IMG/VR virus record: IMGVR_UViG_3300025009_000011 | DNA: 64,000 nt | DNA from: a virus | Direction: 5' to 3' (one strand) | Shown here: in pieces, positions 1-64,000 of the stretch | How positions within the stretch are numbered: position 1 is the first letter of the stretch | How the letters are laid out: the number at the start of each line of letters is the position of its first letter | Notes under the pieces: generated by a model | Told to the model about the DNA's origin: nothing | Seen by the model: only the letters and a program-made list of their open reading frames with translations | The model's database searches: none | Translations under genes and position numbers: made by a program

Positions 1-487
1 CAGGAATCAGGTTAAGGGTTAAGGGAATCAGGTTAAGGGAATCAGCAGGGCTAGTTTCGTGCAAAACTTGTTCTTGCATGGTGCTAGTATGATGCTCGTT
101 TAGTTCTTGTTCCGAATAAAGCATTTCCTCGTCAGGTTCAGGTATCTCGCTTTCCACTTCTTTCATATGTGGGTTTTGGTGTTTTTTCCAGTTAAGCACC
201 GCGATATACCTCTCCCCTTCTACGACGTAGCGAGTTATGAATTTCATTTTCCATAGTTCGTTCAGTAAGTTATTTACATCGCAATCGTCATAAGGGAGAA
301 CGCAAGCTTTAATTTTCTTCGGGCTATCCCTTAGCCTCCCAGCCTTATCCGCTATCGTCCATAACCCGGCGAATAACAATCTTCCTAGTGGTTCTATTTC
401 AGCTAGTTCGTCATTAAGAAAAAAACCAGGCTTAATATTTCTTGAACGTGCCAATTCCTCACCCTCTAATAAGATATCTAATCTCAT
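1..487 (-). CDS. phage replication-associated protein, N-terminal part (3' end runs off window)
   Basis: Open frame from ATG 487 to the window edge (MRLDILLEGEELARSRNIKPGFFLNDELAEIEPLGRLLFAGLWTIADKAGRL..NWKKHQNPHMKE). Absent from the ORF track because it is truncated. Overlaps the HNH stop by 29 nt. Confidence 0.5.
   Translation of the reverse strand, partial: MRLDILLEGEELARSRNIKPGFFLNDELAEIEPLGRLLFAGLWTIADKAGRLRDSPKKIKACVLPYDDCDVNNLLNELWKMKFITRYVVEGERYIAVLNWKKHQNPHMKEVESEIPEPDEEMLYSEQELNEHHTSTMQEQVLHETSPADSLNLIPLTLNLIP
3..45. repeat. tandem GGAATCAGGTTAAGG repeats at window edge
   Basis: Copies at 3-17 and 24-38, with a partial copy at 38-45. They lie inside the replication-protein frame and may continue beyond the window. 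Confidence 0.6.
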
Positions 488-1235
488 CCTTAAATTCTCC
501 CCAATATCTAACGCTTCTCACTACTTCTTTTAACCTGCCTAAACTAATTCCGTTATTATAAGCATCCTCAAGAAGATCGAGAGCCTCCCACATATCTATC
601 TGACTAAACCTATTTTTAAGAATTCCTCTCACATAATATAGATCCCTAAGGTATGGTCTTTCTTGTTCACGTTTCTTATTTGCACAAATTTTTCCAATGT
701 AATCAAAAGATTTTTGAACTGATTCAATAGTCACCTTGCCTTTATTATCAGTTCTGAGATATTGACCACACGACGCTTCGATAGAATCAAGCACCACTTC
801 TAATGGGAATTTACCAACGATAGACTTTAAGTTTTTAACTCCATTTTCGGTAATTGTAAACGGCTTAGCATGACTCTCCCATTTTTCCCGAACATACTTT
901 AATTTTGTGTCCTCGATTTCGTTTAATCCCTCGCGCCACTTCATCATCATTTCAAGCTGTATTCTCCGCTCGTTTAACTCGTCTAATTGAGCCTTTTGTT
1001 TTTCAACTGCAGTATTGTCGCTTAATTTTCTTTTACCTTTACCTAAATTACATGCTTCGCAAGATGTGATTAGGTTCGTAAGCGTATTCCTTCCACCTTC
1101 GTATACTGGGTTAATATGATCGGCGTGAAGAATTACTTCTGGTGCCGACTTGCCACAATATTGGCATTTAAAACTATCACGCTTAAATACCTCGAATCTC
1201 ATTTTCTTCGGGATAGCTTTTCTTTTTGTTACCAT
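459..1235 (-). CDS. HNH endonuclease
   Basis: CQYCGK..HADHINPVYEGGRNTLTNLITSCEACNLGKG HNH/zinc motif at the N-terminus. Confidence 0.85.
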   Translation of the reverse strand: MVTKRKAIPKKMRFEVFKRDSFKCQYCGKSAPEVILHADHINPVYEGGRNTLTNLITSCEACNLGKGKRKLSDNTAVEKQKAQLDELNERRIQLEMMMKWREGLNEIEDTKLKYVREKWESHAKPFTITENGVKNLKSIVGKFPLEVVLDSIEASCGQYLRTDNKGKVTIESVQKSFDYIGKICANKKREQERPYLRDLYYVRGILKNRFSQIDMWEALDLLEDAYNNGISLGRLKEVVRSVRYWGEFKDEIRYLIRG

Positions 1236-1267
1236 ATGAACTCCAACTCCTCACTCTCTATACTAAT

Positions 1268-1339
1268 ATTATAACACAAATTGGCACAAGCAACAATCTA
1301 TAAACATAAGTTGCTATTAATTTATGTAGATTGTATAAT
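1268..1339. promoter_or_regulatory. back-to-back divergent promoters with inverted repeat
   Basis: Leftward promoter: -35 TTGTTG (1291-1296 rc), 17 nt, TATAAT (1268-1273 rc). Rightward promoter: TTGCTA 1311-1316, 17 nt, TATAAT 1334-1339. The repeat AGCAAC/GTTGCT (1288-1293/1310-1315) spans both -35 boxes. Confidence 0.55.
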
Positions 1340-1361
1340 ATTAATAAACGAGGTGATTACT

Positions 1362-1538
1362 ATGGCCGGAAAATTAAAGAACAGGGAACGATTCGGGGCT
1401 GCTTATGATAAAGAGTTATTGGTCGAATTACGCAAATTAGCCAAGGAAACTAGGATACCAATTAGCAGGTTACTTGATGAAGCTATAGAGGATTTAGTCA
1501 AAAAGCATAAGAATAAGGAGAAGGAAAGCAAGGGATGA
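1362..1538 (+). CDS. ribbon-helix-helix (CopG/Arc-like) small DNA-binding protein, paralog 1
   Basis: ATG 1362 follows SD AGGTGA. MAGKLKNRERFGAAYDKELLVELRKLAKETRIPISRLLDEAIEDL fits a strand plus two helices. The upstream part of the track ORF is promoter. Confidence 0.7.
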   Translation: MAGKLKNRERFGAAYDKELLVELRKLAKETRIPISRLLDEAIEDLVKKHKNKEKESKG

Positions 1539-1559
1539 TAAGCCCTTGCTTATTTTTTT
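1527..1559 (+). terminator. intrinsic terminator hairpin overlapping RHH stop
   Basis: AGCAAGGG (1527-1534) pairs with CCCTTGCT (1543-1550), followed by TATTTTTTT. Confidence 0.6.
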
Positions 1560-2499
1560 ACTCAAACATCGTTATATTCCCCGCACTCTCTGGCAACACT
1601 ACAGATTCAAGGTTCTTCCTATTCTGATTAAAATAACTTTCCTTCAGTTCAATTCCTATCGACTTCCGGCCCATCTCTAAGGCAACATAACCAGTCGATC
1701 CAACTCCTGCAAATGGGTCAAACACAACATCACCCGTATTAGACCACAACTGCACACCGCGACCAATTATATCCATGCTCATTGGGCAAATATGGCGCTG
1801 GTCGGCATCCTCTCTAGCCACTTTATGATTCAATGTGTTTCCAAAGTTAATGTCCATCCAGACCGGGGAAGCATATCTGCGCCATCGTTCGTGCTGCAAT
1901 GTTCCTTCTGTTGGTTCGTTCTCCCCAATGAAGTAATCTAGTCCGTTTTCATGGAATACTCGTTCCTCATTAACCCCAGGCTTGCGAAATGCTAACAGAT
2001 ATTGAGGTATTCCGGCCCGACACATTGCCGAATCCTTGCATAGTTGCTTGTGCATTAGTCCCAATGCCTTAGTTCTCACAGCTTCGATTAGCGGGTCCTT
2101 CCACATGCAATGCTCGCTATGAAAGATGAACCCTGCATCAATGAATAGTCGAATCAGATCACCCCTAAAGTCATGTAGCCCAATATATCCGTCTCGTTCC
2201 TTCATGGCTGGGATATTCATGCAATCTATCGCGACTATGCGACCGGGCTTTGTTATCCGCATAAGTTCGTTTATCAGGTATCCAAAGTGTTTGTAGAACT
2301 CTGAGCTAGTCCGGCAATTGCCAAGGTCCCTAGGAGAATCTGAATAGCAATATAAATTTTTATATGGAGGGGACGTCATTGTTAGGTGAACTGAATCAGT
2401 AGGTATAGCCCTAATAACCTCTACACAATCTCCGTTATAAATTGAGTAATTTTCCTTAATAACAAGATTATCAACCTTTATTTCTGAGATATTAACCAT
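1558..2499 (-). CDS. DNA methyltransferase (N4-C/N6-A, beta-class motif order)
   Basis: SPPY motif (TSPPYKNLY) lies upstream of DPFAGVGSTG, the AdoMet motif. Confidence 0.85.
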   Translation of the reverse strand: MVNISEIKVDNLVIKENYSIYNGDCVEVIRAIPTDSVHLTMTSPPYKNLYCYSDSPRDLGNCRTSSEFYKHFGYLINELMRITKPGRIVAIDCMNIPAMKERDGYIGLHDFRGDLIRLFIDAGFIFHSEHCMWKDPLIEAVRTKALGLMHKQLCKDSAMCRAGIPQYLLAFRKPGVNEERVFHENGLDYFIGENEPTEGTLQHERWRRYASPVWMDINFGNTLNHKVAREDADQRHICPMSMDIIGRGVQLWSNTGDVVFDPFAGVGSTGYVALEMGRKSIGIELKESYFNQNRKNLESVVLPESAGNITMFE

Positions 2500-3254
2500 G
2501 ATGGTAAAATCATCTCCTTCAGTATAAATTTTTTATCAACATTTTTCTTACTGTGAATAAATAGGTGGCACTTTTTGCATAGTAAAACAAGATTATCTGG
2601 ATTTTTGCGTAAAAACTTATAACTAACGAACGGATACATATGATGGATGTTAAATTTTTCTTCGTTTTTATCCACAAGTCTATGATCCTTGCCACAAAGT
2701 TCGCATATCGCATTAGCCCTTTTCCATACAGCCTTTACCGCGTCTTTCCATTCTTGGCTTGAGTATTCAGCCTGTCTGTCGGGAGAAATTCCTCCCCGCC
2801 AACTTGCCGGCTTAGCCCCTGGATATTTCAACCAATGTTTACCGTTCTTTAAGTAGGGAACATGGCCATCTTTAAGCCTAAGTATGCGTTTGTTTTCCTT
2901 GAATTCCTCGGTGTGATGCTTTCCCTTAAAGGGTGGGTCTTCACCCCTTAGATGCCAATTAAATCCTTCCCTTTTCTCCCACCCTGTTCCTCTTTTTCTA
3001 GTTTCTATACCTTCATTCACTAACCATTCATAAACGCGCTTTGGATCACGTTTAACAATCTCTGCAATCTCATATGAACTAAGGCCCTCAACGATGTATT
3101 TCTGATATAACCACTCCTTATTAACTGGTTTTTGGTCGCGTTGCCACGAAGCCTTGCAATCCATGTTGCAAAAATGCATACCACCCTTAGTCTTATACCT
3201 TTTAATATTTGCCCCACATTTAGTACAAACGACATCTAACTTCAAAATAACCAC
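2478..3254 (-). CDS. HNH endonuclease with N-terminal zinc finger/HTH
   Basis: C-terminal NIHHMYPF..NLVLLCKKCHLFIH and N-terminal CTKCG..CNMDC. Overlaps the methylase start by 22 nt. Confidence 0.75.
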   Translation of the reverse strand: MVILKLDVVCTKCGANIKRYKTKGGMHFCNMDCKASWQRDQKPVNKEWLYQKYIVEGLSSYEIAEIVKRDPKRVYEWLVNEGIETRKRGTGWEKREGFNWHLRGEDPPFKGKHHTEEFKENKRILRLKDGHVPYLKNGKHWLKYPGAKPASWRGGISPDRQAEYSSQEWKDAVKAVWKRANAICELCGKDHRLVDKNEEKFNIHHMYPFVSYKFLRKNPDNLVLLCKKCHLFIHSKKNVDKKFILKEMILPSWLISQK

Positions 3255-3267
3255 CCCTATCTCCTTA

Positions 3268-3339
3268 ATTATATCATTATTTATCTGATAAGTAAAGATA
3301 AGTGAACACCTTTACTTATCAGTAATGATAGTATATGAT
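3268..3339. promoter_or_regulatory. symmetric divergent promoters with 13-bp inverted repeat
   Basis: Repeat arms CTGATAAGTAAAG 3285-3297 and CTTTACTTATCAG 3310-3322; each arm contains a TTACTT -35 box. Leftward -10 is TATAAT (3268-3273 rc). Rightward -10 is TATGAT 3334-3339. Both spacers are 16 nt. Confidence 0.6.
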
Positions 3340-3366
3340 ATAATTAAAACGTCAGGGGGATTTGAT

Positions 3367-3507
3367 ATGGCAACCGAAAAAGTATCTTTCACAATTGATA
3401 AGGAAATAATGGTGCGAATTAAGGAATTAGCCGAAAATGAAAAGCGCAGTACAAGTAAAATGGTATCAATATTATTAGATGAGTCACTCGCCAACCGGAA
3501 GAAATAG
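3367..3507 (+). CDS. ribbon-helix-helix small DNA-binding protein, paralog 2
   Basis: ATG 3367 follows SD AGGGGGA. MATEKVSFTIDKEIMVRIKELAENEKRSTSKMVSILLDESL. Confidence 0.65.
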   Translation: MATEKVSFTIDKEIMVRIKELAENEKRSTSKMVSILLDESLANRKK

Positions 3508-3518
3508 CTTCCGGTTTT
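3493..3518 (+). terminator. hairpin terminator overlapping RHH stop
   Basis: AACCGGAAG (3493-3501) pairs with CTTCCGGTT (3508-3516), followed by TT. Confidence 0.5.
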
Positions 3519-3519
3519 C

Positions 3520-4896
3520 CTATGCCCCTTTTAACCATTCCGGAATAACAGCTTTGCATGTTGGCATATAATCCGTCTGTTCCCTCTTTGTACCCCGGAC
3601 ATCAGCACTCGTTATGTTTTGTGTATACTTGACCATCTCATTAATCATCAGCATTGCATCTCGCTCTTTTCTCTCTATATTTGCGACAACCGCGCCCTCT
3701 GTATGGGCCGTTATTATATGGACGTTGACCTCTTTGTTCTGGCCGAATCTCCAACATCGCCTAACCGCCTGATAGAACGCCTCATAGCTGTCTGATAGTC
3801 CAACGAATGCGACATTGTTGCAATGTTGCCAGTTAAGTCCATGACCTGCGATCGAAGGTTTTGTAACCAGTATCCGAACATCTCCACTAGAAAACCCGAC
3901 CATCGAACTCTCTTTGTGATCCTGTTTATCACTGCCTTTTACTTCTACCGCATCAACTATGGACTTCCTGAGCGCTTCGCTTTCTGCGTTTAAGTCGCAC
4001 CATATTACCCATGGTTCATGGATTTGATTTACTATGAACGCACATTTTCTTACCCTATCCTCTATACTCGTCCTGCGAGCCGCCTGACGCTCCTGTAATG
4101 TCATTGCTTCGATAGCGAATAACATACCGTCAGGAGGTTGACTAGTCGTTACCGTGTGTTGGTGCATTTTTAATTCAGGGAGGACATAATCCCCATCCTC
4201 ATACCCTAAGTCTGATGGCTTGCGAATTACTACAGCCCAAGAAGATACCCATTCCCAATATTTCTGAGCAGCATGTCCCTTAACTCGCCATTTACTTGTC
4301 TCGCCGGAATCATGCGTAAAGAACATTGCTAACATTTCGGATCGTTTCTGGACCCCTAAAAACTCTGAATGATTACCTAATTCCATGTAGTCGTTCGGGG
4401 CCGGGGTAGCGGTACAAGCTAATTTATACGGAGTGTTTAGAAACGAATCAGTTATGGCAATCCTAGTCTTAGAGTTCATTCCTTTTAGAATGCTGGATTC
4501 ATCCAAAATAATTCCTGTGAATTTTGATGGGTCGAAGTGGTGTAACATTTCATAGTTTGTAATGTTTATCCCAGGCTTAACGTCTGCTTGAGTTCGGCAC
4601 ACATGGACTGCTATGCCAAATTTCTCGCCCTCTTTAGCGGTTTGTTTACTTACTGCCAAGGGAGCCAATATAAGCACGTTCCCACCTGTGTACTTATTAA
4701 CTTTTTTTCCCCACTCTAACTGCATAGGAGTTTTTCCAAGGCCACAATCAGCGAATATAGCAGACCTGCCTTTCTTTAGTGCCCATCGAACTATATCCTT
4801 TTGAAAGTCGAACAACTTATCGTTTATATCCGTTACTTCAAACCCAACGGGCTGAGTAATGATCTTTTTTGATTCTATAAACTCGCTATACTCCAT
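3520..4896 (-). CDS. SNF2-family helicase
   Basis: Motif I ADCGLGKT, motif II ILDESS, and C-terminal helicase motifs (..RRCWRFGQ..). Confidence 0.85.
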   Translation of the reverse strand: MEYSEFIESKKIITQPVGFEVTDINDKLFDFQKDIVRWALKKGRSAIFADCGLGKTPMQLEWGKKVNKYTGGNVLILAPLAVSKQTAKEGEKFGIAVHVCRTQADVKPGINITNYEMLHHFDPSKFTGIILDESSILKGMNSKTRIAITDSFLNTPYKLACTATPAPNDYMELGNHSEFLGVQKRSEMLAMFFTHDSGETSKWRVKGHAAQKYWEWVSSWAVVIRKPSDLGYEDGDYVLPELKMHQHTVTTSQPPDGMLFAIEAMTLQERQAARRTSIEDRVRKCAFIVNQIHEPWVIWCDLNAESEALRKSIVDAVEVKGSDKQDHKESSMVGFSSGDVRILVTKPSIAGHGLNWQHCNNVAFVGLSDSYEAFYQAVRRCWRFGQNKEVNVHIITAHTEGAVVANIERKERDAMLMINEMVKYTQNITSADVRGTKREQTDYMPTCKAVIPEWLKGA

Positions 4897-5148
4897 CTAT
4901 TTCACGCCTTTAGCCAAAATGTCACTCGCACAGGCCCTGCAAACTTTATCCCCATGCCACGCCACAACCTTGATATCCGATCCGCAGAACATACATCCTA
5001 CCGAACGCTTCTGGATACGCAACCCTTTTCCGTCCGATAGCATTTCTAAAGGCGTAGTTGGTTCGTAACCCATTGTCAATCGTAGTGATTTGGGTATCGT
5101 GATTCTTCCGAAAGAGTCAATTGTTACCGAGATTCCTAGTGGCTTCAT
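4897..5148 (-). CDS. AbrB/SpoVT-type DNA-binding protein with C-terminal zinc ribbon
   Basis: DSFGRITIPKSLR looped-hinge motif, and CGSD..CRAC. Confidence 0.6.
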   Translation of the reverse strand: MKPLGISVTIDSFGRITIPKSLRLTMGYEPTTPLEMLSDGKGLRIQKRSVGCMFCGSDIKVVAWHGDKVCRACASDILAKGVK

Positions 5149-5163
5149 TGATTTATCCCCTTT

Positions 5164-5679
5164 CTATTGCTTAACTCCGTCCTTTTCTCTCCCCTTGAAT
5201 AAACTTACTCCTGTTTTCCAATTAGATTTTGCGTATGCCCTTGATGATGATTCCTTTGTTGTTAGCTTCTTGGTTGCCGTTGCATCCTCTAGGCTCCACC
5301 CATGCTTCATACGCCACTGAAAAGCCTTGTAGGAAACTCCGTTTTTCTCCGCCATAGCTACGCTCTCTAGGGGGTAAATCCGTTTTGACTCCCAGTGTTC
5401 ATTAAGCTTTTCCCCCACCTTGGATACAGGTTGAGTGCAAGCCCTTTCCGGTTCCCATCCTCTCCGCATCCTTCCGTGAAATACTTTAGCCGAAATACCA
5501 TTTGACTCAGCTAGTGCGAAGAATGGTGCCAAATCCCTTCTCTGCCTTATTGGGGTCGTTATAGCCCTTTTCATGTCCCACGCCATATCCCTAACGCGAT
5601 TCTCAAGTGTTTTCTTAGATATGCCATTATTTTTCGCAACCTGGTATTCCTCGGGGGATATATAGTATTGGTAAGCCAT
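5164..5679 (-). CDS. protein with three tandem HTH-like repeats
   Basis: Three repeats: NGISKKTLENRVRDMAWDMKRA, NGISAKVFHGRMRRGWEPERA and NGVSYKAFQWRMKHGWSLEDA. Confidence 0.5.
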   Translation of the reverse strand: MAYQYYISPEEYQVAKNNGISKKTLENRVRDMAWDMKRAITTPIRQRRDLAPFFALAESNGISAKVFHGRMRRGWEPERACTQPVSKVGEKLNEHWESKRIYPLESVAMAEKNGVSYKAFQWRMKHGWSLEDATATKKLTTKESSSRAYAKSNWKTGVSLFKGREKDGVKQ

Positions 5680-5681
5680 AG

Positions 5682-5948
5682 CTACCTCCGATATTTAGCT
5701 GGTATCTTCTCTAATTCCGCACGATCCAAACTCTTCTGCCATGCGAAAATGTCCTTGTTATGTGGTAATTCCAGCTCGTTGCGCTCTTTCTGTATCCGCG
5801 ATCTGCCGCAACCGATGATTTTGCCGACTTCGATGTCGTTTAGTCCGGACATGTAGAGTTCCGTGAATAGGATTGGGTCTATTTCTGTTGCTGTACATTG
5901 CACTTTCCTTCCTCCCTCAAGCTCTGCCAAGCTTTTACGCCTTCGCAA
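5682..5948 (-). CDS. small HTH protein (sigma-70 region-4-like)
   Basis: LNDIEVGKIIGCGRSRIQKE. Start uncertain (alternative ATG 5852), because the 5' end overlaps the upstream ORF by 70 nt. Confidence 0.45.
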   Translation of the reverse strand: MRRRKSLAELEGGRKVQCTATEIDPILFTELYMSGLNDIEVGKIIGCGRSRIQKERNELELPHNKDIFAWQKSLDRAELEKIPAKYRR

Positions 5949-6214
5949 TCCGATTCGTTATTAATGCATTCCCTGATAAAGTACTCCTGATAACCTTCGT
6001 CTTCGCTACACTTTTGGCAGGATGGGCAAATGCTTTCGATGATTGTCCAGCACCCAGGATGGACATACGTGCTACTTACACTTCCATCGCATTCCGAAAC
6101 CCATTCTACTGCCGATTCTCCTTCGTTGATCATCTCTCCACATGCGAAACATCTGCGGTTTTTCCTAGTTCTAAGAACCGGAGAACTCCTTATGAACGTA
6201 GATATAGCAGCCAT
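5879..6214 (-). CDS. Cys-rich hypothetical protein
   Basis: ORF with several CxxC pairs, in operon context. Confidence 0.45.
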   Translation of the reverse strand: MAAISTFIRSSPVLRTRKNRRCFACGEMINEGESAVEWVSECDGSVSSTYVHPGCWTIIESICPSCQKCSEDEGYQEYFIRECINNESDCEGVKAWQSLREEGKCNVQQQK

Positions 6215-6253
6215 CTCCTTTGGTTGGGGTAGTTTTGGCTACCCCTTTATTTT

Positions 6254-6904
6254 TTACTGCGCTGGCTGAGTTGCTTTCACTTTTTTAAGGTCAGATACTA
6301 GCTCATCCAGCATTTCCCTTGTCCATTCCTTTAGGCTTTCAACTTTGGCAAAAGCATGGACCTGTTCTTCTGAGTAACCTAAATTCTTCATCCCTGCCCA
6401 GAAATTAGGCCACAGTATGGGTCCGGTAGCCGCCTTTTGCTCAACTGGTTTTTGGGTTACCACCTTCTGTTGATTAGGCTTAGGTTGTTCGTTTTTACCT
6501 TGCCCGTTGTTTCCGGTTGCGATATTTGCGTCGTCATCTTCATCTGAGCTAATGCCAAGAATTGCCGACAAAGCATATCTGCGACCATAACTGATGGCAC
6601 TCCCGGCTCCTTGTGCCGTTACCTTGTCAGCCTTTAGGACTAACGGTTCACCTTCAATCCATTCCCCTGATGAGTGCATAAGTAATGTCGTTACCACGAC
6701 GTGTTCTCCATCACCAGAAGGGCTTTGTAGGACGCTTAAACCATGCTTGGCTAGAATTGGTCTAGTGGTGTTAATTACCTCGTTCAACGGGCAATATTTT
6801 GACTTGAAAAATGGGTTATTGGCTGTGTTTTTTGGATTAGAAACTTCACCTTGGAATAGGCTTAACGCCATCGCTATATTAGCTATACTTTCCGACTTGT
6901 TCAT
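6254..6904 (-). CDS. erf: ERF-family single-strand annealing protein
   Basis: NPFFKSKYCPLNEV..GSAISYGRRYALSAILGI pattern, next to a Gp157-like gene. Confidence 0.8.
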   Translation of the reverse strand: MNKSESIANIAMALSLFQGEVSNPKNTANNPFFKSKYCPLNEVINTTRPILAKHGLSVLQSPSGDGEHVVVTTLLMHSSGEWIEGEPLVLKADKVTAQGAGSAISYGRRYALSAILGISSDEDDDANIATGNNGQGKNEQPKPNQQKVVTQKPVEQKAATGPILWPNFWAGMKNLGYSEEQVHAFAKVESLKEWTREMLDELVSDLKKVKATQPAQ

Positions 6905-7395
6905 TTAATTCTAAGACTCCTTCCTTGAGTGACTATTACCCCATCCACCTCTTCGCCGTTTTTCCACGCCTTAGCAATCTCATCCTTCCTAGCTGTATAA
7001 CTCGCAGGAATGAGGGTTAAATATTTTTGGGGTATCTTGTCGATGTCCACAACCTCAACTGATGGAGGATTATTTTGGGTATAAATAGTTCTAGTTGGAG
7101 TCTTAATCTTCTCCATTTTCAACTGTTCGAGGTTGGATTGGAGATACTGCTTAATATTCTTAGATGCGCTCTCCCTAGCCACCCGGCGTTGGCTTAACCG
7201 CTTTTCCTCAGCTTTTATTACTTCTGCTTCAGCATCGAGGGACTTAATCAGATTAGCAATATTCACCGCCTTGACCTCGATTTGGTCCGTAATAGCCGTT
7301 AGAGCGTTCAAAATGTCGATGTCAGGATTTTCCTCGTCGATAAGATTTAAAACGTTTTCATAGGCTTCTGATAAAGAATACAGGGCTATACTCAT
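6901..7395 (-). CDS. Gp157-like protein
   Basis: Acidic coiled-coil N-terminus YSLSEAYENVLNLIDEENPD, immediately upstream of the recombinase. Confidence 0.55.
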   Translation of the reverse strand: MSIALYSLSEAYENVLNLIDEENPDIDILNALTAITDQIEVKAVNIANLIKSLDAEAEVIKAEEKRLSQRRVARESASKNIKQYLQSNLEQLKMEKIKTPTRTIYTQNNPPSVEVVDIDKIPQKYLTLIPASYTARKDEIAKAWKNGEEVDGVIVTQGRSLRIK

Positions 7396-7589
7396 TCAGA
7401 TAAGTCCTCCTTCGGTTCGAATTTATTTCCCATGCAACCACCTGGACATCCTTCGTTATGCTCACAATTCTGGCAATTATTAGGGTCTTCCTCCTCGACT
7501 ACTCTGGATTCAAAGATGGGATCATATTCCGATTCATGAAACTCTCGAAACCACTCTCTCCCCTTAAACAAAAGACTCACACGGCCCAT
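7392..7589 (-). CDS. hypothetical Cys-rich small protein
   Basis: ORF overlaps its neighbour by 4 nt. Confidence 0.4.
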   Translation of the reverse strand: MGRVSLLFKGREWFREFHESEYDPIFESRVVEEEDPNNCQNCEHNEGCPGGCMGNKFEPKEDLSE

Positions 7590-7977
7590 GTAGTTCTAAA
7601 GCATTGCCCAATATGGTAGAATAGCCTTGAGTAGTTTCTTTGTCACCCGGGGCCTCTGTTTGCAGCAGGGTCCCTTCTCTTTGCTCAATTGTCTTCTTTA
7701 TCACAAGATTGATTAAAGTTTCTTCGTCAACATCGATCGAAAAATACTCCGATAAAACACCATCCTCGACGCTAATCCCTGCCTTACCTCGGTATTCTAA
7801 TTCAGGAAAGATTGCATTTAGTAAGACATCTATCTCGTCCCAGTCAGCATTGACTTTAGATATGACCGTGACGCGTCTTAGTGCGTTGGAGTGACCGTCG
7901 ATGGACCAATGTTCGATTAGTTGGCTATCTCCTAGGTCCTGGATGGCTGAAAGTTCAGTTGGGGTTAGTTTTCGCAT
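7564..7977 (-). CDS. hypothetical protein
   Basis: ORF in operon. Confidence 0.45.
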   Translation of the reverse strand: MRKLTPTELSAIQDLGDSQLIEHWSIDGHSNALRRVTVISKVNADWDEIDVLLNAIFPELEYRGKAGISVEDGVLSEYFSIDVDEETLINLVIKKTIEQREGTLLQTEAPGDKETTQGYSTILGNALELHGPCESFV

Positions 7978-8263
7978 GTTGGTTGCTCCTTTCTGCCCAA
8001 TTTAAGCAATCCGTTCTACTGAAGACTGGATTAAACGGCTCCCCAACTCTCCCCCGGCCAACATAATCCACCACTACAGCCTTCATGCTGCCATCATCCT
8101 TATCCTCGCCCCGAATCACATTTCCACACCGCATTAGCTCGGTGAAATCAGCCTTATTGCGCTTGATACGTTCCTCCATAACCTTCTTCTCTTGCTCGAT
8201 TTTGTAGGCTTGGATTTCGCGATTGATCCATGTTTTGATGGCTTTAACAATTTTCCTTAACAC
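7955..8263 (-). CDS. hypothetical protein
   Basis: ORF in operon. Confidence 0.45.
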   Translation of the reverse strand: MLRKIVKAIKTWINREIQAYKIEQEKKVMEERIKRNKADFTELMRCGNVIRGEDKDDGSMKAVVVDYVGRGRVGEPFNPVFSRTDCLNWAERSNQHAKTNPN

Positions 8264-8496
8264 CCTAACGCCCTCCTTTTTCGCTTATTCCTCGGACGCT
8301 CACGCTTTGCCACAATAGGCACATTCTCTCGCCTAGAACATTCTCCCTGACAAAACGGAAACATTAGATTCGTGAATAAAACTCCTTCTGTACTAATTTC
8401 CCAAGTTCTACCGCATGGGCAGGTTATCTTGACTTCACCGTCAGGCAGGTTGACTTCTTTTCCACATAAACAAGTTTGGTTTTGCTGTTTGGTCAT
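8257..8496 (-). CDS. zinc-ribbon small protein
   Basis: CLCGK..CPCG. Confidence 0.45.
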   Translation of the reverse strand: MTKQQNQTCLCGKEVNLPDGEVKITCPCGRTWEISTEGVLFTNLMFPFCQGECSRRENVPIVAKRERPRNKRKRRALGC

Positions 8497-8508
8497 TTGG
8501 CATCCCTC

Positions 8509-8691
8509 CTACTTAATCAACCGTGATGTGAAAACTTTCAACTGACCTTCAGTTAACTGCACCGACTTCAGGACATCCTTAAAGCCTGGTACGGACTTCG
8601 AGTTGATGCGTTGGGCCTCTTGATACTTGAGTCTTCTGGCTTGGTCTTTACGCAATAGACTTGCTCCTTTCAAGCGGTGGATAATGATCAC
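8509..8691 (-). CDS. hypothetical small protein
   Basis: ORF in operon. Confidence 0.35.
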   Translation of the reverse strand: MIIIHRLKGASLLRKDQARRLKYQEAQRINSKSVPGFKDVLKSVQLTEGQLKVFTSRLIK

Positions 8692-8700
8692 TCCCTTACT

Positions 8701-9366
8701 TCAATCCCACCCGTATTTTTCACCGTCAGTAATCATAGCTATCTCTCTGTATATCCTTTCTGGAATATCGTTCTTTTCCCACATTGCCACGAACTCATCC
8801 GCTGTATCTAGGTAATTAGAAAAGTCGTATTTTATCGTTGGTTGAGAACCGTATGTGTAACCTTTTATTTGCTGGTGATGACCTCGTATCTGAATACCGC
8901 GTGCACCAACATTACAGAAATCAATACCTGTAAAATTGGGGAATTTTACTAATCTTTCGGTTATTGCGTTTTCAATGTACTTTAATTCCCTTAGATGATC
9001 GACGAGCATTTCTTCCCCCATGTACGGCTTATACTTAAATGTCCCTAGGTATAAGTTCTTTAAGTAATCAAACCTAACTTGGGCCTCCGGCTCGCTACCG
9101 AATAAATTTTTTTCATGGAAACTTTGGGACCAGTCGTCTAATTCTCCGTTTCTAAAAAACCTAATCATTTGATAGTGGTTACTTAGGGCGCAAGCCTTGA
9201 GGGCAGACGCGTCAGTATCTACATACCAAAAGTTTTTTCCTTCGCTTTCTGCTACTCTTTTTTGCCAATCTTCAATCTTAACTTTCCACTCACAATTCGG
9301 TTCATGTTGGTTTCTTAGTTTTCTACCATTCGTAACTTGTGTTCCGCAGTATTTACATTTAGGCAT
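8701..9366 (-). CDS. hypothetical protein
   Basis: 221-aa ORF with an N-terminal CKYCG..C motif. Confidence 0.5.
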   Translation of the reverse strand: MPKCKYCGTQVTNGRKLRNQHEPNCEWKVKIEDWQKRVAESEGKNFWYVDTDASALKACALSNHYQMIRFFRNGELDDWSQSFHEKNLFGSEPEAQVRFDYLKNLYLGTFKYKPYMGEEMLVDHLRELKYIENAITERLVKFPNFTGIDFCNVGARGIQIRGHHQQIKGYTYGSQPTIKYDFSNYLDTADEFVAMWEKNDIPERIYREIAMITDGEKYGWD

Positions 9367-9383
9367 TTAATCAATCTCCTCGC

Positions 9384-9635
9384 TTAATAAGCACTCCTCT
9401 TCCCAACTAAACTCCGCATTTGAGCGAACAGCCGCGCCATGGGATAGATGGAACCACCCAGAAATGGAATAATCCTGTTCTCTTCCGCGCGCTTCTCCTT
9501 GCGCGTTTCCTTCCTGCCACCCCAAACGAACTTTTGCACATGATGGGGTTGGGTTGATTCGATATACTCCCAATAGGATAGGCCACGGGATTTGGCGGCT
9601 TGACTGATTTGGTTGGCTGGATTGTTAGATTTCAA
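9384..9635 (-). CDS. hypothetical protein
   Basis: Preferred over the overlapping 9367-9573 frame because of its N-terminal HTH-like segment. Weak call. Confidence 0.35.
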   Translation of the reverse strand: MKSNNPANQISQAAKSRGLSYWEYIESTQPHHVQKFVWGGRKETRKEKRAEENRIIPFLGGSIYPMARLFAQMRSLVGKRSAY

Positions 9636-9650
9636 TTTGATTCACTCCTC

Positions 9651-9758
9651 CTACTTTTTTAAAGTTTCGTTAAAAAGTTGAACGTTGCGCGGGTCACTGT
9701 TACCATCCACAACCACCTTGATTCCGTTTTGAGCAACATGAACAACTTGCTTTTTCAT
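9651..9758 (-). CDS. 35-aa hypothetical peptide
   Basis: ATG follows SD GGAAAGAAGGAA. MKKQVVHVAQNGIKVVVDGNSDPRNVQLFNETLKK. Below the ORF-track size cutoff. Confidence 0.3.
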   Translation of the reverse strand: MKKQVVHVAQNGIKVVVDGNSDPRNVQLFNETLKK

Positions 9759-9787
9759 TCAAATTCCTTCTTTCCCTTAATTAATAC

Positions 9788-9811
9788 CTCGTTAAAATCC
9801 TAAAGCTAATC
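9788..9811. repeat. 24-nt direct repeat, copy 1
   Basis: CTCGTTAAAATCCTAAAGCTAATC. Its partner at 9983-10006 differs at one base. Confidence 0.7.
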
Positions 9812-9970
9812 CTTGCCCCACATCTTTCTTAACGCCCTAATTTCTTCGATGAAAATATCGATTGCCGAATCTCGCATTTCTTCAAAGGTTGGTTGGTTGA
9901 TGAGTCGCTCCTTCAGTCGAGAAACCTCTTTTTCAAGGTCTGATATGCGCCGTTCTAATGCTTTACTCAT
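9806..9970 (-). CDS. 54-aa coiled-coil protein
   Basis: MSKALERRISDLEKEVSRLKERLINQPTFEEMRDSAIDIFIEEIRALRKMWGKD. More protein-like than the + strand track ORF 9813-9998. Confidence 0.45.
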   Translation of the reverse strand: MSKALERRISDLEKEVSRLKERLINQPTFEEMRDSAIDIFIEEIRALRKMWGKD

Positions 9971-10155
9971 ACCGTTTCCCATCTCGTTAAAATCCTAAAA
10001 CTAATCTCTGCCACCCTGATAACATCCGATAAGCTAGTCCTACGCTTGAATCCAATGTTGTTGACCATAATGTCAGTCGTGGTTAGGTCCATGAGGTGTG
10101 CGAATTGGGATGTGGTTAGCGGGCCTGTAGTTTGTTCGAGGATGGATTTTAGCAT
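9967..10155 (-). CDS. small HTH-like protein
   Basis: TTSQFAHLMDLTTTDIMVNNIG. Confidence 0.4.
   Translation of the reverse strand: MLKSILEQTTGPLTTSQFAHLMDLTTTDIMVNNIGFKRRTSLSDVIRVAEISFRILTRWETV
9983..10006. repeat. 24-nt direct repeat, copy 2
   Basis: CTCGTTAAAATCCTAAAACTAATC. Confidence 0.7.
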
Positions 10156-10200
10156 GTTAGTGTCTCGCTTTCGTTGGATTTTGGCTTGCCCTACTGCATC

Positions 10201-10890
10201 TTAGAATGGTGCTTTTGGCGGCAAACTTCTGAATGATTCTGGAAAATAAGTCTGCATAAAATAAGTTTGGAGTATTTTCTTGCGTTCAGTGAAGTTCGGT
10301 ACGGCAACTACTAGTCCAACGTCGAACTGCTGCATTTTTCGCATTGCTTCAGCCTGAAATGGGGTTAGGTACGGTCTAATTGAATCTCCTTTATCTAAAC
10401 CGTGTTTCTTGCGAAATTCCTTAGCCTTCATGCCTAAAATTATCTGATTGAACATATCGGCCTCATTTGCATAGTGAAAGAACTTTGGTTCATCGTGCAT
10501 CGACTTAATGGCATCGGTGAGTTCTGGGTATTCAAGTCTGGCGATATTGAGATCCTTTAGAGCCTTTTCCATTTCGTTAAAGCGATTGATATAGGCCTCT
10601 TTGAATTGAGCTGCCTTCTTTCCGGTGAACCCCATTACAATAAAAGTGAATCCATCTTTTGTGAGTAGCACTTCAGGCTGTTTCTTGTTCTGTTCATTCT
10701 TGTATGAGGACTGCTTAAAATTACGCCGTCCGAATTCTTCGCTACAGCTGCAATTCTGTATAGCCCTGAGTACGTCCTTGTGTTCCTTGCTAAAAACTTG
10801 AGCTATATACCTGCTACTAACTATTACCGACCCATCATGTGCGTTTACCCCTAAATCAACCTCAACTTGAACAGTGACTAAATTACTCAT
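10201..10890 (-). CDS. Rha-family phage regulatory protein
   Basis: VSSRYIAQVFSKEHKDVLRAIQN. Start taken at ATG 10890 after SD GGGGAGGA. Confidence 0.75.
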   Translation of the reverse strand: MSNLVTVQVEVDLGVNAHDGSVIVSSRYIAQVFSKEHKDVLRAIQNCSCSEEFGRRNFKQSSYKNEQNKKQPEVLLTKDGFTFIVMGFTGKKAAQFKEAYINRFNEMEKALKDLNIARLEYPELTDAIKSMHDEPKFFHYANEADMFNQIILGMKAKEFRKKHGLDKGDSIRPYLTPFQAEAMRKMQQFDVGLVVAVPNFTERKKILQTYFMQTYFPESFRSLPPKAPF

Positions 10891-11206
10891 GTTTGTCCTC
10901 CCCATTCGTTACGCCTTCCTCAATACTGACCTGTAAAAACTCTAAATCCTGCACCTGCTTCTTTAGTGACGAAATCTTCTCGCCGATCATCGCATTCAAG
11001 AAGAAAGCTGAACTCGCCTTATGTGTTAATGAGTGATTGTTGAGCACTTGATGGACGAACTGCCTACTAACTCCATACTTTTCGGCAATACTTCCGCCGT
11101 TGTAGCCTGTCAGTCTCTTAAATTCTTCTACTAATTCCTTCTCGATTGCCTCCACCTCCTTGACGAAACGATTCCAAAACATACTTTTTTTAAGACTTTT
11201 TTGCAA
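10883..11206 (-). CDS. HTH DNA-binding protein
   Basis: GGSIAEKYGVSRQFVHQVLNN. Confidence 0.55.
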   Translation of the reverse strand: MQKSLKKSMFWNRFVKEVEAIEKELVEEFKRLTGYNGGSIAEKYGVSRQFVHQVLNNHSLTHKASSAFFLNAMIGEKISSLKKQVQDLEFLQVSIEEGVTNGEDKHE

Positions 11207-11385
11207 ATTTGTAATAATTTAATTGAAAAGGCTATTGACCAAGCTATTGTTTATGGTGTATATTAGACACAGTTAAACAAGAGCGTAGCAAACAAGCCCC
11301 TTGGACTACGGGAAGGTTGAACTCAGGTATTGAAGTACCTGAATCGTTCTGTGGTGGGACGAAAAATTACTCAGAGCAACGTTGC

Positions 11386-11892
11386 TCAAGTGCGGGGCAT
11401 ATTCTCGTTCCTACAATCTGGTAAATTGTTGGTGTGGGAGTATGCCAAACTCATTTCTGCGTTACGATAAGCTAGAGATGCTTCGTGCTCGTCGGAGTAA
11501 AGACCCAAATATTTGCGTGTACCGTTTATCTCTATTCGAGCTAGCCATTTCTTTCTGTTTTTTTGCCAAGTAACGCCTGAATATTTTGAAGACTTAACCC
11601 CATGTATATTCTGCATATTTTGTCTACGAGTTACATGTCTTAAGTTATGGCACTGATTATTTAGTCCATCTCCGTCTACGTGGTCAATCTCTAAACCTTC
11701 TTTTTTGCCTAATAATTGTTGGTGCATACGAATTAATGTCGCTTTTCCATTCGTGCTAATACTTCTACAGGCATAGTAAGTGTTGTGGCCTTTATGGGCG
11801 CACCATTTATACTTGCTTAACTCACCAAAGTCCTTATCATCCACAACGGTAAACTTACCCTGGGTCAATGGTATCATTTTAATTTTTACCAC
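11386..11892 (-). CDS. HNH endonuclease with AP2 DNA-binding domain
   Basis: IDHVDGDGLNNQCHNLRHVTRRQN, then SKYSGVTWQKNRKKWLARIEINGTRKYLGLY. Confidence 0.8.
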   Translation of the reverse strand: MVKIKMIPLTQGKFTVVDDKDFGELSKYKWCAHKGHNTYYACRSISTNGKATLIRMHQQLLGKKEGLEIDHVDGDGLNNQCHNLRHVTRRQNMQNIHGVKSSKYSGVTWQKNRKKWLARIEINGTRKYLGLYSDEHEASLAYRNAEMSLAYSHTNNLPDCRNENMPRT

Positions 11893-12036
11893 CTCCTTTC
11901 AACTACTGGTAATAATTGAGGAGGAAGTTGATTCATGATAACTTTAACAATGATGTTTTCCTTCTGCTTGCGTGGTAAGTGCAATCGGAAGGCTTGTTTA
12001 AGGTTAAAGAACTTTTTAAAAGAGAAAAAGAAAGGT

Positions 12037-12243
12037 TTACACCGTTTGAAATAGACAGGCAACTTCGATTTCAAGAGCTTCAGCTACCCTTCTGAGCGAT
12101 CTTATGCTTGGATCACACTTATCATTTTCAATGTCACTCAAAGTATTCCCTTTGAGCTTTGCGCGTTCTCCAAGCTCGCTTAATGTCCACGCTTTCTTAT
12201 TCCGATATTTGCGAACTTGGCTACCGATTGTCAATCCATCCAC
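12037..12243 (-). CDS. Cro-like XRE-family HTH regulator
   Basis: IGSQVRKYRNKKAWTLSELGERAKLKGNTLSDIEN. Divergent from the cI-like gene. Confidence 0.75.
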   Translation of the reverse strand: MDGLTIGSQVRKYRNKKAWTLSELGERAKLKGNTLSDIENDKCDPSIRSLRRVAEALEIEVACLFQTV

Positions 12244-12449
12244 CCCCTTTTAAAGTAATACCGAATAACTTGATTTCGGAGTTCTAGACTATCAATCCAG
12301 AACATACACCTATTATATATCGGAGACAACGACAAAGCAAGCTTAAAAGTAGTCAATTTCGGTATAACCGGAAAAATATTTTAATTTCAGTTATAACGAA
12401 TATATCTAGGTGGAAATACTAATAATTAGATAATACTTTACATGAATGG
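12244..12449. promoter_or_regulatory. immunity switch intergenic region with TTCGG/CCGAA operator-like repeats
   Basis: CCGAA-N9-TTCGG at 12261-12279 and TTCGGTATAACCGGAA at 12358-12373, between divergent XRE genes. Confidence 0.5.
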
Positions 12450-12845
12450 ATGGTGTGTCAAATGGACTACGGCCACAAGATTAGATATATCAGGGAAACA
12501 GTGAGAGGAATGACGCTTGCCGACCTGCGCGACTTAACTGGTTTTTCCTTGTCTTATCTGTCTGATGCAGAAACAGGAAAGAGCAACATGTCAATTAAGG
12601 CTTTGGAAAAGGTTGCTGCAGCCCTCGGCGTCGATTCGGCATATCTCCTGGACAACAACATCATGTCCCTACGCAAACTAACCGAGTTAAATAACGTTGA
12701 TATACCAGATGATGTAATAGAGTTCTTCGCCAAACAGGAAAGCTTGCCATATGCTATGCTAGCGAAGGACTTACACGCAGAACAAATAGACCCCATCTTC
12801 CTTCGCGAACTCCTAGAGTCAATAAAGAAAATGAAGTCAAAATAA
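12450..12845 (+). CDS. cI-like XRE-family repressor
   Basis: HKIRYIRETVRGMTLADLRDLTGFSLSYLSDAETGK plus a C-terminal domain. ATG 12462 is an alternative start. Confidence 0.75.
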   Translation: MVCQMDYGHKIRYIRETVRGMTLADLRDLTGFSLSYLSDAETGKSNMSIKALEKVAAALGVDSAYLLDNNIMSLRKLTELNNVDIPDDVIEFFAKQESLPYAMLAKDLHAEQIDPIFLRELLESIKKMKSK

Positions 12846-12855
12846 TGTCAAGATT

Positions 12856-12897
12856 AGTGAATATTTTGCATAAATAAAGCATGTATTCACTTTTTTG
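12856..12897 (+). terminator. intrinsic terminator after repressor gene
   Basis: AGTGAATA (12856-12863) pairs with TATTCACT (12884-12891), followed by TTTTTT. Confidence 0.55.
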
Positions 12898-13017
12898 TGC
12901 CTATTTTTAAACATGCTGTGATATGCAGTCGATAATCTGTCTTATTGCACCCCCTTAATTAATTACCCCTATGCTGTATCATAAATATAACGCTATAGGA
13001 AAGGAAGTTTTGATGTT

Positions 13018-13227
13018 GTGGTTGTTGCAAAAGATTTGGGGGGATATTTCAATTATGTAGTCGTTGATGAGGATTTGGTATTAGTAGATCCTGGGTACAT
13101 GCAGGAGTACATGGAGAGTCACCCGGAAAAACAATCATTCTTTAAGAGAAGGCCTATGCTATACAAACTTATCAAGATAGCTGGCTGTATTTATGCTGTA
13201 GGCGTAGTAGCTCACATTATTCTATGA
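13018..13227 (+). CDS. small membrane-anchored protein
   Basis: GTG start and a C-terminal hydrophobic helix. The N-terminus is paralogous to 25447-25623. Confidence 0.45.
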   Translation: MVVAKDLGGYFNYVVVDEDLVLVDPGYMQEYMESHPEKQSFFKRRPMLYKLIKIAGCIYAVGVVAHIIL

Positions 13228-13412
13228 GTCTTGAAGGATAAGGGAAATCACCTGTCGAATTAGAGAGAAAAGGAAAGACCTCCTCGAACTACCCACCGCC
13301 AAAGTGATTGTTCGAAGAGGCCCTCGACAGGAATCTATATGTGCTTTAATTTAGTATAAAACACATTCTTACTTCTGTCATCCTTTAATTTGGTTTGATG
13401 GGAGTTTTTTTA

Positions 13413-13916
13413 ATGCAAGAGAAAAGACAGAAGACCATTTTACGCAAAAACAAAGATAGAGAAAACCCTTATGTAATGATCGCCAAGGATATTATGCAGG
13501 AAGAAGGATTGAGCTTTAAGGCCAGGGGGATAATGGCTTACCTACTGAGCCTACCCGATGACTGGGTTCTTCATATGAGCGAACTAGAAAAAAGATCAAA
13601 GAAAGACGGTCGGGAAAGGATAGCTAGTGGAATTAAGGAGTTAATTGAATTTGGATACATAACCAGAATACAGGAAAGGAGCGAATCCGGGAAGTGGGGG
13701 ACCATGGTTTATCTCATTAACGAGATACCAAACCCAATGGAACCAACTACTCCGACCGCAAACGGCTTTCCCGCAAACGGTTTACCCGTAAACGAAAAAA
13801 CCGCAGCTACTAATACACATACTACTAATACAAATTTAACTAAAAAAATTAATAATAAAAAGGATTCAACGAAGAAGGATGACAGAAAATCCAAGTATGA
13901 GAAGTTTTATCTATAG
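13413..13916 (+). CDS. winged-helix (replication-initiator/DnaD-N-like) DNA-binding protein with low-complexity tail
   Basis: LSFKARGIMAYLLSLPDDWVLHMSELEKRSKKDGRERIASGIKELIEFGYI. ATG 13413 follows GGGAG. Confidence 0.5.
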   Translation: MQEKRQKTILRKNKDRENPYVMIAKDIMQEEGLSFKARGIMAYLLSLPDDWVLHMSELEKRSKKDGRERIASGIKELIEFGYITRIQERSESGKWGTMVYLINEIPNPMEPTTPTANGFPANGLPVNEKTAATNTHTTNTNLTKKINNKKDSTKKDDRKSKYEKFYL

Positions 13917-13924
13917 GGGGAATT

Positions 13925-14479
13925 ATGATGTACTTAACGCTCAAGGATTGTGCCGAATTAGCGCACATCAATGTTTCGTCGGCCCGCTTCTATAAAGACA
14001 AGGAGGAGTTCAGAAATTACTTCAAAACATCAGGAGAAGGTAAAAAGATTAAGTACGAGCAGGATTCAACCGTAGAACTACTTTCGTTTATCAGTAAATC
14101 ATATGCGGAAGGACTTGACGCAGATCAAATTGTCGAGCTGATGGATAGTAGATTTGGTATGATAGTTACCGACCTAGCAACGCAAGAACCGGATAACAAC
14201 ACCGAGACAACGCAACAAGAAGATTTAGTGCATAGTCTTCGTCATGTTTTACTCGAAGAACTAGCTAAGCAGAACCACATTATACTAAAACTTCAAGATG
14301 AGCTTGAGAATATGAAGGCGGAATTTAAGGAAGGGCTTGCAGGACTCTATGAGAAGGTTGAGAATGGACATAGGGACGCAGAATCCAGGGACCTCGAGGT
14401 AATGCAGAAGCTCAATGATATTAAGTTAATACAACAGCAGCGCAATAAGAGGACCTGGTGGAAATTCTTCAGCAAGTAA
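13925..14479 (+). CDS. MerR-like HTH plus coiled-coil protein
   Basis: YLTLKDCAELAHINVSSARFYKD at the N-terminus. Confidence 0.4.
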   Translation: MMYLTLKDCAELAHINVSSARFYKDKEEFRNYFKTSGEGKKIKYEQDSTVELLSFISKSYAEGLDADQIVELMDSRFGMIVTDLATQEPDNNTETTQQEDLVHSLRHVLLEELAKQNHIILKLQDELENMKAEFKEGLAGLYEKVENGHRDAESRDLEVMQKLNDIKLIQQQRNKRTWWKFFSK

Positions 14480-14542
14480 CTGGTCATATTTCTTGAAAAC
14501 TCCCATAAATATATATCAAGTTGATATGAGGGAGGTTGCTCA

Positions 14543-14758
14543 ATGGAAAAGAAAAAGAAGCCAGCACTAATCCACTTCTCCACCCCACTCTTGAAGGATT
14601 TAGACGCTTATGCGAAGGGTTGCGGTATAAGCAGGAACGCAGCAGTTAATTTAGCTTGTTCAGAATTATTAGGTGAAACAGAACGGCTGAAGGAAGAGGC
14701 AGACCGATTGCGGTCCCTTGTGCTAAAGTTAGCAATGTCAAAGGGGGAGCAGGTATGA
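14543..14758 (+). CDS. ribbon-helix-helix protein
   Basis: KKPALIHFSTPLLKDLDAYAKGCGISRNAAVNLACSELL. Confidence 0.55.
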   Translation: MEKKKKPALIHFSTPLLKDLDAYAKGCGISRNAAVNLACSELLGETERLKEEADRLRSLVLKLAMSKGEQV

Positions 14759-14889
14759 CTTGGATTACCTTAGTGATTGTATTCGGTCCGCTCTTATTCA
14801 TTTTCATGCTGCCTGAACATCATGAGGCTGTTCCTATATTCCAACCCAAGAGGCGCAAGAGGGGTTATAGGATTAGACGAACATTATAA
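14755..14889 (+). CDS. 44-aa membrane peptide
   Basis: ATGA overlap with the upstream stop. MTWITLVIVFGPLLFIFMLPEHH..KRRKRGYRIRRTL. Confidence 0.4.
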   Translation: MTWITLVIVFGPLLFIFMLPEHHEAVPIFQPKRRKRGYRIRRTL

Positions 14890-15030
14890 CAACATGATAT
14901 AGGGCATTGTTCGGATAGCCTCCCTCAAGCCCTTGTAGATTGTGCTAAAAGTGGCATATTAGGCAGGGATAAGTTAAGTAGGGGAGAGTGGGGGAGCGAA
15001 ATATCCGAACGATAGTAACTGAAATAGATA

Positions 15031-15059
15031 ATACCATCCGAGCTGGATGGTATTTGTTT
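15031..15059. terminator. bidirectional terminator between convergent blocks
   Basis: ATACCATCC pairs with GGATGGTAT (9 bp), followed by TTTGTTTG. Confidence 0.6.
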
Positions 15060-15062
15060 GTG

Positions 15063-15311
15063 CTATTCTTTATAAGGCCATATCCATCCTTCGTCATCGT
15101 GTATAACCTCAACTACGTATTCATCCAGACCTAATGATGGCATTGTGTTCCTATTTTCATATATTATGGCATGACCTAAATCATCAGAGAAGCAATCATC
15201 ACCCGTTAATTCCCTTAAATATTCTTCCTTCCCATTGACTAATAGTCCTATTGCATACTTCTTGACTTCACTAGTTGCATTTTTATTAATTTCCGCGTTA
15301 ATCTCATTCAT
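15063..15311 (-). CDS. hypothetical protein
   Basis: 82-aa ORF after SD GGGGTGAAGAGGG. Confidence 0.5.
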   Translation of the reverse strand: MNEINAEINKNATSEVKKYAIGLLVNGKEEYLRELTGDDCFSDDLGHAIIYENRNTMPSLGLDEYVVEVIHDDEGWIWPYKE

Positions 15312-15334
15312 CCCTCTTCACCCCTACAATATTC

Positions 15335-15470
15335 TCAGTCCATCAACCTACCTACAGTAATAGGTTTATTGCATTTAGGACATAAATTCAAATCATCATC
15401 CCTATGGATATATTTAAAGAACTTCTCGTTCCTTGACACAACTCTGCTTTCTCCGCAATTGCTTTTATAT
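15335..15470 (-). pseudogene. 3' part of a 52-aa zinc-ribbon gene split by the TnpB element (5' part 16958-16980)
   Basis: Joining 16980-16958 to 15470-15335 gives MPEYCKWLYKSNCGESRVVSRNEKFFKYIHRDDDLNLCPKCNKPITVGRLMD, with an SD upstream of 16980. Confidence 0.6.
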
Positions 15471-15479
15471 AACCATTTG

Positions 15480-15640
15480 TTATGATCTTTGAACCTCCCT
15501 CCGCTTTAGAAGCGGGGGATTCTTGGGAACACCTCAACCAATGTTGAAGTTTAACTAAGCTATCCCTGTAGTCCCTACAGTTCTTTAGCACTATGCTAAT
15601 AGTCGAAGCCCTTCGGCAAGTATGTTCTTTGCCGCATTTA
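15480..15640 (-). ncRNA. candidate TnpB omega (right-end) RNA scaffold
   Basis: Dense stems at and after the tnpB stop: 15566-15580 CTGTAG/CTACAG, 15532-15549 and 15495-15518. Exact ends not determined. Confidence 0.5.
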
Positions 15641-16685
15641 AGTCTCTGTCGTGTTCAGTATGGCAACTTGGGCATTCCCATGTTCTAAGATTCAAATTTT
15701 TAACTTCCTTGTTGCGATAGCCACAACATGAACAAAGTTGGCTTGATGGGAATGTCCTGCCTATCACTGAAACGATTCGCCCATACCATTTGGATTTATA
15801 TTCTAACATGGTACGAAATTCAGACCAACCAACATCTGCAATAGATTTAGCAAGTTTATGATTTTTGATCATGTTGCTAGTTTGCAAATCTTCAATGCAA
15901 ATGATTTGGTTGTTCCGAATCACCTCAGTAGATAATTTTTGCAAGAAGTCACGCCGACAATTAGCTATCTTTTCATGATGTTTGGCAAGCTTGACTCTAG
16001 CCTTATTGCGGTTTTTGCTACCCTTTTGTTTTCGGGATAGTGAACGTTGGAGCTTGGTAAGTTTTTTCTCCATCTTGCGGTAATATTTTGGATTGTGCAT
16101 CTTCTCTCCGGTTGATAAAATGGCAAAATCCTTAATACCTAAGTCGATGCCGACGAATTGATTGACTTCCGGTAATAATTCAATTTCAGTATCGACTAAT
16201 ATGGATACAAAATATTTACCTGAAGGATTACGCCTAACGGTGGCACTAATGATCTGACCATCAACTTCTCTAGATTTAGCAAATTTAACGAATCCTAGCT
16301 TTGGTAATTTAACCATATTATCGACTATTCGTATATTAGAATTAGTGCATTTACTTGTATATGACTGAACCGGATTGCGTTTTGATTTGAATTTAGGATA
16401 CCCAGTCTTTTCCTTAAAGAACTTTTGATACGCAAAATCTAAATCTTTCAAGGTGGATTGCAATGATGTAGAATCTGGTTCTTTTAGCCATTCAAATTCT
16501 TTCTTTAATTTAGTCAGCATTGCGGAACATCCATTGTAGTTGATAGTTGCATCATATATTTCATAGGCGTTTTTGCGTTCATTCAAAAAGTGATTGTATA
16601 CAAAACGATTACATCCAATAGTTTTGGCTATTAATACTTGCTGCTCATTACTTGGATACAACCTAAATTTAAACGCTTTATGCAA
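15591..16685 (-). CDS. tnpB: RNA-guided endonuclease TnpB (IS200/IS605 OrfB)
   Basis: [11 protein letters not shown] start, [10 protein letters not shown] RuvC-I motif, and zinc finger [32 protein letters not shown] start after GGAGGTG. Confidence 0.9.
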
Positions 16686-16704
16686 TTGACTAACACCTCC
16701 TTTC

Positions 16705-16744
16705 TTGATACACTAATTATAGCACGTAATTACGTGCAAAACAA
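16705..16744. promoter_or_regulatory. divergent tnpB/RHH promoters with 16-bp perfect palindrome
   Basis: GCACGTAATTACGTGC at 16722-16737 lies in the spacer of the leftward promoter (TTGTTT 16739-16744 rc, 17 nt, TATAAT 16716-16721 rc). Rightward -35 is TTGATA 16705-16710. Confidence 0.55.
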
Positions 16745-16760
16745 GAAGGAAGTGCTAGTT

Positions 16761-16913
16761 ATGAGAGTTAAATTCACGACTACTTTAGATTCTGAATTAC
16801 TGGAAAAGATTAAGATTCGGGCCATTAAGGAAAAAACAGATGTTAGCAAGATACTTGAAACGTTGATTGAGAAGTACCTAACGGAAGGGATCGACGATTC
16901 ATCTCCCACCTAA
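16761..16913 (+). CDS. ribbon-helix-helix small DNA-binding protein, paralog 3 (inside the IS element)
   Basis: ATG 16761 follows AGGAAG. MRVKFTTTLDSELLEKIKIRAIKEKTDVSKILETLIEKYL. Confidence 0.65.
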   Translation: MRVKFTTTLDSELLEKIKIRAIKEKTDVSKILETLIEKYLTEGIDDSSPT

Positions 16914-16923
16914 GAGGTGGGAG
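16903..16923. terminator. hairpin: RHH terminator and candidate IS left-end hairpin
   Basis: CTCCCACCT-AAG-AGGTGGGAG, with the stop codon in the loop. Confidence 0.5.
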
Positions 16924-16993
16924 TATTCTCTCCGAACGTAGGATAAATTCTATACAAAACCATTTGCAGTATTCAGGCATTCTGCTTCACCCC

Positions 16994-17320
16994 CTACAAT
17001 ATTGATTTTTCAAATTCTAAGTTATCCTCAATATTTATGACAAGCTTACTACTCGGTATATCTATGACATATTTTATACCTAACCTCGTTAATGTATCCC
17101 GCAATTTACCTACTACTTCCATTCGCTTTTTTAGTTCAAGATCAACCCCCAAGGCCTCCCTTGCCGCCTCCCACACCATCATGAAGTCATCACTAGCAAA
17201 TATCCTGCGTGTATTTTTATGTCCCATCGAATCACTCGTTTTCTGGCATTGTCTCAGTAGTCCTTCAAGGGCATTTTCTAACTCTATAATTCTTTCTGTA
17301 CTGTCATTTGACGAACTCAT
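16994..17320 (-). CDS. hypothetical protein
   Basis: Start taken at MSSSNDSTER after SD GGGAGGGAAG. Confidence 0.45.
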   Translation of the reverse strand: MSSSNDSTERIIELENALEGLLRQCQKTSDSMGHKNTRRIFASDDFMMVWEAAREALGVDLELKKRMEVVGKLRDTLTRLGIKYVIDIPSSKLVINIEDNLEFEKSIL

Positions 17321-17696
17321 TTCTTCCCTCCCTAAATACATCCTCAATCCTCTCAACCATCTCCACAGGCAGCGCAACCCGACACATCTCATAATCACTA
17401 TACGTTGCAGGAGATATACCTAATAACCGCGACATCTTCATAATAGTGATAAGTAGCGACCTCCTTCTGCTTCTGATTAACTCCATGAATATCTTATTCC
17501 TTCTGTTGATTTCAGCATTCAACTCTTTCTCTCTTGATGCATCTACCTCAAGTCTTACCCTATTATGTTTCAACTCACAGTTTAGATTGTGGCAATCATA
17601 CGTCCTGCCATACGTTCCGTTCGGACCATCCCATAGGCCGAGGATGTATTTAGTTGGAGTTGCGCAGGTTTGGCAGTTCATTTTATATCCCTCCAT
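17304..17696 (-). CDS. zinc-ribbon plus HTH protein
   Basis: CQTC..C..C at the N-terminus. C-terminal LLITIMKMSRLLGISPATYSDYE is XRE-like. Confidence 0.5.
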   Translation of the reverse strand: MEGYKMNCQTCATPTKYILGLWDGPNGTYGRTYDCHNLNCELKHNRVRLEVDASREKELNAEINRRNKIFMELIRSRRRSLLITIMKMSRLLGISPATYSDYEMCRVALPVEMVERIEDVFREGRNEFVK

Positions 17697-17983
17697 GCAT
17701 TTGAGGGTGATTCACGCATTATTCGCTTAACTAAATCATCTTGTAAAGCATCCGATCTTTCGGCTAAATGTACAATAGCCCTCAGGAGTGCATTTTCATA
17801 TGATATGTCGCCGCTTCTGTAGAATTTGAGACAAGTATTGACGATTGTGTTGTTAAGGTAAAGCTCTCCATTTACAAACTCTTTTAACTCATCATGGTTA
17901 TTCATGCCGATGTCTTTGTAGTTGGTGTTATTTATCATCGCCCCTACTCCACTTGTCATGGGTTTTCTACTTCTTCCTGCCAT
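17678..17983 (-). CDS. hypothetical protein
   Basis: ORF in operon. Confidence 0.4.
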   Translation of the reverse strand: MAGRSRKPMTSGVGAMINNTNYKDIGMNNHDELKEFVNGELYLNNTIVNTCLKFYRSGDISYENALLRAIVHLAERSDALQDDLVKRIMRESPSNAWRDIK

Positions 17984-17985
17984 TG

Positions 17986-18333
17986 TTATTCTCCACCCTT
18001 CTCATACTTATTGCCGATAACTTCGCATATTCTCCCGTCTACACAGAGCAGTTCTGATAATATTAACTCATCGGTCTGGAAACAACCATCTCCAAATGAT
18101 ATAAGTTGAAGGTTTACTCTTCCAGATATTCTTAAGTAATCATCCTCGTAGATTTCCAACCCATTTTTATCGAGAAGGCCAGTAAACTGCATCAACACAA
18201 ACTCACTCGGTTGCAATCCGCTTTCAGTGCAAATGCGCTTATTCTCTAAGTCAATCCAACGAGGATACGACATGTACCATCCTTCGCCTGTTTCACTTTT
18301 TACCCATGCTCTGAATTTTGGGAAGTTGGTCAT
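17986..18333 (-). CDS. YopX-family protein
   Basis: KFRAW..MQFTGLLDKNGLEIYEDDYL. Confidence 0.75.
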   Translation of the reverse strand: MTNFPKFRAWVKSETGEGWYMSYPRWIDLENKRICTESGLQPSEFVLMQFTGLLDKNGLEIYEDDYLRISGRVNLQLISFGDGCFQTDELILSELLCVDGRICEVIGNKYEKGGE

Positions 18334-18593
18334 GATTGGTTGCCTTCTTTCTCGATCTCTTTCCCCTTTTTAATCCCCCATCGTAGACCTTCTTCCAAAT
18401 CTTCAAAACCTGCTTCCGCAAAATACACATCGCCAAAAGTCCATTTATCATGAACACTAACTGTGTATGTTATATTTGGCTCTCCTTCCTCAAATGTTCC
18501 ATTCTGCTTTTGATCAATAATAGTGTAATCAACCGCGATACCCTTATTAGCTAATTTCACAATGCTTTTTAATAAGTCCATCCTTATTCTCAA
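18330..18593 (-). CDS. hypothetical protein
   Basis: ORF with a 4-nt overlap. Confidence 0.45.
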   Translation of the reverse strand: MRIRMDLLKSIVKLANKGIAVDYTIIDQKQNGTFEEGEPNITYTVSVHDKWTFGDVYFAEAGFEDLEEGLRWGIKKGKEIEKEGNQS

Positions 18594-18600
18594 TCCTTTC

Positions 18601-18732
18601 TTATTCCTTAATCACATGACTAGTAGAAACTATATTCCGCTCATCGCATATCGGGCACCAAGTATCTGTTAAATCTCCTACCCATTGCCATCCGCAATCT
18701 TTACATTCCCAATTAACGTATTCCATCCTCAT
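18601..18732 (-). CDS. zinc-ribbon peptide
   Basis: MRMEYVNWECKDCGWQW..WCPICD. Start follows GGAAGGGTGGAG. Confidence 0.4.
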   Translation of the reverse strand: MRMEYVNWECKDCGWQWVGDLTDTWCPICDERNIVSTSHVIKE

Positions 18733-18745
18733 TCTCCACCCTTCC

Positions 18746-19150
18746 TCATCTACACAATACCAACTTTGGTTTATTCGCCTTCTCGGGAACAACCCCATTT
18801 TCGTCCGACCAGTACATAACATCTGCCCAAACATAAATACCGTGTAGCCCTTTTGCGTTTGTGTTCCATTCGATCTTGAGAATCTTGTTTATTGTTACCG
18901 TTTTCTCGATGCCGTGCAGCGTCCACTCACTGATGGGTTTCCTTATCTCCGGAATGTCTGTTCCAAAATCTACATTGAATCTCACATTGTCAAGGAATAA
19001 CTGCTTGCCACGCGGATCTCTTTCAAATATTAGACAGGCTTTAGAGCTATTTTCCTCATAGCACTTTCCGCCATGCCTAACACTTCTTTTACAGTAAGGG
19101 CAATCTTTCGTTTTCCCCACCCCTTTCTCCCTCAAAATGTTTAATCCCAC
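18746..19150 (-). CDS. hypothetical protein
   Basis: 134-aa ORF with N-terminal CPYC..C. Confidence 0.45.
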   Translation of the reverse strand: MGLNILREKGVGKTKDCPYCKRSVRHGGKCYEENSSKACLIFERDPRGKQLFLDNVRFNVDFGTDIPEIRKPISEWTLHGIEKTVTINKILKIEWNTNAKGLHGIYVWADVMYWSDENGVVPEKANKPKLVLCR

Positions 19151-19162
19151 TACCCCTTCAGA

Positions 19163-19414
19163 TTAACCATTATCCTTATTCACCCATCCATTGCCAATAA
19201 TCACATGCACTGGACAAAAGTGAATATCTTGCCATTCTGCACCTTGATTAATAGAGTGCTTTTCGCAAAGTGGTTGGTCGCATGTTTTGCGTGGCCCTAC
19301 TGGATAATCACATAATGATACTGAGACATCGCCGCATACGGAGCATGGCTCTACTCCCTCACCACACACGAACATGGTTGATCCGTCTGGATATGTTTTT
19401 ATTGCACATCCCAA
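19163..19414 (-). CDS. Cys-rich small protein
   Basis: Multiple Cys pairs. Confidence 0.4.
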   Translation of the reverse strand: MGCAIKTYPDGSTMFVCGEGVEPCSVCGDVSVSLCDYPVGPRKTCDQPLCEKHSINQGAEWQDIHFCPVHVIIGNGWVNKDNG

Positions 19415-19417
19415 GGT

Positions 19418-19585
19418 TTATTTACCACCCTTCTTCCTAATCTCTCGAATAGCCCAAATCCTAAACCAAGCACTAGCCGATAATCCTTTAGTCTTGGCAA
19501 GTGCTTTTACTTCTTCTACTTCTTCTTTTGTCTCAAAATATACTTTGACGTGTGGCTTGTTTGACTTCTCTTTGTTGTCGGACAT
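19418..19585 (-). CDS. ribbon-helix-helix-like 55-aa protein
   Basis: MSDNKEKSNKPHVKVYFETKEEVEEVKALAKTKGLSASAWFRIWAIREI. TAATG coupling to the upstream gene. Below the track cutoff. Confidence 0.45.
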   Translation of the reverse strand: MSDNKEKSNKPHVKVYFETKEEVEEVKALAKTKGLSASAWFRIWAIREIRKKGGK

Positions 19586-19977
19586 TAGGTAGCCTCCGTT
19601 ATGGAGGAATTATCATGCTTATTGCCAATAACATTAAGATATTCTGAATCATAGCAAGATAAAGAACTTTCGGTTATGGAGTTTGTAAAATGCCATCCAA
19701 ACTCTTCGAATATAACTTCACCAGTGCATAAAGCTTCCTCTCCCGCAGGTAGGTCAATAAAGTCCACGATATCGTCTTCATAGATTTCTTTACCATTTGC
19801 ATCGCGTAGTCCTGTGAATTGACCGACCGTTTCAGGGATAACAGCGTAGACAAACATTCTTATATCATCACAAGAAAATATCTCTGCACGATTGAAAAAT
19901 GGATTAAAGTTGTAGTATCCATAAACCCACTCTTTGGTATCAATCCTTTTACCGCGAAACTTAATTTCCCTTAACAT
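19585..19977 (-). CDS. YopX-family protein
   Basis: MLREIKFRGKR..VGQFTGLRDANGKEIYEDDIV. Confidence 0.75.
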   Translation of the reverse strand: MLREIKFRGKRIDTKEWVYGYYNFNPFFNRAEIFSCDDIRMFVYAVIPETVGQFTGLRDANGKEIYEDDIVDFIDLPAGEEALCTGEVIFEEFGWHFTNSITESSLSCYDSEYLNVIGNKHDNSSITEAT

Positions 19978-20420
19978 TAAGCACACCTCCTTTTATTAAT
20001 AGGGCTTAATCTTGCATGAAGCTTTGAGTGTTCGCTACTAGACATGGCTATTAAGTTATTTGGATCATTGTCGTATTTATCAAGGTTCTTGTGATGGACA
20101 TCTTCTCCCTTGTTTAGTAACCTGCCAATAGTTTTTTCTGCCACTAACCTATGCTTTGCGACATAACCAGCCTTTGTAGCATTAGGGTGATCCGGTGTAT
20201 AGACATACAAATATCCAGATATTACCACGTACTCATTATATGCTCCCCTGCGTTCTCTTCTCTTTGCATAACACGCATGACTACAGAAGTTAGCATTAAT
20301 ACCATCTTTGCGTACTTTCTCTACATGACAACCACACTCGGGGCATTCAAATAATGAATACGCGTAACTCCTTGAAATACCTTCCTTTCTATAAGTTCCT
20401 AATGACTTAATTTCCCTCAA
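19977..20420 (-). CDS. HNH endonuclease
   Basis: HRLVAEKTIGRLLNKGEDVHHKNLDKYDNDPNNLIAMSSSEHSKLH, with an N-terminal CPECG..C..C. Confidence 0.8.
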   Translation of the reverse strand: MREIKSLGTYRKEGISRSYAYSLFECPECGCHVEKVRKDGINANFCSHACYAKRRERRGAYNEYVVISGYLYVYTPDHPNATKAGYVAKHRLVAEKTIGRLLNKGEDVHHKNLDKYDNDPNNLIAMSSSEHSKLHARLSPINKRRCA

Positions 20421-20683
20421 AATAATTCCTCCAATCTAATATACACCTAGTACCATTATATACCTTTATTAGTACCATGTCTAGGACAAAAAAGAGAAGC
20501 AAGGTCAATATTTCTACCTAAATATAAAAGAACTCCCACACATTTATTGTGTAGAAGTCCAAACAATTCTCATTTCCTTTTATACACCTCCAATCTGTGA
20601 AAACAGTTGGAGTATGTTACTTACTAAATCTTAGTTATTATATAGTTAATTATTAATTATAAGTTACTTCTTAATTAGTGGTC

Positions 20684-20751
20684 CTGTGATAACCTTTGAA
20701 CTAGGTTCCTTGAGAACCTTTGAACCAAAAGCTCTGTGAGAACCTTTGATC
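20684..20751. repeat. three iteron-like direct repeats next to an AT-rich tract
   Basis: CTGTGATAACCTTTGAAC at 20684, CCTTGAGAACCTTTGAAC at 20708 and CTGTGAGAACCTTTGATC at 20734. The tract at 20630-20680 is almost pure A/T. Confidence 0.65.
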
Positions 20752-21071
20752 TATTCATTTATCCTAAAAGCAGTTATTTTCTTCCTCGAAAGGACTCCTG
20801 TTTCTTTATCTCTCCAGTGCATTTGCCACATTTGGACAATGTCCCGAAGTTCGTCCTTTGCCCTCTTAACTGCCGATAAACTCAATCCTGTATCTCCTGC
20901 TAAATCCTCATTACTGCGAAAAAAGAAGTCTGTATTGGGACCAGTGTACCTGTGTTCTAGTTCATTAAGTGCAACATAGAGCCACTTTGCGTTGAGGGAT
21001 AACTTCTTGAATCTTTCCTCGTTAAACAATTCTCTCGACAATTCCAGAAAATTGCCTGCTTTTCTCTTCAT
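20751..21071 (-). CDS. winged-helix (Rep/replisome-organizer-N-like) protein
   Basis: FLELSRELFNEERFKKLSLNAKWLYVALNELE..LAGDTGLSLSAVKRAKDEL. Confidence 0.5.
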   Translation of the reverse strand: MKRKAGNFLELSRELFNEERFKKLSLNAKWLYVALNELEHRYTGPNTDFFFRSNEDLAGDTGLSLSAVKRAKDELRDIVQMWQMHWRDKETGVLSRKKITAFRINE

Positions 21072-21240
21072 TATTCAATTCATTCCTTCTGTTTGTATCA
21101 GCTTCGATAGCGTTAGATTAATCCACCAACAGAAGGTAAGTGAATTTTCTAACGCCACCTCAGACGACCTGGCCGGGTCGTAGCTGAAAATTATCAAATT
21201 AATGACACTTATATTATATCATTATTCCTATATTTGGGCA

Positions 21241-21479
21241 TAAAAATAACCCCCACCATTACGGCAGGGGTTAAATCTTTACTCGTTATATAACTGGTTT
21301 ACAACCGTCTGATACACGGTTTTTTGTGTAGGTATGGACTGATTACCATACATGAAGACTCATTAATCTCCCTGGTAGTGGTCGGGTTAGCTCCCATACC
21401 TTTTAGCAGAGGGGTTTTGTCCCGTAGGAGTTATTAACCACTTTTTCCCACCAGTGCGTCTACGTTTCCGCCACTACAC
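21241..21479 (-). ncRNA. about 240-nt structured non-coding transcription unit (class unknown)
   Basis: Runs from the promoter at 21486-21515 to the terminator at 21241-21272 (AACCCCTGCC/GGTGGGGGTT plus ATTTTTAT on the - strand). No ORF with an SD. A long-range helix pairs GTAGTGGCGG (rc 21468-21477) with CCGACCACTAC (rc 21375-21385). Confidence 0.5.
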
Positions 21480-21485
21480 ATTTAG

Positions 21486-21515
21486 ATTATACCTCAGTAG
21501 TTGCATTTTTTGCAA
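21486..21515 (-). promoter_or_regulatory. sigmaA-like promoter of the non-coding unit
   Basis: TTGCAA (21510-21515), 18 nt, TATAAT (rc of 21486-21491). The -35 box sits in a 12-bp-stem hairpin at 21493-21523. Confidence 0.5.
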
Positions 21516-21623
21516 CTACTGAGTAGGCAAAGAAAAATAGAGCGTCCTGATAGTTTCCTACTATTTCGCTCCGCAAAAGATTTCTCTTTTTCTAATAAGT
21601 TAATTATACCATACCATCAATCG

Positions 21624-21827
21624 CTATTCTACCTTACCACTCAACGCTGCAACCGCTACAGTTCCGCCCACGCCTCCTGCAAACCCAACAAGACCCGATA
21701 CTGCCATCTTGATTAGTTCGGAGTCTACAGGCTGCTTAGTGACTCCTGATGAGACAATGAGGGATAGTATAATAAGCACGACTCCCCCTATGGCTATGAT
21801 GGTGGCTTTTTCTCGCATGGTGTTCAT
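21624..21827 (-). CDS. two-TM small membrane protein (holin-like)
   Basis: Two hydrophobic segments, immediately downstream of the endolysin. Confidence 0.45.
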   Translation of the reverse strand: MNTMREKATIIAIGGVVLIILSLIVSSGVTKQPVDSELIKMAVSGLVGFAGGVGGTVAVAALSGKVE

Positions 21828-21881
21828 TCCTTTCTTTAACGGTATACTAAAAGTTTACACGTATACCAAGGTATACTTTTT

Positions 21882-22586
21882 CTACGGAAGAATAACCAGC
21901 TTGCACGCATACCCCATTTTGATGATCTGTGCTTGCACTTCTGCAGACTTTGAATCCAGAACTCTTACCATTAGGTATCCGTCTTTATCTGGCTTAACTT
22001 CTGCCACGCCAACTCCCTTATAAATAATCCCAAAGTAATCACAAATCCCTTTAGCATGGGCAACCGCTATTTCCTGTCTAAACCCCGGGCTACTTAGTTT
22101 CACCGCATCGCTAATGGTATCGATGAATCCATTCTCAGTTAAAATAGCAGGGGCATCGGTATTGGCAAGTACATAAAGATTAGATGCTTTTAGCCCCCTG
22201 TTTGTCCATCCGCTAGACTCTATCAGGCGAGCTAGGACAGCCCTTCCAGCCTTCTCAGCCCTTCCTCCTAATGATAATACCCAAACCTCTGTACCTGTGC
22301 CATGCCCGGCGTTTATATGAATACTGACGAATAGATCAGCCTTAGCATTGTTTGATGTGTCGCAACGAGCTTGGAGGGAACCGTTGACCGTGGTGTAGTC
22401 TCCCGGCACCCTGCCGGATGTGCGCGTCATTACGACTTGGATGCCGTTTGCTTCTAGGAGAGGTTTTAGCTTAAGGGCAACGTCGAGGGTAATGTTTTGT
22501 TCGAGGAGGCCGTTGGATTGGGCCCCGGAGTCGACTGCGTTTGAATTATGGCCGGGGTCAAGAACTACAATTGGCATGGTAGTCAT
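21882..22586 (-). CDS. N-acetylmuramoyl-L-alanine amidase endolysin
   Basis: VVLDPGHNSNAVDSGA..DLFVSIHINAG, the Amidase_3 pattern. Confidence 0.9.
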   Translation of the reverse strand: MTTMPIVVLDPGHNSNAVDSGAQSNGLLEQNITLDVALKLKPLLEANGIQVVMTRTSGRVPGDYTTVNGSLQARCDTSNNAKADLFVSIHINAGHGTGTEVWVLSLGGRAEKAGRAVLARLIESSGWTNRGLKASNLYVLANTDAPAILTENGFIDTISDAVKLSSPGFRQEIAVAHAKGICDYFGIIYKGVGVAEVKPDKDGYLMVRVLDSKSAEVQAQIIKMGYACKLVILP

Positions 22587-22591
22587 CCTTT

Positions 22592-22819
22592 CTATCTTGA
22601 TTCTAGTTTTCGCTCGATTCTTTCTACTGAAGTACGAACGTCATTAACAACCTCGAGGTTATCCGATAACTTCTCAATTGTTGTGATATATCGTCCTTCT
22701 CTTTCATCGTTGGTATGGAGTATCCATTTTATAAGCCAGGATAACCCGCCTATTGACATTACGAAGAGGGATAGAAAAATGATGTTATTGTCAATTCCAT
22801 ACTTTATTAAGCTCTCCAA
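22592..22819 (-). CDS. BhlA/UviB-type holin-like protein
   Basis: A single N-terminal TM then ..NDEREGRY.. and a coiled tail, upstream of the endolysin. Confidence 0.55.
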   Translation of the reverse strand: MESLIKYGIDNNIIFLSLFVMSIGGLSWLIKWILHTNDEREGRYITTIEKLSDNLEVVNDVRTSVERIERKLESR

Positions 22820-22820
22820 A

Positions 22821-23231
22821 TTAAAACCCCCTCGCTTTAACTTTACCCTCGATTGCTTTTATGGTTTCAGGCCCAATGCCTTTGACTCGATCCAATGCCC
22901 AAACGTCCTCATATGGCCTACCGTCAACGATTCTCTTTGCTAATACTGGTCCGATGTCAGGGAGGGATTCTAGGGATTCGATGCTTGCAGAGTTTATATT
23001 TATTTTTGTGTAGTCGATGTAAAGTGCGAAGAAGGAAATGGATAAGAGGACTATGGTTAATACGCCGATAATTAGCGGTTTTCTGTTGGCCGGCTTAATG
23101 TCTGCTACAAACTCGCTTGTCTCTCGGAATGCTTTGTGGTAGCCCTTGCTCCATGTCCTTGTGCTTTCGTTGTGGTTGTCTGGGGGGAGTCGTTCTTTGT
23201 AGTCTAGCCATGCTTTTAGTTTGTTCCACAT
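22821..23231 (-). CDS. ComEA-like membrane-anchored helix-hairpin-helix DNA-binding protein
   Basis: TM segment, then ININSASIESLESLPDIGPVLAKRIVDGRPYEDVWALDRVKGIGPETIKAI. ATG 23231 follows GGAGGGTG. Confidence 0.7.
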   Translation of the reverse strand: MWNKLKAWLDYKERLPPDNHNESTRTWSKGYHKAFRETSEFVADIKPANRKPLIIGVLTIVLLSISFFALYIDYTKININSASIESLESLPDIGPVLAKRIVDGRPYEDVWALDRVKGIGPETIKAIEGKVKARGF

Positions 23232-23528
23232 ATTGCACCCTCCTTTTGAGAATAGGAAAAGGACACCCGATTTCTCGAATGTCCTCTTAGGTGCGATATC
23301 TTGCACCATTGCCCAATTGGTTGCCCGATAATACTAGGGATCTGCTTGGGCAAGCGTTTGACACAAAGGAGCTACCTTTGCCTGATCCCTAGTTTTAATA
23401 GTGTACCACGAATGTTAATTTACATAAAGATGATTGTTGTAAAGTTATTTTATTCCTTGTTCCATTTTACGTTAAATTTCGCAGAAGTAACGTGGTATGA
23501 TTGTGGGAAAATTTAGAGGGGGAAGAAA

Positions 23529-23960
23529 ATGAAAAAACCACAATTCGTCAAGTCCTTGCTTCTGTCCATGACATTAGTCCTAGCTATTGCCATGCCTGTA
23601 TCGGCCAGATCGACAATGCTACCACCGTTAGGAGTGTATGGGTCAACGTCCTTGTATGCGGACGATGATGACCATACCTATCTTGGCAAGATCACGTTGA
23701 ATAATTATGACGCCGATAGTATCTTCAACGAGTACGGAACCTATGGTAGCAAGTATAGTTCAGAAAGTATATTTAACGAGTATGGTCCCTATGGTGGTAA
23801 ATACGGCTCGTACAGCCCCTTTAATGAGTACACTTCATCTCCTCCGTTTGTTGTTGATACTAGTGGATATACATTGGGGAGATTAAGCGCGAATAGGTAC
23901 ATTGGAAGATATTCAAGTCCGTATGGCTTGACTGACCCTATGGATAAGTTTGGTTTTTAG
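23529..23960 (+). CDS. secreted repeat protein (FNEYG-YG-KY repeats)
   Basis: Signal peptide MKKPQFVKSLLLSMTLVLAIAMPVSA, and three SIFNEYGxYGxKYxS-type repeats. Confidence 0.6.
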   Translation: MKKPQFVKSLLLSMTLVLAIAMPVSARSTMLPPLGVYGSTSLYADDDDHTYLGKITLNNYDADSIFNEYGTYGSKYSSESIFNEYGPYGGKYGSYSPFNEYTSSPPFVVDTSGYTLGRLSANRYIGRYSSPYGLTDPMDKFGF

Positions 23961-23993
23961 TTATTAATGACCGCGTTTTAGAGGAGGAATGAA

Positions 23994-24374
23994 ATGAAAA
24001 GAATTAAGTCAATGGTCCTGGCTATAATGATGGTTATGGTGTTCGTTTTGCCTGTGATGGCAGAGGAGACAACCGATACCTCCGATGTAGCGCAGAAGAT
24101 TGCAAACGTAAGATCAATGGAGGTTTGTGGAGAAATCACTCTTGATGCCAGGATATTTGATCTAACAACAGAGTTGCAGATTCGCAGGTTAAAGATTGAA
24201 CCGGATACTGCTTTTATCGGTGCGATTAGCCAACTTGCGTTTCCGGTTAGCGATGCAGAATCACTCTCGCTAAAAGGTAGGAGATTTAATTGCATAGCAC
24301 TCATGTCGATGTACGGGTTCATAAGTGATGATGAGGCTATAGCTCAACTACAGGCATTAAGCTTAGTCCCATAA
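23994..24374 (+). CDS. secreted hypothetical protein
   Basis: Signal peptide MKRIKSMVLAIMMVMVFVLPVMA. Confidence 0.55.
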   Translation: MKRIKSMVLAIMMVMVFVLPVMAEETTDTSDVAQKIANVRSMEVCGEITLDARIFDLTTELQIRRLKIEPDTAFIGAISQLAFPVSDAESLSLKGRRFNCIALMSMYGFISDDEAIAQLQALSLVP

Positions 24375-24386
24375 GGAGAAAAGTTT

Positions 24387-24417
24387 GAGCAGGGAATTAA
24401 GCCCTGCTCTTTATTTT
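24387..24417 (+). terminator. intrinsic terminator
   Basis: GAGCAGGG pairs with CCCTGCTC, followed by TTTATTTT. Confidence 0.6.
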
Positions 24418-24424
24418 AGCCATA

Positions 24425-25459
24425 TTAAATTAGGGATAGCTGTTGGATACCGTTTTTAAGTCCAATCCATTCGTGTATTTTGGATAGTCTTTCTTCACTA
24501 AAGAAGGGTTGTCGCCTGTACCAAGTTTCCATATCGCTTTTATGTTTGCTGGAATTAACGCTTTTCTCACAGATGACAATATTTTGCCTAACATAATGCC
24601 CACCCTTACTCACGGGTATTACATGATCTTGACTAACTGAGTTCATTGGGAGTCCGGTATAGGTATCTTTATGGTTAAAGAAATTCAAGCAATCTTCTAA
24701 GTCTTTACTAGAAAAAGTTGATATAAGCAATCTTTCTTTCGCCTTTCGCTTTTGCTTCCATATGTTACGTATTCCTTTATGGGTGGCAAGCCATATCTTT
24801 TGCGTCTTAGCCAACTTTCCTTTATTATTAGCTCGATATTTTCTAGAACGCACGATATCTTTTGCCCTTATAGCCTCCTTATTGGATATACCGTATTGCT
24901 TAACCTTTACAAGAACTGTTTCGCGATTATCCTTATAGTAATCACTACTGCGTTGTATTATCACATCCCTATTATCTTTGTAATACTGTCTGTCGTATTC
25001 ATCCCATTTCTCTTTATTTTCTTCGCGGTATTGAGCAGATTGGAGATTACGGCATTTTTTACAAGTCCCCTCTATATTATTCTTGCGGCCCTTATGGACT
25101 GAAAAATATTCCTTAGTCGCTGGGAATTCCCCACCGCATTTAATGCACACTCTATGCGTTTCAATATCATTGGAAATGGAAAATTTTTTACCCTCACACT
25201 CCTTGCACGCAGAATGAAGGGCATCGCACGTATTAACGTTAGCAAAAAAATGAAACTTATCGGCGGGTAATTCGCGATTACACCTACTACATAACTTATA
25301 ACCATGCATCACTAAAATTTTAGGTTTTGAAAATTTAGATCCATTACATTCCTTGCAGGAAGATCGTAAGTTGTCCTTGGTGTTTTGGACGATGTAAAAA
25401 TGAAATCCGTCCGCAGGGAGTTCCCTTTTACACCTACAACAAGTCTTTACTCCATACAT
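24425..25459 (-). CDS. HNH endonuclease with three CxxC..LPADxFHF..CKEC zinc modules
   Basis: C-terminal DHVIPVSKGGHYVRQNIVICEKSVNSSKHKSDMETWY. Its tail is paralogous to 41295-42896. Confidence 0.8.
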   Translation of the reverse strand: MYGVKTCCRCKRELPADGFHFYIVQNTKDNLRSSCKECNGSKFSKPKILVMHGYKLCSRCNRELPADKFHFFANVNTCDALHSACKECEGKKFSISNDIETHRVCIKCGGEFPATKEYFSVHKGRKNNIEGTCKKCRNLQSAQYREENKEKWDEYDRQYYKDNRDVIIQRSSDYYKDNRETVLVKVKQYGISNKEAIRAKDIVRSRKYRANNKGKLAKTQKIWLATHKGIRNIWKQKRKAKERLLISTFSSKDLEDCLNFFNHKDTYTGLPMNSVSQDHVIPVSKGGHYVRQNIVICEKSVNSSKHKSDMETWYRRQPFFSEERLSKIHEWIGLKNGIQQLSLI

Positions 25460-25623
25460 AACAAAGCATCCCCCAGGGCGTGTAATGAGAAAAGTTCACC
25501 TAAGTATTTTGGATCTGCTAAAACAATACCATCAGCGACAACGAATTTAAAATATCCTCTTAGGTTCCAAATTACTACCTCCTTCTCTTTTCCTTCTATG
25601 GTAATTACGTTTGGGTAATCCAT
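25447..25623 (-). CDS. 58-aa hypothetical protein
   Basis: ATG 25623 follows GAGGGAGGAA. MDYPNVITIEGKEKEVVIWNLRGYFKFVVADGIVLADPKYL resembles 13018-13227. Confidence 0.45.
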   Translation of the reverse strand: MDYPNVITIEGKEKEVVIWNLRGYFKFVVADGIVLADPKYLGELFSLHALGDALLCME

Positions 25624-25751
25624 GACAAATTCCTCCCTCTTTTGCCCTTGCCGAAAAAGGAGGCACCTGATAAAATAAGGTGAAACGTTCCTTTGCGGAG
25701 GGCTGTTTATCTGGGAATCTTGAATCTCTTGGTCGGGGTGCAAGGTTCCCT

Positions 25752-25925
25752 TTAGTTTTTACTTTTTTCCTCAAGCCACTTTTGAACCTTTACCTTTTCA
25801 TACCTGACGGTGTTTCCAAACCTTACAAAAGGAAGTCCAAGTCTACGCCAGTTATTGGCCGTGTTTTTACTGATTTTCAACCACTGACATAATTCTTCGG
25901 TTGTGATATATTCATCTTCGATAAT
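25752..25925 (-). CDS. excisionase/MerR-type HTH protein (non-ATG start)
   Basis: IIEDEYITTEELCQWLKISKNTANNWRRLGLPFVRFGNTVRYEKVKVQKWLEE. Strong SD GGAAGGAGTGAGG, but only ATT/ATC are available as a start. Confidence 0.45.
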   Translation of the reverse strand: MIEDEYITTEELCQWLKISKNTANNWRRLGLPFVRFGNTVRYEKVKVQKWLEEKSKN

Positions 25926-26008
25926 ACCTCACTCCTTCCTAAATACAATTATATGTCACAACTCATCACAAGTCAACATATATTACACAAGAAAGGATAT
26001 GTCCTATT

Positions 26009-26266
26009 ATGAGTAATGACGATTGGTTATCAAGGAAGTTTTGGGAGAAAGTAATTATATCTATAGAATTTTTAATATTCATTAGTATGGCATTTTTGCT
26101 TTATGCAATAGCGTCTAAATTAACAAACTCAGGAATTGATATTGGACCAATAACAGGAATTGTCTTTCAAATACTTTTTACTATATTCATAATTTATGCC
26201 AACAAAAATTTTATGGCGGAATTGAACAGAAGGTTTCCGATTCAGAAAAGATGGGAGCAGGATTAA
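26009..26266 (+). CDS. small integral membrane protein
   Basis: Two or three hydrophobic helices. An isolated + strand gene with its own terminator. Confidence 0.5.
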   Translation: MSNDDWLSRKFWEKVIISIEFLIFISMAFLLYAIASKLTNSGIDIGPITGIVFQILFTIFIIYANKNFMAELNRRFPIQKRWEQD

Positions 26267-26279
26267 TTTCCTGCTCTTT
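26255..26279. terminator. hairpin between convergent genes
   Basis: GAGCAGG pairs with CCTGCTC. Confidence 0.45.
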
Positions 26280-29200
26280 ACTTATTCCATAACTTCTTCG
26301 CGCCATTTTCGACGGATTGCATTGCCTTTGCATCTTTGGCTGCAACTGCTTTACCTGTTAAATTAATCATTTCCGTCTTAATCTCTTTAATCTTGGCGTC
26401 CTTCATAGGATCGTCACTTGCTTGAATAGAGTTAATTAGCTTAGTCCCCCTGCTCAGCGCATCGCTAACTCCGTTCATTGAATTACGCATATCCTCTTCA
26501 GGAGTTAACTTCTTGCTAGGTATTTTACCGAGAATGTTTTTATCCACTGCGGATGCAGATAATTTGTCTAGTTTATCAAAGAAGTCTGTAGTGGATTGAT
26601 TACTGAATGTCGGGTCTGCCACGAATTGAGTGGATAATGTTTTCTTTGCACTTCCCCCCGGTGTAACCAACGGAGATCCAAGTTGACCTATTACTCCGGT
26701 GTACGACTTAACGAGATAGTCAATCTGCTTAGGCGATAACCCTCCTTCGACCACATTGTTGCTTAATTCACCAATAGCCTTGGCGATAGAAGTAGTTTTC
26801 TCGTCATATTGAAGATAGGGAGAACGCTTGTCCATGAGCATACCTTGGGGAACTATGGCCCGATTAGCAAAGTCCTTATTAGTTGCAATATTCCATGTAG
26901 CAGGAGAAATGAAGTTACTGTCAATTGGATTGGCAGGAGAAAAGCTAGTAGCTAAGGAATTACCGAATCCTTTGAAGGAATTTTCCTGTCCTTCAGCCTT
27001 TCTAGCTACTCTCTCAAGAAGAGATCCGAATAACACTCCCAATTCTCTTGATTTAGGGATTTTTATAAAAGTTCCATCCTCTTTAGGAATTAAAAAGTTG
27101 TTATCCTTGGTGCGATTATCTAATGCCTGATAGTTTGGGTTATCCTTATTCACCATGTAGAGCGCAATTTCAGGGGTTGATATTGCCGCACCTGATTTAA
27201 CTATTGTTTTAAGCGCGGACTTAGGGCTAATGAATCCGCGAAAGAACTTATCTAGACCGGCTACCCCTGCCGCCAAATAAGGTACTCCCTTGTCTGCGGT
27301 TTTTGTCAAATTACCACTTCTAGAGAAATTTACAGTAACATCGTTAGACGCGAACAGGGCATCAGTAATATTTCCGGTCTTTTCAAGCACCCTATTGAAT
27401 TCAGCTAAACGAGGTATGGATTCCGTAAGGTTATTAAATTTTTCAACGGACTTAATTGGATGAAGGACTATATCGGCAGTGCCTGTTACTATTTTTCCAA
27501 TTCTTCCGTCCCCAGCCTTGCTTGACACATTATTTATAAGCGTGTCTCGCTTCCCGATATTAGTTAGCTTTCCGGCTGATCTTGCTACATCTCCAGAATT
27601 AAAGAAGTTTGACCCTCCGCCTCCGACCGCGTTATATTTTTGCAATCGTGGACCATTGGTTAATATATCTTTCCCGGCCCCAATAAGTCCCACACCAAAC
27701 TTAAGTGGATTAGATTCACTGCCATATATATACGCCGTAGGTATATCCCTGAAAATGTTTCTTATGGCAAAAAGTGGGTTTTTCTGAGTTATTAGACCCT
27801 TGAATCCGTTTGTCAAAGTATCCAGAACAGGTATTTTACCAATAGACTTCGGTAGACCATTCATTGAATCGAGTAACATCTTATCGTTAATTTTTAAATA
27901 AGTTGGCTTGCCATCTTCTAAAACAGAGATAACATTATCTGTATTCGCGAACATCCCATCTTTGGTGGCAACAACCTCAGCAAGTGGTTTCATCTTTTCG
28001 GGAGAAGTTCTGACGGATTCAAGCAAGCTCTGACCGACCTCGTTGTATTTAGCGGCCCTCACTGTGCGATTAACTAATTGCATAATATTTTCTACAGGGT
28101 CAATTATGTCCCTCTCTGATCCGGTAGCCTTACGAATTGGAGTGCGTTGGCCTGCAAACTTTTGGGACACATTATCGGGAATAGCTTTTTCTAGTTCGCT
28201 AAAATCCCTTTGAGTTGGGAAATAGGATTTATAGGTTTCTCGTAATCCTTTGTAGAGATCCTTGTTAACGATTCCAGTATCTACGCCCCACGTTTTCATA
28301 AAAGAATCAAGCCAATTAACAATGCCATCCCCAACCGTCTTATACTCGGGATGTGCCTCTTCTGCAATCCTAACAGCATCAGTAGACATTTCCGGCGTAT
28401 AGTTCGCCTGAACGGACTTTCCCTCCCTTGATCGGTCAATATTATGCCGTTGACTCATATAGGTCCAGAAGTCCTTCTCTTGCCCCTTGGGGATAGCCTC
28501 TACCGTTTTCCTTAAGGATCCACCGACTGGATTGCCCTCTTTATCTACAAGAGCAGTAAGGAAGTTGTGATCAACGATTCCGCTAACATTCCTCGTATTA
28601 CTTGCTAGTTTTCCGATATCGGACTCGGCAACCTTTCCGGCATTAACAATAGGTTGTTGAGTATTAACCGTGGCAGTATAGAATTTATTTAATGCCTCCC
28701 TAAATCCTATTTTTTCTTTTGGCTTACCAATAACGATCTTGCTTTGTGGTTCGGGAAGTTCGGTAATCCCAACAGGTTCAACTCTCGGAACACTCACCCC
28801 GCCCGGCCCCTTCAACCTCATCATACCCCCCGGGCTCTCAATCGCAGCCGCAGCACTTCCACTACCCAAAGGCTTAATCGGTTCGCCGATCGGAGCAGGA
28901 TTCCCAACCTTTGGCATCCCCACACCCTCATCGGGTATCAATGTTCCCCTAATCCTTTGGTCCGGCTCTATCTGAAATCTATTGAGTGGTCCACCTGTCG
29001 GAAGTTCAATCCTTGGGGAAGAAAGTTCTTGCTGTAGTTGCGATGTCTGAATAGGCTCTCTAGGGCGTAAGGATGGCTCTATGACAGGGGCTTGCGTAAT
29101 TGGTTCCAACGGTACACCGCGAGGCTTTAACCCTCCCACAGCCTTGCTTATGCCCTTACCTAGCAAAGAACCTGCTCCGTGCAAAGTAGCTCCGCCCAAT

Positions 29201-29871
29201 GCCATCAATGGAGCTTCCTTGAGTCTACCAGCGAATCCCTCTATACCCTCTCCGTCGACTACGCTTTCAGCCGCATTGATTGGTAGAGCGTATGTCGATC
29301 CCGCCCTTACCCCTGTTCCGAGTGCAGGGATTAACGCTTTAGGTATAACGCTAGTAGCCTTCGCAATCGGTGCAGTTTTAGCCAATGCGGATAGGGGCTT
29401 CGCTAGTGCGGCATCTCCGGTCAACCATAGAGGAAGATCGGAAAGGTTACTCCCTGCAAAAGATACTGCCTTTTCTCCTAAAGTTTTCTGTTCGGGAAGA
29501 GTTGATAAGTCAACATCCTTGCCTGCTATCTTTTCAGCCAAAGGAGTTAACGCCCGACCCGCCAATGAGCCAAGCGTTCCCTTTATCCATGCCGCCTTAT
29601 AGTTTGGTTCTTCTGGTTGAGTAGGGGCATCCGTTGGTTCATGAGAAGAAAGTAATTCATCCATGCCAATCGGAGAAGAAGGTAAATAATTAGGCAAGGT
29701 ATCGCTATCCTCTGCTTTGCGGAAATCAGCTATAGAAGATAATCTCCCTGGTTCTTCCTGTTCCTTCGGTTCATCCAATCCAAAGTACGAATAGGGATTG
29801 GGTGCAACTTTATTGCGCTCGTTTTTTTCATCCAGATTATTTAGTCCAAAGTAAGAATATGGGTCGTTCAT
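26278..29871 (-). CDS. large virion-associated protein (1197 aa), function unknown
   Basis: Last and largest gene of the structural operon. The N-terminus has duplicated PYSYFGL motifs. No tape-measure-like features that I can see. Confidence 0.6.
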   Translation of the reverse strand: MNDPYSYFGLNNLDEKNERNKVAPNPYSYFGLDEPKEQEEPGRLSSIADFRKAEDSDTLPNYLPSSPIGMDELLSSHEPTDAPTQPEEPNYKAAWIKGTLGSLAGRALTPLAEKIAGKDVDLSTLPEQKTLGEKAVSFAGSNLSDLPLWLTGDAALAKPLSALAKTAPIAKATSVIPKALIPALGTGVRAGSTYALPINAAESVVDGEGIEGFAGRLKEAPLMALGGATLHGAGSLLGKGISKAVGGLKPRGVPLEPITQAPVIEPSLRPREPIQTSQLQQELSSPRIELPTGGPLNRFQIEPDQRIRGTLIPDEGVGMPKVGNPAPIGEPIKPLGSGSAAAAIESPGGMMRLKGPGGVSVPRVEPVGITELPEPQSKIVIGKPKEKIGFREALNKFYTATVNTQQPIVNAGKVAESDIGKLASNTRNVSGIVDHNFLTALVDKEGNPVGGSLRKTVEAIPKGQEKDFWTYMSQRHNIDRSREGKSVQANYTPEMSTDAVRIAEEAHPEYKTVGDGIVNWLDSFMKTWGVDTGIVNKDLYKGLRETYKSYFPTQRDFSELEKAIPDNVSQKFAGQRTPIRKATGSERDIIDPVENIMQLVNRTVRAAKYNEVGQSLLESVRTSPEKMKPLAEVVATKDGMFANTDNVISVLEDGKPTYLKINDKMLLDSMNGLPKSIGKIPVLDTLTNGFKGLITQKNPLFAIRNIFRDIPTAYIYGSESNPLKFGVGLIGAGKDILTNGPRLQKYNAVGGGGSNFFNSGDVARSAGKLTNIGKRDTLINNVSSKAGDGRIGKIVTGTADIVLHPIKSVEKFNNLTESIPRLAEFNRVLEKTGNITDALFASNDVTVNFSRSGNLTKTADKGVPYLAAGVAGLDKFFRGFISPKSALKTIVKSGAAISTPEIALYMVNKDNPNYQALDNRTKDNNFLIPKEDGTFIKIPKSRELGVLFGSLLERVARKAEGQENSFKGFGNSLATSFSPANPIDSNFISPATWNIATNKDFANRAIVPQGMLMDKRSPYLQYDEKTTSIAKAIGELSNNVVEGGLSPKQIDYLVKSYTGVIGQLGSPLVTPGGSAKKTLSTQFVADPTFSNQSTTDFFDKLDKLSASAVDKNILGKIPSKKLTPEEDMRNSMNGVSDALSRGTKLINSIQASDDPMKDAKIKEIKTEMINLTGKAVAAKDAKAMQSVENGAKKLWNK

Positions 29872-29883
29872 TCTCTCATCTCC

Positions 29884-31431
29884 TTACCTTGACGTTGGGT
29901 CAAAGCCTGGGTATCTTCTTCGCTTTGTGTAATCACCTATATCCAGAAGGTCAACACCCTTGTTGGCGAATATAGAAGCGTTAGACCTGAAGTAATTTAA
30001 AATTTCATCCTCACCCTTGCCCTGCGCGTCCATTGAGTCAACAAGCGCAATTGCTTGGTTTTGTGCAATTTTAGCATCCTGGCCGGATACCTCACTAGGC
30101 TTTAATGCCTTAGTTTTTAACGGAGCTATTTTCACATTCCCCAAAATACTAGGCACATAATTTTGCGTTTCGCTTGTCAAGTATTTAGACACATCACTCC
30201 AATTTCTACTTCCAGCCTTACTAATAGCATTATCCACAGCACCAGGTCCAGCATTATAAGCCGCCAACGCTAATTCATTGTTTCCATATTTCTGCAGTTG
30301 TTGGCTAAGGTATTTCGTCCCGCCCATTATGTTCTGATCAACGCTAGAGGTATCAGTTACCCCCAACTCCCTCGCGGTACCAGGCATAAGTTGCATTATC
30401 CCACTTGCTCCCGCAGAACTGATTGCGCTAGGATTCCCTCCGCTCTCCTGATTAATAACCGCACTGATAAGTCCGGGTGACACTCCGTACTGTTGAGCGT
30501 ATTTATTGATCGATGATGAGTATTCGCCCACACTTGCGCCGCCTCCGCTACTAGGCCACTCACCCGTTACATTCAACTCATTCACGTTGGCATTTTGTTG
30601 CGAAATCTTACGATTTTCAGAATCACTGTAATTACCAGAATTCAATGCGTCATACTTATACTGATTATCGAGAGTATCCTTCGACATGGTGTAGTCGAAG
30701 TTTTTCTGCTTCCATTCATCGTCAAGCGCATCTTGCCTAAGTTTTTCATCATACTTTTTCTGCTCAAGCGTATCCATACCGAGGTATTTCCCTGTTGCCA
30801 CCGATGTCTTTACCGGGATGTCTACCATATCTTTGGCTTGATTTATTTCCATCTGTTGACGGGCCAGCGTTGGGATACCTCTATCTGAATCTACCCTAGG
30901 CGCAGCGTTTTGAGCTATAGCAGCCCGAGTCTGTGACGAAAGATCACCACTGTACTCGTTGTAGGCCTGTCGAGTACCGACAGCGTCCTGCCCAAATACA
31001 CGTTGTGCCCCGTTTAGCTGTTCATCTGTTACGCCTGTACCGGTGCCGCCTAAAAATACATCTCGTGCTGACAATTGAGTTTTACCCGGAACATAAAGAT
31101 TTACATTTCGACCCTTGTTTGCGTCTACGTCTGCTTGTAGACCATAAGTCCTTGAGCCTGAACTGTCAGGTTGGTCAGGCGCAGCATTTGTTGGGGTTCC
31201 ATTTTCGATGCTGTTTAGATATTGTTCTAAGCCGTACGAAGTATCTTCGGAAGTATCGCCATGTACTCTTGTAGCTCCGTTTAATTGAGAATCATCAATG
31301 CCTGTTCCAGGGCCACCGAGAAATATATCTTGCGCGGTAAGCTTGGTTTGCCCTGGAATATATAATTGAACATTCTTCCCTTTGTTGACCAAGACATCAT
31401 CCTGTAGGCCATAAATAGCCACGCTCATCAT
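29884..31431 (-). CDS. virion protein with lytic transglycosylase (SLT) domain
   Basis: AVINQESGGNPSAISSAGASGIMQLMPGTARELGV, and a duplicated N-terminal YGLQxDV..NKG.NV.LY.PG.T.L.A.D.FLGG.GTG module. Confidence 0.75.
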   Translation of the reverse strand: MMSVAIYGLQDDVLVNKGKNVQLYIPGQTKLTAQDIFLGGPGTGIDDSQLNGATRVHGDTSEDTSYGLEQYLNSIENGTPTNAAPDQPDSSGSRTYGLQADVDANKGRNVNLYVPGKTQLSARDVFLGGTGTGVTDEQLNGAQRVFGQDAVGTRQAYNEYSGDLSSQTRAAIAQNAAPRVDSDRGIPTLARQQMEINQAKDMVDIPVKTSVATGKYLGMDTLEQKKYDEKLRQDALDDEWKQKNFDYTMSKDTLDNQYKYDALNSGNYSDSENRKISQQNANVNELNVTGEWPSSGGGASVGEYSSSINKYAQQYGVSPGLISAVINQESGGNPSAISSAGASGIMQLMPGTARELGVTDTSSVDQNIMGGTKYLSQQLQKYGNNELALAAYNAGPGAVDNAISKAGSRNWSDVSKYLTSETQNYVPSILGNVKIAPLKTKALKPSEVSGQDAKIAQNQAIALVDSMDAQGKGEDEILNYFRSNASIFANKGVDLLDIGDYTKRRRYPGFDPTSR

Positions 31432-31484
31432 CCTTTCTTGAGAAATAGAGAGAGTCGATTAAGACTCTCTCTTGGTACTAGGTG

Positions 31485-31985
31485 TTATGATTGCAGCACT
31501 CCGTTTACGTAGTATTTACGAGCCACCGTATTAGTACCCCCTGTTTTAGTGCTAATTGTTTTCTTCCCGTTATAATAACCAGTCAGCGTTCCTTCTGATA
31601 TCCCATTATCAAAATTGTGCTGCTTCTGCGTTTCTGCAAATTCCTTCGCCCATTGTTCCATCTTGATCTTAAATTCATTCTGTGCGTTAAACTGCGTTCG
31701 TAATTCCATGCCAGGTACTCCGCGATAGGCGTACACGCCCTTACCTGGTCCACCTGCTAACTGGTTGTCAGCGGTCATGTAGACCGTGCTTTTTGGGTTA
31801 TTATATGGATTCCCCGACTTTGTAATGGGTTGGGCTTGAGCTTGAGGTTGAGGTTGGGTTTCTCCCAATCCCGCTTGCATAGCCGCAACCCGATTAGTCG
31901 CCGCAGGATCAGCTCGGCTGGGTATAGGAGTTCCATCCATGTAATATCCGGGTCTATTTGGGTCAACCGCAGCCATGTTTATCAT
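31485..31985 (-). CDS. structural-module hypothetical protein
   Basis: ORF in operon. Confidence 0.5.
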   Translation of the reverse strand: MINMAAVDPNRPGYYMDGTPIPSRADPAATNRVAAMQAGLGETQPQPQAQAQPITKSGNPYNNPKSTVYMTADNQLAGGPGKGVYAYRGVPGMELRTQFNAQNEFKIKMEQWAKEFAETQKQHNFDNGISEGTLTGYYNGKKTISTKTGGTNTVARKYYVNGVLQS

Positions 31986-31991
31986 CCTTTC

Positions 31992-33602
31992 TTATTTCTC
32001 TACGTAGGTAGGCATCCCGTTTATATCGCGTGATTTTTTATATCCCTTGGGAAGGGTTCCGTATCCTATTTGGTCAGAATACATAGGGATATAGTATTTG
32101 TCACCATGCGATTTATAGTATAAGCGATACCCAACTAACTTTGCCCCGGCTGCATTTTTAGAAGGAGCAACCTCATCAGGACCAACAACCTTATAGTTTT
32201 TCCACTGAACCCCAGCTTTATCGGTCGTTGTTCCGTTAAGGTCTAGGGCTATATTACCCGATTTATCAAGAACGTCAGTCTCGGGAGTTTCAATAACAGG
32301 ATCTGCCACATCTACGGGAACTACACTGACTGTCCCATCTGGATTAACGACAGCTCTGTCTGTTCCAGAACTAACGTCTCCACCATAAACCCCAGTTGCA
32401 CCATAAACCGCAATACCATTGTTAAATTCAGTCTGGTCAACGGACGCATTATAATTCAATGCAGTCATAGTATTGCTAAAGCCATTTTGAGCTATTTGAG
32501 CAGCAAGTTGTTCCTTAGATAATCCGAATGACTCAGCAAACTGAGAAGCAGCATCATCGATTTGTTGTTGCGTTTGCGCTGAAGCTACGGCGAATTGAGC
32601 AGCGTTTTGAGCTAGTTGAGCAGCATTCTGATTAGCCTGGTTGGTTATTTGAGTATCGGCTTGACCAGCAGTTCTCTCGAATTGTGATGCCTGATTATCA
32701 ATTTGAGTATCCGATTGACCAGCAGTTCTCTCAAATTGAGAATTAGACTGTGCCAAAGATGTGGCATATTGTGAAACCTGACTATCGATCTGCTGTTGTG
32801 TTTGTGCAGAGGTTACGCCGAATTGACTTGCATTTTGCTCCAAGCCTTGTCTAAACTGCGAAACCTGATTATTAATCTGTTGTTGCGTCATATTAGACGT
32901 AATTCTGAATTGCTCATTTTCCTGAGCTAAAGTGGATGCATACTGTGCCACTTGATTGTTAATTTGTTGCTGCTGAAGCCCTGTCGTCGTGTTGAATTGA
33001 TATTGCTCATCTGCTCGCGCTTGAGCATCTAATACAGCCTTTAACGCTCCGGTTTGCTTGTCTGACTCAAGTTGAGTCCTTAACGCTAATGCTCCATCGT
33101 TGTACTGCGTTGTGCCAAGGGCTAACTTCCCAGCAATGTCATTGAGTGCCGCGACCCTTGCCGAATCCGCTTCAGTCAGAGCATTGCCCGTGGATGTATC
33201 GAAGTTATTTTGGTCACTCTGTATACCTTGCAAGGCACTCTGCCTATTTAAGTCAATCCCCAGCATCTGACTTCGGTTTGCGCCCGAGTTGTATGCTCCA
33301 CCCATTGAATTTAGGGCTTCTGTTCGACGCTGTGTTGCTGCTGCATCTGAGCTGGTAGCGTCTTTTTGAGCTTGATACTTGGGAAGTTGTGTCTGTCGTT
33401 GAAGATTGATCGCATTAGTAGCGCTTTGATAATTATTCGCAACCGTGGCGTTTTGCGCGTTGTAAGCCTGTTGGTCGCTCTCCCATGCTTGACGAAGTAC
33501 ATCTTGCTTAGCGGTAGCCGCCGCCGTTGCGGTTGCATCGTTATAGTCAACAAGAGTTTGCTGATAATCGTCTTGGGGAAGGGTGGTTGTATTCGTAGCC
33601 AT
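31992..33602 (-). CDS. Gln/Asn-rich repeat structural protein
   Basis: Repeated ..TQQQI(D/N)NQVSQ(F/Y)..LAQ.. units, coiled-coil-like. Confidence 0.55.
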   Translation of the reverse strand: MATNTTTLPQDDYQQTLVDYNDATATAAATAKQDVLRQAWESDQQAYNAQNATVANNYQSATNAINLQRQTQLPKYQAQKDATSSDAAATQRRTEALNSMGGAYNSGANRSQMLGIDLNRQSALQGIQSDQNNFDTSTGNALTEADSARVAALNDIAGKLALGTTQYNDGALALRTQLESDKQTGALKAVLDAQARADEQYQFNTTTGLQQQQINNQVAQYASTLAQENEQFRITSNMTQQQINNQVSQFRQGLEQNASQFGVTSAQTQQQIDSQVSQYATSLAQSNSQFERTAGQSDTQIDNQASQFERTAGQADTQITNQANQNAAQLAQNAAQFAVASAQTQQQIDDAASQFAESFGLSKEQLAAQIAQNGFSNTMTALNYNASVDQTEFNNGIAVYGATGVYGGDVSSGTDRAVVNPDGTVSVVPVDVADPVIETPETDVLDKSGNIALDLNGTTTDKAGVQWKNYKVVGPDEVAPSKNAAGAKLVGYRLYYKSHGDKYYIPMYSDQIGYGTLPKGYKKSRDINGMPTYVEK

Positions 33603-33664
33603 GTTCTACCTCCTTTGTAGGAAATGGGCATAAAAATAAGCGTCTCCAATCGCTTTTACCTCGC

Positions 33665-34072
33665 TTATTTTTGATCTGCTTCTTTGTCTCCCAAAACAAT
33701 GTACTTGTTGTTGACAATAGTTATACCTTTAACCCCTAAGTAAATAAGGCAGGGAATACATATCGTCAATGCCACAAATACCATATTTAACATTATGTCA
33801 GTTCGCACATCCCAACTCCTAACTGTTAGGTACTTGCTATATTTAGTCTTTGGAGTGTCGTACTGCTTAAAGTCTGTGATTGATGCCCTATTTTCCGCAA
33901 TTGATTCCGCCGTTGCTTCACGAGAGTAGGGTATTGAATTAGCCAAGCCGAATACTTCCTGTTCAGTCATTAGGTTTATTGGGTATTTGCCACCCTCGAA
34001 CACCACGAACGAAACAAACAGGACGTTGGATATCAATATTGCAAGAACAATCTTAACAAGGTTTTTTCTCAA
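33665..34072 (-). CDS. two-TM membrane protein
   Basis: Hydrophobic N- and C-terminal segments. Confidence 0.45.
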   Translation of the reverse strand: MRKNLVKIVLAILISNVLFVSFVVFEGGKYPINLMTEQEVFGLANSIPYSREATAESIAENRASITDFKQYDTPKTKYSKYLTVRSWDVRTDIMLNMVFVALTICIPCLIYLGVKGITIVNNKYIVLGDKEADQK

Positions 34073-34295
34073 GAATTATCACGGCTTTCTCTTCTGCCGT
34101 AATCCATTCGTTCACGACAAAGGTATCAAGGTCAACTTCGGTGATATGCTCGTCAAAAAGAAGAACACCCATGATTTTTAAGATTTCAAGCCTTGTTAGT
34201 AATCCTTTGGATACGAGCAGAGTTGAGGTTAGAAGGGTTTGAATAGATAATAATCCTTTTTTAATCAGACGAGAGAAAATTGATTCTTTACACAT
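34053..34295 (-). CDS. hypothetical protein
   Basis: ORF in operon. Confidence 0.4.
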   Translation of the reverse strand: MCKESIFSRLIKKGLLSIQTLLTSTLLVSKGLLTRLEILKIMGVLLFDEHITEVDLDTFVVNEWITAEEKAVIILEKKPC

Positions 34296-34566
34296 TTATT
34301 TCCACCCCCTGAAGCATCAACATTTGAGCATACATGATATCGAAGTCATTTTGGATAGATAGAGTTTGTTCTTGCAATAACTCAATTTCTGTTTTTAGCG
34401 GAATCACAGGCGGTAAAATAGGTGGTTCGATGTCTTGTACTTCATAATCATCAATGATACCGCCAAAATTAGGAAGTACATTTAAAATTATTTCCTGCTC
34501 TGTTGTCATATTAGAGGGTACTGTGCCACAAAACTTGCTATCTGATTTTCGTACTATTGTTTGCAT
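34288..34566 (-). CDS. hypothetical protein
   Basis: TAATG coupling to the tail-fibre gene. Confidence 0.4.
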   Translation of the reverse strand: MQTIVRKSDSKFCGTVPSNMTTEQEIILNVLPNFGGIIDDYEVQDIEPPILPPVIPLKTEIELLQEQTLSIQNDFDIMYAQMLMLQGVEINV

Positions 34567-36017
34567 TAGCCAAACGCCTCCCATGTGCAGTTTGCAACAC
34601 TTATCGTCTTTGCGGTACTGCCATTAGTATTCCGTAATATAATTTCCAAGTTGCCCCCATTCATCCTTACGCTATACAGTATAATGTCAGATCCTAGCCC
34701 TGAACCTGGACATAACTGTCCATCTACTCCGTAATACAAGGCTGTTGTTCCTGCCCCAAACCCCATTGATGCGGCTTCATTTACATTAGTAGTAAATATA
34801 CAACTAGCTCCCGTTGAACTAGCGCTTTTAATCATTAATACGCCTTTTGTGGCGTTAAACCCAACGCTTATATTTTTTGTATAATTACTACTTGCGGCTA
34901 TAGATGTTGTTGTGTCTGACCAAGTTCCACTAGCTGACTTTATCCTTTTATCTAACTCTACCTTCGCCCCCGCCGGAGTTACCGCCAATGTTGTGCTGGT
35001 TCCTGTTGTAACTTCTGCGTCTGTGGCAAGCTCGACTATTCCTTTTACCGTGTCGGAAGCATCGACAATCGCAACCTTAATTCCGCTAGTTACTTGCCAC
35101 CAATCATTAGCGGAGTCCCATTTGACAGTAATGATTGCTCCTGCCTCAATGTCACCTGTTTCAAGGGCATCGTTGTAATACTTACGCAAGTCCTTTGCGC
35201 CACCGCCAGCATCCAATGTTGCTGCACCGGTGTTGGCGGTATTACAGAATATGTCTAGCGTCATACCTTCTATATAGGAGACGATAGCAGGACTTAGGAC
35301 AACAACATAAGCATCTGTGCTCCCTGCATCTTTCTTATAATATCGCGCATAATTAGCCAAAAGCGTTGCAACCGAATTACTACTTGCTGCATTGGTTGTA
35401 TGCCCTGCTGTCGGAGTATCCTCGACATTGCCCGTTACGTCACTTAAAATAGCAATGTCACTTGCCGCACTTGCGCCAACTACTTTAGCCCTGCCACTTG
35501 CATCCCGAACTATAATCGTGCTCGCTGTCGCTGCCGATACAGCACCGTGGGCAGTAGTAGTATTTGCTGAATGGTTGGCAATGGTATCCGCATTATTCTT
35601 CACTGTTTCTATTGTTCGTCCTGCTCCTGCCAAATTATCCAACTCAGCTTGAGTCGCAACATCTGCCGCGCACTTTGCCGCCGTGACGGAACCATTAGCA
35701 TACTTAGCTGTAGTTAACGAGCCGTCAGGTATCGCCCCTAACACCGCAGCAACTATTTGAGCATAAAGCCAATCCGCTCTATCTCTTACGTTCGTTCCGC
35801 TTCCTGCTATGGTCTCAGGTATGCCAAGGCTGTCTGCGCCACTTGTCCCATCTGTAATTGCATTAAGTAAAGATACAACCGCATTTAACGCAACCCTTAC
35901 CTCTTCGGGTGGAGAGTCAAGCTTTGCCCACACTTGAGCAGGAGCCAAGACGCTATTCAGGTCGTACGGTTGCCCTACGAACTTTTCAGTTATTGCCCCC
36001 ATTGTTGGAAATGCCAT
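34566..36017 (-). CDS. tail fibre / receptor-binding protein candidate
   Basis: Ala/Thr/Gly-rich 483-aa protein in the tail module. Confidence 0.5.
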   Translation of the reverse strand: MAFPTMGAITEKFVGQPYDLNSVLAPAQVWAKLDSPPEEVRVALNAVVSLLNAITDGTSGADSLGIPETIAGSGTNVRDRADWLYAQIVAAVLGAIPDGSLTTAKYANGSVTAAKCAADVATQAELDNLAGAGRTIETVKNNADTIANHSANTTTAHGAVSAATASTIIVRDASGRAKVVGASAASDIAILSDVTGNVEDTPTAGHTTNAASSNSVATLLANYARYYKKDAGSTDAYVVVLSPAIVSYIEGMTLDIFCNTANTGAATLDAGGGAKDLRKYYNDALETGDIEAGAIITVKWDSANDWWQVTSGIKVAIVDASDTVKGIVELATDAEVTTGTSTTLAVTPAGAKVELDKRIKSASGTWSDTTTSIAASSNYTKNISVGFNATKGVLMIKSASSTGASCIFTTNVNEAASMGFGAGTTALYYGVDGQLCPGSGLGSDIILYSVRMNGGNLEIILRNTNGSTAKTISVANCTWEAFG

Positions 36018-37729
36018 TACTTCACCTTCTTCCTCAGCTTGAAACTAATCATAACCGCTAACATGGCTATACTGCGATTAAGCGTATTGTTTCTGATTCT
36101 AAATTGAAAATACTCAGCCTTGATTCCTATTTTCTCACCCTGCGATTTAGGGTAATTTGGTGCTTCCGTTCCTGCGTTGAAGTATGAAGCGTGGAAGTAT
36201 CGGGCATCAAAAATCCCTGATTCTTGCAGAAGAACTATGTCCTCTTCCCCTGAATCAGAGATAAGCGTTAAGGTGTGTTCTGTTCCGTAAGATGCTTTAA
36301 ATGTAAGATTGATTCGCTCAAACTTCTTTATCCATTCCCTGCCGCCTAAGAACATAAGAGGTGAAGTCCACCATGCGTCTATTGCTACGCCATCGTCGGA
36401 GTAAGGGTTATCGTTGGTTATTTGCTGTTCGGAATAGATGAGCCCGTTTACGTTATCGCCCATATAGAGAACGTCTGAACGCGTCAGAAAGTACCCTGCA
36501 TTGGCATAAATACCAGTGTAGGGATACCAACAATAAACTCCACCTGCCAAGTCTGAATATTCAAGGTCCAGAACCCAAACCTTGTCTTTGATGTGCAGAA
36601 GGTATTTATTTCCGCTTATTTCAGCATGGGCTAAGGCTAAGTCTGCCTTCGTGTTGTCAAGGATTCCGCTTGCTATGCCGTTTTTTCCGTTAACGCCTTG
36701 ACTGACTATTTTGCAGTTAGCTTGTCCTTTGGTTAAGCTCGCCCAAGTCCATACTACACCTTTATCTGAGAGAGCTAGAAGACCATTCTGAGCAGGGAGT
36801 ACAGTTCGCGGTGCGATACATCCAAACTCATCACTTAGACCGAATGTAGGGACTGTGACCGAACCAGAAGTAGAGTCCACATTAATGTATGAATACCACT
36901 GCACGAATTCATCTCCGGGTTCTTTGTAGGTGATAAGGTAATCGTTCATTCTGCCCCAACCCGTAACACTTCGAGAGTCGTTACCAACGCTTATGTCAGC
37001 ATCTTCAGGAAAGTATGTTGGGTCGTAAAACCATGAATAACGAACTATATTTGGGTAGGTTGGATGTCCCGAAATGAATACAGCAGTATTATTGTTACCC
37101 GCGTACTCAATAGCCATGGTGCATTTAGCGATAAGGGTTTGGTCCATGAGCGCGGTTGCCTCTAATTGAATTTGCAGGGTATCAGTTCCAGCAGCAGGGG
37201 CAGAGGTGAAGGTTGCTGTCCATGTTGTACGATTGAAGGTGAAGTCTGTACCTTCTACTTTTTCTACTTCATAAATGTACGCTTTAAATAGATTTGCTGA
37301 GAGGGTAATTGGGGTTACGCCATCAGATTGATATATTTTGTCGAGTACAAACGCTGTCGCTATTCCGTCAGGGTCATAGCTTGTTTTCCATTTGTCACTC
37401 AAATGATTGAACTTTTCGTTTGCTGTTCCGCTTGTGCCATCAGGTTTTTTACCTAGCGTAACAGTTGGGACCTTGGCAATATCCGTCACGTTACCAGCCG
37501 TTGTGCCGTTATAGTAGACGTATTCATTGCCCGTGAGGAAGTAAACCTTGTCGTCTGATTCAAATGAAGTTGTTGGAGCATCGGTTAAACCTGAAAGGAT
37601 TCCTTCGAACTCTGTCCATAAAGAAAAAAAGACGGATGCTGATGCGGTTCCATCTAACACCGTTGCTGTATCTACTCCGTATGTTCCATCTTTACCGTCT
37701 GTACCTGCCCAAAATGTTGCAATTGCCAT
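36017..37729 (-). CDS. tail/baseplate structural protein candidate
   Basis: 570-aa ORF in the tail module. Confidence 0.5.
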   Translation of the reverse strand: MAIATFWAGTDGKDGTYGVDTATVLDGTASASVFFSLWTEFEGILSGLTDAPTTSFESDDKVYFLTGNEYVYYNGTTAGNVTDIAKVPTVTLGKKPDGTSGTANEKFNHLSDKWKTSYDPDGIATAFVLDKIYQSDGVTPITLSANLFKAYIYEVEKVEGTDFTFNRTTWTATFTSAPAAGTDTLQIQLEATALMDQTLIAKCTMAIEYAGNNNTAVFISGHPTYPNIVRYSWFYDPTYFPEDADISVGNDSRSVTGWGRMNDYLITYKEPGDEFVQWYSYINVDSTSGSVTVPTFGLSDEFGCIAPRTVLPAQNGLLALSDKGVVWTWASLTKGQANCKIVSQGVNGKNGIASGILDNTKADLALAHAEISGNKYLLHIKDKVWVLDLEYSDLAGGVYCWYPYTGIYANAGYFLTRSDVLYMGDNVNGLIYSEQQITNDNPYSDDGVAIDAWWTSPLMFLGGREWIKKFERINLTFKASYGTEHTLTLISDSGEEDIVLLQESGIFDARYFHASYFNAGTEAPNYPKSQGEKIGIKAEYFQFRIRNNTLNRSIAMLAVMISFKLRKKVK

Positions 37730-37751
37730 ACTGAGCCCCCTTTCTTCGGGG

Positions 37752-38150
37752 TTAGACTAAGCTATACCCAACGCTATATGTGATGGAATCCGCGTCCGCA
37801 TGAGTCATGGTTATGCGGAATGTTTTGGGGATTGCATCTTTTGCTATCAAGTTGGATGCTGCTGTGAATGATGGATGCACTCGATAGACGTTCGTGCTTG
37901 TTGTGGTTACTGCTGCTGACACAAGGATGGCATAATATTTACCTGATGCAGGGTCCTTGCCTTCGATAGTTAAGGTTATACTTGGAGTATCTGCTGATGC
38001 CGTAACATCAAGGATAACGATTACGCCCTTGCCGCCTAAGTTTGTTATGTCAGAACTTGAAACTGTTGCTGTTCGTGCTGCTGATGCAAAGCCTGTTCCT
38101 GCTACGTTTGCTGCAGCGTCAAACAGTTCCTGGAGAGTTATATCCGCCAA
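37752..38150 (-). CDS. structural-module hypothetical protein
   Basis: ORF in operon. Confidence 0.45.
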   Translation of the reverse strand: MADITLQELFDAAANVAGTGFASAARTATVSSSDITNLGGKGVIVILDVTASADTPSITLTIEGKDPASGKYYAILVSAAVTTTSTNVYRVHPSFTAASNLIAKDAIPKTFRITMTHADADSITYSVGYSLV

Positions 38151-38161
38151 GGGTAATCACC

Positions 38162-38431
38162 TCAATTCTTTTTGTAAATTGATCCCCCACATACGACGAG
38201 GAATTCAGTTTCGCCGTTTGTTTTAAATTCGGTCATTAGTCGGATTGGGGTTGGACCGAGAGATGCGGCGTAGGGACGGGAGAAGCCTTTTCGTTTAGTT
38301 GGGATCGCTCCGTCAGAAAAATTTATGTTCTGCATATCAGGGCTTGCAGAAGAAGGTATTTTATCGGGGCTAAGGTCAATCCTCAGGCCTGATGCAAAGC
38401 CATCGGGGAAGCTATATGTTTCGGTTGCGAT
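38162..38431 (-). CDS. hypothetical protein, probable non-ATG start
   Basis: Open frame of 89 codons after SD GGGGGTGAGGA. The only start near the SD is ATC 38431. The first ATG (38335) has no SD, which is why the ORF is missing from the track. Confidence 0.35.
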   Translation of the reverse strand: MATETYSFPDGFASGLRIDLSPDKIPSSASPDMQNINFSDGAIPTKRKGFSRPYAASLGPTPIRLMTEFKTNGETEFLVVCGGSIYKKN

Positions 38432-38444
38432 ATGTCCTCACCCC

Positions 38445-39392
38445 CTACCATGTGTACAAATTACTTAGGCTTGATACATGCGAGGCTGTACTTGAAATGA
38501 GATTCATGCGTTTTTCTGTGTATTTTTTTAAGAAAGCATCGCCCCTTCCTGCCTCTTCACTATTTTGAATAGTCCCCGCACAATTGTATGCTATGATTAA
38601 ACTAGCATCATCCCTTAAGTCAATTACTAAGGCATCATCAACCGATTGAACATCCGTAAACGTCAAGAGAGTTGGTTTACGCCAGTAGTGTACTAATAGA
38701 AGCATCGGTCCATCGTATGAGTTAAAGCTAAGTTGATTCTCGGGAGTTTTTATCATGTTGGAATAAGGAACATATTGCCTTGCATCTTTTTTAACTTCAA
38801 CATAATTAAGATCGAGAAAGTCAGTTGGAGCCTCCTTAATAAACCACGGACGATGCTGCTGTACATCTGCTTCTGTAGGCCACGTATAGGCATACAAAAC
38901 GTAATTACAGAACAAATAAACAGAACCGCCAGTAAACCGCAACCTAACCGTATTGGTTGATAAGGAAGGGGCTATGAGTCTCCTGTATTCTGCAAATCCT
39001 TCCGTTCCCGATGGCACGGTGATAGTCTCTATTTCTGCGTAGGTTACACCATTAGCTGACTCCTCGATGACAATCTCACCGGGATAAGTTGCCTCGAAAA
39101 AAGTTGACTTCCCATTCACAAGCGTTATCGAGAAGTCAACGCCTGGAATATGTTGTTTCAGGGAACTCGTATCATCGGCAAGGGTATTCTTTATGGGGTT
39201 ATGAGGAATTAGAAAGGTTTTAGGGAGCTTAGCTGTGGTGCTTGCAAGCTCATAAATCGATTCGTTTGTAATTTGTTGGATTTTAAAGCCATAGTCCGCT
39301 ACCTTTGAGGGGACCTGAATGGTTCCTCTTGAACTGTATTCGTCTAACAAGCGCAGAGTTGACGTTCTAATTGCTCCATAAGTGATCGCCAT
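38445..39392 (-). CDS. structural-module hypothetical protein
   Basis: 315-aa ORF. Confidence 0.5.
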   Translation of the reverse strand: MAITYGAIRTSTLRLLDEYSSRGTIQVPSKVADYGFKIQQITNESIYELASTTAKLPKTFLIPHNPIKNTLADDTSSLKQHIPGVDFSITLVNGKSTFFEATYPGEIVIEESANGVTYAEIETITVPSGTEGFAEYRRLIAPSLSTNTVRLRFTGGSVYLFCNYVLYAYTWPTEADVQQHRPWFIKEAPTDFLDLNYVEVKKDARQYVPYSNMIKTPENQLSFNSYDGPMLLLVHYWRKPTLLTFTDVQSVDDALVIDLRDDASLIIAYNCAGTIQNSEEAGRGDAFLKKYTEKRMNLISSTASHVSSLSNLYTW

Positions 39393-39427
39393 GGGGTGAA
39401 TCCCCCTTTTCGTTTAATGTAATAGCA

Positions 39428-40042
39428 TTATGTTCTTGCAAGAATGCCAATTGCTTCTCCACTTGTTAATGCTATTTTGGTTAGCTTTACAGGAATAATA
39501 GCCCCTGCTGGAAGTGCAGTAAAATCACTAAGTTGTGCTGTAATTGCGCCAGTTACATTAGTCTGTGAAGCAACGACAGCCTGAGCTAATACTTGAATAG
39601 TTGAGAAGTAATAACCCGTACCAGATACTGCACTACTTACCCCTATGGTAATAGTATCCTTAGTGCCCTCAACCCCGTCTATGACCCATCCTGCGCCTGT
39701 AGCAGAGGTTACAGTAGCGAATTCTTTTGTGGTATATACTGTCGATCCAGCAACAGGAGTCACGGTTTCTGTTTGGGCTGCTCCGCTTATGTCGGTTCCA
39801 ACAAAGGCAATAGTACCCATTGTGTCAGCCGTTCCTACTGCGGTTACAGTTACACTAAGTAAACATGGTGCAGTAGGTTGTGCAGCTATGGTATATGTTC
39901 CAACCTTCATATCTGCAGTGGTTACAATCTTGTCAACATCGAGGGGGAAGATACCTTTTGTTTCAGCCTCATTTGTTTTAATGGAACCATCAGGATTGAT
40001 CTTCAAGTAGTTTCCGTCTTTGCTCCAAATTACTCCCGACAT
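39428..40042 (-). CDS. structural-module hypothetical protein
   Basis: Thr/Ala/Val/Gly-rich beta-type sequence. SD GGAAGTGG. Confidence 0.5.
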   Translation of the reverse strand: MSGVIWSKDGNYLKINPDGSIKTNEAETKGIFPLDVDKIVTTADMKVGTYTIAAQPTAPCLLSVTVTAVGTADTMGTIAFVGTDISGAAQTETVTPVAGSTVYTTKEFATVTSATGAGWVIDGVEGTKDTITIGVSSAVSGTGYYFSTIQVLAQAVVASQTNVTGAITAQLSDFTALPAGAIIPVKLTKIALTSGEAIGILART

Positions 40043-40250
40043 TCTTAACCACTTCCTTTTTACTTTTGTCTTTTTTTAGCGTTCTTGACTTAACTATTTT
40101 TGGCTTAACGACTTTAGATTCAACTACTACGTCCTTCGCGATTGGACGGAGGGATTGAGCCGATTCGTTAAGTTGTTTTAGTTCTGTGAGAATGGCGAAT
40201 AGGAGTTTGTTTGTATCACCTACTAGATTTTCAGGCTTGAAGTTGAACAT
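39990..40250 (-). CDS. basic hypothetical protein
   Basis: ORF overlaps the next gene by 53 nt. Confidence 0.4.
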   Translation of the reverse strand: MFNFKPENLVGDTNKLLFAILTELKQLNESAQSLRPIAKDVVVESKVVKPKIVKSRTLKKDKSKKEVVKNVGSNLEQRRKLLEDQS

Positions 40251-40298
40251 GATTTACCTCCAAAAGAGAAGGCGACCAGTTAAGGCCGCCTGTTTTAA

Positions 40299-41225
40299 TT
40301 ACGCTATTGCTCCAAGTGCAGGATAGATACTTGTTGCACTTGCCGAAGTTATGATGTTGTCGAAGGCTAGGGCAGAGTTGTAGTCAATGATCAGGGCTAA
40401 TGTTTGGGCAGCAGAGGTTGTGCCTCGATTGCCACCAATAACTACCTTGTCGCTATTCTCATCGATCAATAAGGTAACAACCGCAAATGTGTTGTTGATA
40501 ATCATCGCCACCGCATCAGCACAAGTCATGCTTGCGTGGGTAGTAATCCCGATTGCACCTGACTCGATTTGATTGCCCTCGATAAGTAATGCTCGGCTTG
40601 ATCCTGTTCCGATGTCGATAGTCGTAGTAGAATACTTACCGAAGAATTTGCACCCCTTGATAGTGAATTGTTCCACTGCAGTAGCCACAATAGCTTTTGT
40701 AGCAGGGGTAGTTGAGCGTCCGTCGAAATGACAGCCATAAAAAGCAAGCCCGGAGGTAGTTGTTGGGACAGTGAAGATAACCCCGCCTGCCGCCGGTGAC
40801 ATAAAGCCCATGTTGAAGAATCGGCATCCCATATAGGCACCTGCACCGATTACGTGGTTGCCGATCATCATAGGTGTGGGTCTGTGGTCGTAGGAGCCCA
40901 CGCCGATAACGTCGCATTTATTAGGTAGCGTGATAAGGGTTTCTGCTGCTGCTTCGTTATTGTCACCTTTGTAGTAGATCTGATTTCTAGCTGCCCAGCC
41001 TTTTGAGCTTAAGGCTATATTGGCGTTGCTGGCTACTATTGCGGCTGCAAGTGTTTTGAAGGGACGCTCCCAACTTGAACCATTGTTTGTGTCAACGCCG
41101 AAGTTTACATCTACATAGTAGCGATTGCCCGCGACTACATTGCCGAAGATTTGGCTTTCGTAGCCGGATGGACCTTGGAATATACCTTCAATGCCCGATA
41201 CTTTACTAAAATGCGTGAATCCCAT
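40299..41225 (-). CDS. beta-helix-like virion protein candidate
   Basis: Repetitive G/A/T/I/N-rich strands typical of right-handed beta-helix proteins. Tentative. Confidence 0.4.
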   Translation of the reverse strand: MGFTHFSKVSGIEGIFQGPSGYESQIFGNVVAGNRYYVDVNFGVDTNNGSSWERPFKTLAAAIVASNANIALSSKGWAARNQIYYKGDNNEAAAETLITLPNKCDVIGVGSYDHRPTPMMIGNHVIGAGAYMGCRFFNMGFMSPAAGGVIFTVPTTTSGLAFYGCHFDGRSTTPATKAIVATAVEQFTIKGCKFFGKYSTTTIDIGTGSSRALLIEGNQIESGAIGITTHASMTCADAVAMIINNTFAVVTLLIDENSDKVVIGGNRGTTSAAQTLALIIDYNSALAFDNIITSASATSIYPALGAIA

Positions 41226-41294
41226 GATTTTGCCTCCTTTAATTTAACAGGATTGTCCCACGGCTTTTGCCGCATTAAATTAGAAAAGCACTCT

Positions 41295-42896
41295 TTAGTA
41301 GAGTGCTAGTTGTTGGGTGTTTGATTTTGAGTCGAAGCCGATCCATGAGTGGATTTTTGTTAGGCGTTCGGGGGAGAACGATGGCTGTTTTGGATACCAC
41401 TCTTCTAATGAATGGTTATGCTTACTAGAATTACAAGATTTGCAAGCAGGGAGCATATTTTTCTTAGTATAACCACCACCGGAAGATACCGGAATCACAT
41501 GGTCCTGTTGAACATTGGTTAGTTTATCGCCACAATATACACAACAGTTTCCGAAAGATTCGAGGGTATCAAGCCACTGCTCAGGAGTTAGAGTCGCGAC
41601 TGCATTTTTCTTCTTCGCGTCCCTACGCTTGCCAATGGCGATTATGCGCTCTTTGCCCTCTCCGCGATAATAAAGGTTATACCGATTACGATATTTTTCA
41701 GGATTCGCTTTTCGCTGTTCAGCCTTACGCTTCATTACTTCGGGTCGTTTGCTGTATTCCCTAGCAATAACTCGAATGTTCTCGCGGTTAGCCTCCCTGC
41801 GCTTTGTTGCCTTTTCATTTATGACATCCTTGTTTTCTACGTAGTATGCCGACTTCTTTTCTTTGCCGCCGTTTTGGTATCTTTCGCGACTACGAGCGTT
41901 CGATTCATCCTTGTTTTTGTCATGACTCTTCTTTTGCCGTTCCCTTATCGCATCCCGATTAGTGGCGTAATTACCAATCCCTTGCAATGAGGTACATTTC
42001 TTGCAAGTGCTTTTTAATTTAGCGACTCCATTATCAACACGTTTATGGAAGAATTCTTCCGTTGCTAGTAATTCGTCACCGCACTTTATGCAGAATTTAT
42101 ACCCCTCTTTTGCAATTAGTTTTACGGGTTTTTCCGGTTTTGGTTTCGCTCGCTTGCGGTTCTCGACTATGGTTCTGCAGGAACGACTACAATATAATGC
42201 CTTTCCGCTTGCAATGCGATGGGGTGGAACCTCAAATTCGATACCGCAATTTGAGCAAACAACCTTGAACCAATTCGGCCTACTGGCTTTAGTTAGCTCA
42301 TCCGAGTCTTTAAGTTTTACATGACCAGCATCCGAGCATTCTTTCGAACAATACTTTCCTGAACCAATAGATTGCCGATACAATGTAGTTTTGAATTCCT
42401 TACCGCATTGCTGACACGCTGTAGAGAAGAATGCAACTGACTCGCGTTTTACATATTCCTCAAAATAACAAGTTCCACAAAGAGCAATTAGGTTATCAAG
42501 ACTATGGTCTACATCTTCTCCATCGCGCGGCTGTTCCTTGTGGTACACCCCGACTTTGTTAGTAGAACCACATTTGGTACATTTATGCCCATCTCTGAGG
42601 AGAACAATCTCCCGGTTTCCGCCAAACATCTTTTTGTCGTGATGACGCATAGCGCCTCGATTGGATCGGGCTTTCAATCTCTCGCTGTTTGCATCGCGCC
42701 AACATTCCTCGGAGCAGAATACTTGTTTGCCGTTAACTGGTTCGAACTTCTCCTTGCAGTTAGGGCAGAAATGTTCTCTTGTGTTAAAGTGGCCATTTCT
42801 AATCCTCTTGGCTTGCTTTGTACATTCCGGAGAACAGTTCACAGTTGGACCAAGTGCATTGAATTCCTTACTACATACTGGACAATTTTTAATCAT
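41295..42896 (-). CDS. HNH endonuclease with multiple zinc fingers and long basic region
   Basis: C-terminal DHVIPVSSGGGYTKKNMLPACKSCNSSKHNHSLEEWY. Inserted directly after the capsid gene. Confidence 0.8.
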   Translation of the reverse strand: MIKNCPVCSKEFNALGPTVNCSPECTKQAKRIRNGHFNTREHFCPNCKEKFEPVNGKQVFCSEECWRDANSERLKARSNRGAMRHHDKKMFGGNREIVLLRDGHKCTKCGSTNKVGVYHKEQPRDGEDVDHSLDNLIALCGTCYFEEYVKRESVAFFSTACQQCGKEFKTTLYRQSIGSGKYCSKECSDAGHVKLKDSDELTKASRPNWFKVVCSNCGIEFEVPPHRIASGKALYCSRSCRTIVENRKRAKPKPEKPVKLIAKEGYKFCIKCGDELLATEEFFHKRVDNGVAKLKSTCKKCTSLQGIGNYATNRDAIRERQKKSHDKNKDESNARSRERYQNGGKEKKSAYYVENKDVINEKATKRREANRENIRVIAREYSKRPEVMKRKAEQRKANPEKYRNRYNLYYRGEGKERIIAIGKRRDAKKKNAVATLTPEQWLDTLESFGNCCVYCGDKLTNVQQDHVIPVSSGGGYTKKNMLPACKSCNSSKHNHSLEEWYPKQPSFSPERLTKIHSWIGFDSKSNTQQLALY

Positions 42897-42977
42897 GCAA
42901 ATACCTCCGCGACACGTTTTACTACCTTAATTATACCATGTCGCGGATTAATTTGTCAATCGTTACGTCTTGTAAAT

Positions 42978-43952
42978 TTACGCCGGAATTGAGAATTGAA
43001 AAGGATGCCATGAGAAAGCGCCCATAGACAGCCACATTAGCGAACCAATGGTCCATGTTTGGTCACTGTCTGTTTTCCATGAAATTAGCTCGTATTCGTC
43101 TCCTGACTCTAATCTGTTCACGATCTTAAGACTTTCCTTCGCTGCTTGCTTATCAACAACGCACCAAGGTTGTCCGGTCTTCCCAACCTGTCTACGGAAT
43201 TGGTCCCACACCAAAACTTCGATGTTCCCGTCATACACGTTTGCATTGTTGTCTGCGGTATCCGACTTACCAGTAGAACCAACAATCTCTAATGCCCGTT
43301 TGCGGAGTGCTGTAGGCACAACAAGCAAATTTGGAGACATCCCAGCCCGGCGCCCATTCTCGTCTTTTGAGTCAAACATCTTTTGGCACACAACTTCGAG
43401 ATTCTCTTCATTTAGTTCTAAGGCTTCAAGGTTATCTTGAGTCGATTCATAGTTAGACGAAGTTTGCGAACTGGAAGCTATTGGAAGTCCATTCGCGGTT
43501 TTGTTCCACGCGAGCGGAACCCCGTTGACGCTATAGCCCCCTGCTTGGTCGGCATAGGTAAAGATACCGCCAGCGCATTCCTTACGAGTACGAGCTGCGC
43601 CAAGAGCAAACATACCATGCTCAGTTTTGAGGTTAATCAACTTAGCATTAGATAGCAAGAAACGGTCATACTTCATCCCTGCTTGGAAAATTATGGGAGT
43701 CCATACTTTAGTACCCCCCTCTTTTACGGATGAGTAGGTGAATTCTCCATTCCATTGAGTAAAGTCAACGGCTCCTACCATTTCGCTGATTGCTTCAGTG
43801 GCGTTATCTGATTGAACGGTATCGAACAACATCGGAATACCTGCATCCTTAGAAGCCGCAGCGTATTTATCCTGCCAATATTCTAAGATGGGATTTTCAT
43901 ACAAACCTACCATCTTTTGGAAATTACTTGAATCTTGAATCATTACACCCAT
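42978..43952 (-). CDS. major capsid protein candidate
   Basis: 324-aa ORF after the scaffold and decoration genes. Called on size and position. Confidence 0.65.
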   Translation of the reverse strand: MGVMIQDSSNFQKMVGLYENPILEYWQDKYAAASKDAGIPMLFDTVQSDNATEAISEMVGAVDFTQWNGEFTYSSVKEGGTKVWTPIIFQAGMKYDRFLLSNAKLINLKTEHGMFALGAARTRKECAGGIFTYADQAGGYSVNGVPLAWNKTANGLPIASSSQTSSNYESTQDNLEALELNEENLEVVCQKMFDSKDENGRRAGMSPNLLVVPTALRKRALEIVGSTGKSDTADNNANVYDGNIEVLVWDQFRRQVGKTGQPWCVVDKQAAKESLKIVNRLESGDEYELISWKTDSDQTWTIGSLMWLSMGAFSWHPFQFSIPA

Positions 43953-43979
43953 TCTAATACACCTCTATCTTTCTTAAAT

Positions 43980-44399
43980 TTAAGCCTGGCAAATGTTTTT
44001 GCTGGCAATTACTTGAACTTTCAAATTAACAGCATCCTTTTTCAAGATCCGCAAACATCCACCGGTCACAGTAGCAGAGGCCACATTAATCCCATTGGCA
44101 TCCAACACAGCCAACTTCAACCCCGGCAAGAACGCCGCATCAGCAGTCCCGGTATAATCAGCCTCAATGATGTCACCCGGCTTAACCAACTCCATCACTG
44201 CCAATACATCAGTCCCGGCAACAGCCGCCTTAACGCAAACAGCCTCAACCGCAGCAGTAGCCGCCGATTTTGTCCATCTTCCTGAGGAAAGGTAATAGCC
44301 TGTCCCAACGACAGCCGCCTCCGAATCAGTCATGTAAAGATCCTCTACAAACTTGCCGTGGTAGTTCCCAAGGATGCTACCGATAATCTTTAACGCCAT
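43980..44399 (-). CDS. head decoration-like protein candidate
   Basis: 139-aa Ala/Val/Gly-rich ORF between the scaffold and capsid genes. Confidence 0.4.
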   Translation of the reverse strand: MALKIIGSILGNYHGKFVEDLYMTDSEAAVVGTGYYLSSGRWTKSAATAAVEAVCVKAAVAGTDVLAVMELVKPGDIIEADYTGTADAAFLPGLKLAVLDANGINVASATVTGGCLRILKKDAVNLKVQVIASKNICQA

Positions 44400-44413
44400 G
44401 GTTCACACTCTCC

Positions 44414-45289
44414 TTATTTCTTTAAATACTTTGCTTCTTTCTTACGGGCCTCCGCTTCCGTGTACCCCATAGCCCTCCAAACGCGCATCTTCTCTGCGCT
44501 CACTTCAACCTCTTTACCCTGTTGCTGATTCCCTGACTTCTCAGTCCCAAGATGATTCTTGGACCCGATATTGCGAATAGCCCCTTGCGCCCCTTCTTCC
44601 TTAGCCCTTTGGCGAATCTCGGCGCGGTTAACAGCCTCATAAGCTTCTAAAAGGGTCATCCCTCTGTACGCCTTCTCCTTAATAGCCTCGAAGTTCGGTA
44701 ACGCTTGCATATCGGCCAAGGTCTTTACCTTGAGATCCGGGTACTCGGTAGCTAACTCTTTAATCTCAGAATTAACAAGTGATTGTCCCTGTTGTACCTT
44801 AGCGGCCTTGATAGCCGGATGATTCTCGATAAGCTGGTTCATTGCGTCCGGGTCGATCCCCTTAGCTTTGTACTCAGCGTCTTGCTTCTCTTTTTGCAAG
44901 GCAGCTTCAAACTCTGCCACCGTATTAAGTCCATGCGACCTACCATATTGAGCAGCTACGTCAGCATCAGAGTAGACGTTGTAGTCTTTTCCGTACTTTC
45001 TGGCAACTTCAATATCGCGTCTGCGCTGATTCTCGACTTCACTAGCTCGTCGTTCGGCCGCTTCCTTACTGCGCCTTAACTCGGCAAAGGCAGCATTTTG
45101 TTCAGGAGTTTGTACCGCTTTCTGACTGGCGGGGTCAGTACCCGGTTCCGGGTCAGCTACGCCACCGTTTGGTTCTCCTGTTGGTTCCGTGTTTACTGGT
45201 TCATTGCTTGAGGGTGCGGGTTCCCCTCCACCTCCACCGCTGTCTACTTCATCCATAAATGGACGTAAGTTCAAATTAAATAGTGTCAT
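44414..45289 (-). CDS. scaffolding protein candidate
   Basis: Highly charged helical protein with a Gly/Pro-rich N-terminus, upstream of the capsid gene. Confidence 0.55.
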   Translation of the reverse strand: MTLFNLNLRPFMDEVDSGGGGGEPAPSSNEPVNTEPTGEPNGGVADPEPGTDPASQKAVQTPEQNAAFAELRRSKEAAERRASEVENQRRRDIEVARKYGKDYNVYSDADVAAQYGRSHGLNTVAEFEAALQKEKQDAEYKAKGIDPDAMNQLIENHPAIKAAKVQQGQSLVNSEIKELATEYPDLKVKTLADMQALPNFEAIKEKAYRGMTLLEAYEAVNRAEIRQRAKEEGAQGAIRNIGSKNHLGTEKSGNQQQGKEVEVSAEKMRVWRAMGYTEAEARKKEAKYLKK

Positions 45290-45366
45290 GTGTCTACCTC
45301 CTGCGTATTGTCAGCCGCCGCCGTTATCACTCGTTAGGTGAGCGTTACCGCCACTACTAGGCATAG

Positions 45367-45394
45367 GAAAAGGCGGCTCGTATTGCCGCCTTTG
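45367..45394. terminator. hairpin terminator inside head module
   Basis: AAGGCGGC pairs with GCCGCCTT, flanked by A- and T-runs. Confidence 0.55.
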
Positions 45395-45405
45395 TTGGGT
45401 TATTC

Positions 45406-45549
45406 TCATTTCCCGTTATTGTTTGATTTCTTTGATCTCAGGTCCCCCTGATTTTTCAGGATTTTTGTAGCAGGCTTGCTAGTCTCGCCCGAAGAACCAA
45501 ACTGGAAGGACGCCTTACACGGCATCGGGGTCTTTAAATTCTGTCCCAT
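45406..45549 (-). CDS. 47-aa basic peptide
   Basis: ATG follows GGAGGTGG. MGQNLKTPMPCKASFQFGSSGETSKPATKILKNQGDLRSKKSNNNGK. Confidence 0.4.
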   Translation of the reverse strand: MGQNLKTPMPCKASFQFGSSGETSKPATKILKNQGDLRSKKSNNNGK

Positions 45550-45619
45550 GTGTTGATCCACCTCCTTTCCAATAAAAATAGGCATAATAAAAGAGCCTTC
45601 TCAGCTCATCAGTTGGCTA

Positions 45620-45829
45620 TTATTCGTTTTCTTCCTTGTTTCCATAAGCTTTATAGTCAATGTACTTGACCATCACCCATGGAACAAACACAGCATGTTC
45701 GCCGGAGCATGGCGTTACGACAATCCCGAATGTATCTAAGGTTAGTAGAGTTCGGTTCTCCATAGCATTTCCATCACTGCACCACACCGTTACTTTGCTT
45801 CCGCATTGATCAACTAGATTATTAGACAT
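45620..45829 (-). CDS. hypothetical protein
   Basis: Start taken at MSNNLVDQ. Confidence 0.45.
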   Translation of the reverse strand: MSNNLVDQCGSKVTVWCSDGNAMENRTLLTLDTFGIVVTPCSGEHAVFVPWVMVKYIDYKAYGNKEENE

Positions 45830-45831
45830 AC

Positions 45832-45966
45832 TTAACACCCCTTACCTTTCTTCCCTGCGCCCTTTTTCATCGGCATCTTACCCATCATTCCCATTTCCAT
45901 CTTGCCCATATCGGGCTTCTTGCCGGACTCTTTCATCGCTTGTTTTGCTGTTTTCTTAGCCATCAT
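45832..45966 (-). CDS. 44-aa Met/Lys/Gly-rich peptide
   Basis: MMAKKTAKQAMKESGKKPDMGKMEMGMMGKMPMKKGAGKKGKGC. Below the track cutoff. Confidence 0.35.
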   Translation of the reverse strand: MMAKKTAKQAMKESGKKPDMGKMEMGMMGKMPMKKGAGKKGKGC

Positions 45967-46096
45967 AGCTCCTCCTTATATTAAAAATAGCGTATGGATC
46001 TCACCTTTTGTATACCGAAACAACCCAATCTTATAGCTAATAATCGGCGGTTTGTCTTTTCCTCTCCTATAGCTCTCTACCTTTACCCTCTCAAGT

Positions 46097-48319
46097 TTAA
46101 GCACCCTGTCCACCTCCTTGTTCTTGCGCCATAATCTGCTCAACAACTGCCATTAACTCATTCGGATTATCCAGCAACACCATCAACTTATCAGGTTCCA
46201 TCTGCATTAACAACCTCGCCACAGGTTCAGGAAGCTTCTCTAACGCCTTCATTATCTCAGGTGATAGTTTCGGCTTGCCCTGTGGTTGCTTACTGCTCTC
46301 AGGCGATTGTGTGACCTGTGGTTGCTTTCCTTGGTTCTGCGCTTGCATCATAGCTTGCATTTGCTGTATATCCTCGACAGTAAGCTGTATCCCTGCCTTA
46401 GCAGCCATTTGTATTTGTCCCGATGGCGGCAAATCCTTAAACGGTATCGACTCGGTGGGAGGCTTTGGTATTTCCTGCTTAGGTGGAGCCTGTTGAGATT
46501 GCTTAATAATCTCGCCCATCTCATCAATGACAGCCTGAAGATCGGGAACACCCAACTTATTAAGCAACTTCAAGAATGTTAGATTGCCGGGGTTTGGTTC
46601 AAACCGTCCTTGTCCTGCCAAGTTGCTCAAGGTGTTGAATATCTCAACTCTCGACTTCATAAAACCAGATTCAGCACTAATCTCGATATCAAAATCAGGA
46701 TAAATGTAGTTTCCTGATTGATCCTTGAGCATTGCCAATCTGTCAAACTTGCCATACTGAGCTTTTGGTTTAGTAGCGTTGGGGTCCGCGGTAGGAGGTA
46801 CAGGGGCTTGCCCCGGCATAGCTGGTGTACCTGGAGCTGATGGCATAGGTGGCGCAGGTGGTTCACCTTTAATCCTGAACGGCCTCTCTTCGTCTACAAA
46901 GGCTAATGCAAAATCTGCAATAGTTCTGTATATCCTCTTGTACGCCGATGCCTTATAAGCCGATTTAAGGGCTACCTTGAAGTTTGCTTGCTCAACATAC
47001 ACTTGTGCTTGCTTACCAGACGTTACGCCTTGATCTCGCACACCAAGAGCTGAATTTGTTGCCCCGGTCAGTAATTGCATCCATTCTTTGAGTTGATTAA
47101 TCCAGGCTACTCCGTCAACATTGCCCCTCATGTTGATCTCTTTGACGTTTTGGTTAGGATCTTGCACATAATGAACCTTTGAAATTGAAGACTCCAATGC
47201 TATTTTTAACTCTTGACTTCCAACTAAAAGCTGAATATTTCCCTTTAAATGTTCCTCTTCGTGTTGATAAACCGCCTTCTTGATTGCCTCGTTGATGTCG
47301 TGAATATCTTCCATGATGGAGATTCCCCAAAAGGACTTGTCCCTTGGGATAAATGGTTGATAAATGAGGTCCCATGACTTAGGGATGTAGTAGTCGGCTT
47401 CCTTGCCTTCATATTCATGGCTTGCTTTTATGGAAGTGCCATCTTCATCCCGACGATGATAAAACTTAGGTATGTGTTTAATCACTAAGTCACCAGACCA
47501 CCAGAACTTACATATGTCGCCATCTTCATCCTTGTATGATGTTTCAATGATGGTGTACTTCTCTAAGCCCATTTCCTGATCGCCAGATTCAGAGTCGCCT
47601 ACATTAATTCTCTGTGAGCCGGACATTTCGTCGTATTCGTGGAATAGCTGCGCTTTTTGCTCAAGCATTTCTTTTGTAATGTCCTGCCATTTACGGGTAA
47701 TGTAGTTCGCTGTGCGGTTGTTAGGATGATGGTAATGCTCCATATCATCGATTGATGTTGCGCCGTGGTTAGGGATGATGTCTTTAGGGTGCGGCATAGA
47801 GATTTCTATTTCTCCGACATAGCCAGCCTTTTTGACGCTGTTATTCCAGTGGATTTTATGAAAGGCCCCGCCGAACTTCATAACCCTGCGTTCATTGTGG
47901 AGGTTGATTTCTTCTAATGAAGGCTGGGCAGAACGAACAACATACATGACGTATTGTTTGAGCTTTTCAATCGATTCCTCATCATCCTTGGATATAGCTT
48001 GGAAATCGGGGTCCGGAACTTTTAATTCGATCAAACTTTCTACGATCATTCGAGGAAAGTTGATATTAGTCCTCATGGTCCGGTTGGAATTACTAAATTC
48101 ATCCTCGACATTCTGGAAGTCCCGGCCAGCATCATAGATTGCTTCCCACTCATCGAACCTTGCATCCCATGGCTTCTTAGCCCTCTTATCAGCCTCGAAT
48201 ACTGGTTGCCATTTTTCTATGAGTTCGCGGTCGGCTTCTTCTTGTTCAGCATTTTGAACCATTTCTTTTTTGCCCATGATTTTACCAGCCACCTTTTTTG
48301 CTTTGGTTAGTAGTGACAT
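46097..48319 (-). CDS. portal protein candidate
   Basis: 740-aa ORF directly after terL. Carries a Pro-rich insert (PPAPPMPSAPGTPAMPGQAPVPP) and a Gln/Pro-rich C-terminus. Confidence 0.65.
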   Translation of the reverse strand: MSLLTKAKKVAGKIMGKKEMVQNAEQEEADRELIEKWQPVFEADKRAKKPWDARFDEWEAIYDAGRDFQNVEDEFSNSNRTMRTNINFPRMIVESLIELKVPDPDFQAISKDDEESIEKLKQYVMYVVRSAQPSLEEINLHNERRVMKFGGAFHKIHWNNSVKKAGYVGEIEISMPHPKDIIPNHGATSIDDMEHYHHPNNRTANYITRKWQDITKEMLEQKAQLFHEYDEMSGSQRINVGDSESGDQEMGLEKYTIIETSYKDEDGDICKFWWSGDLVIKHIPKFYHRRDEDGTSIKASHEYEGKEADYYIPKSWDLIYQPFIPRDKSFWGISIMEDIHDINEAIKKAVYQHEEEHLKGNIQLLVGSQELKIALESSISKVHYVQDPNQNVKEINMRGNVDGVAWINQLKEWMQLLTGATNSALGVRDQGVTSGKQAQVYVEQANFKVALKSAYKASAYKRIYRTIADFALAFVDEERPFRIKGEPPAPPMPSAPGTPAMPGQAPVPPTADPNATKPKAQYGKFDRLAMLKDQSGNYIYPDFDIEISAESGFMKSRVEIFNTLSNLAGQGRFEPNPGNLTFLKLLNKLGVPDLQAVIDEMGEIIKQSQQAPPKQEIPKPPTESIPFKDLPPSGQIQMAAKAGIQLTVEDIQQMQAMMQAQNQGKQPQVTQSPESSKQPQGKPKLSPEIMKALEKLPEPVARLLMQMEPDKLMVLLDNPNELMAVVEQIMAQEQGGGQGA

Positions 48320-48383
48320 TGTTTCACCTCATTTCAAGCGTAGAGAAGGTATACTTAGGTATTCCGGTAAACTTCAGGTATAC

Positions 48384-49425
48384 TCACTTCTTCCTCCGAT
48401 ATTTAGCCATCTCGACATACTTATCTTCAAAATCAATATTAGCCTTGACCCTCGACTTTTCTTCTTCGCTCATGTTGGCGGGGAGTTCGAATTTGGCGTT
48501 GCGTTCGATTGTGAAGCGCTGTTGGGATCTTGACACGTTTGCCACCATATCACTGAAAAGTATGTCATCATGCTTTCCACTTTCTGCGTCCGGTCTACCG
48601 TTTTTATCCATAACGAAAGTGAGACATTCCTGGAGCATACCGATGTGTGTGAAGAGGTCGATGTTGTCACGGATTAACGCGATTTCGAGCGAGATCATAT
48701 AGGGCCGCGTATTAGAGTCAGTTCTGAATCCATTTTTGTATTGCTTTTTATGACCAACTTCGTCGATAACTTCACGTCTATATTGCTTAGGGTAATTGAG
48801 GCGCTCTAATTCCTTCACGCTGTAGATATTAAAATTTATTTCTATGGAAATAAGAGCGTTGTTATAGTACCTGCCTAGGCAATACATTTGGTGCGTGTAG
48901 GTATCAGGGTCAACCTTTCCGTATAGAGTTGCTACACGCTTTCCCGTATTGTTGTTAATCATTGTTCCTGTAAATCTATCAGCATCGCCAGAACCAGCTG
49001 TATCCCCTCCCAAGACGAAAGGATGCCCAAGCTTAGGTTCATCGTAAATATAGATGTAGTCGCCGACTCCCTGAACGAACTTAATTGAGCTATCTATTAT
49101 CTTATCTTTTGTTTCGGGGTCATTCCACTCAAAGAGAAAACACCCCCGTTTTGGTGGGGATGTTTTGTATTGTTTTTTAAGGCGTTCTATTTGCATGAAA
49201 ATTTGGTTGGAGTTAAAGACGGGCCTACCAGTAGAAAGGAACGCTTCACTGGCGAAGCTAGGGATTCTCCTGGTGCATGAGATCAACGTCCCCACCACAG
49301 TCGTTCTTCAACTTCCACCTGTACCATTTGATCTGATTAAAATTAACTCCATACAGGTTTATTAAGTTCTTTTCATAGTCATTAAGATTAAGAACTTGTA
49401 ACGCTTCTGGTAGATTCATACTCAT
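48384..49425 (-). CDS. terL: terminase large subunit, C-terminal nuclease half (frame change needed at 49258-49263)
   Basis: Frame A, 49425-49258: ..NQIKWYRWKLKNDCGGDVDLMHQENP-stop. Frame B, 49259-48384: SFASEAFLSTGRPVF..GGDTAGSGDADRF..GKHDD. The conserved QE.P....EAF motif spans the frame break. Confidence 0.7.
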
Positions 49426-50170
49426 CACCTGCTTTTATAAATTCTAGATATTGGCGAACCGTGTTGTCTTTTCTCTTATATATTGCGTGAAATTCTTTAT
49501 GGCACTTCCTGCAAAGAACTACTCCGTTTATAGGTATGAATCTAAGTGACGGGTAACTAGAGTAGTTCTTTAAATGATGCACATTAAGGTATCCGCTACG
49601 CGTGCCACATTTGTTGCAGGTATAGTTATCCCTCATGAACACTGCCTTTGTAAATATCTTGTATTCATTACAAGTTCTCTCTGTTACAAACTTTGGTTCA
49701 GTTCTTCCAAGACCCAACAGTCTTCCCTTGGAAATGTTTAATTTCCATTCTACGGAAAGTTTCTTACCTCTTCTGCCGTCTACATATGTTTTTAACGACT
49801 TAGACAACGTCTTGGATTGCTCTTTACTAAAATGATGCCCATAGAATGGATTAAGTTCTCCTTTATTAATTCTGCTTTTTGATTTAGCGTAGCATTCTGG
49901 TCCACATACAGGGTCGGTCCTTATTGCCCTTGACCTAATCCTCTGTATATCATTTCCACATTCACAGCACTGAATTGTCACAAGCGCGCTGTACCTGCTC
50001 AATGCTTTCTTTGCGCTATTGGTATCTATCCCAAATCCTCTAAGCCTGAGGTATATTGTCCCCTTAGACACTGACAATATAATGCCTATCTCGGCTATGG
50101 TTTTATTTTCATCAATATATAATCTCCTTAGCTCAGATTCCTCTATCACTATTCTAGGTGGCATACCCAT
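49388..50170 (-). CDS. HNH homing-type endonuclease inside terL
   Basis: LNVHHLKNYSSYPSLRFIPINGVVLCRKCHKEFH plus an N-terminal HTH. ATGA coupling to the terL-N stop. Confidence 0.8.
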   Translation of the reverse strand: MGMPPRIVIEESELRRLYIDENKTIAEIGIILSVSKGTIYLRLRGFGIDTNSAKKALSRYSALVTIQCCECGNDIQRIRSRAIRTDPVCGPECYAKSKSRINKGELNPFYGHHFSKEQSKTLSKSLKTYVDGRRGKKLSVEWKLNISKGRLLGLGRTEPKFVTERTCNEYKIFTKAVFMRDNYTCNKCGTRSGYLNVHHLKNYSSYPSLRFIPINGVVLCRKCHKEFHAIYKRKDNTVRQYLEFIKAGDEYESTRSVTSS

Positions 50171-51072
50171 CAGTCACCACCTTTGTTTTCCGTGAATACT
50201 CTCCATGCTTCTTCTTCTGTTTCAGTCATCGCCATGGCGTAGTCTTTGTAATCAAACCATGAGAAAAACATAGGTATAAATGCGTTTTCTCCAGCTACCG
50301 CCTTGTCCCACAGGTCTTTGAATGAATTCATTCCCGAAGCTGTGCTTTCTATAATTACGATAGTGCCAACGATACTCGGAACAGAGTTTAGTATTCCATT
50401 AAGGGTTTTAAGTGGATCTCCTGAGTAAAACGCGAACTCCGAAAGATGGACGTAGTGGTATGTATCCGACCTGCCAATCCCATCGCTACCAGCCGTCTGT
50501 ACCTTTATCTTGGAATTTAAACCCTCCTGTTTTCCTTTGTAATATGGTGGCTTGTTGAATATTAACTCTCTTGCGTTTGAGGCTTGTTGTAGCGGTTTAA
50601 TGTGGTCAGGCAAACACGAATTAGAGTATTTCGCTTTATCGAAAATCGCATTGGTGCTATCGTCTCGATGAGCTACTACAAGTGCATTGCGGTTTTTGTT
50701 TTTAATTGTTCGGCAAAGAAACTTCGCTTGGGAATATGTGGAAATTCCCTCCTGTCTCGCTTTTAATACAATTATCCTAGCAGGGATGCCTTGCGATTCT
50801 AATTCCTTTATTTTATCCTCTATTTGCACTTGGATACTGTTTAGAACGAACGGAACCTGGGCACCATTCTTGTTTACAATCTTAACATAGTATTTTAGCC
50901 AGTCGGAATCGTTTCTTTTGGCTAACTCTTGCTGCATTGCCGCCAACGAGGGCAGGTCGCTTGCTTTTATCTTTGGTTTTTCAGTAGGGTCATTATTAAT
51001 TTGGATTTTTTCCTCTACGATTGACTTCTTATTTGGCACGGCTTTTGTGGTACTCGGTTTTTTAGCTTCCAT
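50170..51072 (-). CDS. terL: terminase large subunit, N-terminal ATPase half
   Basis: Walker A-like LKARQEGIST, Walker B YVHLSEFAF, and coupling motif IIESTASG. Confidence 0.8.
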   Translation of the reverse strand: MEAKKPSTTKAVPNKKSIVEEKIQINNDPTEKPKIKASDLPSLAAMQQELAKRNDSDWLKYYVKIVNKNGAQVPFVLNSIQVQIEDKIKELESQGIPARIIVLKARQEGISTYSQAKFLCRTIKNKNRNALVVAHRDDSTNAIFDKAKYSNSCLPDHIKPLQQASNARELIFNKPPYYKGKQEGLNSKIKVQTAGSDGIGRSDTYHYVHLSEFAFYSGDPLKTLNGILNSVPSIVGTIVIIESTASGMNSFKDLWDKAVAGENAFIPMFFSWFDYKDYAMAMTETEEEAWRVFTENKGGD

Positions 51073-51094
51073 TCCCTTATCACTCCTTAACTAT

Positions 51095-51146
51095 ATTATA
51101 CCATAAGCTTAATGCAGTTGCAAACACTTTAACTAAATGATACAAT
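51095..51146. promoter_or_regulatory. divergent promoters sharing one palindromic -35 hexamer
   Basis: TTGCAA at 51118-51123 serves both TACAAT 51141-51146 (+, 17 nt) and TGGTATAAT (rc 51095-51103, 17 nt). The palindrome TAAGCTTA lies at 51104-51111. Confidence 0.6.
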
Positions 51147-51166
51147 ACATTTGAGGTGAGAAAAAT

Positions 51167-51319
51167 ATGGGAGAATTAAAGAACAAGGTTCGATTTTCAT
51201 CCACACTACCAATTGAATTGAGCAGAAGATTAAAAGAAAGTTCCGACAAGACTTTAATACCTATAAGCAAAATATTAGAAAAGGCAATTGCCGATTATCT
51301 GAACGGGCTAAAAAAATAG
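51167..51319 (+). CDS. ribbon-helix-helix small DNA-binding protein, paralog 4
   Basis: ATG 51167 follows GAGGTGAG. MGELKNKVRFSSTLPIELSRRLKESSDKTLIPISKILEKAIADYL. Below the track cutoff. Confidence 0.65.
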   Translation: MGELKNKVRFSSTLPIELSRRLKESSDKTLIPISKILEKAIADYLNGLKK

Positions 51320-51333
51320 CTCGTTCTTTTTTT
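51301..51333 (+). terminator. intrinsic terminator overlapping RHH stop
   Basis: GAACGGGCTA pairs with TAGCTCGTTC, followed by TTTTTTT. Confidence 0.6.
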
Positions 51334-51334
51334 A

Positions 51335-51505
51335 CTACCACTTCGCCCACCCAATCATAGCCTCATACCTCTCATCCTGACTAGCCACAACAAATGCCTC
51401 TTCCCTGCATCTAACTCCATTCCACAGGGTACATGAAGCGCAGTTTGTTTTTTCGTAGGTGGGATCTGATGGTATGAACTTTTTACAACTTCTGTTTTCT
51501 CCCAT
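51335..51505 (-). CDS. Cys-containing small protein
   Basis: Start at MGENRSCKK after GGAGGT. Confidence 0.4.
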   Translation of the reverse strand: MGENRSCKKFIPSDPTYEKTNCASCTLWNGVRCREEAFVVASQDERYEAMIGWAKW

Positions 51506-51509
51506 AGGA

Positions 51510-51617
51510 TTACCTCCGACGAAAAAATGTTCCAACAGATTCAGCCAATATTATTCCGATAAAAAATGTCATCCACGGATGAATAAACATCCATGAAACT
51601 ACTGTTTGATTTTCCAT
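51510..51617 (-). CDS. 35-aa membrane peptide
   Basis: MENQTVVSWMFIHPWMTFFIGIILAESVGTFFRRR after SD AGGAGGA. Confidence 0.4.
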   Translation of the reverse strand: MENQTVVSWMFIHPWMTFFIGIILAESVGTFFRRR

Positions 51618-51971
51618 TGAGTTATCCTCCTAAATTAGCTTGGATCTAACGTTTGCTGCTCCGTTTAAATCTACGTTTGGTTGAGCATAGCTTGGACTTA
51701 ATGGATAGATGGGTTATGTTTGGTTATATTCAAGGGATTTTGTTGGGGAGAAGGGGGTGAGGGGAAAACGATTAGTTTTTTAATCCCAATTCAGACATAG
51801 CATCAGCAATTAACTCCTTGGAATTAGGACTCATGGCGGTTGAACAAACTAGGTACATCATACACTTCTTGCATAACCCCTACCACTCTTGAATTCATTC
51901 TCCGTCACTGTACAGGATTCCATATCCTCTAAACTCATATTGCAATATCCTTTAATTGTTTACATTAAAAA

Positions 51972-52011
51972 TGAGGTAAATTTACCTCAGAAGTGCGGTA
52001 ATTCTACCTCA
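51972..52011. promoter_or_regulatory. 18-bp perfect palindrome plus adjacent half-site copy
   Basis: TGAGGTAAATTTACCTCA at 51972-51989, then GGTAATTCTACCTCA at 51997-52011. Confidence 0.5.
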
Positions 52012-52087
52012 AAAAATAATGGCATCAAACCCTTGGGAGAGTAAGGCTAAGGCCTGTTTTCTATTCACGTCTAACTCTTACTCTCTA

Positions 52088-52600
52088 CTATACGGCGTTC
52101 TTAACTTCGGCGTTCTTAACTTTCGTCGTTAATATTGAAGTTACTTTCTTTCCAGCTTTAAACGCTATTAGATTATGATCAGCCTTGCAACGCCTGTGAA
52201 ACTCAGCATCAAATAGGCTAAATAGATAGCTAGGGACATTGCCCATCTGATAAAGAAAAGGGTTCATATAGTAAATTTCATATTCCCCACTCTTCCACAT
52301 GCCAAGTGCATTTTTCTTCATCAGTAACTTAATTACCTTGCGAATATTTGAACGGTCAATACCTGTTTCCTCTGCCATCTTCTCTACGCCCATGTAGTCT
52401 CCGTTCTGAGCGACAACAGCGTTTGTGTTTATTTGCAAAAACATCGACAACCTATGTAATGCTTTTTCTTCAGCAGGGGTAAACATATCTTTCTTATTCA
52501 CGTATCTCCACACCTCCACCATTACTTTAGTAAATCGTTCAGCTTTCTGATATTGAATTTCGCCAGTATCTAGGTCTACTGACCTTTTCCTCATGGGCAT
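52088..52600 (-). CDS. winged-helix protein, RepL-like (tentative)
   Basis: ..MGVEKMAEETGIDRSNIRKVIKLLMKKNALG.. wHTH. ATG 52600 follows GGAGGTGA. Confidence 0.45.
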   Translation of the reverse strand: MPMRKRSVDLDTGEIQYQKAERFTKVMVEVWRYVNKKDMFTPAEEKALHRLSMFLQINTNAVVAQNGDYMGVEKMAEETGIDRSNIRKVIKLLMKKNALGMWKSGEYEIYYMNPFLYQMGNVPSYLFSLFDAEFHRRCKADHNLIAFKAGKKVTSILTTKVKNAEVKNAV

Positions 52601-52699
52601 TATCACCTCCTGTAAGGCATAACGGAAACCTCTCGTAAATAAGGAGTCTGTAGAAAAAATTTATAAAATATTTTTGGTAATTAGTTAATTTTCATGCCG

Positions 52700-52780
52700 T
52701 TATCCAAGAACACCAATAGCTATTTCGATCACTATGAATGACCACAAATATATGTAGAGTAACCCCCATCCTTTAGACAT
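52700..52780 (-). CDS. 26-aa hydrophobic peptide (speculative)
   Basis: MSKGWGLLYIYLWSFIVIEIAIGVLG after AAAGGAA. Confidence 0.25.
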   Translation of the reverse strand: MSKGWGLLYIYLWSFIVIEIAIGVLG

Positions 52781-52839
52781 TAGATCATTCCTTTGTAAAT
52801 TTTTATAAAAAATAAATTATAGTTGTTAATGAGAGTATA

Positions 52840-53150
52840 CATAGAATCCACCAACCCCGGCCAATGCCCTCCCCCCGGTCCTCGAATCTCTGGTACACAG
52901 CCGGTCGATCCCAGATGCACAGCCACGCACAGACAGATCAGCAGAACGGCAGAGCTAACTATACGACTACAGCAGCGGTTACTATCAACACACTCTGTTG
53001 CTATCGTTATGCTCTACTAGCTAAGCAGTAGCTACATCCAGTCAATGCGAATGTGTCACATTCCTGTTGTGTCACATTCGGAATCAACCTATAGGCGGAT
53101 CACAGGGTCCTACTGCGCTAAATACCCCAATAATCCACCACTGACGGACA
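52840..53150. other. C-rich (+ strand) non-coding island between terS and the RepL-like gene
   Basis: No credible ORF. Composition visibly differs from the AT-rich flanks (runs CCCCGG, CCCCCCGG). Confidence 0.5.
53049..53079. repeat. 15-bp palindrome plus repeat of its core
   Basis: GAATGTGTCACATTC at 53049-53063, then TGTGTCACATTC at 53068-53079. Confidence 0.7.
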
Positions 53151-53152
53151 TA

Positions 53153-53662
53153 TCAGTCCTCCGATGACTCGATATCGACTACCTCACCCTGAATTTGTGA
53201 TCGCTCCATGATCTCTATCATGAGCTTGAGATCAGCGTCGGAGAGAGCAGCGATGCTCTGGATTTGTAGAGGGCCACCGTTGGGGCCAGTTTGCTCTATT
53301 GTTTGGACATCCTTCCAGCCGTAGTTCTTGAGGGCGAAGATAGCACCAGTGGGAGACTTGGCTCTGTATAGCTCTTTTTCGGCGTAATTGTGGCACTTCA
53401 GCTTCGCGCGTTTGATTGCGTCAACAAACTGAATATCATAATTACTCCTTTGTGTCTCTATTTCCATCAATGTTTCCCGGCTAGTATCGAGGTCTAATGC
53501 CAATCCAGTAATAGTAAAAGGTTCTATCTGTACCTTCTTCCCTGTATCAGCATCAATTTCAAAGCATGAATCAAAATAAGCATCTATCTTACTCTGCATT
53601 TCCTTTATTGATTGAAACTTCAGAGGCCTACCTCCTGCATGCTTCACTCTCTCTGCTATCAT
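53153..53662 (-). CDS. terS: terminase small subunit
   Basis: HAGGRPLKFQSIKEMQSKIDAYFDSC..PFTITGLALDLDTSRETLMEIE, an N-terminal HTH pattern typical of TerS. Confidence 0.65.
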   Translation of the reverse strand: MIAERVKHAGGRPLKFQSIKEMQSKIDAYFDSCFEIDADTGKKVQIEPFTITGLALDLDTSRETLMEIETQRSNYDIQFVDAIKRAKLKCHNYAEKELYRAKSPTGAIFALKNYGWKDVQTIEQTGPNGGPLQIQSIAALSDADLKLMIEIMERSQIQGEVVDIESSED

Positions 53663-53689
53663 CAGCTATCTACCTCCTTAAATACCCCA

Positions 53690-53741
53690 CTACAACCCCT
53701 ACAACCCACTTCTAAGCCTACAAACCACAATCAAGCTACAA
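53690..53741. repeat. four CTACAA (TTGTAG on - strand) repeats upstream of terS
   Basis: Copies at 53690, 53699, 53718 and 53736. The + strand here is almost devoid of G. Confidence 0.6.
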
Positions 53742-53779
53742 TCCATACCAACTAACAACATAATAGGCTTAAAACTACA

Positions 53780-53887
53780 CTACAGCACATGTGTCGCAGA
53801 TTGACCACACATAGGACAATATTCACTATCATCCCAAGTATACATACAGCGATTACATCCGTACTTATTAACTACAGTAACAGCCAT
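53780..53887 (-). CDS. 35-aa zinc-ribbon peptide
   Basis: MAVTVVNKYGCNRCMYTWDDSEYCPMCGQSATHVL after GAGGTGA. Confidence 0.45.
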   Translation of the reverse strand: MAVTVVNKYGCNRCMYTWDDSEYCPMCGQSATHVL

Positions 53888-53984
53888 AATTTAATCACCT
53901 CAAACCATCTTCCTTCTATAAACCACAACACCCCAACAACAGCACAACAGCACAACAAAATAAATATAACATTCCCTTTGAATA

Positions 53985-54012
53985 TTGCTTGCTAAATCAA
54001 TAAAGCTATGAT
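53985..54012 (+). promoter_or_regulatory. sigmaA-like promoter of the rightward island
   Basis: TTGCTT, 16 nt, TATGAT. Confidence 0.5.
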
Positions 54013-54052
54013 AGTATAAGTCAATGAAACAAATAACGAGGGGGAAACAACA

Positions 54053-54523
54053 ATGAAAATAATAAACGCTCTAGAAACTCTGAAAGCTAAAGGTATCACC
54101 AATTTAACTGGTATGGTTGGTCAAACTGACATTAACGTGTATATCGAAAATGCTCGCAAAGGTGATGAGAACGCCGTTGATGTACTCAACAGATATCCTG
54201 GCATGAGTTGGGCAATTTACCACATGGATCACATAGACGACCACTACATCGTCGAGACAAACGGCCACCACATCATAGTTACTAAGTACGATAACCACGA
54301 TATGCCGACATACAGCGACTACGACACCGACGAAGAAATGTATGCCGCGTTCAAAGAATGGCGTATTATGCGAGATGCAAACTCCATAGCTGATGAGATG
54401 ACCGCAAAGCGTCCTGATGAATTACCTCGTACAGCATGGGTACTTATCGCAACATCCGAACTAAGGGCAGCACACAAGGTAGCCGCGGAAGCATTTGAAC
54501 GTGAATATCCAAGCGTCAACTAA
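54053..54523 (+). CDS. hypothetical protein
   Basis: 156-aa ORF after SD GAGGGGGA. Confidence 0.55.
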   Translation: MKIINALETLKAKGITNLTGMVGQTDINVYIENARKGDENAVDVLNRYPGMSWAIYHMDHIDDHYIVETNGHHIIVTKYDNHDMPTYSDYDTDEEMYAAFKEWRIMRDANSIADEMTAKRPDELPRTAWVLIATSELRAAHKVAAEAFEREYPSVN

Positions 54524-54610
54524 TCCTAGAGAGCTTTTGCTCTCACCTCACTAACTCGACAACAGCCGGGTTGATGAGGTGGAAGTAAAAACTAAGAGGA
54601 GGAAAACAAG

Positions 54611-55441
54611 ATGGCAGCAACTAAACAAAGCGTCTACGAACTGGTAACTGAGCGCATCATCAAAAAACTTGAATCAGGCGTCATCCCTTGGCGTAAACCT
54701 TGGAACTCATGCGGAGCAGTAGCTTGGGAAACTCAAAAAGAATATCGCGGCATCAATGCAATGCTACTCGAACCCGGCGAATATGCAACCTTCAATAAAA
54801 TTAAGGAAGCTGGCGGAAAAGTAAAAAAAGGCGCTAAAGGCCAAATGGTTGTTTTCTGGAAAATGTTCGAGAATGAAGAAGACGCAAGTAAGAAAATTCC
54901 CTTCCTGCGCTACTTCACAGTTTTCGAGATCAACACCCAATGCGAAGGACTAAAGAGCAAGCGCAAGGACGCACCCATTAACGAACACAGCCCAATCGAA
55001 ACAGCAGAGCAAATAAAAGAAGCCTACCGGAATTGCCCTCCGATAAGCTACGCGCCAGGTAAAGCCTTCTATATGCCTTCCGCCGACTCAATAAGTGTAC
55101 CAGAAATCAACGACTACAACAACCCCGAGGAATTCTACTCTACCATGTTTCACGAGATGGTCCACAGCACAGGCCACAAGTCAAGATTGAACCGGACCGG
55201 GATCACCGCTATTGCAGCTTTCGGAAGTGAAACATACAGCAAAGAGGAATTAGTAGCAGAGATTGGAGCCGCGATGCTTTGCACAGTCGCAGGAATTGAC
55301 CAAACAACCTTTGAAAACTCAGCATCTTACGTCTCATCTTGGCTCAGAGCATTAAAGGGAGATCCCAAGCTCGTAGTATTCGCAGCAAGTCAAGCGCAGA
55401 AAGCAGCCGACCACATCAGAGGAATCAAAGCAGAGTATTAA
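54611..55441 (+). CDS. ardC: ArdC-like antirestriction protein (ssDNA-binding N-domain plus zincin peptidase)
   Basis: VIPWRKPW..YRGINAMLL at the N-terminus, then FHEMVHSTGH..EELVAEIGAAML. Confidence 0.8.
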   Translation: MAATKQSVYELVTERIIKKLESGVIPWRKPWNSCGAVAWETQKEYRGINAMLLEPGEYATFNKIKEAGGKVKKGAKGQMVVFWKMFENEEDASKKIPFLRYFTVFEINTQCEGLKSKRKDAPINEHSPIETAEQIKEAYRNCPPISYAPGKAFYMPSADSISVPEINDYNNPEEFYSTMFHEMVHSTGHKSRLNRTGITAIAAFGSETYSKEELVAEIGAAMLCTVAGIDQTTFENSASYVSSWLRALKGDPKLVVFAASQAQKAADHIRGIKAEY

Positions 55442-55491
55442 TTAATAAGGTCAGCCGGGGACCAATGCCCGGCGTTGAAGGAGGAAACCAC

Positions 55492-55686
55492 ATGCAAATA
55501 GGACAACGCTTCTTATCACTATCCAAGATCGACACACACTATCGACTCTATGAACTAACCGCGATCATCGAAGGAACAACCAACAGCCATATCATCCACG
55601 AGGTTCACACAGGGGAGATATGCGAAGTAGAACCGGAATGGTTCAATCAGCGCAGAATTGAATTAGTAAGCGCAGGTGTTATTTAA
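55492..55686 (+). CDS. hypothetical protein
   Basis: ATG 55492 follows GAAGGAGGAA. The track ORF 55339 start overlaps ardC. Confidence 0.45.
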   Translation: MQIGQRFLSLSKIDTHYRLYELTAIIEGTTNSHIIHEVHTGEICEVEPEWFNQRRIELVSAGVI

Positions 55687-55856
55687 TGCCTAAAGGCGGC
55701 AAACGAGAAGGAGCAGGACGCAAGCCTCTGCGATCCACTACAGGCATCAACAAAACCATCCGCTTTACTGAAGCAGAATGGAATGAAATCACAGTGGCCG
55801 CGCTACTCTGCGGAATGACACCATCCCAATACGTCAGGACCAAGGCTCTCCAATAG
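55686..55856 (+). CDS. RHH-like protein with GGKREGAGRKP arm
   Basis: MPKGGKREGAGRKPLRSTTGINKTIRFTEAEWNEITVAALLCGMTPSQYVRTKALQ. Preferred over the antisense track ORF 55679-55924. Confidence 0.5.
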   Translation: MPKGGKREGAGRKPLRSTTGINKTIRFTEAEWNEITVAALLCGMTPSQYVRTKALQ

Positions 55857-56025
55857 CGAGAGTCTTTCCTTATCCCAAGCTCACCGATTAACATTGCAGT
55901 TGCAACGCTAATTACTAAGCTCATGCCATCCTAAAATAATTTTGATTAAATTCCCATAAATCATGTTGACATCTATATTGATTAGCAGTACGATAAATCA
56001 AGATCAAATAAAGGAGGTCGCCAAC

Positions 56026-56472
56026 ATGCTCTACCACCGCTTTACCAACTCTAATAATCCAATGTCAAACTGGGGTCATGCGATGTTTGCTACTAATAGA
56101 TTAAAAGTCGAAAACTATGGCAAGAACGAGTTTACCTTTAAATCCACTAAAGATAATCGCCGGACAATCAAATCCCTCAAGTCGCTCATCGTTAAAACAT
56201 GGAAGCACGATCAGCAAAACGGCTTTACTGGGGATTTTGGCAACAACTGCACGGACGATTACTATTACAACGTAAAGGACAATGACGTTGACGCACTCAG
56301 TATATACAACAGCTTTGACCCATCCGACATTGTAGACTCTGCCAACGCTTGGGACTCTGATCTATACCAATGGTTTTGGGAGCGTATCGCAGAACCAAAC
56401 GGCATCATGGCCGTCACAACGCAAGATGGCGCAATAATATTTGATGCAGACTTAATCAAGGAGGTATGCTAA
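56026..56472 (+). CDS. hypothetical protein
   Basis: ATG 56026 follows AAGGAGG. No motif that I can assign. Confidence 0.5.
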   Translation: MLYHRFTNSNNPMSNWGHAMFATNRLKVENYGKNEFTFKSTKDNRRTIKSLKSLIVKTWKHDQQNGFTGDFGNNCTDDYYYNVKDNDVDALSIYNSFDPSDIVDSANAWDSDLYQWFWERIAEPNGIMAVTTQDGAIIFDADLIKEVC

Positions 56473-56733
56473 ATGTCTAACGAGGATGATGTTATGTTTT
56501 CTAGGATAGCAAAAGTTAAAGCTGCCATTAGTAAAGTATTGGAGGGATGTTCGACAACCTTACCTGCAATCAATTTTGGTTGGAGTGGATCAACTATCGA
56601 CGTTTACTTAGATGGTGGTAGTTATCAAGTCCGTAACCTAATTGAGTCCTATTTTGTAAACAGCAGAAGGTATAAAGGGGTTACAATCCAAAATAACGAC
56701 ACCAAAAAACGTATTAGTTTTTATCTGGCTTAA
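56473..56733 (+). CDS. hypothetical protein
   Basis: TAAATG coupling. Confidence 0.45.
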   Translation: MSNEDDVMFSRIAKVKAAISKVLEGCSTTLPAINFGWSGSTIDVYLDGGSYQVRNLIESYFVNSRRYKGVTIQNNDTKKRISFYLA

Positions 56734-56756
56734 TTTTAAAAAAGGAGTTTTATAAA

Positions 56757-57023
56757 ATGAAAAAATACGAGTATTACGAGATCACCGCCCAAAAATGCAT
56801 CAATAAGGACACTGGAAACGAATTTTACGGTCCAAGTAACGATGCCGATTACGACGAAATTAACTTTAAAGTGCGCGGAGTTTCCCATTCGCAGCACATA
56901 TGGAGCAGTACCTACATCAACGGGCTTAGCAAAAAAGCTGAATTAAAAATTAAGCAGCTCAAAAATGATGGTTATGACGTCCGGACCAGCGTTGGTGGCA
57001 GAAGGGTTGGTGTTAATAATTAA
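56757..57023 (+). CDS. hypothetical protein
   Basis: SD AAGGAG. Confidence 0.45.
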   Translation: MKKYEYYEITAQKCINKDTGNEFYGPSNDADYDEINFKVRGVSHSQHIWSSTYINGLSKKAELKIKQLKNDGYDVRTSVGGRRVGVNN

Positions 57024-57036
57024 GGAAAAAGTTACG

Positions 57037-57213
57037 ATTAATAAGAATTCCCAAGCCCAACACGGAGGCTACCGCCCTGGCTCCGGTCGCAAACCAACAG
57101 GCCGCACTCGCCGAACATTTCAACTCACCGATACCGAGTACGCTAAGCTAAAAGGGCTACTCGATAAACTGAGGACCGCAAAATCCAGCGAAGAAAATGA
57201 AAGAAGGAATTAA
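57037..57213 (+). CDS. RHH-like protein with GGYRPGSGRKP arm (start uncertain)
   Basis: ..HGGYRPGSGRKPTGRTRRTFQLTDTEYAKLKGLLDKL. In-frame ATGs occur only at 56965-56974, inside the upstream gene. ATT 57037 follows AAGGAAAAAG. Confidence 0.4.
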   Translation: MNKNSQAQHGGYRPGSGRKPTGRTRRTFQLTDTEYAKLKGLLDKLRTAKSSEENERRN

Positions 57214-57214
57214 A

Positions 57215-57367
57215 ATGGCAAATAACCTAACCCTAGAAAACCTATTCCGATTGACCGATGAGCAAAAAATTGAAGCATTCGAGAGAATAGCGAACATCTA
57301 CATGAGTACCACTGATCCCGACGAACTTGACTATAGTATCTCTAGTGTCCTTAATTCGTATATGTAG
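57215..57367 (+). CDS. 50-aa acidic peptide
   Basis: MANNLTLENLFRLTDEQKIEAFERIANIYM... Confidence 0.35.
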   Translation: MANNLTLENLFRLTDEQKIEAFERIANIYMSTTDPDELDYSISSVLNSYM

Positions 57368-57423
57368 TAATCCATGAAACCCCAAAGCCAAGACGGGCTA
57401 AATCGGCGTAAGGAGGAAAACAC

Positions 57424-57627
57424 ATGTTTAACCCAACAAACCTAATGACCGTCAACCAAGAGGCTATCCAAACCCACGCGCCCCGGTATATTGAACTATT
57501 CACCGCTAAGTTCGGCCACCCTCCCACATCGTGGTTTTCTTACTTCAGGTGGCTCGCATCCAACAACTCAGTTGGATCATTCAGCGACAATGATGTTCAA
57601 TTAGCAAAGAAGGTACTCGGACTATGA
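57424..57627 (+). CDS. hypothetical protein
   Basis: SD AAGGAGGAA. Confidence 0.45.
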   Translation: MFNPTNLMTVNQEAIQTHAPRYIELFTAKFGHPPTSWFSYFRWLASNNSVGSFSDNDVQLAKKVLGL

Positions 57628-57908
57628 CAAACTACAAACTCGTAATGGAAATCATATCCCTCGCTGTCCTGATCAACGAAAACACTGAACTATGCACATT
57701 CATTGACTTCTCCGGCCATATCAAGTCGATTAATGTCAGAGTTTTCCCCTCAAAATCAGAGGAACATACCCAAAACGTACACAGGCTTTACTCTACAAAC
57801 TCCTACTACGAGGAAGAATCATGGATGAAAGAGGGTGAGGTATTAACTCAACTGCAAGCAGTCAAAGAAGTTTTAAAAGGTTATCTGCTCGACATTCAGG
57901 AGTCCTAA
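57624..57908 (+). CDS. hypothetical protein
   Basis: 4-nt overlap. Confidence 0.45.
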   Translation: MTNYKLVMEIISLAVLINENTELCTFIDFSGHIKSINVRVFPSKSEEHTQNVHRLYSTNSYYEEESWMKEGEVLTQLQAVKEVLKGYLLDIQES

Positions 57909-58013
57909 AGATAGGGCTCCCTTTTTACCTTAGAGGGCTTTTCCTTATCGGGACAATGCTTCTGTCGAGTACATAATTTGCAACCCACAATAAGTTACAC
58001 CCCCTGAAAATTA

Positions 58014-58059
58014 GAAAAGACGCTCCGCGCCACATTATAGGCCGCGAGCGTCTTTTGTT
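58014..58059. terminator. bidirectional terminator between convergent blocks
   Basis: AGACGCTC..GAGCGTCT outer stem with a GC-rich inner stem, preceded by an A-run and followed by a T-run. Confidence 0.6.
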
Positions 58060-58139
58060 TATGCAGAGTTATTTTGTCCCCTAAAGTGTATCATGTGTAT
58101 TGCTGAATCCCAAAGCATTACTATTGTATTGTGTTTGCA

Positions 58140-58631
58140 CTATTGTTGCGTTGTTATCTCCCCGAACATTTCAGCTAATTCCCTTACAGCCTCATCTCTC
58201 ATGCGCTCATACACTCTGTAGTTCAACATCCTTTTACTGTGCTTCTTCGCATGATTTCTAAGGGTGATTGAGGCTCCTTTATCCTGTCCGAATTCGGTAA
58301 GGTATCTTACTTTTACTATCAGCTGTTTAGGTTCCGACAATTTACCGACCGCATAGTCGATGATTTCTATTTCATTTCTCGCCTCTTGTAGAGCTTTCTT
58401 TTTACTAGCTATAGTAGATGCTAGATCACCTGTCGAGTCACTAACACCGCTACCGTGTGGCATGTCAGTATATACCTGCGTTGTCTTAACGCCCATAGCG
58501 GATAATTCCCTTAGTAAGCAGTCTATGATGTCCGCACGCCCCTTGTAGCGCGTTAAACGGGCTATTGTGGTGTAATGCCAAGTAGGATGTCGCGGCTTCT
58601 TTTCTGTTTGTTGCAAGATTATCCCCTCCAT
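58140..58631 (-). CDS. ArpU/RinA-like late transcriptional regulator (tentative)
   Basis: Size, position at the end of the early block, and a C-terminal sigma-region-4-like helix pattern. Start taken at MEGIILQQ. Confidence 0.4.
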   Translation of the reverse strand: MEGIILQQTEKKPRHPTWHYTTIARLTRYKGRADIIDCLLRELSAMGVKTTQVYTDMPHGSGVSDSTGDLASTIASKKKALQEARNEIEIIDYAVGKLSEPKQLIVKVRYLTEFGQDKGASITLRNHAKKHSKRMLNYRVYERMRDEAVRELAEMFGEITTQQ

Positions 58632-58786
58632 CAAGGTATCCTTATCCCTAAAGCTACTGCAGTCGCCAAACCTGTCCACAGTAAGCCAAAAATAGTAGAT
58701 GAAATTGGGTCCTTCTTAATCCTATTGGCGTTCCACCCAATATTTAATATCGCAAAACCGAATATAATCATGTCATTATAAGTCAT
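58631..58786 (-). CDS. 51-aa two-TM peptide
   Basis: MTYNDMIIFGFAILNIGWNANRIKKDPISSTIFGLLWTGLATAVALGIRIP. Confidence 0.35.
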   Translation of the reverse strand: MTYNDMIIFGFAILNIGWNANRIKKDPISSTIFGLLWTGLATAVALGIRIP

Positions 58787-58790
58787 TTAT

Positions 58791-59192
58791 CTATTCCTCC
58801 AAACTCTTGATATCAACCACAATACCCCGACAATACTTCTCCCCTTCATCCATCACATCGAATGTCGCATGGGGTATATCCGTCTCATACGTCCAACAGG
58901 GTAATTCGTGGTCATTCCAAACTACCTCGATTGTCTTACATTTTTCCTTAGCCAACAAATAATATGAGCATTCGCATTCGCACTCTTCGAGCAATCTTTC
59001 ACCATCGAAATGGATTGTACTACCCTCGAAGCAACTTACCTCGCCGTCAATCGCGCCCCTTAATTCGCACAGATCATCTGATGCGCCGAAAACAACCACA
59101 AATCCCAGTTCTTTAGCCCTACCATCTTCATTCCATGATTCATCACCATATTCATTACCATCCAGCATCTTCGCAAATTCTTGTATTGTCAT
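58791..59192 (-). CDS. Cys-rich hypothetical protein
   Basis: 133-aa ORF, ..GFVVVFGASDDLCELRGAIDGEV.. Confidence 0.5.
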   Translation of the reverse strand: MTIQEFAKMLDGNEYGDESWNEDGRAKELGFVVVFGASDDLCELRGAIDGEVSCFEGSTIHFDGERLLEECECECSYYLLAKEKCKTIEVVWNDHELPCWTYETDIPHATFDVMDEGEKYCRGIVVDIKSLEE

Positions 59193-59317
59193 TATCTCAA
59201 TCCCCTTCCTACCCCTTACAAATATAAGTATCCTCGCCCTTTTGCACTCTGTAGATACTGTCGCTATACGGGTCCAATATCATCACATCAGCCCCGAATA
59301 TCAACTTCAGGATGTCG

Positions 59318-59857
59318 CTAAACTTCAGGCGTAGTTTTAGATTCATGGTTTTCCTCCTGCTTGAGGCATAACCCCATATCTCCTAACTTCCACACAATCT
59401 CCTCAACGCGCTTCCTACCCATATTCCTAACCTGGCACAAATCATCCTCAGACATCTTGACTAAATAACCCACGGAGTCAATTCCTGCACGCTTCAAGCA
59501 GTTATAAGCCCTGACTGAAACATCTAATTCCTCAAGGGTTTTGTCGAGCAAGTTATCTTCCATTTTCTCCACTTTAGGTATGATGTCTTCAAGGCTTTCT
59601 ATCGCTTCCTCCTTGCTCATCCCATACGCTTGTTTAATGTTATTTTTATGGACCTCATTGCCGATTGAAGCGTAAATCCTGTTTAGGGATAATAAATCTG
59701 CAGTTCCAGTTAATGTACCCCTAACAGCAATGCGAGGAAGACCTCCATCTCCATGGTCTATATTCGCACCTCCCACAAGAACTACATCGCACTCAAATTC
59801 CTGCTTGTCACTCTTGTATTCGATCGTTACCTTTACCTTATCCATGCTATTTCCCAT
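59318..59857 (-). CDS. protein with C-terminal RNA polymerase alpha-CTD-like domain
   Basis: LEELDVSVRAYNCLKRAGIDSVGYLVKMSEDDLCQVRNMGRKRVEEIVWKLGDMGLCLKQEE. Confidence 0.75.
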   Translation of the reverse strand: MGNSMDKVKVTIEYKSDKQEFECDVVLVGGANIDHGDGGLPRIAVRGTLTGTADLLSLNRIYASIGNEVHKNNIKQAYGMSKEEAIESLEDIIPKVEKMEDNLLDKTLEELDVSVRAYNCLKRAGIDSVGYLVKMSEDDLCQVRNMGRKRVEEIVWKLGDMGLCLKQEENHESKTTPEV

Positions 59858-60101
59858 CCTTTCTCAACGACAACCCCATGTCCTCCAACTTATCGCTAAC
59901 CTCCTGACAGGTCGTGCGCACAACATTTCTGTACCCCATAAGCTCTTTCCATGACAACTTCACTAAGTCGCCTGAAACCTCTATTCCTGCTCTTCTGAGG
60001 ACGTGATGAGTGCGTGCAGTAAACCCCATATCTGCAAGCTTCACCGTCAAATCTGTGTTATATCGCTTGTCCATTTTTTCGCGAATTTTATCCATTAACA
60101 T
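59847..60101 (-). CDS. stand-alone RNA polymerase alpha-CTD-like protein (diverged)
   Basis: LADMGFTARTHHVLRRAGIEVSGDLVKLSWKELMGYRNVVRTTCQEVSDKLEDMGLSLRKDGK. Confidence 0.6.
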   Translation of the reverse strand: MLMDKIREKMDKRYNTDLTVKLADMGFTARTHHVLRRAGIEVSGDLVKLSWKELMGYRNVVRTTCQEVSDKLEDMGLSLRKDGK

Positions 60102-60116
60102 TTAGTTAATTCCCCC

Positions 60117-60536
60117 TTAATCATCATTCCCAGATCTTCTCGGGCAAGATACAAACCAATTAAGACCCTTGCTTATAGTGATGGCATTCTTACACTCAGT
60201 AACGTCTTTGCTTGTAACCATTTCCTCATTTGTGCAGAAACCATCAGCGCACCTTAACCTTGTACTCTCCGATGATTCCTTCTCCCTTCGATAATTAATC
60301 TCAAGAGTGCAATATCCTATAATGTCGTTAAGCGTGTCCTCTATGGTCTCCGTTTTAACTTGTGCAGGACTAGAATCCAACTGTTCAATGCGATTCAACT
60401 TATCCTCTATGCGGAGATAGAAGCTAACAGGACCGCGCTTTTCCCTACCCTGCTCGTAATTATCACCATAGTCATTTCGTTTCTTCGCGAGTAGTTCAGC
60501 AATCGGTTCAAGTATGGAACTAAATTTGTCTTTCAT
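60117..60536 (-). CDS. all-alpha MazG-superfamily-like (DUF1599-type) protein, tentative
   Basis: ..AKKRNDYGDNY..FYLRIEDKLNRIEQL..EDTLNDIIGYC.. Confidence 0.4.
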   Translation of the reverse strand: MKDKFSSILEPIAELLAKKRNDYGDNYEQGREKRGPVSFYLRIEDKLNRIEQLDSSPAQVKTETIEDTLNDIIGYCTLEINYRREKESSESTRLRCADGFCTNEEMVTSKDVTECKNAITISKGLNWFVSCPRRSGNDD

Positions 60537-60766
60537 ATCTTATTAACTCCTTTTATTATCTTTTCCAAGGTTACTGGATGACCTATAATCTTACCCCCAA
60601 ACAACACATAAACATCCGGGCTCGGAATATTGGAGTAATTATATCCATACCTCTTGATCCATTTCTTTTGTATCCGTTTTTGTCTGTGTTTGTGCTTAAT
60701 TTCCTTGTGTTCGATGGTCATGTAGTTGTTTTTAACCAATTCCATACCGCTAAGATAGTCATTCAT
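60533..60766 (-). CDS. hypothetical protein
   Basis: 4-nt overlap. Confidence 0.4.
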   Translation of the reverse strand: MNDYLSGMELVKNNYMTIEHKEIKHKHRQKRIQKKWIKRYGYNYSNIPSPDVYVLFGGKIIGHPVTLEKIIKGVNKI

Positions 60767-60783
60767 AACGCTTTCCTCCCTCT

Positions 60784-60915
60784 CTATTTTTCAGGCCTAA
60801 CCCATACTGCCATTACTCCGAAATAGATACTATCGGCAACGTTGTGAGTTCTAAATAAATATAAACTTGTAAATATGGAAACGATACTTATAATTCCTCT
60901 CAATCCATTAATCAT
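60784..60915 (-). CDS. 43-aa membrane peptide
   Basis: MINGLRGIISIVSIFTSLYLF.., ATGA-coupled. Confidence 0.3.
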   Translation of the reverse strand: MINGLRGIISIVSIFTSLYLFRTHNVADSIYFGVMAVWVRPEK

Positions 60916-61016
60916 GAGCAAGCACTCCAAGCGCACACAGGGTTAAGGCACGTAACACATCCCCCTTCGTTTCTAAGCCTTTGACCACATTCAGGACAAA
61001 TATTACTGTCTATCAT
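60912..61016 (-). CDS. 34-aa zinc-ribbon peptide
   Basis: MIDSNICPECGQRLRNEGGCVTCLNPVCAWSACS, ATGA-coupled on both sides. Confidence 0.35.
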   Translation of the reverse strand: MIDSNICPECGQRLRNEGGCVTCLNPVCAWSACS

Positions 61017-61513
61017 ACTATTTCCTCCCTCTTCATCGGCTCAATATCTCGGTTTATGCTCCGTTCGGTCGAGAAGCCATTGGGGTATCTAGCCCACAAC
61101 TTATCAATATTAGCCCTTGCCACAACCTCAAGCGTTAAACCAGCCGTATCAGCCAGCGTTGCCACGTACCAAAGTACGTCCCCCAACTCCTTGCAAAGCT
61201 TGTCTTTATCTATCGGGTGTCCATGGTAGAGGACTTTCTTGATATAATCAGCAACTTCCCCAGCTTCCCCGGCGATGCCCAACGCAAAGTTTCCGTAACG
61301 ACAAATTTTATTTTCCATCCCTGCAGTTCGCATTGCAGCTATTTGGTAGCCATTGAGAGAGAATATTCCTACACAATCTAAAGGGGGATTTTCCTCACTA
61401 TCAACCTTAATGCTTCCTATCGGCTCCCAATTCGATTTATCAGGCGTACACGTTGGACAATCCCAAGGAATATCATCGTTTCCTTTGTTTTTACAGGTTT
61501 CACAGGTTTTCAA
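61013..61513 (-). CDS. mazG: MazG-like nucleotide pyrophosphohydrolase with N-terminal zinc ribbon
   Basis: LGIAGEAGEVADYIKK..ELGDVLWYVATLADTAGLTLEVVARANIDKL. Confidence 0.8.
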   Translation of the reverse strand: MKTCETCKNKGNDDIPWDCPTCTPDKSNWEPIGSIKVDSEENPPLDCVGIFSLNGYQIAAMRTAGMENKICRYGNFALGIAGEAGEVADYIKKVLYHGHPIDKDKLCKELGDVLWYVATLADTAGLTLEVVARANIDKLWARYPNGFSTERSINRDIEPMKREEIV

Positions 61514-61540
61514 TTTTAATCATCCTCCCCCATTATTGCG

Positions 61541-61855
61541 CTATTTTTGTGTTGTTACTTTCTTCTTATCCCCGCATTTCTTACAGATAAAAGTTTCCTT
61601 TGTCAACTTCATCCAAATATCGTTGTGATTCTTCAACGACTTCAAACACTCTGCACATTGCATCGCTTGCATCTTGTACTCACATTTAATACCTCTAGGC
61701 TTCTTTATTTCCCCAGAATGTCTCTGCCATTGTTGACCTGAAAACGAACAGTAACAAGTTGGTTGAGTTGGTGCGCGTATTCCGGTAACTTTCTGAAGTG
61801 ATAAGCTGACCCCACAACGATAATCAAAATATTCACATGATTGGCATTTACTCAT
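61541..61855 (-). CDS. Cys-rich hypothetical protein
   Basis: Several CxxC pairs. Confidence 0.45.
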   Translation of the reverse strand: MSKCQSCEYFDYRCGVSLSLQKVTGIRAPTQPTCYCSFSGQQWQRHSGEIKKPRGIKCEYKMQAMQCAECLKSLKNHNDIWMKLTKETFICKKCGDKKKVTTQK

Positions 61856-62217
61856 TTCATTACCACCTTAAAATTAATATCAGGATAAACTTTTTCGAGT
61901 ATTTTTTGCTTTAGCAGGAATGTCGGTATCTTGCATGTTCCCTTCGTTTTAACATCCTCTATCTCTACCCTACCGTCAGGATATTCAACCTCGAAATCTC
62001 CAACATACTCAATAGCCCTTATTCGTTTCCCGTCCTTGCGTTTATACTTTTCTTGTAGAACAAACCTTGGCTGACAAGTGAAGCTTTTAATTATCCCCGA
62101 TGCTTGCATGAGTTTAAGCTCTAAGTATCTCTCGGATTCCTTAATGCTTGCAAAAACTAGCCCATCGACAACAGTTTTCTTAGCGTGATATTTTCCGCCT
62201 GAACGCTTAGTCCTCAT
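61852..62217 (-). CDS. DUF1064-family (nuclease-fold) protein
   Basis: KYHAKKTVVDGLVFASIKESERYLELKL..YVGDFEVEYPDGRVEIEDVK. Confidence 0.7.
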   Translation of the reverse strand: MRTKRSGGKYHAKKTVVDGLVFASIKESERYLELKLMQASGIIKSFTCQPRFVLQEKYKRKDGKRIRAIEYVGDFEVEYPDGRVEIEDVKTKGTCKIPTFLLKQKILEKVYPDINFKVVMK

Positions 62218-62314
62218 ATCTTCACTTTCCCCATCCACTGATGAACTTCTCCAACCCCAACTACCCCTGCGCCATCAACTACCTTCCGAATATTCTCATC
62301 CAGCTCGCAATCCT

Positions 62315-62503
62315 TCACGTACCGCCTGCACTCCTGATAGTACCATTGCCACCCAACGTCAACCTATAATCCGTGATAGTTGTCCGACTCATGCCCAAAT
62401 GATAAGCAAGTTTTGATGCGTTGCCAAACTTTTCTATTTCCTTTTCCAAATCAGCAAGTGTGGGATAGAGGGTTTTTAGTCTGTTTGTTTTTGTATTTTT
62501 CAA
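62315..62503 (-). CDS. small HTH protein
   Basis: ASKLAYHLGMSRTTITDYRL. Confidence 0.5.
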   Translation of the reverse strand: MKNTKTNRLKTLYPTLADLEKEIEKFGNASKLAYHLGMSRTTITDYRLTLGGNGTIRSAGGT

Positions 62504-62570
62504 TGCGGCCCTCCTTTAAGGGGTGATAGTGTGCACCCCTATTTATTTACCTTAGCTAACTTCGCTTTGT

Positions 62571-62984
62571 TTAGTCAATCGTATCCACGGTAACCGGAAT
62601 CCACATCTTAGGATTATAATTCAAAGTGTATTTGTACTTATCAACATTTTTACTTCTTAATTGCTCAACAACATAAGTTACATTGTCCGATAAGCCTACA
62701 AAATGCTTTTGATAATTACCATTTTCATCTTCAACAGTTACCTCAAGTTGATTATCTTCCCTGTCGGCGTTAATCGATATTCTTCCTGTCATCTGGAATA
62801 ACACTTCTCCTGTGATGCAATCAATTACCGTAAGTTGACGCACAACGTTGAAGTTGTCTGCCTCCAATGACAAATTATACGCCACCTTATCTGCTTCGGT
62901 TTGACCGCATCCGGCCATGGGTATCAATAACACTCCGGCGCACAATACCATTGATAATATTTTCTTCATCCCTTTTGCACCCAT
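62571..62984 (-). CDS. lipoprotein
   Basis: Signal peptide with lipobox PMAGC. Confidence 0.65.
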   Translation of the reverse strand: MGAKGMKKILSMVLCAGVLLIPMAGCGQTEADKVAYNLSLEADNFNVVRQLTVIDCITGEVLFQMTGRISINADREDNQLEVTVEDENGNYQKHFVGLSDNVTYVVEQLRSKNVDKYKYTLNYNPKMWIPVTVDTID

Positions 62985-63007
62985 CCTCTTTTTTATTTAT
63001 AATAATT

Positions 63008-63403
63008 CTAAAAAGGTATGTCCGAGTCTACATTAACTTCGTGCCCATACGAACCAACGTTAGGACGGTCTGGTACATTATTATTGTCGCTTTGTTGCGC
63101 TTTTCCACCAATAAAGCCAACTCTCTCTGCTAGAATCTCAGTCTTATAATGCTTTACCCCATCCTTTTCCCATGTCGAAGTTTGAATAGATCCGGTAACA
63201 GAAGCCTCGCTGCCCTTGAATAAATAATTAGCAACATTTTCAGCCGTAGCCTTAAAGCAGATAATAGGCAGAAAGTCTGCAGTTTTTTCCTTTGAGAATG
63301 GGCGATTTATAGCTAGAGTGAATTTGCACACGGCAACACCTGTTTGGCTATACGTTAAACTTGGATCGGCACACAAACGGCCAACGAGATTACATGAATT
63401 CAT
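63008..63403 (-). CDS. ssb: single-stranded DNA-binding protein
   Basis: OB-fold N-terminus NLVGRLCADPSLTYSQTGVAVCKFTLAINR and an acidic tail ending DSDIPF. Confidence 0.85.
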   Translation of the reverse strand: MNSCNLVGRLCADPSLTYSQTGVAVCKFTLAINRPFSKEKTADFLPIICFKATAENVANYLFKGSEASVTGSIQTSTWEKDGVKHYKTEILAERVGFIGGKAQQSDNNNVPDRPNVGSYGHEVNVDSDIPF

Positions 63404-63405
63404 TA

Positions 63406-63969
63406 TTATTTTCCTCCCAAAATTTGATTAATTCTCTCATCGAAATTCCTATTCGCCATAACAACCGCAACCTCGATTGCTCTTTTTCGCAAATGTGCCA
63501 AATCCTTTGCGACTATCTCCCATAGCTCATCGTCAGACGTGTATTCTCCGCTTTTGTAATCCTTGCCGCCCTTAGCGATGGGAGGTGTCCAAGTAGGTTC
63601 TGGTTCAGCTAATCCTTCGAGATCATCATTAGTTTCGTACCATTCGGGGTAATTAGTCTGATTATCAATTGCTTCCTGAACACGATTATTAGTCACAACG
63701 CGACACGCTTCTATGCTCTCACATACCCTGCACTCAATATCTATATCTTCGTATTCTCCAAGGCAGGGGTATTTGTCCTCGGATAACGTTTCTAGCACCT
63801 TCTCATCTCCCTCCATAACAATCCCACCCTCGTCCTCTTTATTAGCCCCTGATGGTGCTTCCGTGCCCTCTACTAGCTTATCTATCGCCTCGTAGTTCCC
63901 CGGCGTGTTAGGTATCTCGAATGGAGCAGTTTCCATTTTCACAAACTTCCCTTTTCCATCTCTTTTCAA
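63406..63969 (-). CDS. acidic hypothetical protein
   Basis: 187-aa ORF upstream of ssb. Confidence 0.5.
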   Translation of the reverse strand: MKRDGKGKFVKMETAPFEIPNTPGNYEAIDKLVEGTEAPSGANKEDEGGIVMEGDEKVLETLSEDKYPCLGEYEDIDIECRVCESIEACRVVTNNRVQEAIDNQTNYPEWYETNDDLEGLAEPEPTWTPPIAKGGKDYKSGEYTSDDELWEIVAKDLAHLRKRAIEVAVVMANRNFDERINQILGGK

Positions 63970-64000
63970 GCTATCAACCCTCTTTCTGTATTCCGTAGGA

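Follow-up and report, generated by a model that had tools for sequence, protein, structure and literature searches.

Introduction

Several IS605-family elements carry a gene for an Arc protein (Moon, Zedaveinyte, Wiegand & Sternberg, bioRxiv 10.64898/2026.09.24.754181); an Arc-like open reading frame in such elements was first noted in 10.1101/2023.11.20.567912. These Arc proteins, including those of elements consisting of arc and tnpB only, bind and repress the intergenic promoter, and the published clade seeds are WP_094548610.1 and WP_003367503.1, the study counting 362 transposon-associated Arc homologues (bioRxiv 10.64898/2026.09.24.754181). The locus described here, which is located in a phage genome, is a member of this known kind, as seen from its RHH fold, its gene arrangement and the position of a palindrome: an RHH protein of about 50 aa is encoded within the IS boundaries and divergently from tnpB, and an inverted repeat overlaps the predicted back-to-back intergenic promoters. 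It differs from the tested elements of P. xylanilyticum and C. botulinum, in which arc sits with tnpA, in that tnpA is absent. Furthermore, the strand residues are of the K4/T6/T8 type instead of Asn5/Asn7/Thr9, the candidate operator is GCACGTAATTACGTGC, and the copy resides in a phage.

Two further systems are close. The tnpB-only elements of the ISGst2 type from Geobacillus stearothermophilus resemble the locus by their description, which in the passages covered (Meers et al., 10.1101/2023.03.14.532601) presents them as non-autonomous IS200/IS605 elements whose ωRNA overlaps both the 3' end of tnpB and the right end. According to the same passages, TTTAT was shown experimentally to be the TAM of ISGst2 TnpB2, the donor joint that excision leaves behind is cut by TnpB, and mobilization by a Y1 TnpA is expected to occur in trans; an Arc gene, present in our locus, does not appear in these passages. 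In archaeal RHH/MazE-TnpB pairs an RHH gene likewise adjoins tnpB (Altae-Tran et al., PMC10691335), but these pairs are non-mobile, their RuvC-III motif is rearranged (D to H) and the RHH gene lies upstream of tnpB.

The locus is very probably a non-autonomous IS200/IS605-family element, comprising an Arc-like RHH gene, a putative operator, tnpB and an ωRNA, that sits in a 63-aa Cys-rich phage gene 3' of TTTAT without a duplication; it would be moved by a Y1 TnpA in trans and repressed by Arc.

Results

Uninterrupted alleles define the ends of the element

The window is the whole 64-kb stretch of phage DNA that was analyzed; the phage is lytic-looking. The insertion and its target are located as follows:

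15489 to 16942, minus strand: whole insertion sequence, 1,454 bp, its top strand being the window minus strand; defined by empty-site comparison with contigs L132 and L133
16943 to 16947, minus strand: TAM/target pentanucleotide TTTAT, directly 5' of the left end; part of the phage gene, not of the element
16895 to 16942, minus strand: left end, with a subterminal imperfect hairpin at 16903-16923, then GATGAATCG
15495 to 15518, minus strand: right-end hairpin CCCCCGCUU-CUA-AAGCGGAGGG, with one bulged A
16943 to 16980, minus strand: 5' fragment of the interrupted 63-aa Cys-rich gene, MPEYCKWFCIEFI...
15335 to 15488, minus strand: 3' fragment of the same gene, ...DHNKWLYKSNCGES...CPKC...LMD and stop codon

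In two related phage contigs (L132 and L133) the site is uninterrupted: window position 16943 is contiguous with 15488, and the junction reads ...GAATTTAT followed directly by AGATCATAACAAATGGTT.... The empty site is thus ...TTTAT-AGATC... and the filled site ...TTTAT-IS-AGATC..., showing that a target duplication is absent. Since the junction bases differ on either side, the ends of the element are unambiguous. As is characteristic of IS200/IS605 elements, the element lies 3' of a defined tetra- or pentanucleotide without target-site duplication and has subterminal imperfect hairpins at both ends without terminal inverted repeats. TTTAT is found at the empty site too. In ten copies of related elements it abuts the left end, and these copies have a common architecture of TTTAT, left-end hairpin, right-end hairpin and a final (G)TTCAA. 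The imperfect left-end hairpin at 16903-16923 (CTCCCACC-TCTTA-GGTGGGAG), which a scan for terminator-like structures also picks up, and a GATGAAT motif lie at a constant distance from TTTAT in relatives with RHH, without RHH and with tnpA. All relatives compared have a hairpin at the right-end position, with varying stem sequences.

The filled/empty polymorphism is compatible with insertion and with precise excision alike and does not tell the two apart. Identity to L132 drops sharply at the insertion point, from 99.7% in the left flank to about 90% in the right flank. Searches for right-end/ωRNA-like sequences and for self-matches detected no further element copies in the 64-kb window. A 4.5-kb region gave no megablast match in INPHARED phages, and when the element was compared with phages by distant blastn, only diverged tnpB genes were returned, none of which defines ends. 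Laceyella putida contains three copies of a related element of about 1,480 bp that are 94-97% identical, with the RHH gene within their span.

The uninterrupted gene of L132 and L133 confirms, as an earlier sequence-only reading of the window had proposed, that the element splits a small Cys-rich (zinc-ribbon) gene. The intact frame begins MPEYCKWFCIEFIDHNKWLYKSNCGES.... That reading had also considered a 67-aa open reading frame 3' of tnpB to be probably non-coding; it spans the IS/target junction and therefore cannot be a conserved gene. No Pfam family was found for the 63-aa frame, for the 67-aa junction frame, for the flanking small open reading frames or for a 52-aa frame that had been proposed as the restored gene.

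The nine-bp repeat belongs to the target gene

The two copies of a 9-bp repeat lie outside the element:

16958 to 16966, plus strand: left copy, within the target gene, codons ..C-K-W-F
15471 to 15479, plus strand: right copy, within the target gene, codons ..N-K-W-L

The sequence-only reading had proposed a 1.49-kb element bounded by this direct repeat, regarded as a target duplication or as an identity of TAM and right end, with a non-canonical movement and restoration of the 52-aa frame upon excision. The repeat AACCATTTG is indeed real and rare, the copies at 15471-15479 and 16958-16966 being the only two on the plus strand of the 64-kb window, and removing one copy with the interval does leave an open frame. 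However, the uninterrupted alleles of L132 and L133 already carry both copies: the intact 62-63-aa gene holds CAAATGGTT twice, 33 nt from start to start with 24 nt between them, and not the single copy expected at the empty site of a target-site duplication. In addition, the insert starts 15 nt inside the left and stops 9 nt inside the right copy, so that neither CAAATGGTT copy abuts it, and related elements are bounded by TTTAT on one side and TTCAA on the other, flanking repeats being absent. The empty-site alleles refute the proposed boundaries, and we give that model virtually no chance of being correct. The 9-bp repeat is internal to the target gene and unconnected with transposition, and the supposedly unusual duplication disappears, leaving a canonical insertion.

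The 52-aa reconstruction is wrong because the element is not flanked by the repeat, both copies of which lie in the uninterrupted gene. The intact frame has 63 aa when reconstructed from the window and 62 aa in L132 and L133; tblastn of the 52-aa frame against phages gave only noise (E=0.5). We also considered whether the 24 nt that separate the IS ends from the copies are left over from a former donor site or from a second small element; this was rejected, as they encode part of the intact gene. A short repeat close to the ends of an IS can lead to wrong boundaries if it pre-exists in the target.

TnpB is apparently intact and tnpA is absent

15591 to 16685, minus strand: tnpB, 364 aa, TTG start, ribosome-binding site AAAGGAGGTG

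The tnpB product matches the Pfam families OrfB_IS605 (RuvC, E=4e-29), Cas12f1-like_TNB (zinc ribbon, E=2e-24) and HTH_OrfB_IS605 (N-terminal HTH, E=9e-19). ISDra2, the reference used for comparison, is autonomous, since it has tnpA, and its TAM is TTGAT; it is not known to have an Arc gene. TnpB aligns over its full length with ISDra2 TnpB (E=4.5e-105 against 8bf8/8exa; TnpB-ωRNA structures PDB 8exa/8bf8/8h1j), and the RuvC residues D/E/D (GIDLG, IEDL, HDRD) and the CxxC..CxxC zinc finger are conserved. The protein thus has the TnpB domains of the IS200/IS605 family with the D-E-D triad in place, and judged by these residues it is apparently catalytically intact.

Neither a tnpA nor a second tnpB was found in the 64-kb window, in agreement with the proposal of a tnpB-only element of the IS200/IS605 type. 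In four relatives with 54-67% TnpB identity (L044, L081, L083 and L020) tnpB is immediately preceded by a Y1_Tnp gene (E 5e-33 to 4e-45), and two of these (L081 and L083) show TTTAT and the left-end layout of the element studied here. Because the autonomous relatives of this TnpB have Y1_Tnp instead of a resolvase, we rejected IS607-type ends and membership in the IS607 family, which has a serine-recombinase TnpA. Geobacillus virus E3 contains a related copy with 64% TnpB identity and an RHH gene.

A covarying RNA structure lies 3' of tnpB

15489 to 15640, minus strand: predicted ωRNA scaffold region, its 3' end being the right end, ...GGAGGTTCAA
15566 to 15580, minus strand: ωRNA stem 1, CUGUAG-GGA-CUACAG, covariation in 4/5 pairs
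15532 to 15549, minus strand: ωRNA stem 2, inside a nearly invariant long-range GCUUGG/CCAAG helix
15469 to 15488, minus strand: predicted ωRNA guide AGATCATAACAAATGGTTAT, phage DNA just beyond the right end, placed relative to the conserved TTCAA

The three stems noted earlier 3' of tnpB are real and conserved. Covariation shows that they are part of a conserved structure like that of an ωRNA: the consensus from 21 relatives has 17 pairs, 12 of which have compensatory changes, and the folding z-score of the region is -2.98. The long-range helix reads GCUUAG in the window, which results in one A-C mismatch in a helix that is nearly invariant elsewhere. The right end of the scaffold reads ...GGTTCAA, the terminal TTCAA being conserved in relatives. 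A search of Rfam gave no match to the curated ωRNA families; a partial, sub-threshold Ref70 match was obtained at 15536-15586, and a match to drz-agam-2-2 was taken as chance. The predicted scaffold would overlap both the 3' end of tnpB and the right end and be followed by a guide derived from the flank. Over 26 nt the predicted guide region shows no difference from the empty-site alleles, in which TTTAT immediately precedes it. The TAM candidates TACTG and TGGTT and the guides of the sequence-only reading were wrong; the predicted TAM is TTTAT and the predicted guide AGATCATAACAAATGG(TTAT).

The element carries an Arc-like gene and a putative operator

16761 to 16913, plus strand: arc-like RHH gene, 50 aa, divergent from tnpB
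16722 to 16737, no strand assigned: palindrome GCACGTAATTACGTGC, putative Arc operator, perfect over 16 bp and seen as a self-match
16716 to 16744, minus strand: putative tnpB promoter read from the sequence, TTGTTT, 17-nt spacer, TGcTATAAT (extended -10)
16686 to 16714, plus strand: putative arc promoter from a promoter scan, TTGACT-17-TACACT, with TG before the -10

The IS (15489-16942) encloses the gene at 16761-16913, which encodes a small RHH-fold protein. The protein matches RHH_1 (E=5e-4; 20.3 bits, just below the Pfam cut-off of 20.5) and DUF6364 (E=1e-4), and 'Arc-like repressor' is the name given to its closest annotated homologues in phages. The AlphaFold model (pLDDT 77.8) has StnY, CopG, Arc and ParG as best structural matches, which suggests the same fold; a profile search against PDB sequences gave only weak matches (E≥0.07), several of them RHH proteins. 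Several relatives (L078, L006, L007, L031, L010, L076 and L079/80) likewise have an RHH gene upstream of tnpB and on the opposite strand. The last codons (SSPT and stop) are encoded by the left-end hairpin, so that the suggested double use of this hairpin as RHH terminator and element end agrees with the overlap. The empty sites and, for RHH, the three Laceyella copies place the divergent gene and the palindrome inside the mobile unit, as cargo. Description of the gene as an RHH regulator in the tnpA slot was right about the RHH, but not about its novelty, since it is the already described and tested Arc protein of IS605-family elements.

The palindrome takes up almost the entire 17-nt spacer of the putative tnpB promoter, the -35 of which is too weak for the promoter scanner, and begins 8 nt after the arc -10; the inverted repeat would thus overlap the predicted divergent arc and tnpB promoters. 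Palindromes of the ACGT-N4-ACGT type occur in most RHH-bearing relatives (L010, L076, L006, L007 and L079/80). The palindrome is degenerate in L031, in which arc contains a stop, and absent from L001, which lacks RHH.

Discussion

A Y1 (HUH) TnpA from an autonomous relative in the host would move the element in trans by single-strand 'peel-and-paste'; the window itself has no tnpA. TnpB with its ωRNA (guide AGATCATAACAAATGG..) would recognize TTTAT plus the guide sequence, that is, the uninterrupted allele, and cutting of this allele would allow recombination to restore the element. Dimers of the Arc-like protein would repress tnpB, and probably arc as well, by binding to GCACGTAATTACGTGC. Conceptually this adds little, since published work already covers the guidance of TnpB by an ωRNA, the repression of IS605 promoters by Arc and duplication-free insertion 3' of a TAM. 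The value lies in a phage-borne Arc-TnpB element whose filled and empty sites are both known to the base, and the defined TAM TTTAT, the predicted guide and the candidate operator are directly testable.

The RHH protein could instead be antitoxin-like, binding and inhibiting TnpB, and not a transcriptional repressor. RHH proteins are common as antitoxins, several antitoxin RHH domains are among the structural matches, and an RHH-TnpB toxin-antitoxin idea was published for the archaeal pairs (PMC10691335). We consider this highly improbable, because none of the traits of that archaeal clade (non-mobile, RuvC-III D to H, RHH upstream of tnpB) is found here: the RuvC-III D is kept, the genes are divergent and the pair resides inside a mobile IS. 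In addition, the promoter palindrome tracks the presence of RHH, and related Arc proteins have been shown to bind and repress the promoter (bioRxiv 10.64898/2026.09.24.754181). The roles as repressor and as TnpB inhibitor are not mutually exclusive. It also seems unlikely that the element is immobile and was co-opted by the phage, with a fixed-guide TnpB-ωRNA as weapon or regulator against competing phages and Arc as the switch. Such a role would fit the lack of tnpA in the phage window, the exact match of the guide to sibling phages without the element and the presence of other selfish nucleases in the phage (two large open reading frames with HNH endonuclease domains). However, the full family architecture is kept at both ends, and the presence/absence polymorphism together with a 99.7% identical flank on one side points to recent transposition or excision; the empty-site match is a default property of every IS605-family ωRNA and not evidence for co-option.

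The sibling phages with the uninterrupted allele come from related metagenomes, and guide and TAM match them exactly. Rather doubtful is the possibility that the Arc-TnpB element is a gene drive between co-infecting phages, in which guide and TAM match the allele of the siblings. The drop in identity could then be a one-sided co-conversion tract (99.7% left, about 90% right) from TnpB-triggered recombination with a diverged donor, and Arc would time or limit expression of the nuclease during infection. In the 3' fragment of the interrupted gene, 11 codons differ synonymously from L132 and one differs non-synonymously.

Insertion site and element ends

The sequence AACCATTTG is present at 15471-15479 and 16958-16966, its only two plus-strand copies in the window, and a sequence-only reading had taken this 9-bp repeat as the bounds of the element. 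To define the ends, related elements were gathered via TnpB. Ten related copies share a common layout, in which TTTAT lies directly 5' of a left end made up of a hairpin and then GATGAA, and the right end is a hairpin followed by (G)TTCAA or GTCAA. Three copies in Laceyella putida are 94-97% identical across ~1,480 bp, divergence starting exactly outside these end points. Transferring the layout to the window yields the following map, with ends 15 nt (left) and 9 nt (right) further in than the repeat copies.

15489-16942, minus strand: element, right end at 15489, left end at 16942
15591-16685, minus strand: tnpB, 364 aa
16722-16737: palindrome in the RHH-tnpB intergenic region
16761-16913, plus strand: ribbon-helix-helix (RHH) ORF, 50 aa
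16903-16923: left-end hairpin
16947-16943, minus strand: TTTAT

Two phage contigs with an uninterrupted site, L132 (IMGVR_UViG_3300001041_000425) and L133 (IMGVR_UViG_3300024999_001294), were retrieved via the neighbouring 134-aa gene. In L132 window sequence 18500..16943 is joined straight to 15488..15321, and in L133 17683..16943 is likewise joined (junction ...TGCAAATGGTTTTGTATAGAATTTAT|AGATCATAACAAATGGTTATATAAAAG...). Since the flanking bases differ at each junction, the insert is unambiguously 15489-16942 (1,454 bp). Both CAAATGGTT copies already stand in the uninterrupted gene, where they are in phase, separated by 24 nt (starts 33 nt apart), and code for C-K-W-F and N-K-W-L. The repeat thus belongs to the target gene, and a target duplication or an identity of target motif (TAM) and right end is ruled out. 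Thus, the observed repeat was real, but the key inference drawn from it was not: the element ends lie inside both copies, and transposition did not make a repeat that the intact gene already contains. The insertion is canonical, without duplication, 3' of TTTAT.

The interrupted gene

The intact ORF (MPEYCKWFCIEFIDHNKWLYKSNCGES...CPKCNKPITVG..) encodes 62-63 aa (63 in the window's reconstruction, 62 in L132 and L133), instead of the 52 aa predicted earlier from excision between the repeats; a Pfam search with it matched no family. The reconstructed window gene differs from L132 synonymously in 11 codons and non-synonymously in one, which supports a real coding gene. Identity to L132 is 99.7% over the 1,558 nt left of the element (16943-18500); to its right (15321-15488) it falls at once to about 90% and further out to 87%, and L132 has other sequence in place of the 82-aa gene at 15063-15311. 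The step, lying exactly at the insertion, may be a mosaic boundary of the usual phage kind or the edge of a one-sided tract converted during homing.

Around the zinc-ribbon gene, small genes make up a variable region. The gene is wholly absent at this position from two more distant phage relatives (L134 and L136, IMGVR 3300025011 contigs). A near-identical 18-19-nt translation-initiation module, AATATTGTAGGGG(G)TGAAG (minus strand), stands at 15316-15333 and 16985-17003, 5' of two successive small genes, and again downstream of the zinc-ribbon gene in L132 and L133.

TnpB and its predicted guide RNA

The tnpB product matches Pfam OrfB_IS605 (4e-29), Cas12f1-like_TNB (2e-24) and HTH_OrfB_IS605 (9e-19). 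Its alignment with ISDra2 TnpB covers the whole protein (E=4.5e-105), and the RuvC D/E/D residues and CxxC..CxxC zinc finger are retained. As noted before, tnpB has no tnpA partner: neither a tnpA nor a second tnpB was found within the window. Y1_Tnp is encoded directly upstream of tnpB in four related loci (L044, L081, L083, L020), and L081 and L083 have TTTAT and the left-end layout of the window element; judged by these Y1_Tnp-bearing relatives, the lineage is shown to be of the Y1 type.

Between the 3' end of tnpB and the right end the sequence is strongly conserved, and in the window it folds better than shuffled sequences (z=-2.98). RNAalifold with 21 relatives predicted 17 pairs; compensatory changes occur in 12. 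This structure includes the first two stems proposed earlier, the second enclosed by a nearly invariant long-range GCUUGG/CCAAG helix, and the right-end hairpin is found in all relatives with varying stem sequences. The ωRNA structure is conserved. The 67-aa ORF at 15388-15591 spans the junction of element and target and is therefore impossible in the empty allele; it is not a conserved gene.

The sole Rfam match in the ωRNA region was partial and sub-threshold: RF02841 (Ref70, 'Enterococcus sRNA 70') at 15536-15586 (minus strand; 30.8 bits, E=0.011), covering ωRNA stem 1 together with the conserved segment GGGAUAGCUU. It may be that the annotated Ref70 sRNA is in reality the ωRNA of a TnpB. 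A weak drz-agam-2-2 ribozyme match at 17572-17739 (minus strand; 18.9 bits, gathering score 38, E=0.066) is most likely due to chance.

The RHH gene and its putative operator

The 50-aa ORF is RHH-like (DUF6364, E=1e-4; RHH_1, E=5e-4, slightly under the cut-off). Its AlphaFold model, built with 35 homologues (pLDDT 77.8), best matches StnY, CopG, ParG, Arc and RHH antitoxins (TM 0.7-0.8). The gene and the promoter palindrome both lie inside the insert defined by the empty sites and are thus cargo, as proposed.

The palindrome, GCACGTAATTACGTGC, is a perfect 16-bp one. On the tnpB strand it fills the spacer from TTGTTT to the extended -10 (TGcTATAAT), and on the RHH strand it begins 8 nt downstream of the -10 of the promoter TTGACT-17-TACACT. 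RHH-bearing relatives have, at the same position, each its own palindrome (ATACGTgtttACGTAT, TACGTattaACGTA, TGCGTAttTACGCA, ATGTCGTtgACGACAT). One Laceyella copy (L031, about 2313-2429) has an RHH gene with an in-frame stop and a degenerate operator (CATGTATTCACGTAT); arc loss and operator decay appear to go together there.

Among 87 full-length TnpB loci, a set that includes several duplicates, a profile search detected an opposite-strand RHH gene upstream of tnpB in few lineages only: the window and its duplicates, L078 (83% TnpB identity), the three Laceyella copies, Shimazuella L010 and the Geobacillus virus E3 type (L079/L080). A separate tblastn search added a truncated Melghirimyces copy (L076). 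The closest genomic relative, L001 (74% TnpB identity; Firmicutes UBA5324), has a short left end without RHH and no palindrome at the intergenic position. Its positions 1-178 retain ...CCTCCTTTTTGCAC-TG-TATAAT, similar to a remnant of the window's arc ribosome-binding site plus half operator, which suggests that arc was lost from L001 by deletion, not gained in the window's lineage.

The left-end hairpin is kept in relatives without RHH and is therefore primarily an end structure of the element. In the window it is also terminator-like and encodes the RHH C-terminus (SSPT*), in keeping with the dual role suggested for it. The SSPT tail (16899-16913), shared by many homologues in alignment A2 (P0005, P0013-P0017, P0033), is encoded by this hairpin DNA, and some homologous ORFs run on through it ('SSPTFVLAKASKET'); its conservation is probably due to the DNA hairpin and not to the function of the protein.

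RHH homologues are also found apart from TnpB in prophage-like and phage settings, among them Brevibacillus phages with their own homologues, annotated as Arc-like repressors. In the phage-like contig L144 (JGI 3300027715), two TnpB genes (1839-5005) are separated by about 0.9 kb; one of them, for a 364-aa protein, lies divergent to the gene for a 59-aa homologue of the window's RHH.

Relation to known systems and proposed working

The insert is a cleanly delimited, non-autonomous arc+tnpB IS200/IS605 element in a phage gene, of a kind already known. RHH 'Arc' proteins within IS605-family elements and IStrons have been on record since 2023 (10.1101/2023.11.20.567912). A 2026 preprint, which explicitly covers arc+tnpB-only elements, used ChIP-seq, reporter assays and mutagenesis to show that Arc binds the intergenic promoter and represses tnpB expression (10.64898/2026.09.24.754181). 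Archaeal RHH/MazE-TnpB pairs (PMC10691335) differ from the window element in their rearranged RuvC-III, non-mobile loci and RHH gene upstream of tnpB.

By analogy with published family work, the palindrome would be the binding site of RHH dimers, which would repress tnpB and probably their own gene too, and a Y1 TnpA would mobilise the element in trans. For ISGst2 TnpB2, experiments have defined TTTAT as the TAM (10.1101/2023.03.14.532601). TnpB-ωRNA with the predicted guide AGATCATAACAAATGG(TTAT) would target TTTAT plus guide, that is, the uninterrupted allele; the first 26 nt 3' of TTTAT are identical in the L132 and L133 empty alleles. Such targeting would favour retention or homing of the element, a model based on that published work.

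The window is of phage origin: its genes include those for a portal protein, a lytic tail protein and a helicase, and two large ORFs have HNH / endonuclease VII domains (41295-42896 and 24425-25459, both minus strand; PHROG E down to 5e-32). Because of these two ORFs, the phage carries several selfish-nuclease-like genes besides TnpB.

Follow-up and report, generated by a model that had tools for sequence, protein, structure and literature searches.

The window analysed here is a 64-kb stretch of viral DNA (64,000 nucleotides), which carries on its minus strand, between a lysis operon and the operon of a DnaD-like winged-helix (wHTH) gene and iterons, a gene for a structured RNA. An earlier sequence-only reading of the same DNA had described at this place a separate structured RNA that contains no ORF and runs between a promoter and a terminator of its own, and in that it was right. 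In the order of transcription, the features of the locus are the following.

21529-21571, minus strand: probable terminator of the upstream lysis operon, a hairpin, GAGCG..CGCUC, that contains an AUAGU/ACUAU stem and is followed by UAUUUUUCUUU
21493-21523, no strand assigned: inverted repeat CTCAGTAGTTGCA / TGCAACTACTGAG, perfect over 13 bp, with a 5-nt gap, overlapping the -35 box
21486-21515, minus strand: sigma-70-type promoter, -35 box TTGCAA (21515-21510), 18-nt spacer, -10 box TATAAT (21491-21486)
21324-21480, minus strand: tRNA-Leu-like RNA body of 157 nt, from U1 (21480) to the discriminator A (21324)
21474-21480, minus strand: 5' strand of the acceptor stem, UGUGUAG, pairing with 21331-21325
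21456-21473, minus strand: U8, G9 and a D arm of leucine-tRNA type, GCG(G), loop AAACGUAGA, CGC, placed by the family alignments
21372-21454, minus strand: long branched arm of 83 nt at the position of the anticodon arm, the variable "cargo", as predicted by folding
21354-21371, minus strand: variable-arm-like hairpin of 18 nt, GGAGAUU-AAUG-AGUCUUC, as predicted by folding
21332-21351, minus strand: T arm with a 6-bp stem, GUAUGG/CCAUAC, and an atypical 8-nt loop, UAAUCAGU
21325-21331, minus strand: 3' strand of the acceptor stem, CUACACA, with the discriminator A next to it at 21324, from both the fold and the covariance model
21303-21321, minus strand: predicted 3'-trailer hairpin, AACCGU-GUAUCAG-ACGGUU, also present in loci L112 and L105
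21241-21273, minus strand: intrinsic terminator for the RNA, with a stem of 12 pairs and then UUUUUAU
21213-21221, minus strand: extended -10 element TGATATAAT, read from the sequence, as promoter of the operon that follows (DnaD-like wHTH gene 20751-21071, then iterons)

The promoter, which had been noted before, agrees with the consensus at 10 of 12 positions, and 5 nt separate the end of its -10 box from position 1 of the RNA. Members of the family described below apparently have promoters of their own in the clade of the window copy, where the -10 box ends 5-6 nt ahead of nucleotide 1; across 10 related loci, a -10 hexamer, in most cases extended by TGn, starts 11-12 nt ahead of position 1. 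This placement therefore suggests that transcription starts at about nucleotide 1-2 of the tRNA-like body. The palindrome over the -35 box is present and perfect as described, except that its arms (21493-21505 and 21511-21523) are 13 rather than 12 nt long. It has no second copy in the window and is missing from L112, where an identical RNA stands behind a different promoter; the repeat may be an operator.

At the other end, the terminator that had been proposed downstream of the RNA was recovered as a stem of 12 pairs (21273-21247) followed by UUUUUAU. It is identical at 33 of 33 positions in the relative L002, and L003, L004 and L001 have a similar terminator at the same place. The extended -10 element assigned to the next operon is likewise there, with an equivalent, TGATATACT, in L002-L004, and the winged-helix gene behind it gave matches to DnaD-like and replication-initiator families; no relatives of its protein were found in viral contigs. 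Upstream, the hairpin at 21529-21571, common to L112 and L105, was missed by the terminator scan because its loop is too large, and is judged a probable terminator of the lysis operon.

The RNA thus adjoins a replication-initiator gene and iterons, a position that favours the roles first suggested for it, namely control in cis of the wHTH/replication operon, as a leader, riboswitch or attenuator, or else copy control of a replicon by antisense RNA. However, a strong terminator ends the RNA before a separate promoter starts the wHTH operon, and the sister contig L004 keeps this terminator, the downstream promoter and the gene context with the RNA absent. The relatives of the RNA occur in unrelated contexts, and a position beside iterons is not conserved among them. 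Moreover, the variable middle of the RNA is complementary to the remaining window over 13 nt at most, a chance-level length (E 0.07). No riboswitch class of Rfam matched the window RNA. A search of the whole window at gathering thresholds returned no Rfam match of any kind, and permissive thresholds over 20900-21800 gave only chance-level hits (best E 0.13), far under the gathering scores and mostly on the terminator. A leader or copy-control function is, accordingly, extremely improbable.

The lowest-energy fold of the 157-nt body is a cloverleaf, and the 251-nt stretch folds better than its shuffles with z = -3.27, 1 of 200 shuffles being equally good. The parts of a tRNA that are kept are the 7-bp acceptor stem, U8/G9, a Leu-type D arm, the equivalent of U48, the T arm and A73; CCA is not encoded. 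Folding confirmed the hairpins that had been listed at 21303-21321 and 21334-21353. A different helix, GUAGUGGCGG with CCG(A)CCACUAC, had been held to close the 5' part of the RNA, but a fold constrained to contain it lies 8.6 kcal/mol above the lowest-energy one. Its 5' strand is acceptor and D-arm sequence that is invariant in the family, its 3' partner is unique to the window copy, and the actual closing helix is formed by 21480-21474 with 21331-21325.

The remainder of the body, a middle of 103 nt, is predicted to form the branched arm and the variable-arm-like hairpin, and has no similarity to the middles of other members. The predicted arm consists of a 7-bp basal stem, CUGGUGG/CCACUACCAG, around CUCCUA../..UAUGGGAG and GGG-ACAAAAC-CCC stems. 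The inner stems noted earlier, CUCCUAC/GUAUGGGAG and GGG..CCC, are therefore part of the predicted fold; neither they nor the arm as a whole have comparative support, because this middle is known solely in identical copies (L112) and is truncated in L105. As for the trailer hairpin, relatives other than L112 and L105 differ in their 3' trailers. As to coding potential, the only ATG had been said to open a frame of 15 codons, but an ATG frame of 32 codons is present at 21397-21299; it is not conserved, because relatives have an unrelated middle.

Relatives of this RNA were numerous. The first scan with a 15-nt pattern gave chance matches in 26 of 41 cases, and a 3' partner was then required as a filter. 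A covariance model (R1) was built from 24 other members with the window copy excluded. Run against the 64-kb window, it returned a single match, full-length and with exact ends, at 46.6 bits (E 1.3e-9); in the fetched loci it gave 57 matches, with 0 in loci that had been fetched through chance pattern matches. The next-best kind of match was a host tRNA-Leu(UAG) gene, at 31 bits. Apart from the window copy, about 50 distinct sequences show the same design; they come from IMG/VR contigs, from MAGs of Clostridia and from named phages. Positions 6647-6756 of SPP1 are a family copy, unannotated there, and unannotated copies are also carried by the Listeria phages B025 and P100, Brochothrix phage BtpYZU01, Bacillus phage Goe17, the Enterococcus phages VEsP-1 and EFDG1, and the phages Gut-P1, Lenus, TMW 1.1365 P3, WC29P3 and Ln-9. 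The phages concerned infect Gram-positive bacteria, and the named ones include phages of Bacillus, Listeria, Enterococcus, Brochothrix and the Lactobacillus group, among them the model phage SPP1. No description of the family was found in the literature searched; it is not described in the SPP1 re-annotation (PMC6316719), nor, supplement apart, in a 10,006-member catalogue of viral structured RNAs (PMC10690425). A blastn search of the region against the INPHARED phages gave no match. The family is thus large and uncatalogued, and is spread over phages and prophages of Bacillota.

Covariation was assessed on an alignment of 23 distinct cores, members with D-loop inserts being left out. All 16 pairs are paired in every one of the 23 sequences, a figure of 100% that is inflated, since pairing was in part a requirement for entry into the set; the pattern used to gather members also imposed acceptor sequence. 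Eleven of the 16 pairs vary on both sides, including 6 of 7 in the acceptor stem and 4 of 6 in the T stem, and sliding the structure by 1-3 columns reduced pairing to 27-44%. The acceptor and T stems covary in the family; the closing helix first proposed finds no 3' partner in relatives. U8, G9, G10, A14 and A15, which are tRNA tertiary positions, are invariant in the family alignments, and 41 of 48 distinct members have A as the discriminator. The D arm, UGGCGGAAUAGGUAGACGC, is of the Leu type. Position 55 in the T loop is G instead of U throughout the family, whose acceptor and T helices stack to 13 bp (7+6) rather than 12, and inserts of 38-200 nt replace the anticodon arm. What the RNA retains of a class II leucine tRNA is thus the upper half and the frame of the elbow, and an unrelated folded module takes the place of the anticodon arm. 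The window RNA very probably belongs to this tRNA-Leu-like, anticodon-less family, and we are equally confident that it does not decode.

An insert at the site of the anticodon arm within a tRNA-Leu frame might also be read as an intron, in which case splicing would yield a true decoding tRNA-Leu. A group I intron would, however, need more room than inserts of 38-200 nt offer, and no intron family matched; ARAGORN finds no tRNA. Moreover, no halves of an anticodon stem flank the insert, because conservation is lacking both directly behind the D arm and directly ahead of the T arm. We consider an intron-bearing tRNA gene extremely improbable as well.

The window copy lies low in the family, at 46.6 bits against 60-99 bits for others. 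Its D arm has the stem, U8, G9, A14 and A15 all in place, and its D loop, AAACGUAGA, is 1 nt shorter than the family consensus AAUAGGUAGA and lacks G18G19. Its T loop is likewise divergent, 8 nt against the 7-nt consensus UGCAAAU, on a correctly placed stem. With such an atypical elbow and low score, the window copy could be a decaying remnant of the family, transcribed and functionless; L105 is a deletion variant that has lost the 3' half of the RNA, which together with the RNA-less L004 indicates that the gene is dispensable in the window lineage. On the other hand, 16 of 16 scaffold pairs, the promoter and the terminator are intact, the cloverleaf remains the lowest-energy fold, and L112 carries an identical 157-nt copy behind different flanks. 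A GG-less D loop with a changed T loop is also seen in P100, L086, L088 and L111, and this independent recurrence suggests a tolerated subtype. Decay of the window copy is quite unlikely on balance.

The surroundings of the family resemble those of tRNA genes. A same-strand tRNA lies within 1 kb of 27 of 55 copies, downstream in 24 of these, and in 3 copies the tRNA begins 4-5 nt past the discriminator. Elsewhere, members occur in tRNA arrays (in which ROOL RNAs were also found), before terS, or inside the SPP1 head operon. For CKA15, a P100-like phage, RNA-seq reportedly showed very high transcription of unannotated regions near tRNA genes, at positions not mapped onto the P100 copy (PMC12282133). 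At the same locus, some sister phages keep the scaffold and have unrelated middles, and others lack the RNA. The middles of some members (L111, L122) contain hammerhead-like CUGAUGAG boxes. Their stems are not those of a hammerhead, and Rfam gave no ribozyme call, so that this reading was rejected.

This exchange of middles on a constant frame admits an explanation in which the middle is active as a trans-acting base-pairing or protein-binding sRNA, and the frame merely stabilises and processes it, with no role for leucyl-tRNA synthetase (LeuRS) or other tRNA factors. Engineered tRNA scaffolds function likewise, and the modules recombine independently, L149 and L157 having a common middle and a differing D-loop insert. 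Against this, no target was found in the phage's own genome, where the best complementarity is the chance-level one of 13 nt, and the strict conservation of A73 and the Leu-type D loop exceeds the need of a generic scaffold. We rate it as rather unlikely.

The explanation that we prefer, to which we assign a probability of roughly 0.6, is that the minus strand carries at 21480-21324 a gene, transcribed on its own, for a tRNA-Leu-shaped RNA with a swappable cargo module, handled by tRNA enzymes. The transcript would begin at or beside nucleotide 1, tRNA 3'-end processing of the RNase Z type would remove its 3' trailer and terminator, and CCA would then be added; handling by tRNA-processing enzymes is, to the same degree, probable. 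The L-shaped scaffold would give the RNA stability and contact with tRNA-recognising proteins, and the swappable central module would be the lineage-specific working part. The family retains the part of tRNA-Leu that is read by LeuRS and drops the part that is read by the ribosome, which suggests selection for tRNA mimicry beyond decoding.

LeuRS finds its identity elements outside the anticodon arm, and removal of both the anticodon arm and the variable arm leaves tRNA-Leu chargeable (Giege and Eriani 2023, PMC9976931). The leucine identity set comprises A73, A15-U48, G18G19 and A20a, along with the D/T-loop contacts G18-U55, G19-C56 and U54-A58, and disruption of these contacts abolishes leucylation of a minimal tRNA-Leu (PMC9976931). 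The family consensus has A73, A15, the U48-equivalent, G18G19, A20a, U8-A14 and U54-A58, together with G at position 55. It thus keeps nearly the full E. coli LeuRS element set, none of which lies in the anticodon arm, and on that ground a typical member would probably be bound, and possibly leucylated, by host LeuRS. Either G55 or the 13-bp acceptor-T stack could, however, block LeuRS, EF-Tu or processing enzymes, and we rate LeuRS binding or charging as somewhat less likely than not for a typical member. For the window copy it is unlikely; without G18G19 and a canonical T loop, a stable tRNA-shaped carrier or decoy is likelier than a chargeable RNA.

A bolder and rather improbable extension of the preferred reading is that phages use the family, as RNAs of a new class, to take over the host or to counter its defences; each would be a tRNA-Leu mimic matured by the host and, in its canonical form, LeuRS-bound or leucylated, whose module sets the target to be captured or blocked. 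Variants that come into consideration are a decoy for tRNA-directed immune nucleases or for toxins that modify the acceptor end, or a sponge for LeuRS. If this were true, the rapid swapping of modules between sister phages would represent an arms race. Phage annotation mostly covers proteins and canonical tRNAs, and a conserved, covarying RNA family was overlooked in the long-studied SPP1, B025 and P100. Since SPP1 and B. subtilis are tractable, binding, charging and module function are directly testable, and a specific, checkable identity now replaces the riboswitch or copy-control guess for the window RNA.

Among known RNAs, class II tRNA-Leu (RF00005) is the closest in design, sharing the 7-bp acceptor stem, U8/G9, the Leu-type D arm, the U48-equivalent, G53-C61, U54-A58, A73 and a frequent location in tRNA arrays. 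The family differs from it in having no anticodon stem-loop, a module of 38-200 nt in that place, a 6-bp T stem and G55. As a canonical tRNA the window gave nothing, neither with ARAGORN nor with the Rfam tRNA model even at E <=10. The tRNA-like domain of tmRNA has the same topology, with an acceptor stem formed by the ends, a T arm and a large structured domain at the anticodon-arm position. In contrast to tmRNA, the window RNA has U-A instead of the alanine identity G3-U70 at pair 3-70 and possesses a true D stem, with no conserved tag frame or series of pseudoknots. A tmRNA was rejected; neither ARAGORN nor Rfam called one in the window, and the short frames are not conserved.

Phage T4 makes a stable RNA, "species 1" (rnaC), of unknown function, encoded in its tRNA cluster and processed with the tRNAs. 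The present family would likewise be one of stable phage RNAs encoded among tRNA genes, and the host groups differ. In the tRNA scaffolds of Ponchon and Dardel, a cargo RNA is reportedly inserted in place of the anticodon arm, and the chimera is folded, processed and stabilised as a tRNA. Those scaffolds are artificial, whereas the phage design is natural, conserved and Leu-specific.

The YrlA Y RNAs, bound by Ro60 (Rsr), are noncoding phage RNAs that mimic tRNAs and are unable to decode (Chen et al. 2014, PMC4201824). A Y-RNA-like partnership with Ro60 would agree with the occurrence of tRNA-mimicking Y RNAs in phages (PMC4201824) and with the Ro60-like RNA-binding protein encoded nearby in P100-type phages that have a family copy. 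The topology, however, differs, in that the ends of YrlA form the Ro-binding stem with the tRNA-like part internal (PMC4201824), whereas the ends of the window RNA form an acceptor stem. A TROVE/Ro60 match was found in 0 of 40 ORFs scanned, including all eight window ORFs of at least 400 aa; there was no match in the Rfam library, where the YrlA model should be present, and no Ro60-type annotation was seen in the SPP1 record or beside the B025 copy. Such a partnership is very improbable. By analogy, the aminoacylatable tRNA-like structures at the 3' ends of plant RNA virus genomes are also viral mimics of the acceptor and elbow that do not decode and that the tRNA enzymes of the host recognise. 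These structures belong in cis to an RNA genome and have a pseudoknot in the acceptor stem, whereas the window RNA is the product of a free-standing DNA-phage gene and has a canonical acceptor helix.

The window is a phage genome with tail, lysin, packaging, ERF, SNF2 helicase and methylase genes, several HNH genes and one TnpB gene (TnpB/IS605 OrfB type; 15591-16685, minus strand; OrfB_IS605, Cas12f1-like TNB and HTH_OrfB domains). The RNA gene studied here lies within a run of minus-strand features:

22586-21882, minus: endolysin (amidase)
21827-21624, minus: small membrane protein, holin-like
21523-21241, minus: RNA gene unit under study
21221-21213, minus: extended -10 promoter, TGATATAAT
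21071-20751, minus: DnaD-like/replication-initiator wHTH gene
3' of the wHTH gene, minus: TTCAAAGGTTNTCA iterons

The signals that a sequence-only reading had proposed for this unit are present: a TTGCAA-18-TATAAT promoter, a perfect palindrome over its -35 box (13-nt arms, 5 nt apart; 21493-21523), both 3' hairpins, and a terminator with a 12-pair stem followed by UUUUUAU. The RNA region is also more stable than shuffled sequences (z = -3.27). The helix GUAGUGGCGG with CCGACCACUAC, thought to close the 5' part, is not favoured and costs 8.6 kcal/mol when enforced; the supposed single ATG is joined by a 32-codon ATG frame at 21397-21299, which is unconserved. At lowest energy, 21480-21324 folds as a cloverleaf, with a 7-bp acceptor helix (UGUGUAG/CUACACA), U8 and G9, a D stem of 3 bp (GCG/CGC), and a 6-bp T arm (GUAUGG/CCAUAC) that directly abuts the acceptor 3' strand, after which stands an unpaired A. 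The middle is predicted to form a long branched arm and a 7-bp hairpin resembling a variable arm. Judged from its sequence signals, the unit is shown to be a separate gene; a leader or riboswitch role for the wHTH gene is contradicted by the arrangement of terminator and promoter, and by a sister locus (L004) that has no RNA.

Relatives were reached in two ways, via the endolysin and via two DNA patterns, and yielded about 50 distinct sequences, a set biased by the search patterns used, with the common frame 5'-NNNNNNN-UG-GCGG-AAUAGGUAGA-CGC ... variable 38-200 nt ... U-(6-bp stem)-UGCAAAU-(6-bp stem)-NNNNNNN-A. This frame has the D arm of a class II tRNA-Leu. The positions that build the tRNA core show little or no variation: U8, G9, G10, A14, A15, G18, G19, G53, U54, A58 and C61, as well as the U48-equivalent, a U preceding the T stem. 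The RNA is shown to have a frame of the Leu type and to lack an anticodon arm. ARAGORN and Rfam models called none of the approximately 50 copies, and called the adjoining true tRNAs and ROOL RNAs. A covariance model trained on 24 members, with the window copy and its identical copy left out, gave a single full-length match in the window (21324-21480, 46.6 bits, E 1.3e-9). It recovered 57 copies in the fetched loci, and none in loci fetched via chance pattern matches; the next-best type of match was host tRNA-Leu(UAG) genes, at about 31 bits.

Among 23 distinct spliced cores, all 16 pairs are standard in every sequence, a figure partly imposed because the descriptor used for member selection demanded perfect acceptor and T pairing. 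Both-sided changes occur in 11 of the 16 pairs (acceptor 6/7, D stem 1/3, T stem 4/6), and only 27-44% remain paired when the structure is slid by 1-3 columns. The copies in named phages, however, were found by BLAST with one conserved arm only, D or T, and 11 of the 12 loci so obtained have a perfectly complementary, differing 7-mer pair at the predicted places (for example AUACUCG/CGAGUAU in B025, GCGAUAG/CUAUCGC in BtpYZU01 and GUCACUG/CAGUGAC in VEsP-1); the twelfth was recovered by the covariance model. SPP1, retrieved by its accession, has the pair AACACGG/CCGUGUU. A tRNA-like fold with covariation across the family is thereby shown. In one subfamily (L122, L127, L133, L135-L138, L143, L144, L153, L157), G18 and G19 of the D loop are separated by a conserved insertion of about 60-110 nt (..GAAUAG-ACAUAU..AUAUGGUAAAACUAAAYGGCG..hairpin..CGCUGAAUGGUAAUA-GUAGAC..), whose occurrence does not depend on the central module.

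The window copy has an atypical elbow, with a D loop lacking G18G19 (AAACGUAGA) and an 8-nt T loop (UAAUCAGU). Loss or reduction of the GG also accompanies loss of C56 in L086, L088, L111 and P100, and UGCAAAU is kept in the GG-bearing copies inspected. As GG and C56 change jointly, the sequences fit a real G19-C56 contact in canonical members; the window copy and the other joint-change copies suggest a subtype whose elbow is relaxed.

Contigs of the same IMG/VR sample set have the RNA at the same place, 3' of the lysis genes. RNA nucleotide 1 lies 5-6 nt past the end of the -10 box in this clade, so that transcription should begin at the 5' end of the mature RNA. Frame and terminator are conserved, but L002, L003, L126 and L131 have unrelated middles; L003 has an extra tRNA-Ile(UAU), and L105 has lost the 3' half of the RNA. 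Given the conserved frame, the unrelated middles and the losses among sisters, the locus behaves like an accessory cassette whose module can be swapped. An identical 157-nt RNA in L112 has a different promoter (TGATATACT) and no palindrome; the window's palindrome could be an operator, or it could be a small insertion. The same slot in L001 holds a different RNA made of tRNA pieces (3915-4105, promoter to terminator, 3' of the lysis genes, z = -3.06), in which a tRNA 3' half (T arm GUCGG-UUCGAAU-CCGAC) comes first and a segment similar to a tRNA 5' half follows. No Rfam model matches it; a permuted tRNA-like RNA of the Y-RNA type is one possibility. After the terminator and a TGATATACT promoter, L002 (1640-1870), L003 (4280-4470) and L004 (4090-4290) share a long conserved ORF-poor stretch (..aaagccacc..ggcgttaacc..aggacaagggtaatttaaggaatt..), possibly a structured 5' UTR, or else a second RNA belonging to the early operon.

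Most genome matches are Clostridia MAGs; when 150 more genomes from one phylum of MAG matches were sampled, 2 had a copy. In SPP1 the copy is unannotated at 6647-6756, in the head operon between genes 9 and 11, and the paper that re-annotated SPP1 names no tRNA and no ncRNA (PMC6316719). Directly after it (~6768-6813) stands a mini tRNA-like helix, ACGGAC..CGGGUUCAAUUCCCG..GUCCGU, then five U, which looks like a terminator in the form of an acceptor/T-arm minihelix. Unannotated copies in Listeria B025, Brochothrix BtpYZU01, Enterococcus VEsP-1 and Latilactobacillus TMW 1.1365 P3 lie directly 3' of an ArpU-type or unnamed "transcription regulator" gene, with terminase genes next in BtpYZU01. 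Those in the Herelleviridae Goe17, EFDG1, AVP and P100 lie within tRNA clusters. In P100 (121500-131384), the record places the tRNA genes on the plus strand and ARAGORN places those at 124.5-128.0 kb on the minus strand, where the family copy (126402-126543) stops 2 nt short of tRNA-Asn; gp165, which the record labels "RNA-binding protein", probably corresponds to the Ro60-like protein described for P100-like CKA15 (PMC12282133).

A same-strand tRNA lies within 1 kb of 27 of 55 copies, usually downstream, and starts 4-5 nt past the discriminator in three. In L109 (~507-585) a tRNA-like gene starts 4 nt past the copy; its anticodon loop is 8 nt long (CUUAAUAU), and no amino acid is assigned to it by ARAGORN. 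The L003 equivalent is a normal tRNA-Ile(UAU). The tRNA-Leu-like RNA also heads tRNA arrays shared with ROOL RNAs (RF03087, 297-318 bits; L082 5413-5983, L102 3141-3727, L127 720-1280). AT-rich members (L084, L094, L098, L114) have a conserved box, AUGCUAGG, about 20-150 nt after the RNA, followed by a hairpin, AAGAACU-UUCCUAGYG-AGUUCU, with a loop complementary to that box; the two could form a pseudoknot.

A Y-RNA role was rejected, a Ro60 gene not being found among the 40 window ORFs scanned, which cover all eight of 400 aa or more, as was an intron-containing tRNA, the insert having unconserved flanks and an unsuitable size. No Rfam model matched the family, and no description was found in the literature searched; it falls among the tRNA-like noncoding RNAs. 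Its members would undergo tRNA-type 3' maturation and CCA addition, would be stabilized by the L shape, and may interact with tRNA-binding proteins. CCA is not encoded in the RNA gene; it is likewise unencoded in many Bacillota tRNA genes.

Among such proteins, LeuRS is a candidate. Binding or charging seems less likely for the window copy than for typical members; G55 and the 13-bp acceptor-T stack speak against it across the family. The E. coli enzyme requires A73, A15-U48, G18G19, A20a and D/T-loop contacts, and dispenses with the anticodon and variable arms, tRNA-Leu without both still being charged (PMC9976931). Almost all of these required elements are kept by the family consensus, which makes LeuRS binding or charging of typical members a concrete hypothesis open to test.

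What the first reader, a model, noticed from the sequence alone, without database searches (positions are those of the whole stretch)
48384..51072. Large terminase split into ATPase and nuclease ORFs by an HNH gene, with a duplicated, diverged junction segment
**Layout.**
- terL-N (50170-51072; Walker A, Walker B and coupling motifs) ends ..FSWFDYKDYAMAMTETEEEAWRVFTENKGGD-stop.
- Its stop overlaps the ATG of a 260-aa HNH gene (49388-50170).
- A new frame starts inside the HNH 3' end (SD AGGTGA; ATG 49425 or 49419): MSMNLPEALQVLNLNDYEKNLINLYGVNFNQIKWYRWKLKNDCGGDVDLMHQENP.. It continues into the nuclease domain.

**Duplicated junction.** The segments DY..W.R....GGD before and after the HNH gene look like homologous but diverged copies of the same terminase region. 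This suggests the homing cassette arrived with donor flank sequence and left a two-piece terminase.

**Not an intron.** The insert is almost exactly the HNH ORF, about 790 bp. That leaves no room for a group I ribozyme core.
Basis: partly seen in the sequence, partly recalled or inferred. Interest (0 to 1): 0.62.

Follow-up and report, generated by a model that had tools for sequence, protein, structure and literature searches.

The report
Homing-endonuclease-split phage terminase needing a frameshift
A selfish HNH endonuclease gene has cut this groundwater phage's DNA-packaging motor gene into two separately translated pieces, and the second piece can be read in full only if the ribosome slips forward one base, a layout that resembles the mobA/gene 60 cassette of phage T4.

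Summary
The split is real. terL-N (50170-51072), a 260-aa HNH gene (49388-50170) and a restarted terL piece (ATG 49419, Shine-Dalgarno (SD) site AGGTGA) lie head to tail on the minus strand.

- **Relatives.** More than 17 related phages, and over 1000 database homologues, carry one uninterrupted TerL. Seven lineages carry an HNH gene at exactly this codon.
- **Not spliced.** There is no intron RNA. There is no room for an intein: only 11 and 10 extra residues flank the insert.
- **Duplication not supported.** The N-tail GGD is simply the SD of the HNH gene. The extra residues are conserved tails that travel with the cassette.
- **Position of the cut.** It falls inside the ATPase domain, between the Rossmann core and the lid, not between ATPase and nuclease.
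- **Frame break.** The restarted frame does not run into the nuclease. It stops after 53 codons at CCC_TAG_C (49257-49263), and the nuclease lies in the +1 frame. The break is genuine: 22 identical contigs carry it. It recurs in three other diverged HNH-bearing lineages, two of which have no possible restart codon. AGGAG lies 3 nt upstream of CCC in three of the four lineages, as in prfB. A programmed +1 frameshift is the best reading.
- **Mobility.** Mosaic sequence patterns show that the cassette moves between terL backbones.

The scan has met HNH-split terminases before, mostly with split inteins; this one has none.

The parts
50170..51072 (-). terL-N: 300 aa, the Rossmann-fold ATPase core of the large terminase. 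It carries a Walker A-like KARQEGIST, Walker B VHLSE and coupling motif EST, plus a short cassette-borne C-terminal tail.
   Evidence: ORF. PHROG phrog_2 terminase large subunit, E 3.8e-14. Aligns to positions 14-292 of a profile of intact TerLs and to T4 gp17 residues 111-320 of chain 3EZK. pN/pS 0.043 against strain L036.
50173..50205 (-). C-terminal extension (CTE) of terL-N: WRVFTENKGGD. It lies beyond the last residue that aligns to intact TerLs. The motif EAW.V(F/Y), which spans the border, is conserved in all six HNH-bearing lineages with a known N piece and is absent from 120 intact homologues. AAAGGTGGTGA (50174-50184) is the SD of the HNH gene.
   Evidence: SD pairing energy -13.1 kcal/mol. 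Constraint is relaxed on residues 281-300 (pN/pS 0.40).
49388..50170 (-). Free-standing HNH endonuclease gene, 260 aa: N-terminal helix-turn-helix, CxxC zinc ribbon, NUMOD3-like motif and C-terminal HNH. Its start overlaps the terL-N stop (TGATG).
   Evidence: PHROG HNH families, best E 3.6e-18. The window protein is below the Pfam cut-off for HNH (16.8 bits), but relatives P0010 and P0009 reach the HNH cut-off and P0010 also the NUMOD3 cut-off. pN/pS 0.11 against L036. Absent from more than 17 related terL loci.
49425..49430 (-). SD site AGGTGA for the restarted terL-C piece, inside the HNH coding sequence. (A)GGTGA plus 5-6 nt plus ATG or GTG recurs in the HNH-bearing lineages examined.
49261..49419 (-). 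terL-C codons 1-53 in the zero frame. A 10-residue N-terminal extension (NTE) MNLPEALQVL is encoded in overlap with the HNH tail. It is followed by lid-subdomain helices ending in the conserved QENP.
   Evidence: The exact 53-aa product is recorded on 22 contigs. pN/pS 0.027. The two window-versus-L036 differences in the overlap with HNH are synonymous for terL-C and non-synonymous for HNH (read off the alignment).
49257..49271 (-). Putative +1 frameshift site AGGAG-AAU-CCC-UAG-C. SD-like AGGAG is at 49267-49271, followed by a 3-nt spacer. The slippery Pro codon CCC is at 49261-49263 and the zero-frame stop UAG at 49258-49260. The next +1 codon, AGC, is at 49257-49259.
   Evidence: In-frame relatives read AAT CCN AGC/TCN, one base fewer. 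The same CCC_TAG_C occurs in L036, L045 and L046. L045 and L046 have no start codon in the +1 frame.
48384..49259 (-). terL-C codons 54-344 in the +1 frame: the rest of the lid (SFASEAFLSTGRPVF..) and the RNase H-like nuclease domain, with catalytic residues in GGDT, SIEIN and KHDD. The stop is TGA 48384-48386.
   Evidence: PHROG terminase hit. pN/pS 0.040, from 105.5 synonymous against 16.5 non-synonymous differences; the two wrong frames give values above 2.

Best explanation
**Core claim.** A free-standing HNH homing-type endonuclease gene, with its own ribosome-binding site, sits inside terL and has turned it into a gene in pieces.

**The two products.**
- Ribosomes make terL-N (300 aa) and stop. 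terL-N is the ATPase Rossmann core plus an 11-residue cassette-borne tail.
- The HNH gene is translated by coupling at TGATG.
- terL-C is started afresh at ATG 49419 behind AGGTGA. It has a 10-residue cassette-borne head, then the ATPase lid, then the nuclease.
- The motor is rebuilt from the two polypeptides without covalent joining. No RNA or protein splicing takes place.

**The frameshift.** In this lineage terL-C also holds one extra base in the conserved QENP-S motif. After codon 53 the peptidyl-tRNA(Pro) on CCC, facing the stop UAG, slips to CCU, and decoding goes on at AGC. This +1 shift gives a seamless 344-aa protein. Ribosomes that do not shift release a 53-aa peptide.

**Mobility.** The HNH gene with its immediate flanks moves between terL alleles of co-occurring phages by recombination (homing-like gene conversion).

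**Shown:** the anatomy, the uninterrupted relatives, the absence of an intron or intein, purifying selection on all pieces, the mosaicism, and the reality and recurrence of the frame break.

**Inferred:** assembly of the two proteins, the frameshift itself, and endonuclease activity and homing.
For: **Anatomy.**

**Uninterrupted relatives.** Seventeen loci encode one 570-677-aa TerL ORF. 1046 database homologues have E <= 1e-20, and almost all of the 120 listed are 550-645 aa long.

**HNH gene at the same codon.** It occurs in L036, L037-39, L040-42, L043/L026, L045 and L046. The HNH proteins are 91%, 76%, 78%, 40% and 39% identical to the window's for L036, L037, L040, L043 and L046.

**No splicing signals.**
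- No Rfam family reaches E <= 1 in the insert of the window or of four related loci.
- No Intein/Hint Pfam hit was found, and only 11 + 10 residues are unaccounted for.

**Translation signals.** SD pairing energies are -11.3 (terL-N), -13.1 (HNH) and -12.7 (terL-C) kcal/mol, against a median of -11.05 for the phage's genes.

**Purifying selection.** pN/pS is 0.043 (N), 0.11 (HNH), 0.027 (terL-C codons 1-53) and 0.040 (+1 frame).

**Mobility.**
- The region just 3' of the HNH gene is 85-97% identical among the five HNH-bearing alleles and at most 67% identical to intact ones. It is 62-74% between those five and L045 or L046.
- The C core of L040 is 95-100% identical in DNA to the HNH-free L019 from about 20 codons after QENP.
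- The C-core tree rejects a single clade of HNH-bearing alleles (p-AU 6e-6).
- Synonymous divergence rises with distance from the cassette, from 0.20 to 0.92.

**Frame break.**
- The region is 100% identical in the five window-type loci fetched, which come from separate runs and assemblers. The exact 53-aa product is recorded on 22 contigs.
- The same CCC_TAG_C is present in L036, L045 and L046, whose C parts are 95%, 70% and 54% identical to the window's. Each keeps an unbroken +1 ORF.
- In L045 and L046 the +1 frame is open for only 5 codons upstream, with no ATG, GTG or TTG. The first in-frame start lies more than 110 codons downstream, past the first catalytic Asp.
- Candidate restarts in the window have background-level SD energies of -1.8 to -6.4.
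- The Glu codon is GAG in all 4 broken lineages, giving AGGAG 3 nt before CCC in three of them. L046 has the weaker AAGAG. GAG occurs in 4 of the 17 in-frame sequences listed.
- CCC_UGA is a +1 site in use in Listeria phages (PMC5009743).
Against: - Neither the frameshift nor the absence of splicing has been observed directly.
- The purifying selection seen in the C core between the window and L036 may partly predate the break, if the break spread by recombination. The tract around it is younger (pS 0.2-0.35) than the flanks (0.76-1.2).
- No significant RNA structure follows the site (z about -1.5).
- In L046 the upstream SD-like element is weak (AAGAG, -4.0 kcal/mol).
- The host is unknown, so its tRNA(Pro) and RF1 properties are unknown.
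- Assembly of an ATPase core with a lid supplied in trans has not been demonstrated for any terminase that I know of.
Confidence: 0.75

Rival explanations
1. Three-piece terminase. The 53-aa peptide, the nuclease part and terL-N are all made separately. The nuclease part would be started at TTG 49286 or at GTG 49295/49298, or by re-initiation after the UAG.
For: The +1 frame of the window is open for 16 codons upstream of AGC and holds TTG and GTG codons. One gene caller used the TTG. This terL already tolerates one split.
Against: Those starts have SD energies of -6.4, -1.8 and -4.8 kcal/mol, inside the background for internal NTG codons. L045 and L046 have no start codon at all in the +1 frame until more than 110 codons downstream, beyond the first catalytic Asp, yet they keep the ORF intact. 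The break also lies in the middle of a conserved motif.
Confidence: 0.07
2. Decaying gene. The extra base is an inactivating mutation in a defective element or prophage remnant that no longer packages its own DNA.
For: A stop lies in an essential gene. No direct evidence of virions is available. All window-type contigs are clonal.
Against: The break is shared by four lineages that have diverged to 54-95% protein identity. None has a second lesion in about 290 downstream codons. pN/pS is 0.04 in the +1 frame. The phage was assembled as a contig of up to 68 kb in several samples. The site has exactly the features that allow +1 slippage.
Confidence: 0.07
3. The insert is a group I or group II intron with an HNH ORF, or a split intein (a 'fractured gene'), so that a single TerL is restored by RNA or protein splicing.
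For: Both arrangements are common in terL: spliced HNH introns (PMC7344957, PMC11878797) and fractured genes (PMC2677866). The scan has found many split-intein terminases.
Against: No Rfam intron model hits at E <= 1 in five loci. At most 35 nt of the insert lie outside the HNH ORF, against about 350 nt of non-coding intron sequence in phage terL and pol introns (PMC11878797). The extensions are 11 and 10 aa, against 88-105 and 33-54 aa for split-intein halves (PMC2677866). There is no Cys or Ser at the junction and no HN motif. A conserved SD and start codon precede the downstream piece.
Confidence: 0.03
4. The HNH protein is a domesticated helper of the packaging nuclease, like the HNH proteins next to the terminase genes of HK97-like phages, and is not a selfish element.
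For: It is under purifying selection (pN/pS 0.11) and is translationally coupled to terL-N.
Against: It is absent from most close relatives, which package with an intact TerL. It has the modular DNA-binding parts of homing enzymes: an HTH, a zinc ribbon and NUMOD3. The sequence around it shows the mosaic pattern of a mobile cassette.
Confidence: 0.08

Closest known systems
Phage T4 topoisomerase gene 39 / mobA / gene 60 with the 50-nt translational bypass (Atkins et al. 2016, PMC5009743; Manning and Atkins 2022, bioRxiv 10.1101/2022.08.31.505936)
   Same: An HNH-family free-standing endonuclease gene splits an essential DNA enzyme gene. Conserved tails are added to both pieces. A translational recoding site with a stop codon in the A site lies about 50 codons into the downstream piece: codon 46 in gene 60, codon 53 here. 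The cassette spreads among related phages, and some cassettes lack the recoding element.
   Different: [quoted passage not shown] The host gene is terL, not the topoisomerase. The endonuclease shows no demonstrated relation to MobA. A role for the extra base in protecting against self-cleavage is only a hypothesis here.
Genes-in-pieces NrdA of Aeromonas phage Aeh1, split by mobE (Friedrich et al. 2007, PMC1851037; cited in PMC5418858 and PMC7344957)
   Same: A free-standing HNH endonuclease lies inside an ORF. There is no splicing, and two polypeptides reassemble. Added tails are needed for function in that case.
   Different: The enzyme is different. Assembly of the pieces is untested here. 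Aeh1 NrdA has no recoding site.
Fractured genes: split intein plus free-standing endonuclease, including a phage terminase (Dassa et al. 2009, PMC2677866)
   Same: terL in two ORFs in the original order, with an endonuclease gene between them.
   Different: There are no intein halves here, so no protein trans-splicing can restore one chain.
HNH-bearing group I introns in terL (Pectobacterium phage CB7, PMC7344957; Bastillevirinae, PMC11878797)
   Same: An HNH gene interrupts terL.
   Different: Those introns splice and have about 350 nt of ribozyme sequence. This insert is coding from end to end, and the downstream piece has its own start.
+1 programmed frameshift sites of the prfB type and CCC_UGA of the Listeria phage tsh genes (PMC5009743)
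   Same: A shift-prone P-site codon that re-pairs in +1 (CCC to CCU), a zero-frame stop in the A site followed by C, and an SD-like element 3 nt upstream as in prfB (the prfB spacing is from my own knowledge).
   Different: The stop is UAG, not UGA. The gene is a terminase. The site appears to have arisen by a 1-nt insertion into a conserved motif. It does not serve to make two useful products or to act as an autoregulatory loop.

Membership tests
[quoted passage not shown] | Endonuclease ORF between two collinear pieces of one gene, while relatives have the gene uninterrupted | tested here: met
   17 loci have an intact gene, and 7 lineages carry an HNH gene at the same codon.
[quoted passage not shown] | Downstream piece has its own ribosome-binding site and start codon; no intron and no intein | tested here: met
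   SD AGGTGA plus ATG or GTG in the lineages examined. No Rfam hit. Extensions are only 11 and 10 aa.
[quoted passage not shown] | Conserved extensions (CTE and NTE) added to the two pieces | tested here: met
   EAW.V(F/Y) tail and (D/N)(L/I)x(E/D)Axx(V/I)L head in the HNH-bearing lineages; EAW is absent from 120 intact homologues.
[quoted passage not shown] | The two polypeptides assemble into an active enzyme | not testable with these tools
   Indirect only: purifying selection on both pieces.
Homing endonuclease (mobile, site-specific) | Cleaves the endonuclease-free allele and is copied into it | not testable with these tools
   Indirect: mosaic alleles, a gradient of divergence, and rejection of a single HNH-bearing clade for the C core. 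HNH-free and HNH-bearing alleles occur in the same samples.
Group I intron carrying an HNH ORF | Ribozyme core (P3-P9) flanking the ORF | tested here: not met
   No Rfam match at E <= 1 in the window or in L036, L037, L040 and L043. At most 35 nt of the insert lie outside the ORF.
Fractured gene (split intein plus endonuclease) | N- and C-intein halves at the ends of the two pieces | tested here: not met
   Profile alignment leaves 11 and 10 residues. No Hint/Intein Pfam hit. Known halves measure 88-105 and 33-54 aa.
Programmed +1 ribosomal frameshift (prfB-like) | Shift-prone codon that re-pairs in +1, followed by a zero-frame stop, with an SD-like element close upstream | tested here: met
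   AGGAG-AAU-CCC-UAG-C. CCC_TAG_C is conserved in 4 lineages, and AGGAG in three of them (L046 has AAGAG).
Programmed +1 ribosomal frameshift (prfB-like) | A trans-frame protein is actually made | not testable with these tools
   Indirect: intact, conserved +1 ORFs with no start codon in L045 and L046.
T4 mobA / gene 60 type cassette (endonuclease plus recoding element that protects against self-cleavage) | The recoding insert disrupts the endonuclease's own target site | not testable with these tools
   Only an association. The break occurs solely in HNH-bearing alleles (4 of 7 lineages). The other 3 carry the unusual SHS(K/R)EPF at the same spot.
HNH accessory protein of the packaging machine (HK97 gp74 type; from my own knowledge) | Present next to the terminase genes throughout the lineage and needed for cutting | tested here: not met
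   Absent from the terL locus of 17 related phages.

The most novel reading that the evidence does not exclude
The single extra base at CCC^AGC may be part of the selfish cassette's biology rather than an accident.

- The HNH enzyme would recognise or cut the conserved QENP-coding stretch, about 160 nt 3' of its own gene.
- Invaded alleles would escape re-cutting in one of two ways. One is substitutions: SHS(K/R)EPF in three lineages. The other is a 1-nt insertion, which the phage survives because CCC_UAG_C allows +1 slippage.

This would be a second, independent case of a homing endonuclease coupled to a translational recoding element, after mobA/gene 60 of T4. It would sit in the terminase gene, and natural alleles with and without the recoding site are available for comparison.
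Probability: 0.3. Interest if true: 0.85.

Novelty: new variant of a known kind. Interest (0 to 1): 0.72.

Why it matters
- **A natural experiment on the motor.** Terminase motors are studied as single chains. Here the ATPase core and the lid-plus-nuclease are separate proteins, and the arrangement is kept by selection in several phage lineages. This tests how the lid couples ATP hydrolysis to DNA movement.
- **A possible second recoding cassette.** T4 gene 60 has long been the only example of a homing endonuclease linked to ribosomal recoding. If the conserved CCC_UAG_C site in the endonuclease-bearing terL alleles is confirmed, it gives a second and far simpler case. It comes with sister alleles that lack the frameshift, so the question of why such recoding evolves becomes directly testable.
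- **A practical point for annotation.** Automatic annotation breaks this terL into three or four 'hypothetical' genes.

Tried and rejected
- **Read mapping.** I used independent assemblies instead.
- **Own genome.** No genome is held for the window.
- **Exact-pattern scans.**
  - Viral contigs: nothing for the window's own sequence.
  - Genome contigs: six hits, none with terL homology, so chance matches and no host clue.
- **Four-letter code.** CCCT=P also shifts at a second in-frame CCC_T (P239), so it could not yield the full product. TAGC=S would work but was not needed.
- **First AlphaFold run.** With 13 sequences it left the nuclease domain unreliable (pLDDT 64.5). A 124-sequence alignment fixed this (pLDDT 91.9).
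- **HNH protein against PDB sequences.** Nothing significant.
- **RNA structure after the shift site.** A hairpin of -13.5 kcal/mol with z -1.47, which is not significant.
- **CCCTAG in the window.** It is not enriched: 15 occurrences against 22 expected.
- **Duplication tests.** The N tail against the head of terL-C, in the window, L026 and L036, gave p of 0.09 to 0.40. I rejected this as evidence of duplication. Both tails can nevertheless be laid on the same lid helix of intact TerLs (E-A-x-x-V/I-hydrophobic), so a short, old duplication is not excluded.
- **Literature.** I found no description of an unspliced, intein-free, HNH-split terL in the held library. The library is incomplete.
Full report
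**What is in the sequence.** On the minus strand the window reads as follows.
- terL-N runs from 51072 to 50170 (300 aa).
- An HNH ORF runs from 50170 to 49388 (260 aa). Its ATG overlaps the terL-N stop as TGATG.
- A short ORF starts inside the HNH 3' end. ATG 49419 lies behind AGGTGA at 49425-49430. This ORF ends after 53 codons at TAG 49258-49260 (..DLMHQENP-stop).
- In the +1 frame a 291-codon stretch begins ..SFASEAFLSTGRPVF.. and runs to the stop at 48384-48386.

PHROG profiles call the first and last pieces terminase large subunit and the middle one an HNH endonuclease. Pfam hits are weak. A profile of related intact TerLs matches T4 gp17. This places the Walker A-like segment, Walker B and the coupling motif in terL-N, and the three acidic nuclease residues in the last piece.

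**Relatives.** IMG/VR holds about 30 related loci.
- In 17 of them terL is one uninterrupted ORF of 570-677 aa.
- A search of the large protein collection with a conceptual fusion found 1046 homologues at E <= 1e-20. Almost all of the 120 listed were 550-645 aa long, and the closest were 74-76% identical.
- One IMG/VR locus (L026) had an HNH gene at the same place.
- A search with the HNH protein, followed by context look-ups, added L036, L037-39, L040-42 and L043.
- A pattern scan added L045 and L046.

All seven lineages are split at the same alignment column. The terL-N stop touches or overlaps the HNH start, and an (A)GGTGA SD plus ATG or GTG precedes the downstream piece.

**Not an intron, not an intein, not a packaging helper.**
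- No Rfam family reaches E <= 1 in the insert of the window or of four related loci.
- The insert is coding from end to end and is under purifying selection (pN/pS 0.11). Phage terL and pol introns carry about 350 nt outside their ORFs (PMC11878797).
- A profile of intact TerLs aligns terL-N to positions 14-292 and the downstream piece from position 296. Only three positions are missing, and 11 + 10 residues are extra. Split-intein halves in 'fractured genes' measure 88-105 and 33-54 residues (PMC2677866).
- The HNH gene is absent from most relatives, so it is not a fixed part of the packaging machine.

**The 'duplicated junction'.**
- The two DY stretches map to different profile positions.
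- The GGD of the N tail is AAAGGTGGTGA, the SD of the HNH gene (-13.1 kcal/mol). It is not conserved in L037, L040, L043 or L046.
- What is conserved is a tail ..E-A-W-x-V/I-F/Y on terL-N and a head (D/N)-(L/I)-x-(E/D)-A-x-x-(V/I)-L on terL-C, in all HNH-bearing lineages. EAW occurs at that place in none of 120 intact homologues.
- These tails match the conserved C- and N-terminal extensions that MobA and MobE cassettes add to the genes they split (bioRxiv 10.1101/2022.08.31.505936).
- Both tails can be laid on the same first lid helix of intact TerLs. A short, old duplication therefore remains possible but cannot be demonstrated.
- The head is encoded in overlap with the HNH tail. The two differences between the window and L036 in that overlap are silent for terL-C and amino-acid-changing for HNH (alignment).

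**Where the protein is cut.** An AlphaFold model of the intact relative L010, built with 124 homologues, has pLDDT 91.9. It matches T4 gp17 (E about 1e-24) and other terminases.
- The cut falls after the last strand of the Rossmann core (residues 233-236), at the first helix (251-259) of a helical region (251-335).
- That helical region precedes the nuclease domain, which starts at about residue 339.
- The isolated ATPase domains of T4 and P74-26 align over about 300 columns, so this helical region is the ATPase lid.
- terL-C is therefore lid plus nuclease. The split lies within the ATPase domain, not at the domain border.

**Selection and mobility.** Against the diverged strain L036 (about 87% DNA identity), pN/pS values are as follows.

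| Segment | pN/pS |
|---|---|
| terL-N | 0.043 |
| HNH | 0.11 |
| terL-C codons 1-53 | 0.027 |
| +1 frame | 0.040 |
| the two wrong frames | above 2 |

The evidence for movement of the cassette:
- The 40-50 codons just 3' of the HNH gene are 85-97% identical among the five HNH-bearing alleles, and at most 67% identical to intact alleles. They are 62-74% identical between those five and L045 or L046.
- The outer parts follow different intact backbones. The window's N core is closest to HNH-free L010/L019 (81%).
- The C core of L040 is 95-100% identical in DNA to HNH-free L019 from about 20 codons after QENP.
- The C-core tree rejects a single clade of HNH-bearing alleles (p-AU 6e-6). The N core does not reject it (p 0.12).
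- Synonymous divergence between the window and L036 climbs from 0.20 next to the cassette to 0.92 further away.
- HNH-free and HNH-bearing alleles occur in the same samples.

This is the pattern expected of a cassette that is copied into new alleles together with its flanks.

**The frame break.** In-frame relatives read AAT CCN AGC/TCN. The window reads AAT CCC T AGC.
- It is not an error. The exact 53-aa product is recorded on 22 contigs from JGI, ENA and Logan assemblies of different runs. The five fetched are 100% identical to the window.
- L036 has the break too.
- A degenerate pattern scan found the same CCC_TAG_C at the same codon in two much more distant HNH-bearing loci. These are L045 (C part 70% identical) and L046 (54% identical). 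The HNH of L046 is of the other subtype. Both keep an unbroken nuclease ORF in the +1 frame.
- In those two loci the +1 frame is open for only five codons upstream and contains no ATG, GTG or TTG. The first in-frame start lies more than 110 codons downstream, past the first catalytic Asp. Separate initiation therefore cannot make the nuclease.
- In the window the candidate restarts have background-level ribosome-binding sites.
- The site has the anatomy of a +1 shift site. CCC re-pairs as CCU, a stop followed by C is in the A site, and AGGAG lies 3 nt upstream as in prfB.
- The Glu codon is GAG in all four broken lineages, against 4 of the 17 in-frame sequences listed.
- CCC_UGA is a +1 site in use in Listeria phage tail genes, and it shifts at 1-15% even without selection in enterobacteria (PMC5009743).
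- No significant downstream RNA structure was found.

**A link between endonuclease and frameshift.**
- The break occurs only in HNH-bearing alleles, in 4 of 7 lineages and in both HNH subtypes.
- The three HNH-bearing lineages without it all read QENP-SHS(K/R)EPF. Among 120 intact homologues, EAF occurs 104 times at this spot and EPF once.
- That single intact protein, P0019, is a recombinant. It is L010-like up to QENP and L037-like after it.
- In the broken lineages the sequence after the break looks like ordinary HNH-free backbones.
- The QENP-coding stretch thus behaves as a recombination boundary. It is altered in every invaded allele, either by substitutions or by one inserted base.
- By analogy with T4, where the 50-nt bypass insert in gene 60 protects against nicking by MobA, the extra base may protect the allele from its own endonuclease. 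This is a hypothesis only.

**Limits.**
- No transcript, protein or cleavage data were available.
- The host is unknown. The nearest named homologue comes from a Thermincolia MAG at 47% identity.
- Part of the selection signal in the C core may predate the break, if the break spreads by recombination.
- Assembly of the two terminase pieces is inferred from conservation only.

Noticed in passing
window 49720-49810 (HNH residues about 111-150): A 90-120-nt patch inside the HNH gene is only 60-64% identical between the window and strain L036, while the flanks are about 90% identical. It may be a swapped linker between the NUMOD3-like and HNH parts.
   Followed up: partly
L026 end (7645-7692) and L012 start (1-48): Two contigs from the same sample overlap by exactly 48 nt, starting at the CCC of QENP. 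The assembly graph therefore branches on both sides of this conserved stretch. This is consistent with recombinant alleles that meet at this point.
   Followed up: partly
P0019 (intact 615-aa TerL, Logan assembly): This HNH-free terL is L010-like up to QENP and carries the otherwise cassette-linked SHSKEPF..FFDNEKVS sequence after it. It may be a resistant or 'hit-and-run' allele.
   Followed up: no
L001, L007, L025, L028 (intact TerLs), lid region just after the split point: Some intact relatives carry a 13-residue Cys-rich insertion (e.g. HDNNCDCLPCY, HKKDCKCSFCY) in the same variable loop where the HNH cassette sits in others.
   Followed up: no
window 50730-50760 (terL-N): The Walker A segment of this whole TerL family reads KARQEG(I/V)ST, without the usual GK(S/T) lysine. 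It aligns with SRQLGKT of T4 gp17.
   Followed up: no
window 47322-47376 (portal gene) against L031: The ENA scaffold L031 matches the window perfectly but has a gap of about 100 nt, with a 55-nt overlap of the two matched blocks, inside the portal gene. This is probably a scaffolding artefact in a Pro/Gln-rich repeat region.
   Followed up: no
window 48700-48705 region (terL-C codon 239): A second in-frame CCC followed by T (CCC TAT) lies in the nuclease part. It has no stop after it, so it should not shift. It prevented use of the four-letter code CCCT=P.
   Followed up: yes
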